Of a DNA stretch of 64,000 bases, positions 1 to 64,000 are shown piece after piece. Source of the stretch: Mobula birostris (Eukaryota); NCBI RefSeq assembly GCF_030028105.1, contig NC_092385.1, positions 77,142,747 to 77,206,746 of the forward strand, written 5' to 3'. Every line of letters starts with the position of its first letter. The stretch's first letter is position 1. A program made the position numbers and the translations under genes. A model generated the notes under the pieces. That model worked only from the letters and a program-made list of their open reading frames with translations, had not been told where the DNA came from and made no database searches.

Positions 1-132
1 GGGTGAGTTTCCAAAGAGATCACCAGCTCGTAGCCCAGCACGGATGGAAAGCGTGCAGGGGAGCCGGCTGGATTCGAACTCGGGACCTTTCGGCCCGAAG
101 TCCAGTGCTGATGCCACTACACCACCAGCCGG
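1..132 (-). mobile_element. tRNA-derived SINE, 5' head (runs off window)
   Basis: Minus strand CCGGCTGGTGGTGTAGTGG (A box)...GAGTTCGAATCC (B box), continuing into a non-tRNA body; a related fragment sits at about 28550-28640. Confidence 0.7.
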
Positions 133-489
133 GTCCTTTGGCCTATAATACAATATCAAAATTCTCTTCCATGTAGACTGCATACTTGTGGGGGCCTTAC
201 TCTTGAGAGGAAAACTTCTGTAAGAACACATCTTCCCTTATAACCTGGGATTTAATGGGAGTAAATGATTCACTTAATTGAAAACCGTGACATGGACTAT
301 TTTCTAGCAACACAACCACTCTATAAACAGAGGGTTACTGTTATTGACTGACCAAATGCATATTTTCACTTTTGTTTCAGATCTTTGACATTTGCATTTT
401 TATTCATTTAGGTAAAATTGAGCCTCATTGTATATACATCGTTTGCCTATTCCGTATGAAAAAGGTGGTACCTCAGTTATTATTGCTAC

Positions 490-585
490 TGCCTTACAGC
501 TCCAGGAACGTGGGTGTGATCCCAACCCTGGTGCTCTGTGCAGAGTTTGCATGTTCTTTCCACGACCATGTGCTTTCCTCCTTTC
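490..585 (+). mobile_element. V-SINE (HE1-like) fragment
   Basis: tctgtgcagagtttgcatgttctttccacgaccatgtgctttcctcc resembles the V-SINE core domain. Confidence 0.5.
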
Positions 586-729
586 AGTAAATTATCATTT
601 AGCCTTAGTTAATATCAAAAAGCAAAGGCAGCTGATGGTCATGTGTGAGAGAAAAAAAGCACGTTGCAGACGAAACGGGTGGGGGTGAGGGAAGGGGAAG
701 AGGTGAAGACTGTGACTAATGATTTTGTT

Positions 730-1490
730 TATTATGTAGTAGGTAAATGACACTACAGAGAGGACCAAAATAACTTAAGACATGAGGGATGAGATGTGCC
801 ATTCTAATGTTATACAAGAGGCTGTCTGGGTAGAACTTAGAAACAAATGGAGGATCACTCTAGTGAGGTTATATTATAGATCCCCCTCCAAAAGTCAGTG
901 GGTAATTAAGGAACAGGTGTGTAGAGAAACAGCTCATTGTTTTAAGAATAATATGTTTGTATTAGTGGGCGATTTTAATTTCCCCCCCAGTATTGACAGG
1001 CACTGGTCAGGGTGGAATTTGTGAAATGTATCCAGGAAGCTCTCCCAAGTCAATAAAAAGAGAACCCTTTTGAGGAGAATACAACATTGGACAACTTCTG
1101 ATGGAATGAGGCAGGGCCAGTAAATGCAGTCAGGGAGCACTTTGGCTCGTGACCATAATTCTATTAGTTTTAAGATAGTGATGGAAAAACATGGGTCAAG
1201 TCCAAGGTTAAACCTGGCCAGTTCAGGGAACCTTGGCTATTGAGAAATATCAATGCTCTGGTCAAGAAAAAGACAGGAGTACTGTATACATTAGGTTTAG
1301 GTGGTCAGGATCGAGTAAATCCCTTGATGACCATAAAAAGCTTAAGAATACACTTAAGAGGGAAATCAGGTGAGCAAATATAGAGGGTATGACATGGATC
1401 TGGCAAGTAATGCTACGGGAAATCCCAAGAGGTTCTACAGATAAATTAAGGGTGAATGGATGGCTAGGGAAGGAGTTGGCTCCCTTAGAG
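730..1490 (+). mobile_element. Decayed CR1 LINE fragment (APE endonuclease region)
   Basis: Translates to EAVWVELRNK...YYRSP...LVGDFNFP, with stops and frameshifts. Confidence 0.75.
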
Positions 1491-2176
1491 ATTAGGCAGA
1501 GATGAACACCATTTCAATAGTCAGGGTAAACATGCTGAATTAAAAAGATCTTGCAGAGTAACTGAAGAGGAAGTATGTGTTATATCTGAAACTGTCAAAA
1601 AAAAATCAATAAAATGTCATATGAAAAGTTGTTGCACAGAAGGATTTAGAAGTTTTATATACTTGCATAGATAAAAGCTTGGATAAAGTATTTTTCCTTG
1701 GTTGCACAATCTTAGATTTAGAGGGCACAATCTCTGAATGAGGACCAAGTCAAAAGAGAAATTCCTGCATTCAGAGGGTTGAGAATCTTTGGAATTATCC
1801 ACCTCAGAAGACGTGTGTACCCAACTGCTGAGTAAATGCAAGGCAGATCAGTATTTTTTTTTTGGCTTTAACAGAAAGAGATTTGGATACTGGGCAGGAA
1901 AGTGAAAGGGAATCTTACAGAATGATGTAACAGGCTGAAGCACCTAAATGCAGTATGATGTTATTATTTAAACTTTTGGCAGCTAGTGTTTCCAAAAGAA
2001 AATGTACATTTTGCTCAAACTTCAAGTTAGATAAAACTTCCCAGATTTCAAATTGTGCATTATTAGAAACTGGTTGACCATTTAACTGGGAAGCAAGAAA
2101 GATTTAAATTTCCAACCAGTGCAGTATTTAGATTACATGCCAGGTACACATGAACAAAGTTAAACAGGGCACTGAC

Positions 2177-2288
2177 CTGCTTGATTGCAATGCTGACTCG
2201 TACAGAGTTTATTGAGCCCTCAATAAGGACCTTCTCCTTCTCATTCCTGCTGATGATCAAAGGCTGCAGTAGCAGCTCTTTACTGCTC
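2177..2288 (-). CDS. ARPC4: ARPC4 coding exon 3 (Arp2/3 complex 20 kDa subunit)
   Basis: (R)[37 protein letters not shown]; ag acceptor at 2290-2289, gtcagt donor after 2177; 112 nt. Confidence 0.96.
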
Positions 2289-2905
2289 CTATTTTGAAGT
2301 AAAACGTTGTCTGTTACCATCGAGCAAGCAAAAACATCGAACTCTCCATGGATTATTTATATTCATTTTGTTTTAGAGTGTTGATGTAAAGATATTCCCA
2401 AGGATTGCATGTAGATGGTGTGATCCCAGACTTACAGCGTTCTTGAGTTTTCCAAGAAGCAATTTCAAGTCATTGTGCTAGCTTTGTATTTAAAAATGGT
2501 GCCACCTTTTTAGTTTCAATGTGATGTATCACAGTGTTCCAATAATGTGCTTAAGAACCAAGCCAAAAGAGAAATTTCTCCACATAACAACTATGACGAC
2601 TTGGACTGGTATTGAGACACCGTAATGTGCTACATTGAAACTACAAAGGCACCACCATTCCGAAGAGTAGGTACTCTGAAGTCAATATTTCAGTAAAAGA
2701 AGAATACTTCTGCAAGGATTATTGAAAATGTTATCCTGCTCATTTGCCCGTTATATAAATAAATCTCAGCCACAAAGCTTAAAGAATCAGTTTTTGGTAT
2801 TACTTAACTCTTTCATCAAGTGTCCAAAAGTAAGCTTATTCACATTTAGCTCTAAAAACAGATTGCATTGTTTTAGTGAGACAAACCAAAAACGAAATTT
2901 GTTAC

Positions 2906-3021
2906 CTCACTTCCACCTCTGGTTTATTATGCCGCTCCACCACCTGTGATGAGAAGTTTTCCAGACACAGTGCTGCTTGAAGGGTGGCGCGAACAGCATT
3001 CAGATATGGCCGAAGTGTAGC
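2906..3021 (-). CDS. ARPC4: ARPC4 coding exon 2
   Basis: [38 protein letters not shown](R); pyrimidine tract plus aag acceptor, gtaac donor; phase joins exon 3. Confidence 0.95.
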
Positions 3022-3164
3022 CTTTACAAAAGGAGAGAACACAAAAATTTAAATACTTTTGGAGGAATTTCATCTCGAAAAAGCCTGCATTCATGTTGAA
3101 AAATAGTCCTATTTTGATCTACATGTTTTAATATATTTAACTAGACAGATACATTGGTACTTAA

Positions 3165-3637
3165 ACACAAGAGATTCTGCAGGGCAACACGTACAAAATG
3201 CTGGAGGAACTCAGCAGGTCAGGCAGCATTGATGGAAAAGAATGAACAGTCGATGTTTCCGAGACCCTTCTTCAGGATTGGAAGGGAAGGGGAAAGATGC
3301 CAGAATAAAAACTTGATAGCTGAAGCCAAGTGAGTGGTAGAGGTAAGAGCTGAAAAAGGAATCTGATAAGCGAGAAGAGTGGACCATGAGAGAAAGGGAA
3401 GAAGAGGGGCACCAGGCGGAGGTGATAGGCAGGTGAGAAGAGGAAAGAGCCCAGAGTGGGGAAAGGAAAAAAATACTAGAAGGCAAAAATCAACATTCAC
3501 ACTATCCTTCTTCCCCAGTCTTCCCTGCTCATTTTTAGTCCTGATGAAGGGTCTCAAGTCGAAATGTTGACTGTTTACTCATTTCCATAGATGCTGCCTG
3601 ACCTGCTAGGTTCCTGCAACATTGTGTGCGTGTTGCA
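3165..3637. mobile_element. Penelope-like element terminal repeats, inverted pair
   Basis: aaaatgctggaggaactcagcaggtcaggcagcat... at about 3195 and its reverse complement ending about 3635; hammerhead-like core at 3536-3573. Confidence 0.75.
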
Positions 3638-3744
3638 TTAGTACTTGTTGACAGTCATTAAAGACGACATTATTGAATAGACCAGAGTGAATAAGACCTG
3701 ATGCAACAACTAATGTGGAAATTTAGATAACTAATGGAGGGAGT

Positions 3745-4190
3745 CGATTGTGGGCGGTTAACGGTAGCAACCTTCAAGAGGACCACAACTTTGTTGTGAT
3801 TTGGACGATTCCACGCCTCAATGGTCCAGACAGCTATGATGGCTGGAGTCAGGGTTTTATACTTGGGCTCTTGGTAGGGTTGTCCATGCCAAATAGGTCA
3901 AAGGGTAGAGGCCAGACTAAGTGATCCACTGGTCCTCCAGGTTTGGGGGTTCCACTCAGGGCCAACAACCCTGACTGATCCAACAAAACTGTGATGGAAA
4001 CAGCAATGAAGAATCTTTATATATCTGTGTGTGATGGTATTCCCCAGTCTTCACCCAGGACTTGCATGGTTGACAGTAGTGAAAACCAAGGGGAAGCTAC
4101 CACCACGATGAAAGAACACTGCCAGAGATGGGGGACCTTCATTGCTGGTCTAAATGGCAGCAGGAATAAGGGGCAGTAAGCAAGTAACAA
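3745..4190 (+). mobile_element. Non-autonomous RTE-derived element (RTE-type 5' UTR fused to RTE-type 3' end)
   Basis: ggaccacaactttg...ctcaatg...agctatg...gtaggg...caaataggtc...ccactgg resembles BovB/Expander 5' leaders from memory; ends in an (agta)-like tail. Confidence 0.55.
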
Positions 4191-4899
4191 ACTGACAAGC
4201 CTACCAGCAAGCTGGGTACGAATATCCAGAACACAAATTGTGCCACATAACACAGACATCACATCCTAATGATATAAAGTAACTGATGACAAACAAAGTA
4301 GTTCATGCACACAAAGGCATCCACACCGAACTTTTGAAGATATTTGGACATGATCGTCCAAGAACAACCAAGGCCCAAATCACGTTTCCCTATGACTGAA
4401 ATCCCACAAGAGCATTGGTGAACTAATTATTTTTTAAAATGGCAGCCACTTTTAATGGTGCCAAACTTATTCATATTTTTTAAAACCAAATTCAAATTTT
4501 TCAAAGTTCAATGGTAGGATTTTTGGTTATGAAATTCTAAGTACTTAGGCTAAATAACTGTACAGAAGTTATAATTGAACTTCTAATTTAAAAAAAATTA
4601 AATGAATCACAAATGAACTACATGTACAATAATTAGAACCTTATAACTGAGTATCAAACTTCAAAGTTTGCACTCCAGCCAGCTTCTCACATAGAAAACA
4701 AACTTGCTAACTAAGTTCTTTGAAAATAACGTGTAAAACCCCGATAAAGTATATGGCCTAGAAAATACGCATAAATCAATAAAATAACGTGAGATTTTAG
4801 TGACAATTTCTCATTCTCCTACAAATAAGATTAGGCCGTGCTGCACCCTTTCAGATTTAAAAAGGTGGACAACTCGAACAACCCCGAGACCTAGCCCCC

Positions 4900-6150
4900 C
4901 TATTTCATCTCCTGCCCTCCCTTTCTTCTCCGACCCTCCGACAAGCTATGGAGAAAACGGTTCTTGGTCCAGTCGGAGGGGATTCCGAGACAGGGCGCTG
5001 GGCAGCGGACAAAGAGCCTGGTAGGGGAACCTCAGCTCGACCGGCCCGAGACTCTCCGGCTTTAACGCTGGCTCAATGACAGGAAGCGCTGGGTGTGGAT
5101 CTGCTCTCGCCCTCGGGAGATGGGTGGGGTCCGTTCGCCCCGTTATCCGTGAGCAGCACCAGGCGCTGACCACCCCCCGGCTCAGGATGAATGGTGACCG
5201 TCGCTCGGCCGCGGAGACCCCGAGCTGGGAGCCGCTCAGCGCTGCCCGACCCCGGCCCCGCTTACCATCTTGTCTTCCCGGAAGGCGGAAACGGACCGGA
5301 CAGGGTCGGGTCGGGCCGGGCGCCTGCGCATGCGCACAGCCCCCAGCACAAAGTCGGGCAGTATTCGCCTTATGTGCGACGTACCATGGCTCTTACAGCA
5401 GAAAGTTATTTTCTGCATTAAGTTCTCTTTAATGATCCTGGTATTAATATGCATTGTGTTTTCTCTCACTCCCCCTGCATGGAGTGTACCATGCTTGCAT
5501 GGGAGTGGGGATGAAGGCTGTGCCGTTGCCTCGCTTTGTGCACGGTTCTGGCTTATCTTGCCCCTCTCCTTCAGTTAACACTGCTAAATAATTGTGCATT
5601 TCTCCTGCAAGCCTGCTGGTCCCGGGACCGCTGCAGGCATTTACCCCGCCGACCTGCCCGACCCCTCCCGTGCACGCGGCTTTGAGCTGGCCCGCGCCGC
5701 GCCGCGCGAGCCGGAAGGGGCCGCGCGCTCCCGCTGGGCGCTGCCATCGGGCCGGAGTGCTGGGGGGGGGGGTCGGGACGGGGAGGTACGGCTGAGCGGG
5801 CCGCCGCCGCGCTACCTGGCGGGCTTTCCTCTCGGCAGTGCTCAGTCACCGATTAGTGCTAATAAAAGCAAGCGGTAAGCGAGAATGGCGAGAGCAGGCC
5901 GGCTGCGTGTGTTGCCGCCGGATGGGCACTCCCCCATGGACAGCCGGACACATGCAGCGGCGGCACGGCTGCCGGTGCGACTGGCTCCCGGGTAAATGTA
6001 GCATTTTCGCGTTGCAACAATGTGAAGGAGCGCGGTGCCTAGTAACGACTGGCCGTTACCCTGACTACCCCTCGCAACCGATGCTTGTTGGTGCTCGCTT
6101 GTACTCCGTCCGAAAACCAGAGGTATGCTGAGCCTCCCCTCAGCCGCTGA
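4900..6150. promoter_or_regulatory. CpG island, bidirectional ARPC4/TADA3 promoter
   Basis: High GC/CpG; perfect NRF1 palindrome TGCGCATGCGCA at 5325-5336; ETS CCGGAAG at about 5278. Candidate TADA3 non-coding exon 1 donors at about 5874, 5991 and 6122 (not resolved). Confidence 0.85.
5266..5268 (-). CDS. ARPC4: ARPC4 exon 1 coding part (ATG only)
   Basis: Minus strand aagATG|gtaagc inside the CpG island; matches the ATG-only first coding exon recalled for vertebrate ARPC4. Confidence 0.85.
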
Positions 6151-6604
6151 GCGTTTGCTCGCTATTTCTGAGGGTGGAATCCAATCGTTCAAACAAGGGA
6201 CGCAGTCCTGACAATCCCAACTGACCCCAGGACTTAGAAAGGAATCATTATGTCTTAGGATTTTAGTTATCTTGGTTGCAACTTGTAACAGTTCCTTCCT
6301 GTCACAGTTATTTTGGCAACTCCGCCACTTATTTGTCGGCCAGGTGAATAATGTAGTGAAATTACATCAAGATCTGAAACTGTCTTTAAACTAGAGCTTC
6401 AAGTGGTTCTGAGCTACCTAGCTCTTCACTCTCACTTATTCTGTTAGCTGATAAGGCACAATATGTAGGTAATAGAAAGTTAGTTATTCCTATCAATAAA
6501 TCGGAAATCTAGAATGAGTATTATCTCTTGGCCACACATAACATTCATTCCATCACACTCTAGTCCATGGATAATTTTGGAGAGAAATATCTTAATTGAT
6601 CCTG

Positions 6605-6825
6605 ATATCTGCACATGAGATTCTGCAGATGCTGGACATCTTGAGAAGCACACACGAAATGTTGGACGAGCTCAGTGAATCGCCTCTGGTGGGAATAAAC
6701 AGGTGACATTTCAGGCCCAGACCCTTCTTCACAACTTCATTTCAGCCCTAAGGCATCAACTGCTTATTCCACTCTTAGATGCTGCCTGATTTGCCAAGTT
6801 CCTCCACCATTTTGTGTGTGTTGAT
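6605..6825. mobile_element. Penelope terminal repeat, inverted pair (decayed)
   Basis: attctgcagatgctgg...cacgaaatgttgg followed by inverted gatgctgcctgatttgccaagttcctccaccattttgtgtgtg. Confidence 0.65.
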
Positions 6826-6989
6826 CTTAATTATTTACTGTTTCTGCTTGCGATTGCGATTTGTTTTTTTGGCGTTACTGTGAGTACAAATGCTAAAAAC
6901 GCTTTAAAAGGTCAGGGCTACATCTGTGGAAAGAGGAGAAGGTGTTAACATTTCAAAGAGAAGAGCTTTTAGCTATCTATCAGCCCTAT

Positions 6990-7310
6990 CACGCCAGGAC
7001 CACCAGACTCAATAACAGTTTCTTTCCCCAAGCAGTAAAGTTAATCAAGCCCTCCAGGAACTAACCTACCCCTGCACACCCATCTCCAGCACGACTTTAT
7101 CATTTCTTGTCAGTCACCTTGTATGCAGGCATTCATTACAGTGCCTAGCGCCACTTTAAGGACATACTATGTATACAAGCTATCTCATGCTTTCATATTT
7201 ATTGAGTTCTTTATCTTACGTGTTTTATTTGTACTACAACAGATCCTGAGTAACAATTATATTGTCTCCTTTACACTTGTGACTGGAAATGACATTAACC
7301 ATCTTGAATC
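6990..7310 (+). mobile_element. LINE 3' end (Rex1/Babar or L2-like)
   Basis: Encodes ARTTRLNNSFFPQAVKL, followed by a 3' UTR. Confidence 0.6.
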
Positions 7311-9169
7311 TATTAACCAGTTTGACTTATCATTGTTCTATGGTGGGCAGTCACATCCTTATCCAGCCTTAATGCCGTTTTCTCTGCAGCTTAAATATTA
7401 TTTTCTGTTATCTCTTCCCCAGACTGACTGAAGGATCTGAAATAGTAACCACTTTTCTTCATACAGATGCTGCCTAACCTACTGAGTTTACCCAGCATTT
7501 TCCGTTTATATTTTAGATTTCAACCATTCGAAAATATATTTTAGTTTTCTCATTTTTATATTAGTCTGAGTTGTACGACTGTATTTCTCAGATTATATTT
7601 GATAGAAGTCCCAGATATTTAGGTATTCACCCTATGTCCTGAATACATTGTCTTTTCATCCATCTTAAATTCAGCACTCTTCCTGGCTTGGAGATTCGGC
7701 CATCGGCTGTCAGGTGAAATGAGTTGGCTGACCTAAATCCTGAATCTAATGTTAAAGGTGTACAATGACCTTAAATTTACATCAACATTGCCTTTGTTGC
7801 ACATTGGACATGAATGTACTTGGAACTAGAGCTTGATTTTAGCATTAATATTACGTAGTGCTTTGTTCTGCAATGCGCTGTGGCGTGTTTGAAACTGTGA
7901 GAATGACAGTCTATGCCTGCGATGCATGAATGCACAGTTTCCCAGTCTTTATCTTGATACATGCAAAAATTCACTGGAAAACAAAACCATGAATAACTAA
8001 AAGGCACCGAAACTCTGCAAAGAGTAATAATGGAATGTCTAGCCTACCAACTTGCAACCATTGATAGCTTGAGGTGTTAGGATCCTTGGAGCTGGCAAGT
8101 CTTGAACCAGTGAAAGAAACTGGTAAACCAGTTTAGTATATTAATTAGAGAGGGGCATACTTGCAATTGAGGCATTTCAGAGAAGGTGTCCTAGGTTGAC
8201 TGCTGGGAAGAAGCAGATGTCTAATGAAGAGCAGGCTGGAATTTAAACAAAACTGCTAGCTGCAAATTCAGAGAGAGTGCTGCTGTGGGTTTGTATTCCT
8301 TGGAGGAATATAGAGTTAGAATTGAAAGGCTTGAAATACAAGTTTGATATTTTAAGGCCAAAATGAGGAGGAAGTTTCTTCAGTCAGAGGGTTTATGACT
8401 CTCTGTGGTTTTCTACCTTGGAGGTTTGTCAATGCTGATTCATTGACGTGTTAAGAAAGGAAGCAAAGAGGGAAGTGAAGGGGTTGAGATCAGTTTAGCC
8501 TTGGTCTTGTTGAATGGAGAAGCAAACTCAGAGGCTCAAATCACCTATTCCTGCTCATGATTTATAGCTATAAAACTTCTTGAAAAATAAATGATTCTAC
8601 TGATTAAGACACAGCAGATAACGAATGAACAAACAAACTGGAATAAAACCTTGCTGATACATTGGTGCTTTTTTAGCAAAACTTCACTTAAATGGTGCAA
8701 CATTAGCAAGTTTGTGGCCCTGAATCTTCACTTCATGGATAAACGTCAAGGCTGTAGGCACTTAAAGGAATGTTAAAACCTACTGTTCGCTGAGGATCTT
8801 TCACAAAACCATTTACATTATCTGCACTATTCTTAATAGATAGATAGATAGATGGATAGATAGACATACTTTATTGATCCCGAGGGAAATTGGGTAAACC
8901 CAATTAACCCAGCTTTTCACCTGCTGCGTCACCTCTTAGTACTAATAGGCCCAGTACATGTGTAGTCAAGCCAGTGTTGCAGAGTGGATGATGCACCTCT
9001 GCTCCCTGATCACCCCACTGTCATAAAATTCCGTCTTTAACCAATCTGATGTACTTTTAATATCATGAAGACTATATGGGGCCAGATAGTAATTCTGATG
9101 GTAATCCTGGACTTGCATTCCAGAATTAGCTGTGCTTCTGTTCAAACTGCTGTAGTAGTCGTGGTACTA

Positions 9170-9895
9170 GCACTAATAGTAATAATAATAAGCACTTTAT
9201 TGATCCTGAATGGGGAATTATTTCATTACAGCAGCAACATTTAAAAACACACTTAGCAATAATAATAATAAATATTATAATAATATTAACTAAATTAAAG
9301 TACAGAATGATAATATACACAATAATATTTTACTGATGTGCAATAATAATGCATGAAATAATAAAACAGAGACTATTGTACTATGATGTGTGTTCTCCTG
9401 TCACACAGAGATGAACTGTTGTATATGCTTATTGCATTTGGTAGGAAAGGTTTTCTGTAACGACCCTTGTAACAGAGGAGCTGAATGAGTCTGTTTATTC
9501 TGCTGCTTATTCAGTGGGTCATGGAGAGGATCTGCCGGATTGTCCATAATAGATGACAGTTTGTTCAGTGACCTCCTCTCCACCACTAACTCAAGAGAGT
9601 CCAGTTTGTAGCCAAGGACAGATCCAGCCTTTTTGATGAGTTCATTTAGTCTTTTTGCATCACCAGCACTGATGCTGCTCCCCCAACATAAAGCTGCAAA
9701 GAAGACTGCACTCACAACAACAGACTGATGAAAGATCTCCAACATCCTGCTGCACACATTGAAGGATCTCAGCTTTCTAACAGTCTGCTCATCCCCTTCT
9801 TGTAAACAGCCTTGCTGTTGTTTTCCAGTCAAGTCTGTTGTCAAGATGAACACCGAAGTATTTGTACTCCTCCACCATTACAACTTCTTCTCCCA
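9170..9895 (-). mobile_element. Rex1/Babar LINE 3' fragment
   Basis: ORF 9401-9853: RKLRSFNVCSRMLEIFHQSVVVSAVFFAALCWG; (tta)n tail. Confidence 0.75.
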
Positions 9896-10854
9896 GACAT
9901 TTTCCATAAAAAGCAGAACATCCAGTTTATTAAGTTACGCCCAATCAGTCCATGCTCTATTGGCAAAATGATACTTAATTGCCACCGATGCCCAGTTTGA
10001 TTTTGACTAAAACCACTCGGCACCAAACCTCTTCCTGGCTTTGGTTCAAAACTATACCAAAGAGCTGAGTTCCGGAGGTGAAATGGGAATAACTGCCATT
10101 GGTATCAAGGCAACATTAGATTAGTAAGAAAGAATTCATTAGGAATTGAGGGGAAAACAATGGTTGACCTCATGCCTTACGCAGAAGAAGATGATTATTG
10201 TTGTTGGCAGTCAGCTGAACACGTTGCTGCAAGAATTCTTTTTGTCCTTTCATTTTGAGACAAAAATGGGGATGTCCTCTGGTTGCACTACATCCAATTC
10301 CAGTTGCAAACACTTCAGAAAATGAAGCAATCCGTACATGGCCTTCCACAAGAGCTAGGTAATATGTGATGAGTTGTTCTTGATGGTGGCAAGCTGCAAA
10401 GAGCAGTTGTGTCACTGAGGTGCCAGGCAGTGACCACAACTGACAAGAGAGAGTTTAGCCAGCTACACTTGGGAGGCCTTCAGTGACCAACCAGAGGAGC
10501 CACAGTCGGTGACTGTAAGAGCAGGTCAAGGGGTTGGGTATAATGCGGTGAGGGTCTTGTCTCCTGCCACAACAAAGCATGCCACCATATACTTACATGG
10601 GTACAAACGAGCACGATGGGATGCTCTTCACTGGCCTAGATAAGTGGAACCCCAGGATTATTCAAATAAGCTCCACATCATCAAAAATAGAAGTTGATAG
10701 CCCATCTACCATCCCACACATTCAATCCTTCCATAAGTCGCACATGGAGATTGTAATGTAAACCATCATAAAAATGCAGCAGTTACTAACCTAGGCTACT
10801 GATACTCCGACACACGTCCAAAACCTGTGACCTTTACAAGCATGGTCACATAGA

Positions 10855-11165
10855 CAGGCGGTGCAGTAGCGTAGAGGTTAGTGCAATTGCTTCACTGTGC
10901 CGGCATCACCAAACAGGCTTGGACTCTTGCCACTATCAGCAAGGGACTCGTACATTCTCCCCATGAGTGCATGATTTCCCCCAGACACTTGAGTTTCCCT
11001 TCACATTCCAAAGGCGTATGGTTAGGGTTAGTACGCGATGGGTGGCACTGATATACAGCGACGGGCATGCTGCCCCCAGCCAGCACTACCTTCGCTGATT
11101 GGATTTGATGCAAGCAAAGCATTTAACTGTGCATTTCGATATACGTGTACATATACAAAGCTAAT
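10855..11165 (+). mobile_element. V-SINE
   Basis: tRNA-like head (gtagcgtagaggttagtgc) plus V-domain ttctccccatgagtgcatg...ttcccttcacattccaaag. Confidence 0.65.
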
Positions 11166-11490
11166 CTCTGAGCACAAGTACATAGGAACACTGCAATCAG
11201 TAGGATTTTCTCTAAGCCACATGCCATCTTTCCTTGAAAATTTATTGCCAGCTTTTCATTGTTTCTGGGTTTAAATGTTGAACCTCTACATAAATGGTGT
11301 TATTAGGTTAGCTTCATCATGAAGGTGTGGATAGTTTTGAGAAGGTCTCCCACCATTACTTTTTTGAGAGGAGATATAGATGGGAGATAAATGCCACAAT
11401 TCCTGCATTCTACAAAAATTAATAAAGAGAAAAAAATTGATTCACTTTATTTTGTTTAGCAGAGTTTAGACCGAAGAGCACTGGTTCAAA

Positions 11491-11697
11491 ATGAGTGAAC
11501 TAAAAGATTGCCCGCTGCAGTTCCATGACTTCAAGCCAGTAGACCATGCGAAGATGTGTCCTCGGTATGCTGCTGTGTTATCGCGCTCGGAAGACGACGG
11601 GATTGGAATTGAGGAACTGGACACGTTGCAGTTGGAGCTGGAGACATTGCTGTCCTCGGCAAGTCGGCGACTACGCATCTTAGAGGCAGAGACGCAG
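11491..11697 (+). CDS. TADA3: TADA3 coding exon 1 (SAGA/ATAC HAT-module subunit)
   Basis: MSELKDCPLQFHDFKPVDHAKMCPRYAAVLSRSEDDGIGIEELDTLQLELETLLSSASRRLRILEAETQ|gtagga. Confidence 0.97.
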
Positions 11698-12160
11698 GTA
11701 GGAATGATGTTGTGACCTGTCCTGTGTGCTGTCAGGTCATAGATATCCAAAGCTCCCTGCACAATGTTGACATGAATATTTGATTAAATACTCTTTACAG
11801 AAGAAAAGCTAACAATACGCGTGTGGTGTATTAGTAGTTAAAGGTTCCTTAGTCTGATCTTGCATTTTATCGTTTACCTGCACTGCACTGGTTTTACACT
11901 TAATTCTGAATTGTTATTGTTTTATCTTATCCTGCTCAGTGACGATTTGACCTGTATGAACAGTACTCAAGACAAGCTTTTCACTGTATCACCGTACATC
12001 GGACAATAACAATCCAACACTAATATTCTTGGACCCAGTTTTCTCTCCTGAACCCCTGTCCTCATGTTCAGAATCTGATTTAGAATCATGTTTATTATCA
12101 CTGATATATGTTGGGAAATATGTTGTTTTGTGGCAGCAGTACAGTGCTAATCATAAAATA

Positions 12161-13601
12161 CAGTAGTTTCCAGTTAATTGAGTTGTCGGTTAATTGGGAC
12201 AGCCATTTATTTGGGACAACTCTTAAACATCAATAACTGAGTTAGGAAAATAGCTGGATTCCTTTCATTTATTTGGTACACTGGTGCCGTTTAATTGGGG
12301 CAGTAGGCCCAACTGTTGCTGTAAAGATTCTAACTGCATCTCAGTGTAGTATGGCAATTGTCCCGTATCGGACCGCAAAGCACTCCAGAGTGTGGTGAAA
12401 ACTGCCCAGCAGATTATCAGCACCCAATTGCCCACCATTGAGAACATCTACCATAAACGCTGCCTGGGCAGGGCGAAAAGCATTATCAAGGATGCATCTC
12501 ACCCTAACCATGGACTTTTTACTCTCCTCCCATCCGGTAGGTGCTACAGGAGCCTCCGCTCCCGCACCAGCAGGCACAGGAAGAACTTCTTCCCTGAGGC
12601 TGTGACCCGCTGAACCTCATATCACAGCACCAAGCAATATTGCACCCATATTGTACTGTCTCAGTACTTTTATATTTGTGTGCTGTAGCACTTACTTTTT
12701 ATTCGCAGTTATTTTGTAAATATCACTATCCTTTACATTTCTGGTCAGATGCTAACTGCATTTTATTGGCTTTGTATCTGTACTCGGCACAATGACAATA
12801 AAGTTGAATCTAATCTAATTAGCATCAGTTACGTACACTTTAGTGGCTGTTAGACACTACATCGTGCTTAGAGCGATCAGTTTTTAAATAGCATCCGCTG
12901 CAAGTGTTTGTGTTCAAGAAGCAGTGGTTTTTGTCACTGATGGTTGGTGAGAACTAAGCAGTGAGACAATTCAGAACCGTTTTGCTCACTGCAGTTTCAA
13001 GCATTCAGCCTTGGAGATGCCAGAAATGGCCAGGAGTGAAAATGAAACGATTTCACTACTTCAACTGGTCAGGAATTAGGAAGAACTTGAAGGTATCAGC
13101 AATCATTTTGAATGTTACAATGCAAATGAAGATTTGGAGGATGCACTTGTCTAAAGCATTGTATGAAGGCAGTCCATTATCTGCACTGATTCCATCACAC
13201 AGTCAAAAGAATATGGTAGATGAATTCCTTCGTTGATAACTATTTCACATTTGTAGAGGCACTGGCAGTGTTCTAATTTGTTCATTAAAATACATAAATT
13301 GTTACTCAGTTAAATGGTAGTTTGTCTTTTTTATGCCTTTTAACTATTTCTATGAAATTTTGGCTAATTGGGACAGCCACTTAATTAGACTAAAATGTAC
13401 TGGTCCCCATGTACTTTATACTTTATTGTCGCCAAACAATTGATACTAGAACGTACAATCATCACAGCGATATTTGATTCTGCGCTTCCCGCTCCCTGGA
13501 GTACAAATCGATAGTAAATATTAAAAATTTAAATTTTAAATCATAAGTAGAAAAATGGAAAGTAAGATAGCCCAAAAAAAACAATTAACTGGAAACCACT
13601 G
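12161..13601 (+). mobile_element. pogo/Tigger-like non-autonomous element, copy 1, with two nested LINE 3' fragments
   Basis: TA|cagtagtttccagttaattg ... caattaactggaaaccactg|TA; nested LINE pieces at about 12325-12820 (+) and about 13410-13570 (-). Confidence 0.75.
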
Positions 13602-14175
13602 TATTACTATAGAGTAATTTACAATTTTAAATTTGAATAAATAGTACAAAAGAGGAATAGAGAAGTAGGGTTCACAGTTTATTTATAAACTCATGGCAAA
13701 GCGGAGGAGTCTGTTCCTATTATCGAAAAAGACAATCCTGATAGGTTGTGACGTAGTGTTACTGCTTTTTAAAATCAGTATTTAAAACAAAACATTTTTA
13801 CGGTTGAGTAGTAGTGGAGAATCTATCTATTTAGAAGCAATATATTTAATTTAACATGGTGGTAATCGTGGACCTAAACAATGGATTCCTATCTGCCTTA
13901 TTATTATTTTAGTAAAGTTATGCCTTCAACATTTTATGGTTGCTTATTTTCTGGGTGGCACACTTCTTTGGCTGTTCTCAAAATGGAGTCATCCTCCTTT
14001 TTCAAAATATGTAGCTTTAACAGACCCGTAGTCAGTTTCAGAAGAGCATTTCCAGTGGTTATCTCCTGACAGTTCCAGCTCCCACACATTTTTACTTTCT
14101 GATTGAGTAAACATTGATGCTAAATTGAAAAGCTATTATATATATTTTTGAAAGCATTTAAACTTTTGATTTCAG

Positions 14176-14426
14176 ATCCTCACAGACTGGCAGGATAAAA
14201 AAGGAGATAAGAGGCTGTTAAAGTTTGGGAAAGAACATGAGCATGGAACGCCACAGAAACATGGAAAGCCAAAGAAGCAGAAACTCGACGGGAAGGGCAG
14301 TCATGGAACTGGGCCTGGGCCTGGACGTCCTAAATCGAAAAATGTACAGCCTAAGATACAGGAGTACGAATTTACAGATGACCCCTTGGATGTTCCCAGG
14401 ATTCCAAAGAATGATGCCCCAAATAG
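14176..14426 (+). CDS. TADA3: TADA3 coding exon 2
   Basis: ILTDWQDKKGDKRLLKFGKEHE...PKIQEYEFTDDPLDVPRIPKNDAPN(R); cag/gtag boundaries; not in the ORF track. Confidence 0.96.
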
Positions 14427-15491
14427 GTAGGTTCTAGCTCTACCAATAGTTTGTAGCTTTGTCAGTGAGACCTGTAGGTCAGAAAAGGAGTAATGTCCTT
14501 AGTGCTCTATGGACAATTAGACCATAAGACATAGGTACTTTGTTGGGCCATTTGACTCATTGAGTCTGCTCCACCATTCCATCATGGCTGATATATCTCA
14601 TTTTCCCTTCTCCCTGAAACCTTTGATGCCCTTACCTGTCAAACTCCACTTTAAATATACACAATTACGTTGCCTCCACAGCCATCTGTGGCAGTGTCAG
14701 AGTTTATAGTACTCCCATCAGATTTACTGTACTCTGCTGGCATTATTTCATCTCCTGAGAGTGGCAAGTAAGTGGTAAGGAAAACCTGGAAGGAAAAACA
14801 ACAACATTTCTTTGATGTTGTCCACACTAACCAGAGGGGCTGAGGATTGCATACAACCTTACGGCCTGGTCTGGATAGCTACCTAGCAGGGGTGGATCCC
14901 AATCTAGTCTCTCACCTTTATCACTTTTAAGGAAAATGAAAAGTTTATTGAAATATCCAGTTCTGTAAATGTATCTCTAGTTAAGTGACTATGTCTCTAT
15001 TGTTCACTTCTTAACCATGTTAACCATAAATATTTTTTCTTTAATCAAAATTAGTTTAAATCAATGCAGTTTCACTGTTAGTTTTAAAACACCTAATTTT
15101 GTCCTTGAAACCTCTTACAGATGATGATATATTGGAAGCTTTCTAATAATTGCAAGCAGATTATATTAATTTTGTTGAATCTTACAGTTTCCTACATTTG
15201 TGAAATCTAAAAACAACAAATCTGGAAATTTAAAATAAAAACAGAACATGCTAGAGATACTAAGCAGAATAGGCAGCAACTACCAAGTAGAAATTGAAAA
15301 GAACATTTCCGTACAAATGAAATGAAAGTCATTAATCATTAAATCTTCTCTTCCGTTATCTATTACCTGGCTTGCTGAGTACCTCTAACACTTTCTGTTT
15401 TTATTTTGGCGTTTGAGTAATTATATCAATGGTGGCTCCACATTTATTGGATGTAAATAGTGAGTTGTTTGCATTTGGTCATCTGTTGTAG

Positions 15492-15597
15492 ATTCTGGGC
15501 ATCAGTGGAACCATACTGTGCTGATATAACCAACGAAGAGATCCGTATCCTCGAGGACCTTCTGAAACCGCCTGAAGATGAAGCAGAGTATTACAAG
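15492..15597 (+). CDS. TADA3: TADA3 coding exon 3
   Basis: FWASVEPYCADITNEEIRILEDLLKPPEDEAEYYK; tag/gtgaa boundaries. Confidence 0.96.
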
Positions 15598-16876
15598 GTG
15601 AACAAGCAGGGGAATGAGGGCATGGGTTGTGAAGTAAAAGTACAATTGAAGGGAAAGTTTCTTAGCAGGCTTTTGAAAGCAGGTTGGATTTACTCTTGAA
15701 GCAAGGAAGAGGAAAGTCAGCTGTGGATGTGAAGCCTAATTGCAAATTTTTGCCTGTTAGTTTAGTTGACTGATGATGCTACTAGAACACCCACAGCAAA
15801 GTAGGGTATGAGGTGGTCCAGATAGAACAGGCATGCCTATCAAAGTAGATTGTTGCCGTAGAACTTCCATTTTGGTAAAAAAAAATCATTACAAACCATT
15901 ATTGCTAAACTTAACTTAGCTTTTCTTATCTGTTTTGTGATTGTATAATGGGGGACTGACTTAATGTTGGAATGAAATTAGCAACTATTAATTGGCTGGC
16001 TTGTATTCATTAGTTTCAACTCATTTACACAGTGACCTTGGTTAACTGCTATTGGTATTTTAAGGTAAACGTGAAAGGAGGTATTAAGTGCTTTTAAAAT
16101 TTACCACTATTCCCACACGAGCAAGCAGGTTAAAATTCCTCTGATGGTTTGTTGAAGCCCTCTATAAATGGGGGCGACATTTGCACAGAGAGTAAAGCTG
16201 CAGGCATAGCCGTCTCAATCGGTCTCAGAAAGAGGCGTTGCTAAGAAGGCTGACATGTTTGGCCTGAGTAGCTGCTGGAGAGATCCTGCCTTGAACCATC
16301 CCTTTGAAGGCACTCCCCTGGCATGTTGTCATTTTGACATGACCTGAGCCAGGTCTTTTTGGGGGACGTTTGTGAGTTACTGTGTATAACAATAGCAAAT
16401 TTTCTTTTGTAAAGGTATTAGTGAAGCATGGAGTCACTTAAAAGATGAGTTTTGTTTTGTAGGCCTCACAAATGAGATGATTTATCCCATACTTCAGTTG
16501 CTTAGCTGCCGTGCTAGGATTTCGACACCTGTCTCTGTTAACCAGTGCACACCACTGGATTGCTGTGGCCTCTCGTTGCATGGTACAGCTGGGATGATTT
16601 TAATTTCTTTTGAAGTAAGAGAGAAAATGCAATGGCGAAACACGATCATTGGAAAAGCAAGGAGATTGAAACAGATGAATATATATACACATCTGGGAGT
16701 GGGAGGTCCTGTGTCATAGCCAGGCACCCAAATGGCTAAGCTCAATAGGAAAGTGGCAATGGCTGAGGCGGAAGAGGGTAGCTGTGGTCATTCTGTTGAA
16801 GTAGAGATTGGTGATCCTCAATCTTTCACCTTCCTTTCCATTACAATAATTTCCCACTGCATCCTTGTTCAAGCAG

Positions 16877-17018
16877 ATCCCTCCTTTGGGAAAACATTAC
16901 TCTCAGCGTTGGGCACAAGAGGACCTCCTGGAGGAGCAGAAGGAAGGTGCTCGTGCTGCAGCTGCAGCGGAGAAGAAGAAAGGCATGCTTGGAACTTTAA
17001 CCGAGCTTGACTCGAAAG
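16877..17018 (+). CDS. TADA3: TADA3 coding exon 4
   Basis: IPPLGKHYSQRWAQEDLLEEQKEGARAAAAAEKKKGMLGTLTELDSK; cag/gtgag boundaries. Confidence 0.96.
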
Positions 17019-18272
17019 GTGAGCTAGACCTCACTTCAGCACAGTGCACTTCACTGCAAGTGTTATTAGTCCGTTTCTCTTCATAATAATGCCAGCACAT
17101 TGAAAAGTACCACGTTTTTCTTATTTTACTTCTTGCGCTATATATAGTCACTTCATATTTCTTTTCAAGAAAGGTTTCTGGAGAGTTGCCTCAATGGGTT
17201 TACCAACTGGAAAACATCTGCTTAATGCATCTGATCTGACTGGCAGAGTGCCATTGGCTGAGCAATGGTCAGTATAATTCCCATCAGAATTTCTGGCAGC
17301 CAGCCTTAAGCTTGATCCACCCATCCTCAAATCTTGCCACCCTCACTTTCTGTTTCCCCGTTCCCAAGAAAGAAAACCAGAAAAAAACATTCACTCTGTT
17401 TTGGCACTAAACATAACTCCAGCTTTTTTTTTTTTTTTAAAAAAGTGCAGCTTATCCTGAATTTGTGTAAAACCTCTAATCAAATTAATCTGCTGAAATC
17501 CCTTATAAGTAGCTAAAATCCAAATTTGCAGCAAAAAAAAACATGATCTCAGCTTATTCTTTCTGTTCTTCTCCAGGCTGTTGATACATAAATGGCAAAT
17601 GGCACTTAGTTAGAGAGTGAAGGCAGAGGGATCCTTGAGGAGTCTGTAAAAGAAATGCAACAAGAAAAGTTGGTCTTAAATAGAAAAGAGACTTCATAAT
17701 CAGTCTGAATTAAAACAAAGTAAATGGAGAGGAAATATTCCAGCACCTGAAGGATTTTAACCAGAAGACACAGATTAAAATGATGGTTGAAGAATCAGGT
17801 GACATGCAAAAAAAAAACACATTATAGACCAAGTAGTTTGGGTTTGGAATTAGGATTTAGATACAGATTTAACAGTGACCTTCAAAGGAAGTAAAGATAA
17901 ATAGTTCAATGAGGAAAAATGGCAGCGGTGCGGGAGAGTAGAATTAGCTCGAATGTTCTTTAAAAATACTGGTCTGATTCAATGAGCTGTTTGATTTCCA
18001 GAACTTTAATTTTCTATGAAGTTTCAATGAGTTTTTCTCTTTGCTCTGGCCACTTCTAATACCAATCTCAGCTAGCAAAGTCTCTCACTGCATCTCCCTC
18101 TCAATTGTTTCTACACCTTTTTTTAAACCCAAGCTGTTTGACCACATTTATAGTCACCCTCTTTTTAGCTTTCTATTACTCTGCATCTTTTGTGACTGGT
18201 TGTGCATTATTTTCTGGGCCTTAAGATGTTATCTAGATGTATCTGTTTGTTGTAAATTTTTTTTTTTGTTAG

Positions 18273-18370
18273 ATGTGGATGCATTGCTGAAGAAGGAGCA
18301 ACACGATCAGCCTGAAGATGTTTCACCCTTTGGGCCCCTTACACAACGATTGCTCCAAGCTTTGGTGGAG
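18273..18370 (+). CDS. TADA3: TADA3 coding exon 5
   Basis: DVDALLKKEQHDQPEDVSPFGPLTQRLLQALVE; poly-T tag acceptor, gtgag donor. Confidence 0.95.
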
Positions 18371-19010
18371 GTGAGTGTTATGGCAGGACATAAATTTCTT
18401 CAAGGTCATTTGGATTCCCAGTAATATTGTACATTTTTTTAGTTTTTCAGTATCTGCATGTATGTATCCAGTGTCCATTCTGCACCTTTTAATGGTGGGT
18501 GTCGAAGAACTAAACTTGAGTCCTTTGTACTCCAGTAATACACAGCATTATTCACCTGCTGGGCCACAGGGCAACTGCGCTGGTGGAGGACCAGATTGAT
18601 TGGCTTGGAGGTCGTTGGATAGATATGTCAGCTTCATTGTGATTGTTTATTTCATTTAATTCTGAAACAGAACACGGAACAATACAGACCAGAAATAGGC
18701 CCTGCAGCCCATCATACCTACACTGATTGATGCCAGTCTAAATAATCCCATCTAGATGCACATGGTCTATTTCTCTCTTTTGTTTGTCTTAATACTTGTG
18801 AAGTGTTGCTATCATATCTGCTTCCACCACCTCTGCTGACAGCATATTCGAGGTGCCTAGCTCTCTTTGTGTAAATTTAAAAAATCTTGCCTTGCACATC
18901 TGCTTTAAGTTTTGCCCCTCTAGTCTTAAATCCTTCAGTATTTGACATTTTGATGCTGAGAAAAAGACTCTCTCTCTCTACCCCATATATATCTTTCATA
19001 ATTTTATATA

Positions 19011-19796
19011 CAGTGGATTCCACATATTTGGGACAACTTTTAAAGAACAAAATCTAATGGAGAAAATTGCTGGGATTCCCTTCATTTATTTGGGACACTA
19101 TGCCACTTAATTGAGACAGGAGACTGTTGCCGAACAGATTCTAACTAGCGTCAGTTACGCATGCTTGTGTGGCAGTTGGATGCTGCACTGTGCTTAGAGT
19201 GGACAGTTTTAAATAGCATCAGTTGTGTGTATTTATGTTCAAAAATCAATGATTTTGGTCACTGATAATTGGTGAGAAATAAGCAGTAAGACAATTCAGA
19301 GCTATTTTGCTTACTGCAGTTTTAAACATTCAGGCTTGGAGATGCTAAAGATGGCCAGAAGTAAAAATGAAATGATTTCACTACTTCGGCAAGTTAGGAA
19401 CTATGAAAATTTTGAAGGTATCAACAGTCATCTTCAATGTTACAACGGAAGTTAAGATTTGGCAGATGCAATTGTCAAAAACATTGTATGAAGGCAGTCT
19501 ATCATCTGCACCAGGTGTCTCTGCTGATTTTGTTCATTGTGTAGACTGATGAATTTCTCTGTTGATAACAATTAGTAACTAATATACAGTTTTATAGTAC
19601 TGTAGTAGTATTGGTAGTGTTCCAATTGGTTCTATATTTCATTTAAATACATAAATTGTTACTCAGTTGAACAGCAGATTGTCTTTTTTTTTATGTCTTT
19701 TTAACTATTTCCATAAAATTTTGGTTAATTTGGGCAGCCGCTTAATTGGGCCAAAATCATTGGTTTTGATGTATCCCAATTAAGCAAAATCCTCTG
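19011..19796 (+). mobile_element. pogo/Tigger-like non-autonomous element, copy 2 (inside a minus-strand CR1 fragment, about 18665-19830)
   Basis: TA|cagtggattc ... aatcctctg|TA; body aligns by eye with copies 1 and 3. Confidence 0.75.
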
Positions 19797-20820
19797 TAAT
19801 TTGATCAGGTTAGCCGTCAGCCTCTAATGTTCTGACGTTGTGTCAAGCTGCTTGACATGACAAAAGCACCACTAGATCTGAAACTGAGTTCAGATCGGTG
19901 GGGATAGGAACTGGATGTGCTGCCATCTTTTCCATGCCGCAGAGCACGTGCAGAGGTCTGAAACTTGCTGATATGTGAAGCAGTTAACCACCAGCACATG
20001 CAGTTTTTTACTTCTGCAGGGATTAATGTGCTTCTGTAACCCTGTGTCACAATTGGAATTTTACACTACTAAGAGTGAACTATCAATTTCAGGAGGATCC
20101 ATCAACTACTACCTCTTTTACCAGCCTATTTCTCATTTTCCTTCTTTATTGAAAATGCTACCTTCTTTCTGAGCTATGAAATCAAAGAAAATGGTTATCC
20201 TTAAAATATCCAAGTAGCAAAATATGATCCAACAATACTACTTGGTAGGATTATTCAATTAAGATGTAGACAATTAAGTAAAACCCAGTCATGCCATTTC
20301 CCAAAATGCTAATCTGTGTCTCTTTAATTTGAAGTGCCGAGGTCAATTAAAGTCATCCCCTTGCTACTCGGCACAGATTGGGTTTAAAGTTAGTTAACCC
20401 ATGAGTTAGTCAGAAAAGAAATGACCCCACTCTCTAACTACTTGAAGCAGTTGATAATCTGTACTGGACGTAGCATTCTTAATTAGTTATTCCTCAAATC
20501 TGTCCAAGATCACTTTATTTATTCCCGATGTGTTTTGACTAGACTGAAGGGCCAGGACAAAATTAATGCTGGGTATCACACACAAAATGTTGGAGGAACT
20601 CAACAAGTCTAGTAGAGAGTGGCCAATACCCTTCATCAGGGTTGGAAAGAAAGGGGCCAGAATAAGAAGGTGGGGGCAATTGGGAGGGAAGTAGTACAAG
20701 TGGACTGGGGATAGGTGAGATGAGAGCAGGTGATGGGAAAGTGGGATGAAGTAAGAAGCCGACAGGGGAGAGGTGGAAGACTTCATTGCTGAGCTTTTCT
20801 CTTTTCCTCTCACTTCTCAG

Positions 20821-20930
20821 GAAAATATTATTTCACCAATGGAAGATTCTCCTATGCCGGAGATGACGGGGAAAGAAGCAGGGACTGATGGAGCGAGCAC
20901 GTCCCCTCGAAGTCAGAATAAGTCATTTAG
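20821..20930 (+). CDS. TADA3: TADA3 coding exon 6
   Basis: ENIISPMEDSPMPEMTGKEAGTDGASTSPRSQNKSF(S); cag/gtaag boundaries. Confidence 0.96.
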
Positions 20931-21734
20931 GTAAGTTGTCTGGACAATAGGATTGCATTGGCTGTAAATGAAAAAAGATCTCAGGATAAATTACAGTACT
21001 GTGGCAAACGTTTTATTCAGTACTATGGCAAGTGTTTTATTCAGTACTGTGGCAAACATTTTATACAGTAAAAAAAAAATTCTGTAAGGTGAAGATGCTT
21101 TCAAGAATAAAGAAATGAGGTTTTGAAATATCAAAAAATCACCGTAAAGAGCATTAAACGGTTTAAAAAAACTAAATCAGATCCATATTTAGTGTGACCG
21201 CCCTTTGCTTTTAAAACTGCATCAATTCTCTTCGGTACACTGTCACGCAGTTTGAGAAGAAAATCAGCTGATAAGTTGTTCCAAGCATCTTGGAGAACTT
21301 GCCACGGTTCTTCTGCAGACTTTGGCTGTCTCACTTGCTTCTGTCTCTTCAGGTAATCCCAGACAGCCTGATAATGTTGAGATCAGTGCTTTGTGGAAGC
21401 CAAACCATCCAAGACACTTGTGAACCTGGAACAGTCCGGGTGATAGCACCAGAAATCAAATTGACTTTATTACTATAAACGATAGCTTTAGAAACTCAGT
21501 GACTCAATGCAAAACATATCCAGGTGCAGACTGTAATAGTGACCATAACCCATAACATTACATGTCATGTAAAAGTAAAACTTAAAAAACTAAAGAAACA
21601 AAAACCTGAACAATCCCTTGACTACTCGCAATTAATTGAAGAAGAAAACTTAAGAGAAAAATTTACAATTGAAGTAAGGAATAGATTTCAAAGTTTAGAA
21701 ATAGAATCTGTTGAAGATGATAGCAATGATAGCA

Positions 21735-22135
21735 TCTACCTTCCACCCACCCACCTACCTTCTCTCTCACCTGGTTTCACATAGTACCTGCCGGCTAATA
21801 CTTCTTCCCTTCTCCCCATCTTCCTATTCTGATTTCTTCCCTCCTTCCTTTCCACCACCGATGAAGGGTCTTGGCCTGATATGTCAACTGTTTTCACACA
21901 GAGAGTGGTGAATCTGTGGAATTCTCTGCCACAGGAAGCAGTTGAGGCCAGTTCATTGGCTATATTTAAGAGGGAGTTAGATATGGCTCTTGTGGCTAAA
22001 GGGGTCAGGGGGTATGGAGGGAAGGCTGGGGCGGTGTTCTGAGTTGGATGATCAGCCATGATCATACTGAATGGCGGTGCAGGCTCGAAGGGCCGAATAG
22101 CCTACTCCTGCACCTGTTTTCTATGTTTCTATGTA
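21735..22135 (+). mobile_element. Penelope end fragment plus young CR1 3' end, inserted in the RTE
   Basis: 21891-22135 is near-identical to the 3' end of the CR1 at 36474-36715 and has the ttctatgt tail. Confidence 0.8.
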
Positions 22136-23206
22136 GAAATGAAATTTAATTCTCTAAAAGGATGCCTTGGTAGAATCAGCAAAGTCAGCGATTCCTAAAA
22201 AAGAAAAAAGCACAAAGAATAAATGGATGACAGATGAAATCAAAACTCTAATGGAAGAAAGGAGACTGAAAAAAGCAAATCCTATGAATATAAGTCCTTA
22301 GATAAAAAAATTAAAAGCTTATGTCAAAAAGCCAAAGAAGAATGGTTAAACCAGGAATGTGAGCAAATCAAAAGAATCCCTATTACTGATCCAAAAAGGG
22401 TACATGAACAAATCAAGGATATCACTGGTAAAAAGCTCCTGTGTTCTTCAGGAGGATGTTTGAAAGCAAAGGACGATACCATTATCATGGAAAAAGATGA
22501 GATTATGAACAGATGGACTGAGTATATTCAGGAATTGTTTGAAGATGATCGAGGCGAAAAACCAGAAATTAAGAAGAACATTGAAGATCCAATTATTTTA
22601 AAATCTGAAGTTCGTAATGCAATAAATAAGATGAAGAAAGGAAAGGCAGCAGGTCCTGATGAATTAGTAATAGAACAAATTATCACCCTTGAAGATTATG
22701 GAATTGAAAAACTTACTGATTTAATCAGTGACATTTATGAGACTGAAATAATACCAGAAGAGATGAAAAAATCAGTATTTATCACTCTTCTTAAGAAACC
22801 TGGAGCAATGAATATGAATGACATAGAACCATAAGTTTCATGAGTCATATCACTAAGATACTTCTAAGAATTTTGATGACAAGAGCTGAAAGTAAGATAC
22901 AAGCTGAAATAGGTAAAGAACAATGTGGTTTTGTGAAAGACAAAGGTACAAGAAATACGATATTAATGTTAAGGATACTATCAGAACGAACTATTCAAGT
23001 GCAAAAAGATTTGTTTGTTTGTCTTATTGACTACACAAAAGCATTTGATAAAATGAAGCACAATAAGTTATTTGAAATATTACAGGAAACTCTAGATCTA
23101 GATTCGAAAGACCTCCGCCTAATCAGAAATCTGTACTGGGAACAAACTGCCGCTGTAAGAATAGATGGAGAAGTGAGTCAGTTTACGAAAATCAAGAGAG
23201 GCGTTA

Positions 23207-23669
23207 AGCCTGGTTTATACTTCTGTGTTAACTGGACGCCATAACCTATGCAAGTGACTTACGGGCGTTGTGTGCATTTATACTTGTGCGTTGGTGTGTC
23301 TGTGTCGCTCTGCAATTCACGCAAATCACACATGCGCACTCACCTGCCCGCACAAGGCTTCATGGTCATGGTAGTCTCGGGGTAAACAAGACGCTAGCGT
23401 CTTTTTTTCGTAAAAGCAAAATGTGTCCTCCATAATTTGGGAGGTCTGTAAAGTTCCTTCCCTGCCCTTCAGTCGCCCAGTGGGAAGCTATTGCAGCGTA
23501 GGAGGAAATGCGATGCTACCAAGCGGACCAATCACAGTTCTTACGTTCTGCATTGCCGCAACGCACGGTTACATTTTGGGAGAGGTGCGCGTCGCAGCAA
23601 CGCAGGCTCACGCGTCGGCTTTGCGTAGGGTTTGCGGCGATGCATTGACGCAGAAGTATAAACCAGACT
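23207..23669. mobile_element. PIF/Harbinger-type MITE (463 bp)
   Basis: TIRs agcctggtttatacttctgtgt / agtctggtttatacttctgcgt; 3-bp TTA duplication splitting the RTE codons for GV-RQG. Confidence 0.85.
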
Positions 23670-25224
23670 TTAGACAAGGGTGTGTTTTCTCCCCTGATTT
23701 ATTTAATGTGTACAGTGAAACAATATTACAAAAAATAAGAGGCATCTTGGGAATCAAAGTTGGTGGTGAAAACATCAATAATTTCAGATATGCAGATGAC
23801 ACTGTGTTAATTGCAAATACGGAGGAAGAACTACAAAACTTAATTGATATAGTTGTTGAAGAAATTGCAACAATGGGTCTATATATCAACCGCAAAAAGA
23901 AAATGTATGGTGATATCCAAAAAGAAGGAGAATCCTGTCTACAGGCTGAGAATAAATGGGGAAGACATAAAACAAGTACAGAACTTTTGCTACTTAGGAA
24001 GCTGGGTGACATAAGATGGCAGGTGCAACATGGACTTCAAAAGAAGAATAGGGATGGCAAAAGACACCTTTACGAGAATGAAGAGTATATTGACCAGTAC
24101 TAAACTAGGCATGACAACCCGCCTCAGAGTACTGAAATGTTACGTTTATAGGTTATGTTATATGGATCAGAATGTTGGACAATGTCTAGAAACATGAGGA
24201 AACGAATTGAAGCAGCAGAGATGTGGTTTTTGAGGAGGATGCAAAGAATTCATGGACGAAATGAATATCTAATGAGGATGTCGTGAACAGAGCAAGCACA
24301 AAAAGAGAAATAATGTATGAGATCATGAAAAGGCAACGTAACTTCATTGGACATGTGATTAGGAAAGAGGAGTTGGAATGCACGGTAATTATGAGAAAGA
24401 TTGAAGGGAAGAAACCAAGAGGAAGACAAAGACAAATGATGATGGAGACAGCAGCCACAGCAGAGAATTGGAAATGAATACCAGTGAATTGATCCGTTTG
24501 ACCTGAAACAGGAGTGTGTGAGCCGTGGCTCAATCTGGGCACGGCACCTGATGATGATGATGATGATGATGATGATAATAACATCTGAAACAATATTAAA
24601 AAAATCTCGGGCGCCTTAAAACTTTTACACACTACTGTATACTCTAGAAGTGTTAAGTGCTAACTTTCCTTGCACACTTAAGCTTTCTCCTAGGGCATTA
24701 CTAAATTAACAGATTGTGAAATGAAAGAAATATGTTGCTCGTATATAATCTGTGTTATATTTTATTATAAATTACTTTTTGAGGAAATTATTAGTTTTAT
24801 TGACATAAATACAAAAGTTTCCTTCATTCACCGAGATTAATGTGACCAGGTAAACACTTTGGATGTTGACCTCTTAATGTGTGGATACTAACATGTGTTT
24901 TGTTTACCTGCAGTGTGAAGAAAAATTCCAGTAAACCATTTCCGCCTTACACTTACAATTAATACTTAAACAACTTTGTAATCATAAATTTGCATATACC
25001 AGGTCTTGCTACATAGTAAGACAATTGCAGATAGTTATATAAAAAAATGCTTTGTGTAGCCTTTCTGCAGAACAAGTTTTTTTTTAACAAAAACCTAGTT
25101 TCCGCGTTGCTGTAACCTAATGTTTATTAATTGTGAGACCATTATGATAGCCATTTAATATAATGATCACTTGTCATTATTTATGATGAAAAGCTTTTAA
25201 CATCTCCTTATGTATCTTTTGCAG

Positions 25225-25410
25225 TGTTCCTCATACAAAATCTCTGGAAGCTCGAATTAAGGAAGAACTAATTGCACAGGGTCTGTTGGATTCTGAGGAT
25301 CGTCCTACTGAAGACTCTGAGGATGAAGTTCTAGCGGAACTGCGTAAACGTCAGGCAGAACTGAAAGCCCTCAGTAGCCATAATCGAGCAAAGAAACAGG
25401 AACTTCTCAG
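25225..25410 (+). CDS. TADA3: TADA3 coding exon 7
   Basis: VPHTKSLEARIKEELIAQGLLDSEDRPTEDSEDEVLAELRKRQAELKALSSHNRAKKQELL(R); cag/gtag boundaries. Confidence 0.96.
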
Positions 25411-27014
25411 GTAGTGTAAAAAGGCTAGGTGAAGAATTCTGGATGCTAATGGCTTTGGGTGTGATGGAAGGTAACATTTTATACAGCACAGCTTTGAAGA
25501 ATGGTTGGTTGAGTGTATTTGGGCACTAATTTTTCTGATGAATATTTTATTTTCGGAGAAGTCACCCAAAAGCTGAGCACTTTCGTTAGCATATGAATAG
25601 GTAAGCGGGGGAGGGGGGGTTCCTGGGAAGATATAGAGTAGCTGAATGCAGGAATTTGGAACTAGCTAGTTGGACAGCATGGAGTGATTGAGCTGAAGGA
25701 CCTGTATCCGTGTTGTATTGTTCCATGACTCTAGAGGCTAGAGATTTAAGGTGAGAGTGAAATATTTGATAGGAACTTGAGGGACACTTTTTGAACACAA
25801 AAGGTGAAATCAGCTGCCGGAGGAAGTGAATGAGAATGGGCATTAATGATGGCTTCAATAAAAAAAGGGCTGAGAAAGAATTGAAGTATTACCAGGCCGG
25901 AGATAAGGTCCACCTCTGAGCAGGTAGTCGGGCTCAGAAGTCCCAGCTTGGAGACTAAGAGGACACAGAGGTTATAGCCATCTGCATGAATGAGATGGTG
26001 AGAGCCTATCAATAAACAAAACAACATCCAGTGAGCAGCCGTTCTGTGGGCAAGCATGCCTTGTTAATGTGAGGTCAGAGGAGAATGTTCAGACTGGTTC
26101 AGGCTGACAGGAAGGTGACAGTAACTCAAATAACCACGCATTACAACAGTGGTGTGCAGAGAGCATCTCTGAGCATACAACACGTCGAATCTTGAAGTGG
26201 ATGTAATACAGCCCACGAGCTATATTCAGTGGCCAGTTTATTAGGTAAAGGAGGTACAGTATGTGATAAAGTGGCCACAATGTATGTGTATCTGAAACTG
26301 AAAGTCATTTCTTTACCTTACATAATTATGTAGAATGAAGCAGAACACAGGCAGGGAGAAATGTACAACACTTGATTCCACTTACTTAACCTGTACCAAA
26401 TGAATAAAAAGTGTGAATTCTTATTGTATTTCAGTTTGATATATGGTGTTTTTTAAACTATACTTGGTAAATGATTCTTTTAATGAGAGAAGTTGCGTGA
26501 ATTAGTAGCTGGTGACAAAACAAGTAAATTTTGTGCTTCAGTATTTTCAAAAGTTAAAGCAGACTAATTTGAAAAATCAATTTTTTTTGAGTATTTAGGT
26601 AATTAGGACAAAAGCTTCTACCTGCATTTTTAAGAACAGTTACTCAGAGAACTGTCTACTTGAACTCTATGTTATATTTGGTTTGACACTTGATAGCAAT
26701 AACACAGTGCTCCAGACATAAAAGTACTGCATTTTGTAGTTTCCCAAATTAATCTTTTCCAATTTCCTGAGGAGACTGATCTAGAATCAAAATAATTTTC
26801 TGCTGTAAATAGATACTGAACCTTTAAAGGAAAATAGCTATGAAATGACACTTACTGAAATGTAACTGAACTGGGAAGTGTTCACAAATTTAACGTAGCA
26901 ACAAAAAATACTTTTAAAGATGCAGCCCTTTATCGTTAACATCAGTATTAGGCTGACCTTCTCTAGTGGTTCCCTACTTAACACAAGTTATCTGACTCAC
27001 TTATCCTTTTCCAC

Positions 27015-27830
27015 TGATTTCCCTCCTGGTACTTGTTTCTGCAAACATGACAAGTGCTACACTTGCCCCTACACCTCCTCCCTCACCACCATTCAGAGTT
27101 CTAAACAGTCCTTCCGGGTGAGGTGACACTTCACCTGTGAGTCTGTAGGGATCATCTGTTCTGTCCGGTGCTCCAAGTGCGGCCTCCTCTACGTTGGTGA
27201 GATCCAATGCAGATTGGGATACTATTGTTAAGCACTATTGCTCTGTCCAGTGTAAAACCGTTTACATTTTGACTTCCCGTTCCCATTCTCACGGGTCTTC
27301 TTCCCATGGCCTCCTCTACTGCTATGATGAGACCGAACTCAGTTTGAAGGCTTAGCACCTGATATTCCATCTGAGTAGCCTCCAACAACATCGTCATCAA
27401 ATTCTCTCTTTTCCGATAATTTATCCCCCTTCCTCTTCTTCCATTTCCCATCATGGGTGCCCTACCATACCTTTTCTTCTCCTTCGCGCCCATCACCTCC
27501 TTCTAGTAGCCCTCTTTCTTCCCTTCCTTACATGTTCCACTGTCCTTTGCTATTAGATTCCTTCCTCTTCAGCTCTTTATCTATCCCTTCCCAGCTTCTC
27601 ACTTCATCCCTCTCCTCCACCCATCCACTTTCCCCTTCACCTGTCACCTGCCAGCTTCCACTGCTCCCCCTCCCCTATCTTCTTATTCTGGATTCTACCC
27701 GCTTCCATTCCAGTCCCGATGAAGGCCCTCGGGCAACACATCAATTGTTTGTTCCCTTCCATAGCTGCCTGACCCACTGTGTTCCTTGATCATTTCACAT
27801 GAATGGCTCAAGATCCACAGAATCTCTTGT
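27015..27830 (+). mobile_element. Penelope-like element 3' part (GIY-YIG endonuclease plus terminal repeat)
   Basis: CKHDKCYTCPY...HFTCESVGIICSVRCSKCGLLYVGE, then a pyrimidine-rich spacer and the terminal repeat. Confidence 0.8.
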
Positions 27831-28120
27831 GTGTCTGGCATTCCATTTGCGTTGGCTGTTGTGCTCTTCTGTACAGTGAGAGATGGATGGGAAACAGTGG
27901 TATTTGCACAGAAACTGGAGGGGAGAGTTCAGGTGACACATCCCTCAAACTAAAACTCCTTCATGAGTTTTTAGATGGAATCTTATTTTTTTGAATAAAA
28001 GTATCCTAGATTGCTTGAAAATGCAGATGAAAGAATATTTTACGGAACTAGCTATTTTGCTATTTGACCTTTGACAACTAATTAATTGGAAAGACTTATC
28101 TAAACTTGGATTTGACAATA

Positions 28121-29023
28121 CAGTCGGCCCCCCTGATCCTCAAGGGATAGGTTCTGGGGCCCCTCGCGGATACCAAAAAACGCGGATGCTCAAGTCCCTT
28201 ATTCAACCTGTCTCAATGCGGTGGACCTTAGGACCCAGCGGAAGCCCGGACCTTATTTAACCTGTCTCAGTGCGGTGGGCATTAGGACCCGGCGGCGGAG
28301 CTCTGAATCCGCAGTGTTTCTGTTCACGAAAATAATCACAATCATGATTGAAAATAAAGTGGAAATAATAAAGCAATCAGAAAAAGGTGAAACGCCATCG
28401 GTCATTGGAAAAGCATTAGGCTACAGTCGGTCAACGATAGGAACAATTTTAAAGGATAAAATGAGAAAGGTCCTGCCGGATTAAAGCTACAATTATTACT
28501 AAGCAACGCAGTGGTTTAATTATTGGGTTTTGGGTTTTTGATCCTCTACATCAACCCGGCAGGGATGGATAGTGCTCGGGAGCGGTCTGTCACTGGATCG
28601 AACTCAGGAACTTTCGTTCCCAAGCCTGGCGCTGAAACATCTGTTCCTTAAGTGTTTTATATGCATAGGAAGGTAAAATATATACTATATACTACGACAA
28701 ACATTTGACTAACTGACAGTAAATAATATCGGATGTACCTGTTCCGACTTACTTAGTAAGAGAACTTCCGGTATATTATTNNNNNNNNNNNNNNNNNNNN
28801 NNNNNNNNNNNNNNNNNNNNNNNNNNNNNNNNNNNNNNNNNNNNNNNNNNNNNNNNNNNNNNNNNNNNNNNNNNNNNNNNNNNNNNNNNNNNNNNNNNNN
28901 NNNNNNNNNNNNNNNNNNNNNNNNNNNCGAACAGCAAGTGCTGGAAGAGCACGTCCGGGTTTTCTCGATTCGCGGTTGGTTGAATTCGCGCTTGTGGAAC
29001 TCACGAATAAGGAGGGCCGACTG
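28121..29023 (+). mobile_element. Tigger/pogo element, internally deleted (spans the assembly gap)
   Basis: TA|cagtcggccc ... gggccgactg|TA; CENP-B-type HTH KVEIIKQSEKGETPSVIGKALGYSRSTIGTILKDK. Confidence 0.8.
28781..28927. other. Assembly gap (147 N)
   Basis: Run of n. Confidence 1.
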
Positions 29024-29452
29024 TACTAGAGAATTTGCTAATTGATAAATTTGGTGACACACAACAGAAGTCTGAACTTTAGAACCAACGCCTAGAAAGA
29101 CTTTATTCTTTCATCTTGTGATAGTTAGATGGATGCTTCTATTTGAACCCTATTGTGAAGGTGCTGCGTGGGGAACAGGCAGGTAGTTTAGCAGTTCTGG
29201 AGATGGGTAACAGCTTGAGAGATGTTGCAGAATCTGTCAAGCCCATATCCATCTGTGACAACCACCATATTCATGCCCACACCCCTCAAATAATCCTCTG
29301 CTGGTACTGATGGAAGTGATAATCTGAGAGTGAATTTTGAGGCCTCAGATCAGAATAACCTTTATTATCAATAACATATGTAATGAAATTTGTTGTTTTA
29401 TGGCAGCAGTACAGTACATAAACCATACTATAAATTGCAATAAGCATATATA

Positions 29453-30235
29453 CAGTGGATTCCAGTTAATAGGCCAATCAGATAATAGGGACAGCCGCTT
29501 GTTTGGGACAACTCTTAAAGAACAACTAATCGAGAAAATAGCCAGGACTCCTTTTGTTTATTTGGAAAACTATGCTACATAATTGGGACAGGAGATGAAC
29601 TAGCATCAGTCACGTGCACTTGTGTGGCTGTTAGACACCACAGTGTGCTTAGAATGAACAGTTTTTAAATAGCAGCAGTTGTGTGTGTTTGACACTGACA
29701 GTTGGTGAGAAATAAGCAATAAGACAACTCAGAACTGTTTTAGTCACTGTGATTTCAAGCATTTAGGCTTGGAGATGCCGGAAACTGCCAGGAGTGAAAA
29801 TGAAACGGTTTCCCTACTTCCTCAAGTTAGAAACTATGATGAATTTGAAGATATCAGCAATCATTGTGAGTGTTACAATGAAAATGAAGATTTGGAAGAT
29901 GCATTGTATGAAGGCAGTTCACTATCTGCACTAGGTGTCTGCACTAATTTTGTACATTTACAGTCTATGAAATGTACACAGCAGTTTCCCTTATCAATTA
30001 ATTCCCCCATTGATAAATATTAGGGACTAATGCACAGTTTTATAATAATGTAGTAGTGTTGGTAATGTTATAATTTTTTTCTGTATTTCATTTACATATA
30101 TAATTTTTAACTCAGTTTAACAACAGTTTATCTTTTTTTTATACCTTTTTAACTATTTCCATGAAACTTCAGCAAATTGGGGATTTGGACCAAAATGTAC
30201 TGGTCCTGATGTGTCCAATCAACCAGAATCCACTC
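29453..30235 (+). mobile_element. pogo/Tigger-like non-autonomous element, copy 3
   Basis: TA|cagtggattccagttaat ... accagaatccactc|TA. Confidence 0.75.
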
Positions 30236-30426
30236 TATACCATTTATATAAGCAGTGCGAAGAGAGAGCAAAATTAGTGAGGCAGTGTCCGTGGCTTCAT
30301 TTTCCGTTCAGAGGTCTGACAGTGAAAGGAAAGAAGCTGTTTCTATAGCGTTGAGTGTGTGTCTTCTCAACATTTGATCCTCTTTCTCATGATAATAACC
30401 AACTCTGTATCTTTCTTTAAATCCAG

Positions 30427-30619
30427 ACTAGCCAAAGAGGAGTTAAAAAAACAGGAGTTACGACAACGAGTGAGGATAGCAGACAACGAAGTCATGGATG
30501 CCTTCCGGAAGATCATGGCAGCACGCCAAAAGAAACGAACGCCAACAAAAAAAGAGAAAGATCAGGCATGGAAAGCACTGAAGGAAAGAGAGAGCATCTT
30601 AAAACTGTTGGACAGTTAA
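30427..30619 (+). CDS. TADA3: TADA3 last coding exon
   Basis: LAKEELKKQELRQRVRIADNEVMDAFRKIMAARQKKRTPTKKEKDQAWKALKERESILKLLDS*; the spliced CDS is 1293 nt and in frame. Confidence 0.97.
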
Positions 30620-30997
30620 AGGCAACTTTGCCAACACACTGTTAATACAAAATATTTGGGGAAGCTTTTGTCGTTTCTGAGTTGTCTGGACTTGAACTGA
30701 CAAAAAAGCTGATTTAGATTTCCCTGTTCTGAACTGGTAACATTCCATTGCAGCAGGCTGTCTCTGTTGCAGCTTGCTTGTCTTGTATGTCGAAGGTGGA
30801 TATCTATTATATAGAAATCTGAATGTTGTGCTTTGCTAGTTTGAATCTGTACTGTATGTAAGAGTGAAGTTTCTGCTGCGTGTTCTGATCAGAGTGTAGT
30901 ATTTATAGGTGATTGTACTATTGATAGTCCAAATGTGATGTTAACAACTGACACTTTATAACTTTTGAGAAAGATTGTCTTCACTCACCCCCGCTCC

Positions 30998-31003
30998 AAT
31001 AAA
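30998..31003 (+). terminator. Probable TADA3 polyadenylation signal
   Basis: First AATAAA seen after the stop, about 380 nt downstream. Confidence 0.6.
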
Positions 31004-31164
31004 ATTTTATGGAAATAATATATGGAGGTGATCTCTATGACACAAAATATATTAATTATTCTTTAAACCATGTTTATTCTATTTCCACGCCCTCCCCATG
31101 AGTTAATGTACTGTGGTCCCTTGTATTAATTCCAAATCTTCCTGCATTTCCTCTCAACCATTTA

Positions 31165-31557
31165 GAAATATAGAACATAGAAAATCTACAGCACAATACA
31201 GGCCCTTCGGCCCACAATGCTGTGCTGAACATGTACTTACTTTAGAAATTATCTTCGGTTACCCATAGCCCTCTATTTTTCTAAGCTCCATGTACCTGTC
31301 CAGGAGTCTCTTAAAAGACCCTATTGTATCCGCCTCCACCACCGTCGCCAGCAGCCCATTCCACACACTCACCACTCTCTGAGTGAAAAACTTACCCCTG
31401 ACATCTCCTTTGCACCTGCTTCCAAGCACCTTAAACCTGTGTCCTCTTGTGCAAGCCATTTCAGCCCTGGGAAAAAGCCTCTGACTATCCGTATGATCAA
31501 TGCCTCTCATCATCTTATACACCTCTACCAGGTCACCTCTCATCCTCCGTCGCTCCA
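31165..31557 (-). mobile_element. CR1 3' fragment
   Basis: ERRRMRGDLVEVYKMMRG...TRGH...FFTQRVVSVWNGL. Confidence 0.85.
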
Positions 31558-32239
31558 TTTATTGCTTGAGATTTATTCATCCATTTATTATCAAGATACT
31601 ATAAATTTCTAATATCAAACCATGGGGTGGGGGCACATAAGGGCAGATGGTGGTAGAAAAAGTACATTTCACAGAAAGGGAGTCACATAAGGTTTAAGCA
31701 ACAGTAGGTACTGTTCCTTTGACCCATCCCAGGGTAGCGCCGTCACTGAAGTTCTTGGTATTCGGGTTTTTAGGCCTTTAGCTGCATGTGGTCTCAATGA
31801 TCCTTGATTCTCATGTTGGCTGTTAGCAGCGAGAAGAGAAATTACTCAAGAAGTTGGTTCCATCTTTGGCTGGTGGTAAAGCAAACTGTTCCTACATCTC
31901 TTCTGTGGGTTTCACCTGCCTTCCTGAATTATCTTCTGAGACAGTTGCTATTGTTCTTACATTTTCTTTCTGCATCTGATTGAATGGGCTGACCAACTTT
32001 GCACTGGAGGAATCTGATCCTTTCATAGTTGATCTTAACCAGCTCAGTTTACAGCTGAGAAATAAATCGTTTGTGAACAGGTAGGTTTAGCCGAGTTGGC
32101 CCTTTCTCCACCTTCCTCAGGGTTAACCTGAAACCTTGATGTATTGTAGAGGTGCTGCTGATATTTGAATCCATATCGAGGAAGAACAAGTGTGGCAGAA
32201 TTGTGGGTGTGTGTTGTGGAAACCAGTTTTGTGAAGTAC

Positions 32240-35200
32240 TATGTATGTTACCATTGTATAAAATGAACTGAAGAATCACACTGCCAAGCTTGCTATTTTT
32301 TTTAAGCAGGAGCTTCGCTGTAATCGGTAATCTAAGTTCTGTTCTGCAACACAAACACTCTGATCACTTGTCTGTCAGACTTGTACTCTTGCAATGGCTA
32401 TACTGTACTACTTCACTGATCTGAATTCTGAAAGCAACCAGCAGTCATTAAAATCCCAACACAGATGTCTTCTTACTAAGTTATTGGATCATATTTGAAG
32501 CAACAACAGTTATTATCATTGGTAATGTCAAATACTCAGTAGTGTACTTGCCATTAGCAAACTGTAATGAACTTTCAATAAATATTAACTAATATCTGTT
32601 CTCAGTGTGAAATATGTGTTAAGTAGGCAACCTACACGTACAAAATGCTGGAGGAACTCAGCGGGCCAGGCAGCAGCTATGGAAAGGGGCCGAGATCGGT
32701 CACCAGTCCTGATAATACATTGATTAAAGATGCAGTGTGTCTGCGTCAGCTAAGGTCTGGTGTTGGGTTCACAGCAAGCTAATGATTATACATTACAGTT
32801 AATTTACTCAGCAAACAGGCAATTTAAAGAATTATGACTGTAATATTCCCAATAAAAGCAGTGTAATGCTGCCACTGCAGAACGCTTAAAGTTACTTTCA
32901 ACACTCGCAGCATTTTAAATGCCAGATTTGATCAACAGAGGTATTAATCAATCATATCCGCTCCAGGAATGGTGCCCTCGCTACTAGAAGCTTTCACAAT
33001 GTAGAGTGCCTGCTGCTTCTTTTAATACGGCACCAGAGATTCAAGCAATTATGAGACTCACAATTGATACCAATCACTACATTGAGGATGGTCTCACCAG
33101 CTGTTTTTACTTGTTAAATTTCAAAAACGCAGAAACAGCTGAGCCATAGCTTAGTAATATTTTACTGGCATACGAGGCTTGACAACCAGCCTCACCTGGT
33201 TTAGCCCGCCTGTCAAAGCAGAGCACCGGGGTATGGCCGCTGTCTAATGTAAACAGCCACAGGTGGAGGCTGGATGCCCTGTGGGGGCCAAAGAGGAGCG
33301 AGCTATCCGCCTCCCCGATACCCTGGGGAGACAAGAACATGCCTGTCCGAGCATGCGAAGTCAGCCGGACGGATAAGTTCTACTGTGACATCCAGTGCCA
33401 TCAATGGCTTTACCACCTCACAAACTCTCCCGCATAGGTGTCCTGTCACCGTCGGACAACCACCACCACCGCCAGCTTTACCGTAGGTTATTCCTAGAAG
33501 GTAAAGCGAGTAACACCTAAAAATGCCAGAAATACTCAGGTAAAAGAATAACTATAGAGAGAGAAACAGTTAAAAGAACATTTCTGGTTGGTGAGCTTTA
33601 TGAGAACTTACAAAGGGTTGATTATGTAAATTTCCCACAACCACACTTGCCAATACACTATAAGCAGCTCCCCAACTCAACAGGAACACATCATCTTCTT
33701 TATTTGCTTCCGTTGTCATTCCAGCATTTCAACATTTTGTGGGTCAGGCCAGTCAATTGGAGTGCTGAGGCTTTTCAACATAATTGTATAAGGGCTAAGA
33801 GAGTTGTAAAAGAGCGCCTGAAGGCTTTGTGCGTCAATGCAAGGAGCATTCGTAATAAGGTGGATGAATTAAAATTGCAGATTGTTATTAATGATTATGA
33901 TATAGTTGGGATCACAGAGACATGGCTCCAGGGTGACCAAGGATGGGAGCTCAACGTTCAGGGATATTCAATATTCAGGAGGGATAGACATGAAGGGAGG
34001 GGAGGTGGGGTGGCGTTGCTGGTTAAAGAAGAGACTAACACAATAGAAAGGAAGGACATAAGCCGGGAAGATGTGGAATCGATATGAGTAGAGCTGCGTA
34101 ACACTAAGGGGCAGAAGACGCTGGTGGGAGTTGTGTACAGGCCACCTAACAGTAGTAGTGAGGTCGGAAATGGTATTAAACAGGAAATTAGAAATGTGTG
34201 CAATAAAGGAACAGCAGTTATAATGGGTGACTTCAATCTACATGTAGATTGGGTGACCCAAATTGGTAAAGGTGCTGAGGAAGAGGATTTCTTGGAATGT
34301 ATGCGGGATGGTTTTTTGAACCAAAATGTCGAGGAACCAACTAGAGAGCAGGCTATTCTGGACTGGGTTTTGAGCAATGAGGAAGGGTTAATTAGCAATC
34401 TTGTCGTGAGAGGCCCCTTGGGTAAGAGTGACCATAATATGGTGGAATTCTTCATTAAGATGGAGAGTGACATAGTTAACTCAGAAGCAAAGATTCTGAA
34501 CTTAAAGAGGGGTAACTTTGAAGGTATGAGACGTGAATTAGCTAAGATAGACTGGCAAATGACACTTAAAGGATTGACGGTGGATATGCAATGGCAAGCA
34601 TTTAAAGGTTGCATGGATGAACTACAACAAATGTTCATCCCAGTTTGGCAAAAGAATAAATCAAGGAAGGTAGTGCACCCGTGGCTGACAAGAGAAATTA
34701 GGGATAGTATCAATTCCAAAGAAGCAGCATACAAATTAGCCAGAGAAAGTGGCTCACCTGAGGACTGGGAGAAATTCAGAGTTCAGCAGAGGAGGACAAA
34801 GGGCTTAATTAGGAAGGGGAAAAAAAATTATGAGAGAAAACTGGCAGGGAACATAAAAACTGACTGTAAAAGCTTTTATAGGTTTGTAAAAAGGAAAAGA
34901 CTGGTAAAGACAAATGTAGGTCCCCTACAGACAGAAACAGGTGAATTGATTATGGGGAGCAAGGACATGGCAGACCAATTGAATAATTACTTTGGTTCTG
35001 TCTTCACTAAGGAGGACATAAATAATCTTCCAGAAATAGTAGGGGACAGAGGGTCCAGTGAGATGGAGGAACTGAGAGAAATACATGTTAGTAGGGAAGT
35101 GGTGTTAGGTAAATTGAAGGGATTGAAGGCAGATAAATCCCCAGGGCCAGATGGTCTGCATCCTAGAGTGCTTAAGGAAGTAGCCCAAGAAATAGTGGAT

Positions 35201-36930
35201 GCATTAGTGATAATTTTTCAAAACTCGTTAGATTCTGGACTAGTTCCTGAGGATTGGAGGGTGGCTAATGTAACCCCACTTTTTAAAAAAGGAGGGAGAG
35301 AGAAACCGGGGAATTATAGACCGGTTAGCCTAACGTCGGTGGTGGGGAAACTGCTGGAGTCAGTTATCAAAGATGTGATAACAGCACATTTGGAAAGCGG
35401 TGAAATGATCGGACAAAGTCAGCATGGATTTGTGAAGGGAAAATCATGTCTGATGAATCTCATTGAATTTTTTGAGGATGTAACTAGTAGAGTGGATAGG
35501 GGAGAACCAGTGGATGTGGTATATTTGGATTTTCAAAAGGCTTTTGACAAGGTCCCACACAGGAGATTAGTGTGCAAACTTAAAGCACATGGTATTGGGG
35601 GTAAGGTATTGATGCGGATGGAGAATTGGTTAGCAGACAGGAAGCAAAGAGTGGGAATAAACGGGACCTTTTCAGAATGGCAGGCGGTGACTAGTGGGGT
35701 ACCGCAAGGCTCAGTGCTGGGACCCCAGTTGTTTACAAAATATATTAATGACTTGGATGAGGGAATTAAATGCAGCATCTCCAAGTTTGCGGATGACACG
35801 AAGCTGGGTGGCAGTGCTAGCTGTGAGGAGGATGCTAAGAGGATGCAGGGTGACTTGGATAGGTTGGGTGAGTGGGCAAATTCATGGCAGATGCAATTTA
35901 ATGTGGATAAATGTGAAGTTATCCACTTTGGTAGCAAAAATAGGAAAACAGATTATTATCTGAATGGTGGCCGATTAGGAAAAGGGGAGGTGCAACGAGA
36001 CCTGGGTGTCATTATACACCAGTCATTGAAAGTGGGCATGCAGGTACAGCAGGCGGTGAAAAAGGCGAATGGTATGCTGGCATTTATAGCGAGAGGATTT
36101 GAGTACGGGAGCAGGGAGGTACTACTGCAGTTGTACAAGGCCTTGGTGAGACCACACCTGGAGTATTGTGTGCAGTTTTGGTCCCCTAATCTGAGGAAAG
36201 ACATCCTTGCCATAGAGGGAGTACAAAGAAGGTTCACCAGATTGATTCCTGGGATGGCAGGACTTTCATATGAAGAAAGACTGGATGAACTGGGCTTGTA
36301 CTCGTTGGAATTTAGAAGATTGAGGGGGGATCTGATTGAAACGTATAAAATCCTAAAGGGATTGTACAGGCTAGATGCAGGAAGATTGTTCCCGATGTTG
36401 GGGAAGTCCAGAACAAGGGGTCACAGTTTGAGGATAAAGGGGAAGCCTTTTAGGACCGAGATTAGGAAAAACTTCTTCACTCAGAGAGTGGTGAATCTGT
36501 GGAATTCTCTGCCACAGGAAACAGTTGAGGCCAGTACATTGGCTATATTTAAGAGGGAGTTAGATATGGCCCTTGTGGCTACAGGGATCAGGGGGTATGG
36601 AGGGAAGACTGGGGCGGGGTTCTGAGTTGGATGATCAGCCATGATCATAATAAATGGCGGTGCAGGCTCGAAGGGCCGAATGGCCTACTCCTGCACCTAT
36701 TTTCTATGTTTCTATGTTTCTATGTCCAACACAACTGAGAGGAGCAGCGTCTCATCTTCTGTCTGCTCACATCTCGTCGAATTCAACTATTTCAGATAAC
36801 CGCTCTTCAGTTTGCATCAGAACAGGCCAGCTCTGCTGTAAGAGCAGTGTATGCTCGGTCGCTCACAGTTCAAAACCATATATGTCTCAAATATGTCATC
36901 TGTCTCTTTGAGTCTTCACTACCATTCATC
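32240..36930 (-). pseudogene. Possible decayed ankyrin-repeat/SOCS-box (ASB-like) pseudogene, fragmented by TE insertions
   Basis: Stop/frameshift-ridden minus-strand pieces: TEDETLLLSVV, VELGAAY, LLSYGSAVSA, GETILNVVI, ILMTAGC, PLQEYKSDRQVIR, ILQFILY. Confidence 0.35.
33780..36724 (+). mobile_element. CR1 LINE with essentially complete ORF2 (APE + RT) and one nonsense codon
   Basis: NARSIRNK, GITETW, GDFN, SDH, DFQKAFD, GVPQGSVLGP, KFADD; TGA at 34085-34087 in place of W; (ttctatgt)n tail. Confidence 0.95.
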
Positions 36931-37369
36931 TAGATTGTGGCTATTCTTCTACCTAGGCTTAATTTTCCAGGCCTACCCATTTATCCCTTAATATCCAGAA
37001 GGTTTTTGGTTGTTGTTTGAATGAACTCATTGATTAAGCATTCATAACCCTCCAGGGGAGAATAATTATAAGGATTCTCAACTCTCTGAGTGAAGACATT
37101 CCCCTTTATCTCAGTCCTAAAACAAAGCTAGAAACTATGGAAAATACTCAGCAGGTTGGTTAGTATCTATGGAAAGAGATAGAGATAATGGCACAAGTCA
37201 ATAGTTTTAATCAAAATTAGGAACTGTTAGAAGTGGAACCATTTTGAGGTTGCATGGTATGGTAGGCTAAAGTAGATGACAGAGACTTGTGAATAGCAGA
37301 AGACAAATCTATGAATTCTGACACAAAAAAAAACTAAATAATGATAGAGATCTAGAAAATTATAATGCT

Positions 37370-50459: not shown

Positions 50460-51588
50460 CACGAGGAAATCTGCAGATGCTGGAAATTCAAGCAACACAC
50501 ACAAAATGCTGGTGGAACGCAGGCCAGACAGCATCTATAGGAAGAAGCACAGTCGATGTTTCGGGCCGAGACCCTTCGTCAGGACTAATTGAAAGAAGAG
50601 ATAGTAAGAGATTTGAAAGTGGGAGGGGGAGGGGGAGATCTGAAATGATAGGAGAAGACAGGAGGGGAAGGGATGGAGCCAAGAGCTGGACAGGTGATTG
50701 GCAAAAGGAATACAAGGCTGGAGAAGGGAGAGGATCATGGGATGGGAGGCCTAGGGAGAAAGAAAGGGGGAGGGGAGCACCAGAGGAAGATGGAGAGCAG
50801 GCAAGGAGTTATTGTGAGAGGGACAGAAAGAGAAAAGAGAGAGAGCGAAAAAAAGGGGGAAAATAATAAATAAATAAATAAATGAATAAATAAAGATGGG
50901 ATGGGGTAAGAACAGGAGGTGGGGCATTAGCGGAAGTTTGAGAAGTCAATGTTCATGCCGTCAGGTTGGAGGCTACCCAGAAAGGTGTTGTTCCTCCAAC
51001 CTGAGTGTGGCTTCATCTTGACAGTAGAGGAGGCCGTGGATAGACATGTCAGAATGGGAATGGGACTGTCAAGATGAAGCTGCACTCAGGTTGGAGGAAC
51101 AACACCTTATATTCTGTCTAGGTAGCCTCCAACCTGATAGCATGAACATTGACTTCTCTAACTTCCGCTAATGCCCCACCTCCTCCTCGTACCCCATCCG
51201 TTATTTATCTATTTATTTATTTATTATTCTTCCCCTTTTTTTGCTCTCTCTTTTTTATCTCTCTGTCCCTCTCACAATAACTCCTTGACTGCTCTTCATC
51301 TTCCTCTGGCGCTCCCCTCCCCCTTTCTTTCTCCCTAGGCCTCCCGTCCCATGGTCCTTTCCCTTCTACAGCCTTGTATCCCTTTTGTCAATCAACTTTC
51401 CAGCTCTTAGCTCCATCCCTCCCCCTCCTGTCTTCTCCTATCATTTCGGATCTCCCCCTCCCCTCCCACTTTCAAATCTCTTACTACCTCTTCTTTCAGT
51501 TAGTCCTGACAAAGGGTCTTGGCCGGAAACGTTGACTGTGCTTCTTCCTATGGATGCTGTCTGACCTGCTGCATTCCACCAGCATTTT
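50460..51588. mobile_element. Penelope-like element, inverted-duplicate insertion with 17-bp TSD
   Basis: Arms about 50503-51024 and 51065-51589; GIY-YIG C-terminus CQDEAALRLEEQHLIFCLGSLQPDSMNIDFSNFR*; TSD ggatccattgatgtcaa / gggtccattgctgtcaa. Confidence 0.88.
50550..50587 (-). ncRNA. Minimal type I hammerhead ribozyme motif (best-preserved copy)
   Basis: UAGUC-CUGACGA-A-GGGUCUCGGCCC-GAAAC-AUC-GACUG: stem I, intact core, stem II and an NUH site. Confidence 0.65.
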
Positions 51589-54289
51589 GGGTCCATTGCT
51601 GTCAATAGGGGTTAGCCTGTTTCCATTCCTTCTGTAGTCCACAACCAGCTCCTTTGTTTTTGCAACATTGAGGGAGAGGTTATTTCCTTGACACCACTGT
51701 GTCAGGGTGATGACTTCCTCTCTGTAGGCTGCCTCATTATTATTTGAGATTAGGCCAATCAGTGTACTGTCATCAAGCAAATTTATTTAGCAGATTGGAG
51801 CTGTGGGAGGTGACACAGTCATGGGTATACAGAGAGTAAAGGAGGGGGCTTAGGATGCAGCCCTGAAGGGCAGCTGTATTAAGGGTCAGAGGTGAGGGAG
51901 CCCACTCTTACCACCTGCCGGTGATCTGACAGGAAGTCTAGGATCCAGCTACACAAGGCAGGCTGAAGGCTGAGGTCTCTGAACTTCTTGTTGATCCTGG
52001 GGGGAATTATGGTGTTGAATGCTGTACTGTAGTCCAAGAACAGCATTCTCACATAAACATCCTTCTTCTCCAGATGTGTAAGGAAGGTGAGCAGAGCTGT
52101 GGCTATTGCGTCATCTGTTGATCGGTTGGGTCGGTAGGTGAACTGTAGGGGTCCAGTGTGGGTGGTAGCAAGCTGCAGATGTAATCCTTGACCAGCCTCT
52201 CAAAGCATTCGCTTATTATTGAGCCAGTCATTCAGACATGTTATCTTGGTCTTTTTAGGTACAGGAACAATGGTGGGTGTGATTCACAAATTAAAATTCA
52301 CAGTTAAATTGATCAAAATCCTTGGTTGTAATACTTATTTATGTGAACGAAGGTTTGGGGGCTGAATAGTTTTCCAGCACACTGTTTTTATATGTACTGA
52401 ATATGTTTATAGTTGAGATGCATTCTATATTGAATTGGAGTTTATATCTAAGCAGGGAGGCATGTTGTGTATTTAATATTTCTGTAGTATTGTAAATTTA
52501 TTTGATTAAGCATTCCTTGTTTACATAATTCATTATGGGTTATATGTAAAAGTACGTGAATGGCAAGTGGCATCATGTCACCACGTCACCACATAGGTGG
52601 CTCGCTTAAAGTAAAAATGAAACTAAGGTACAAGCATTATGGACACCCATCTTTTTCTTTTAATTAGTTTTATGTTTGGAGTTACAAAGCATCTCAGAGA
52701 GTATATCTGAACACACTGCATCTTGAACCTTGAAGTAGATGGGTCACAGCAGCAGAAGACCATGACCATGAACACTCAGTGCCAGCTTTTTGGTTGCAGG
52801 TGGTACCTCAAAGTGGCTACCAAGTTTTGATTAAAGATGTTGAAAGTAATACTTATTCAATGTATAGGACACAGAGAAGCATTTACATCCCGTCTCAGTA
52901 TTATCTGCACTAGCATCACCTTGTAAGGTTGATCGACTGAGTTCCAGACTCAGGATATTCTTATGTGTTGCTTCAAGGTTTGAGATGTCTGTTTATATAT
53001 TCTGTTCAGTTTTTTCACGCTGCAAGCACTGTGCTCAGAGGTGTGCAGTGTATTGGATATCAAACTTTGGTTGTCTTTTTGTGAATTCTTCAGGAATCCC
53101 CTTTGATGTCTCAATCATGAGGCACTGACCTTGTCTCTCCTTATCCATCTTCTTTTTATCATGTATATTCATTATAAATAATTCCTTAACTATCCAAAGC
53201 TTCAGTTTGTTCTGATACTGACATTCCTGTCTCTCTTTACTCTGTCACCTTTGGTGTTAAGATAATCGCCGACACCTTGCCTCACTAACATATTAGACGA
53301 TATTTGTGACCACCTGTTCAGGCTTCGTCCATTGTTCCTTTATTTCTTTGCATCGTGTACCAATCTGACTATCGTACTTTATTTCTGCTGTCTTCTACAA
53401 CATAATTATTGCTATTGCTGTCCGAGTTAGTTAATACTAGATGGAAGATATAATTTTTCCCCACCTGTTTGACAAATGAAGCTTCCATAATAATTCAAAG
53501 TAAGTTACATTCTCATGGGCATAGCTGAACATTCTCATGGGCATAGTAGGTTACAGGTAAAATTAGAGGATGACATTGCTGTATGAGGCAGCATAAACTC
53601 AGTCAGCTGAACAGCCTCCTTCTATTTCATGAGGGAATTGAGAAACCAATGCTCCTTTTGTATTTCCTACAAAAGTTGCATTTTGCACCTTTTGCATTCC
53701 TTTGTGTAGTCTCTGCCTAAATATTTCATTTCATAATCATTGTGTTTTCTTGTAAATATTGTGATTCATTTATGTTTTTTTCTCTTGCGAATAGGGCTTA
53801 TATGTTACTATATGTCTGGGATGTTGCTGCAAGCGTTTTTCATCGCACTTGTCCATGACATTAAACTCGATATTGACTTTTCTTTTAAAACTTGTTTGAT
53901 GTAATCAAGCACATGCTACTGACATATTTGGATAAGTCTATTTACAGCAATTGGAAGTCTACATTTATTATCGGAGTCTTCTCAAGTTCAATTTTATTGT
54001 CATGGGAATACCATGAGAATGTGTTTTTTTGCAGCAACAGTACTGTATATTACACAAACATCCCTCCGTGTGTCGCGTGTTAACGCAAACAGAACATTAA
54101 ACTGCATGCTTCAATTTAATGAGATAAATACATCTGAATCTGAAATTATGCATAACTTACACGACCAAATAAACGCAAAGCAAACATAACAACTTCTCAG
54201 ATAAATGAAATTATCAATAGCGAGGGAGAAAAACGTTCTCTCTCATTCTTTGGTCGCCTGTTATCTGAAGAATGGTTCATTGATTCTCT

Positions 54290-54593
54290 TCCGTCCAGTG
54301 ATAAGCGACTTCGCCGCGGTACGCGGGCGGGCTGGCTCCCTCGCTTGTTCTCAATTGGTCAGCGTTACCTCGCAATCCCGCCCCCCCGCCTCCTGCGATA
54401 GGACGGAGCGATCGCAGCCTGTTTCCCTGAATGGTAAGGAGCCAAGAGCCCCGCCCCGCCGGTGGGTCCATGACGTCATTGCGGCAGCAGCCCGGGGCAA
54501 TCACTAGATGGGGCGAGAGGTAGAGTGAGAGTCTCCGTCCTCCAGCGCACACGGGGAACTGTCACTCTCTGCATCGGATACAAATAAACGCAG
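54290..54593 (+). promoter_or_regulatory. CAMK1: CAMK1 CpG-island promoter and non-coding exon 1
   Basis: GC boxes, perfect CRE TGACGTCA at 54471-54478, strong donor CAG|gtaaga after 54593. Confidence 0.75.
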
Positions 54594-54884
54594 GTAAGAA
54601 GCATTGCATCTGAATTATTATTTTTTTTTTGTTGCAGCGAGCGATCGTGGACGTTTCTTGAAAGAGAGCTCTTGTCGAATTCATATTTGGGTGCATCTCT
54701 TAAAGCGGGTCTGAAGGGATCATGTTTGTTTCTTTGCTTCGGTAGCGATCGTGGAACGAGCACCTTTGGAGTCTTCAGCTGGAGGCTGAGTCTCCTTTGC
54801 TGACTGTATGCAGTGCAAGTAAAACCGAATATGATTCCTCCGCTCTGTTTTTCAGTGGAGAGAGCAGCAGTCTGCCTACATAGG

Positions 54885-54967
54885 ATGCCTCTAGGAGAGA
54901 TGGATAAAACATGGAAAAAGAAGGAGGAAATTAGAGTTGCGTACGAATTCAAGGAAGTCCTGGGAAC
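54885..54967 (+). CDS. CAMK1: CAMK1 first coding exon (calcium/calmodulin-dependent protein kinase I)
   Basis: MPLGEMDKTWKKKEEIRVAYEFKEVLG(T)|gtgagt, 83 nt, phase 2; acceptor tttttcag at 54855; matches CaMKI N-termini and TADA3-CAMK1 synteny; not in the ORF track. Confidence 0.88.
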
Positions 54968-57900
54968 GTGAGTACAATCCAAATGTTTATTGGGTTTTAA
55001 TCGGGTTTCGGGTTTAGGAATTGATTATATTTGTTTGTTGGAAGACGTTAAGATTTTGTACCAGGATCTGAGTGGAATCACATTCTAAAATATATGTCCT
55101 GCTGTCCTGCGAGATTGGCGAGAACGTCTCAAACTTCCGTAATTTCGAGGTTATTCTCTTTGAGCTTGAGTCTTAAAACGAGATGGAAGGGGGCCGTGTT
55201 TGGATCGGTGGCATCCTGATTCTACCTCTACAGAGAGCCGTTTCCAAGTTGGTTACACTGTGTTGTATGGATGGACCCCCGTGAGAAACAATGGTCGCCA
55301 TTGCGTTACTGCTGGGACATCTTCAGACTGATTAACTCGCCCATCTCACCAAGTACTTGGATTTACTGTCCTTTGACAAGCGAGAGTGACCTGGAGGGAA
55401 CGCCTGCAGCGACGCAGAGACAACTACTGAAGTACAGAATGCTGGAATTAAAGTTAGTTTAACAGGCAGACGAAAGCATTTTTTTTTCTAGTCTACATGC
55501 CACTATCATTATATCTAAGTGCCGAAGGAAAGTTGCAGCTTTGAAGCCTGTTAGGCTGACTTTAACTCCAGCGCCCAAAATTGCATCTTATCTTTATCAT
55601 AGGATTTAGAGAGAATTTCCAGAGACCGTTTAGATTACTTTAAATCTTTGGTTGCTGCATCTTTCTCAGCTATTGTTTTGTATCCTGAGGCACATGCTCA
55701 AACCTTTCTTATTCTTGCCACAGCACTGAAATCTTGTTATTGTCCTTCCTCATTTTGTGTGAGTTGTTGGTGTTGAAAATTGAAACCGTCTCCCCTCCAC
55801 TACGCAGCGGGTAGGACTACGTTTGGCGGGTTCAATTGAATTTTGTCTAGCCAAGGCTAAAGAATCACTTACAATGGTTTTCACCTCTGGAGCTTTACTA
55901 TTGTTCACCTTTCTCCACTCCCGTCACTACACTTGCGTTATCTTCACATCCACATGCTGATGCCCAGTAGTTGATTAAAAATGGCCAGCTCCATCAGCAG
56001 AACAGATCACACTCTCACCACTGCCTTGGGGAGGAAGTGCTGGAGCCTTAGGTCCCACACCATCAGGTTCAGGAAGTTATTGACCTGCAACCATCAGGCT
56101 CCTGAACCAGCGCGGGTAACTTCATTTACTTCAACACTGAAGTGGGTCCACAACCTATGGATTCACTTTCAAGGACTCCACGCTGATGTTTTCAGATTTA
56201 TTTATTTCTTTGTTTTTGCATTTTGCACAGTTTGTCTTTTGCATATTTGTTGTCAGTCAGTCTGTGTGTAGTCTTTCGTTGATTCTACTGAGAATGCCTG
56301 CAGGGAAACGAATCTCAGGGTAGGATATGGTGACGTATACATGCTTTGATAATAAATTTTCTTTGAATGTTGAATATGTTCCATTGAATACTGATATTAA
56401 TGGTATTACGTAACAAAATGTAAGGTGAGACTACAAGTTACATGTCTTACAAGAAATGTGAAACTACAAGTTTAGCCAAGAAGGGAATGTTAAGATTCTG
56501 GGCTTTGCCGGTTGGAGCTGCGGCTGCCCGTGGTAGAGTGATTGCTGGGATGGAATGAGCTAGCAGCCAGAATTAAAGGATGATGGATCTCTTGGATTGT
56601 AAAACAGCTGGGGGAGACGACAGATATGTTGAGCCTAGGAGCCTGGAAGCAGAGCTGAAATGTAAGATCAGGGTATGGCTTGACTGAGATTCAGTGTTGA
56701 TTAGCAAAAGTGTGATGAATGAAGGGGACAACATACAAAATATGGTAGCAGAATTTTGAATAACCTTAGGTTTGCGAAGAGTAGAATAAATGAAGCTGGA
56801 GTGTATCAGAGTAGTCCAACCAAAATGTAATAAAAGCATGAGCAAAATTTTCCTCAATTAAAAGTGGCACAGGCAAAAGACCGTTTTTTTTTCTATTCCA
56901 CACACAAATTTCCCTTTCCTATCTCCATCCATTTCTCTTATTACTGTTTTATAACAGGAAGATCAGTTGGGAATTTGTATCAGTTTCCATAACTATCTTG
57001 AACAGGTTATTATTACATTGAAACCCCTTTGAACATGATTCTGGTCTCTGCATATGTTTAAAAAAATCATTTGTAGAAAAATAATCAAATCTTAATTTTG
57101 TTTAGTCCCCACGTTTGTGTATAGAAACTCTACACTGCTAGTATGTTTGCATTGTGCTAGGCTGCAAATATTTAGTATTCCTTTTGAGCATTTTTCTGTT
57201 TCCAGTTCATATATTGCATACTTGTTTAGATCCACATGATTATCTTTAATTATTTCAAAAGACTCACAAATAGAGTCAGCCGAAGTGTCTGGCAGGCTAT
57301 GAAGAATTATCTTTTGTCTAACGGTTTTGCACAAACAGCACGACAAATATTCCATGAGCTGCTGAATTCATGTTTTTATTACAAAAATTAACCAAATTTC
57401 AAGTGAAGAGACCCTTGTTTCCAATTACTTGTGTACAATGCCCTTTAGGCAATAATACAAGAGAAGGGCGAAATCAAAATTGGAGAAAGAAATCACTGGT
57501 TGATTAGTTCTTATGAATAAAGTTTCATGCTGCTGAAAGACATTATGAACTCTATGTTTGAAGGCTAAATGGATATGATGTGCTCAGTTTGAATCTGGAA
57601 ATACAAGAGGTTCTGCAGATGCTGGAAGTCTAGAACAGCACGTTCAAAATGTTGGAGGAATGCAACAGGTCAGGCAGCATCTGTTGAAGAGGAATAAACA
57701 GTTGATGTTTCAGCGGAAACCTTTCATCAGCACATAGAATCTGAAAATGTGCTTTATGTGCACAGTTAAATGAAAGTAAACTCCATGTAATTTCAAACTG
57801 ACAATTGTCATGGACGTAATGGATGTACCAACCTTTGGAAAATAAAGATAAAAGGTGAAGATTTTATTTAAGCACCTGATAGCATTTATATTTGCAAGTG

Positions 57901-58679
57901 CAGACAGTAATAGCTTTTCTACTGTAGCCCTTAATCTGCTGTTCCTCTTAATATGAGATTTAACTTACTAAAAAGCAGGCTGTGATTGAAATGTATGAAA
58001 AGCATTCTATCCTGGATTTATCTGAAATGACATAGAAAATTAAATTATTGCTTAGTTGTTAAGGTAAATATAAAAACCCTCTGGGACAAGAATATTTGAT
58101 ATACATTTTTTTGCAATGCTGTTGTGATATGAAGCAGTTGAAATTGTTTACACGTTATTTTTAAAAGATCTGTCTTATTTGAAGACAGCTGATGTTTGCA
58201 CAATATAAATTGACTGCAGGACATGCAATACAAAGAATCTCAGGGTTGTATGTGGTGACATGTATGCACTGTGATTATAGATTTTTCTTTGAACTTTGGA
58301 AATAAAGTTCTGTTGCTGCACATTAAATGCTATATAATGTGACTTACACTGAAGGGTTAACATATCTTTCTCTTTGGCCAAGTTACAAAACATTCATTGG
58401 GGAAAATTCAATGAGCTGGAGAAAATAGAATTTTTAGCATAAAGAAAAAATGTTTTCCTTTAGTTTGTTCTCACTGGAAATGTTTTTTATTCTTTAAATC
58501 TAAAGGATTACTAAGTCTATTAATAAATCCTTTCTGCTTGCATCAGTGCCAATTTCTCTATAATTCCTACTCTTTGGATCACAGATATGTAAAAACAGCA
58601 TTGTTTTTACTTGATCTGTGTTCAACAAAATATAATTTAAAAAACACTTTAGTTGGGAACCTCTGTCTATCTGTTTCTT

Positions 58680-58703
58680 TCTCTCTCTCTCTCTCTCTCT
58701 CTC
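58680..58703. repeat. (CT)n microsatellite
   Basis: Direct observation. Confidence 0.9.
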
Positions 58704-59684
58704 TGTTGCTCTGTCTCTCCTTTCTCTATCTTAGCTTTTCTTGTCTTTTCTTCCTTTTTACGCACTGCCCTCTCTCAGAAAAATTGTGTCTTTATCCCCT
58801 TCAGCCTGTGGTTTCCAGTATATCCAGGACTCAATGCCTTTTTATTCTGGCACTTAATAAATTGATAGGAATTATTTTATTTGTTGTTTGTTTTAGTCTT
58901 ACCCACATTGTGTAGCTGACTATTGGAAATAGATATTATTTCTTAAGCTTCTTGCTTTTCAGCTTTTTGGCTGCACCCCAGCAGGTTAATGAGATCATCC
59001 GGCAACATCTGCTCTGTTCTCTCTTCCGCCCAGCGTGTTGACCAGGCAGTCTGCTTCTACCTGGTCTTCTCTCAGAAGCTGGCTGAGATCAGAAACTCAG
59101 TGGAAAGGGTGCTTAAAGCATGACCATTCTACTCTACATTACTGAACAGTCCCTGGTTATTTTCAATTCTGCGGAACTAAAATAATACTTATTTGCACGT
59201 AGGCTCCACCAAAGTATAGGTCAATATCACGGATACTCATCTCTGATTGAACTTTCCCTTCCTCCTCAAGACTAATAAACTGAGAGAGGCAATGCACTTC
59301 AGACAAAATCAAAGTTTGAAAACTGAGACCTGAGGTGACATTTACCACGTTTATACTTCAGCTTTGTTGTTGAGCTGGCCAGGAAATTATTCCAAGCATA
59401 TGCTTTTCATTATATTTTTGGTCTCAGTTGAAACATAGATACCTTGACTTTTAACACTGTTTTTAAAATTGTATGTTTTTGTGCATTCCGCTGTCCGTCC
59501 TCTTTACCAAAAAATTTTGATTTTTTTGCTTATCAGTGTTATGGAGACGACAGCAACATGCAGTTTTGCAGTATTCTTCTGTATAATCTACATTGTCCTT
59601 AGGCAATTTATCTGTTAATGTTCTGTTAATTTCCTAGCGCTGTCTCACAAGTTTCGGCCAGCTACTTTCTACCACTACATAGGA

Positions 59685-60145
59685 TCATATGACATAGAAG
59701 CAGAATAAGGCCACTCAGCCCATCAAGCCTGCTGTGCCATTTCCATCATGGTTGATTCATTATGCCACTTAACCCCATTCTCCTGTCTTCTCTGCGTAAC
59801 CCTTGATACCGTTATTATTCAAGAATCTATCAACCTCCGCTTTAAATATACTCAACGACTTAGCCTCCACAGCCATCTGTGGCAACAAATTCCACAGATT
59901 CACCACTCTCTGGCTAAAAATTTCCTCCTCATCTCTGTTCTCAAAGTACATCCTTCTATTCTGAGGCTGTGCTCTCTGGTCCGAGACTCCCACACTATGA
60001 GAAACATCCACTCTATCTAGGCCTTTCAATATTTGATAGTTTTCAATGAAATCTCCCATCATTCTTCTAAACTCCACTAAATACAGTCTCAGAGCCATCA
60101 AATGCTTCTCATATGTTAACCCTTTCTTTTCTAGGATCATATCCA
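59685..60145 (-). mobile_element. CR1 3' fragment
   Basis: EFRRMMGDFIE...FSQRVVNLWNLLP. Confidence 0.8.
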
Positions 60146-60827
60146 TGTACTGATCACAGAAATTAATAGATGATGTGCTTTTTTTCTTTCTTTATAACCC
60201 ATAACTTGTCTATAACACGAAAAGGTATGTAAAAATCCTTTTGATAGAGTTGCTTCTGGAGGTTGAATTTTAAATTTACATTTACACTTTGCTTGGAGCT
60301 GTTTTGTATACGGACACTTTTTTCATTGGGCTAATAATTTTGTTGAGACAGGGATGAGTTTCAAGAAATATTTTAACAATTGGATTTCGTTTGCCCTAAT
60401 TTTGTGTCCTGATTGGGACAGTGAAAGGGCAGACCGTTCAGGAAGAAATTGGAAATCTAAAAGGGACTTCCCAGGACTGCACTGGTTAGATGTCAGTGGG
60501 AATTATGCAAAGTAAAGTTATGATTCCTGAATTTAAAGGCAGAGAAGGGATGCTTCAGCAAAGTATTAAAGCACGATGAAGGTGGGCGTAGCAAAGGTAT
60601 TTCCTGTTGTTAGGGGCCCAAGGACTAAAGCCGCCTGCTGAAGGATCTGGGCCCAAAACGTTGACTGTTTACTCTTTTCCACTGACGCTGCCTGGCCTGC
60701 TGAGTTCCTCCAGCATCTTGTGTCTGTTGCTTTGATTTCCGGCATCAGCAGATTTTCTCTTGTTTGGGATTCAAAAAGATTAGAATCAGACTTTTCAGGA
60801 ATGAACTTAGCAAGCACTTCTATTTGC

Positions 60828-62205
60828 ATAGAAACATAGAAAACCTACAGCACAATACAGGCCCTTTGGCCACAATGCTGTGCCGAACAGTATTTACTTT
60901 AGAAATTACCTAGGGTTACCCATAGCCCTCTATTTTTCTGAGCTCCATGTACCTATCCAGCAGCCTCTTAAAAGACCCTATCGTATCCACCTCCACCACC
61001 ATGGCCGGCAGCCCATTCCACACACTCACTACTCTCTGCTTTTTTTTAAAGAAAACTTACCCCTGACATTTTCAGCCCTGGGAAAAAGCCTCTGACTATC
61101 CACACCATCAATGCCTCTCAACATCTTATACATCTCTATCAGGTCACTTCTCATCCTCTGTCGCTCCAAGGAGAAAAGGCCGAGTTCACTCAACCTATTC
61201 TCCTAAGGCACGTTCCCCAGTCCAGGCAACATCTTTGTAAATCTCCTCTGTACCCTTTCGATAGTTTCCATGTCCTTCCTGTAGTGAGGCGACCAGAACT
61301 GAGCACAGTACTCCAAGTGGGGTCTGACCAGGGTCCTATATTGCAGTAACATTACCTCTCGGCTCTTGAACTCAATCCCACGATTGCTGAAGGCCAATGC
61401 ACCGTATGCCTTCTTAACCACAGAGTCAACCTGCACAGCAGCTTTGAGTGTCCTATGGACTCGGACCCCAAGATCCCTCTGATCCTCCACACTGCCAAGA
61501 GTCTTACCATTAATACTATATTAATAAAGTATAGTATTAATTAATAGCTACCACTGCTACTATGCGATCGAGAATCTCTGGAGGGGAAGGCCCCAGATCC
61601 TCGGCTTTGCCTATTGCCTGTTGCCGGGGCCGGGGTCGAAGCACTTGGCAGAGATGGTGCTTGGTGTTTGGTGTTGGAGGGCTGGTCGGAGCCTTGAAGT
61701 TTTCGGGCGGACTCGAGTCGGCTGTGGTCTGGTGCTTCCAGGGTGCTGCATTGGCAAGTTTGCGGTGCTGGAAGCTCATGGCAGGGAGAGTTTTTCTTCC
61801 TTCTACTGTCTGCGTGAGATGATGGGACTTTCGAGAGACTTTGAGACTTTTTTTTACTGTGCCCATGGTCTGTTCTTTATCAAATTACAGTATTGCTTTG
61901 CACTGTTGTAACTATATGTTATAATTATGGGGTTTTTGTCAGTTTTTCAGTCTTGGTTTGTCCTCTGTTTCTGTGATATCATTCTGGAGGAACATTGTAT
62001 CATTTCTTAATACATGCATTACTAAATGACAATAAAAGTGGACTGCGTGTCCTCATAATCTAATCTAATCTAATATTCTGTCATCATATTTGACCTACCA
62101 AAGTGAACCACCTCACACTTATCTGGGTTGAACTCTATCTGCCACTTCTCAGCCCAGTTTTGTCATCCTATCGATGACAGCCCTCCACACTATCCACAAC
62201 ACCTT
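60828..62205 (-). mobile_element. CR1 3' fragment, split by a plus-strand retroposon at about 61535-62073
   Basis: DQRDLGVRVHRTLK...RPHLEYCAQFWSP; the insert has an (aatct)n tail. Confidence 0.8.
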
Positions 62206-63469
62206 CAACCTTGGATGGATAAATTTGGATATCTCTCAGCAAATTCCTGTTGATGCCAAGTCAATTTCTAATTTTCAATTTGTAATTGTTAACTGACAGC
62301 CAACAGAAAGGTTTACTCCTCTTATTGTGTATATCACTGAGAATTCCAGAATTTATTGTTTAACTTCCTTGCCATAGTGTGTTCCTTTTTGTGAACTAAT
62401 GCGTTCCCTTTGGTGAAAGTGCTCTCACAATGATACTGGTTCAGCAGTTCCAGAATTTAGATCACAGCAACCATAAAAGGATTGTGATACGTAGTTTGAA
62501 CACAAGACATTCTGCAGATGCTGGAAATCCAGAGCAAAACACACAAAATGCCAGAGGAACTCAGCAGGTCAGGCGGCATCAATGGAGAGGTATAGAGAGT
62601 CAACGTTTTGGGCCAAGACTCTTCAGGTGGACTTTGAAGGGAACCTAAAGGTGGTGGTATTTCTATGCGCTACAGTAGCTGTCTCAGTCCCCTTGGTGAC
62701 AGAGGTTGTGGAGCTGGAAGGGCAGGTGGAACAGCCTAGGAAGTCATGGTAGTTGTGGTGCTGAGCAAAGGTGCGATGGTGGATGGCGTTGAAATCGTGG
62801 ACGGGTTCGTAGTGGCGGATGCGATCGCATAGACGCACACTTCATTGTCTTTACTCTAGGCTTTCTTGGATGCTGTTGGAGTTGCACTCAAGTGGACAAG
62901 TCAGGTACCCCTGACAAATGCCTTATCGCGTGGAAAGGTTTTGGGAGGGTCAAAAAGTGAGTGGTACTTCGAGGGACTGAGCCTCAGGGTTGTTCTTAAG
63001 CCTCATCGTTTTTTGTGGCTGTGTCAACCAAGTCTCTGGTGGCGACCTTAGGATATTGTTGGTGGTAGAATCAGAAATGGTATTACCATTGAACATCAGC
63101 GTTAGGGGCCAGATCCTCTTTTTTTTGGGCTGATCGTTGCTTGGCACTGTAGTGGCATTATTGCAGTCCTGATGTAGGGTTCTCAGCTCAAAGCATCAAC
63201 TGTTTAATTCCCTCCAGAGCTGCTGCCTGACCTGCTGAGCTCCTCCACTGTATGTTGCTCAAGTGTTTAGCTTCTGCAGAATCTTTTGTGTTTGCAGTGA
63301 CATTATTGTTACTTGCCAGAATATTTCATGCAAGCATGTGCTTTAGAATTAGAAGCAAATAGAATTGAATATTGTGCATTGTGTAAGATCAACAACTTCT
63401 CATGCTAACTCAGATTTTCCTTTCTTTCTCCACGGTTGCTGCCCCACCTGCCTGCTCTTGTATTTCAGG

Positions 63470-63955
63470 TCACAGGACCGTAACATATGAGAGCAGAGTT
63501 ACAACCTTTGTCCCATTGAGCCTGCTTTCACTGTTCCATCACCGCTGATTTACTTTCTCTCTCAACCCTATTCTCCCTATAACCTTTGATACCATTAGTA
63601 CTCAACCTTCACTTAAAATATACCAAATGACTTAGCCTCCACACCCATACATGCAATGAATTCCACAGATTCGCCAACTGCTGGCTAAAGAAATGCCTCC
63701 TCATCGCTGTCCTAAAGGGATGGCCCTCTATTCTGAGGCTGTACCCTCTGGTCCTAGACTCTCCCAGGATAGGAAACATCCTCTCCATGTCCACGATGTA
63801 GGTCTTTCAATATTCAGTAAATATTCAATGAAACCCTCCCTCATTCTTCTAAACCCTAGTGAGTAACAGCCCAGTTCTGTCAAACGCTCCTCGTACACTA
63901 ACTCTTTCCTTCTGGAGTTCATTCTAGTAAGCCTCTTCTGGACCATCTCCAATGT
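63470..63955 (-). mobile_element. CR1 3' fragment
   Basis: LEMVQKRLTRM...GESRTRGYSLRIEG. Confidence 0.8.
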
Positions 63956-64000
63956 CAGCAAGCAACAGGAATTCTGCAGATGCTGGAAATTCAAGCAACA

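Follow-up and report, generated by a model that had tools for sequence, protein, structure and literature searches.

Organization of the locus

The window, by which we mean the whole 64-kb stretch of Mobula birostris DNA analysed here, carries exons of three host genes interspersed with decayed ends of Penelope-like elements (PLEs; Table 1). Between positions 2165 and 55000 the genes follow the order ARPC4(-), TADA3(+) and CAMK1-like(+), which we take to be that of the human neighbourhood; the first coding exon of the CAMK1-like gene was assigned from PDB matches, 7/7 of which are to CaMK1/1D, though weak (E 0.05-0.6). The window also contains a 0.85-kb cluster of three tRNA-Pro(TGG) genes of identical sequence recognized by Rfam (41107-41178(+), 41564-41635(+) and 41881-41952(-)), with two genes inverted and a PLE end (41310-41412) lying between the first two.

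Table 1. Coordinates of host exons, PLE remnants and hammerhead motifs in the window
Feature	Position	Strand	Basis
ARPC4 exons	2165-2296, 2884-3021	-	
Two decayed copies, 3182-3279(-) and 3536-3643(+)	3182-3643		profile
TADA3 exons (Ada3 domain)	25232-25423, 30425-30586	+	
Decayed copy, core broken	27712-27796	+	profile
Small fold-back of two element ends, 44384-44435(-) and 44470-44576(+), core disrupted	44384-44576		profile
Older non-LTR RT (LINE) relic, with the PLE inserted within it	49966-51907	-	Pfam, translation
Target-site duplication, left copy (17 nt)	50443-50459		read from sequence
Inverted PLE insertion, left arm	50460-51068	-	repeat listing, alignment
Focal minimal type I hammerhead motif (38 nt)	50550-50587	-	sequence reading, folding and dimer energies
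Inverted PLE insertion, right arm	51069-51588	+	alignment
Second hammerhead copy (right arm)	51501-51538	+	sequence
Target-site duplication, right copy	51589-51605		read from sequence
CAMK1-like first coding exon	54885-54968	+	
Four older decayed copies, 57629-57733(-), 60634-60736(+), 62527-62633(-) and 63165-63260(+)	57629-63260		profile

Some 4.3 kb upstream of the CAMK1-like exon, the focal copy sits within an old LINE relic whose frame resumes beyond the PLE target duplication and whose domain matches comprise a weak RVT_1 upstream (E 0.13) and an ALKBH8_N-type domain downstream (E 1e-7). It belongs to a single insertion with two inverted, decayed arms, which are identical at 471 of 512 aligned bases and are flanked by target-site duplication copies that match at 15/17 positions. 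Within each arm the GIY-YIG C-terminus, stop, 3' UTR, hammerhead and tail share one strand. The left arm contains the last part of the GIY-YIG ORF, in which a short deletion shifts the frame (stop at 50927-50929), then a pyrimidine-rich 3' UTR, the hammerhead and a tail extending to about +95 beyond the cut; the right arm contains the GIY-YIG C-terminus (about 51067-51168), a stop at 51169-51171, the 3' UTR, the hammerhead and a shorter tail (about +55). Both arms are about 78% identical to the young full-length element described below and hence belong to an older subfamily. Pfam returned no match on the GIY-YIG stubs of the window itself (31-48 aa), and the link to this domain was established via longer copies elsewhere in the genome.

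The focal hammerhead retains stem I (5 bp), the CUGACGA core, the unpaired A, stem II (4 bp), GAAA and the G10.1-C11.1 pair, with a predicted cut between 50555 and 50554. Its stem III self-complementary tetramer is broken because G16.2 has decayed to A, leaving it devoid of the palindromic 15.2-16.2. The hammerhead of the right arm is dead as judged from its sequence, with G8 changed to A in the core, 11.1 to G and C17 to U. As the two motifs occupy opposite strands, they could form no cis dimer on one transcript.

Searching with a profile built from four window copies, we obtained 24 matches at E<=1, of which 23 have E<0.01; the reversed window gave none. The hammerhead segment is present in 17 of these 24, some of them being both arms of one fold-back insertion, and this hammerhead-bearing repeat accounts for many entries among the 20 largest listed families of direct repeats in the window. 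The first-pass annotation had quoted five positions as examples of the motif, all of which carry it on inspection of the sequence, and had described no copy in the window as perfect; indeed, 0/17 segments retain an intact core together with intact stems and the stem III CG. An Rfam scan of the window, in which all copies are decayed, recovers no hammerhead family even at E<=10, the three tRNA-Pro genes being its only matches. Other PLE remnants include a fold-back of the tail part alone, without hammerhead (49217-49357), and more diverged PLE endonuclease remnants at 26986-27219 and 43491-43745 (+), which are 31-37% identical to unnamed PLE proteins.

The same annotation had assigned relics to introns of ARPC4, TADA3 and CAMK1. 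This holds for TADA3, where the copy at 27712, sense to the gene, is the sole one in the window bracketed by located exons of one gene. For the other two it is only likely, as exons were located on just one side of the copies: the two copies upstream of the ARPC4 exon 2884-3021 are likely in intron 1, and the four older copies lie downstream of the first coding exon of the CAMK1-like gene. For the focal copy, upstream of this exon, an intronic position is not indicated. The copies being decayed, no effect on the host genes is indicated.

Abundance and consensus of the repeat

In 44 arbitrarily placed 10-kb stretches of the genome we recovered 84 matches to the repeat, against 0 in the reversed control, which, scaled to the whole genome, corresponds to roughly 770,000 element ends (Poisson range 610,000-950,000, clustering ignored). 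The bare hammerhead core with a 13-nt spacer occurs 73,261 times in the 4.0-Gb genome versus 41 times in the control, and the exact 35-nt consensus 5,734 times versus 0. The earlier proposal that the genome is seeded with very many ribozyme relics is thus borne out, and the consensus claimed from the window alone coincides with the per-column majority of the 84 sampled matches. This majority comprises stem I (AGTC/GACT), CUGANGA, one unpaired A, a 4-bp stem II with a tetraloop and GAAA-CG-UC, so that neither the catalytic core nor stem I, whose loss would have told against a hammerhead, is missing. The palindromic 15.2-16.2, with which an intermolecular stem III is possible, is found in the family majority and in the 73,261 copies. 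Of the variants ATC and GTT, which had been read as the two expected decay products of a CpG, both are CpG-derived but from two different adjacent CpGs rather than one. Core positions keep the majority base in old and young subfamilies as well as in unrelated PLE families; conservation downstream of the motif equals that of the core in the 84-match sample.

The full-length element

At 15 loci chosen by the presence of the GIY-YIG C-terminus, one of them the window itself, the motif lies 269-383 nt downstream on the same strand in 15/15, and both pseudo-LTRs of full-length elements carry it, in agreement with the Penelope identity suggested at first pass. A search with the N-terminal part of the ORF gave 6,283 first-look candidates, of which 150 were scored and 80 long stretches examined. 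Of these, 47 stop short of the ORF start and 33 reach it; among the latter, 14 extend through a complete upstream hammerhead, and the starts of the others lie at -31 (1 copy), between +4 and +31 (3 copies) or deeper in the element (15 copies). The RT-EN region has a median identity of 96.6% among 76 long copies.

Locus L205 is a full-length example: a single 1,089-aa ORF with RT, CX4CxxC linker and GIY-YIG lies between two direct hammerheads that are 3,735 nt apart from cut to cut. Its ATG follows the upstream cut by 139 nt, and its stop precedes the downstream core by 299 nt. Its RVT_1 match (E 2.8e-5) is under the curated cut-off, and the GIY-YIG domain, when the last 151 aa are excised, scores 24.1 bits against a Pfam cut-off of 22.6. 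The homologs of the element carry both PF00078 and PF01541, and the C-x4-C-x2-C linker between RT and EN is seen in the translations of L037, L038 and L205. The RT is 88% identical to a protein of Mobula hypostoma and 66-70% to proteins of Chiloscyllium, while a PDB sequence search with the full ORF gave no match at E<=0.01. These features support its identification as a Neptune-type EN+ Penelope-like element, the putative clade being placed by motif alone.

Several further observations bear on the variety of this family. Residues about 190-360 of the L205 ORF form a duplicated proline/serine-rich repeat, which differs in copy number between elements and is missing from the invertebrate-type homologs compared; the cut-to-cut lengths near 3.5 and 3.7 kb may exist because this repeat number varies. 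Four loci (L101, L108, L053 and L035) represent a sister subfamily with the same core but a different 3' UTR and stem II loop. Three long PLE ORFs at G000:C1:35281270, 35324271 and 35367261 are spaced by almost exactly 43 kb, which suggests a segmental tandem triplication.

The motif as a structured hammerhead

The family majority has the hallmarks of published minimal hammerhead ribozymes (min-HHRs): the CUGANGA and GAAA core, a UH cleavage site, type I order, an unpaired base between 9 and 10.1, a stem I of 4-5 bp and a stem II. Within the main family no clear compensatory change was found in stem I or II, the search returning almost only CpG decay. Other families in the same genome keep the hammerhead core with longer, different stems (83 matches versus 13 in the control, with a search pattern that forced G10.1 and C11.1), and between families stem I switches from AGTC/GACT to TGCA/TGCA. 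In 14 copies of one such family (family B), stem II is paired in 92.9% of cells and holds all 12 double-sided changes, as compared with 0/500 shuffles and 0-2 in slid controls, and stem I is paired in 71% of cells with no double-sided change. Among these matches, the loci L145-L174 comprise at least two hammerhead-bearing PLE-like families other than the main one, with a 6-7 bp stem II and a different stem I; some of these copies have GIY-YIG-like remnants upstream, recognized by eye in translations, and extend only about 40-50 nt beyond the motif.

Folding calculations predict stems I and II in the 38-mer but sequester the core in a helix of 4 bp formed with the GUC strand (P 0.91-1.0). With 100-nt flanks the probability of stems I and II falls to 0.17 or less, being 0 for two copies with U11.1 and 0.11-0.17 for one with C11.1. 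For a C11.1 copy the double-hammerhead fold has an energy of -16.7 kcal/mol versus a dimer minimum of -34.1 kcal/mol in ViennaRNA, which ignores tertiary core contacts, so that these dimer energies are not decisive. Among viroid hammerheads, metastable folds without activity are described in the accessible text of PMC1636495. We also considered a rewired, non-circularly permuted hammerhead and set it aside: no alternative in-cis cleavage strand was found closer to the motif, and the distance to other GUH sites followed by a stem I partner is hundreds to thousands of bases. The repeat is confirmed as the minimal type I hammerhead motif of a PLE pseudo-LTR.

The G10.1·U11.1 allele

Of the exact copies of the motif, 22,656 have U11.1 (G·U) and 5,734 have C11.1 (G-C); CpG decay on the opposite strand accounts for another 1,414. 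U11.1 is found in 82 of 88 motifs of the long loci selected by ORF, is accompanied by a linked downstream marker in 91 of the first 100 U11.1 copies listed and by a linked upstream marker in 8/16 copies, as against 0/21 with C11.1. Both the excess over opposite-strand decay and the linked markers rule out mere CpG decay as the source of U11.1. As U11.1 travels with these markers, it follows that a master element fixed G·U at a highly conserved pair. A younger subfamily is not indicated, the nearest-neighbour distances of U11.1 and C11.1 copies being 0.022 and 0.029 (16 versus 21 copies, P=0.62).

A G·U pair at 10.1-11.1 reportedly weakens hammerhead cleavage, a finding attributed to Tuschl & Eckstein in 1993; the literature searched yielded no quantitative data on this pair. 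The dominant subfamily is thus predicted to carry a weakening change. We raise, tentatively, the possibility that the most prolific branch expanded after its master had fixed G10.1·U11.1 on a C7 background that strengthens the inactive core helix, with cleavage being dispensable or costly and the motif kept mainly as an RNA 5' start or protein-binding signal. If so, a retrotransposon that turned down its own hammerhead nonetheless multiplied to tens of thousands of copies, and nature would have shown in vivo that PLE hammerhead cleavage is dispensable or costly. With thousands of near-intact elements, the genome offers a test system for the function of PLE hammerheads, and since two natural alleles at a conserved pair differ greatly in copy number, cleavage rate can be compared with transposition success.

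Copy ends and the state of the RNA template

We mapped the ends of 264 young copies (at least 88% identity), a non-random set in which many loci were chosen by hammerhead pattern or ORF. Their 3' ends concentrate at two sites past the predicted cut, with 39 at +67/68 and 35 at +102/103, and none falls within -6 to +4 of the cut; of their 5' starts, 2 are at 0/+1 and 5 within ±4 of it. The two 3' ends, 35 nt apart, correspond to the PLE tail. Because none of the copies ends at the cut and only two start there or one base after it, the RNA templates were likely uncut. The Poseidon element PAc of Anolis carolinensis, in which RT starts at two internal sites according to the accessible text of Frangieh et al. 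2024 (PMC11167929), has the same two-end pattern, from which we infer initiation on a mostly uncut template in the ray as well. Hence, insertion templates would mostly be uncut and the predicted cleavage likely mostly bypassed.

These observations can be brought together in a reading that we consider probable: the repeat is the pseudo-LTR of a Neptune-type PLE, the window copies are decayed, 5'-truncated and predicted to be dead, reverse transcription would start internally on uncut RNA, and intact motifs would cleave weakly as dimers in a manner dispensable for insertion. The element protein would nick DNA and start reverse transcription at the two internal sites, 35 nt apart, on RNA left uncut at the hammerhead. 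From intact motifs no more than weak cleavage would be expected, with the two pseudo-LTR copies acting as a dimer and the element protein probably assisting; it would be a minor or late processing step that insertion does not require. Small PLE-associated hammerhead variants reportedly cleave as dimers, going by the title of a 2017 study by Lünse, Weinberg & Breaker. The window copies would be 5'-truncated insertion products, catalytically dead by prediction.

Competing explanations

The motif could alternatively be a catalytically vestigial DNA or RNA signal, such as a promoter, start site or protein-binding hairpin, in which the hammerhead letters persist by descent only. We regard this as unlikely, even though the 5' starts favour the front edge of stem I as if the RNA began there: 19/264 fall at -32/-31 versus 9 over -40 to -33, and in a further sample 15/64 lie within -28 to -40, a pile-up that may mark either an RNA start or a fold-back point. 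The tolerance of U11.1 by the dominant subfamily and a downstream sequence as conserved as the core would also fit such a signal. What counts against it is the retention of the core majority bases across subfamilies and unrelated PLE families with a covarying stem II, together with the Anolis motif, which cleaves with protein and shows C3G/G8C rescue in the accessible text of PMC11167929.

Slightly less probable again is efficient in vivo cis-dimer cleavage, after which the released unit is re-ligated to a circle and rolling reverse transcription yields partial tandems, as modelled in the accessible text of PMC4209133. The arrangement it needs is there, since 13 paired elements have two direct hammerheads 3.5-3.7 kb apart on one RNA, and re-ligation would hide the cut, with copies also running through the cut site. 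Minor alleles recur in both pseudo-LTRs of one element more often than chance predicts (34 versus 13.7 expected, P=0.004), but such sharing is expected under any model, and the within-element excess is absent from a smaller set of 7 pairs, two of them false. The 13 pairs have 37 discordant versus 30 shared-minor states, including a segregating transversion at +18 discordant in 3/13 elements; a single circle does not predict these, though tandem homing or gene conversion could account for them, and the 13 pairs overall are compatible with a circular as well as a linear template. The scarcity of starts at 0/+1 (2/264) and the G·U at 10.1-11.1 in the dominant subfamily argue against efficient cleavage.

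A separate non-autonomous retrozyme or SINE family replicating via the hammerhead is highly improbable. Many copies are just 100-140 nt long, fold-back forms are common, and retrozymes are reported from one chondrichthyan genome in the accessible part of bioRxiv 2026.07.22.740005. Yet the short copies are colinear with the pseudo-LTR of the autonomous element and have the same two 3' end sites, their 5' ends run as a continuum into the ORF, and no head-to-tail hammerhead arrays were noticed in the window or the loci examined. Chance resemblance to a hammerhead, for which one could cite the shortness of the motif and its lack of an Rfam match, has next to no probability and is ruled out by the 73,261 versus 41 core matches, the fixed position in the pseudo-LTR and the agreement with published min-HHR features.

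Comparison with known systems

The class of motif, its position in the pseudo-LTR and the idea of a dimer are already published. Cervera & de la Peña 2014 (PMC4209133), in the text accessible to us, describe min-HHRs in the pseudo-LTRs of metazoan PLEs, including Neptune, Poseidon and Xena of fish, and the ray motif shares with them the type I order, lack of a stem III loop, palindromic 15.2-16.2, unpaired base between 9 and 10.1, stem I of 4-5 bp, and occurrence mostly as single truncated copies with some close opposite-strand pairs. It differs, by the same text, in its stem II of 4 bp versus the 7-8 bp of Schistosoma min-HHRs, in the G·U pair of its dominant subfamily versus the "highly conserved" G10.1-C11.1, and in its 73,261 core-intact copies versus about 4,000 in the coelacanth and 9,000 in Xenopus, counts obtained with different search methods. 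We came across neither shark nor ray entries in the text and two supplements of PMC4209133, and the literature searched yielded no description specific to rays, although further supplements may cover cartilaginous fish.

With Anolis PAc, as portrayed in the accessible text of PMC11167929, the ray element shares an ORF with RT and GIY-YIG, partial tandems, an absence of ends at the cut site, and a hammerhead upstream of two RT start sites that bound a 30-40 nt tail. The Anolis hammerhead cleaves only with protein, and its HHR mutants still insert. Unlike PAc, whose hammerhead overlaps the ATG, the ray element has its hammerhead 139 nt upstream of the ATG, and its ORF has the Neptune/Nematis-type CX4CxxC linker and an N-terminal proline/serine-rich repeat. 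The function of PLE hammerheads is an open question in the accessible text of Craig et al. 2021 (PMC8557442). With the Neptune-clade PLEs described there, the ray element has in common the C-terminal GIY-YIG, a CX2-5CxxC linker (shared with Nematis), pseudo-LTRs carrying the HHR, an inverted 5'-truncated copy and a one-sided tail of 30-40 bp.
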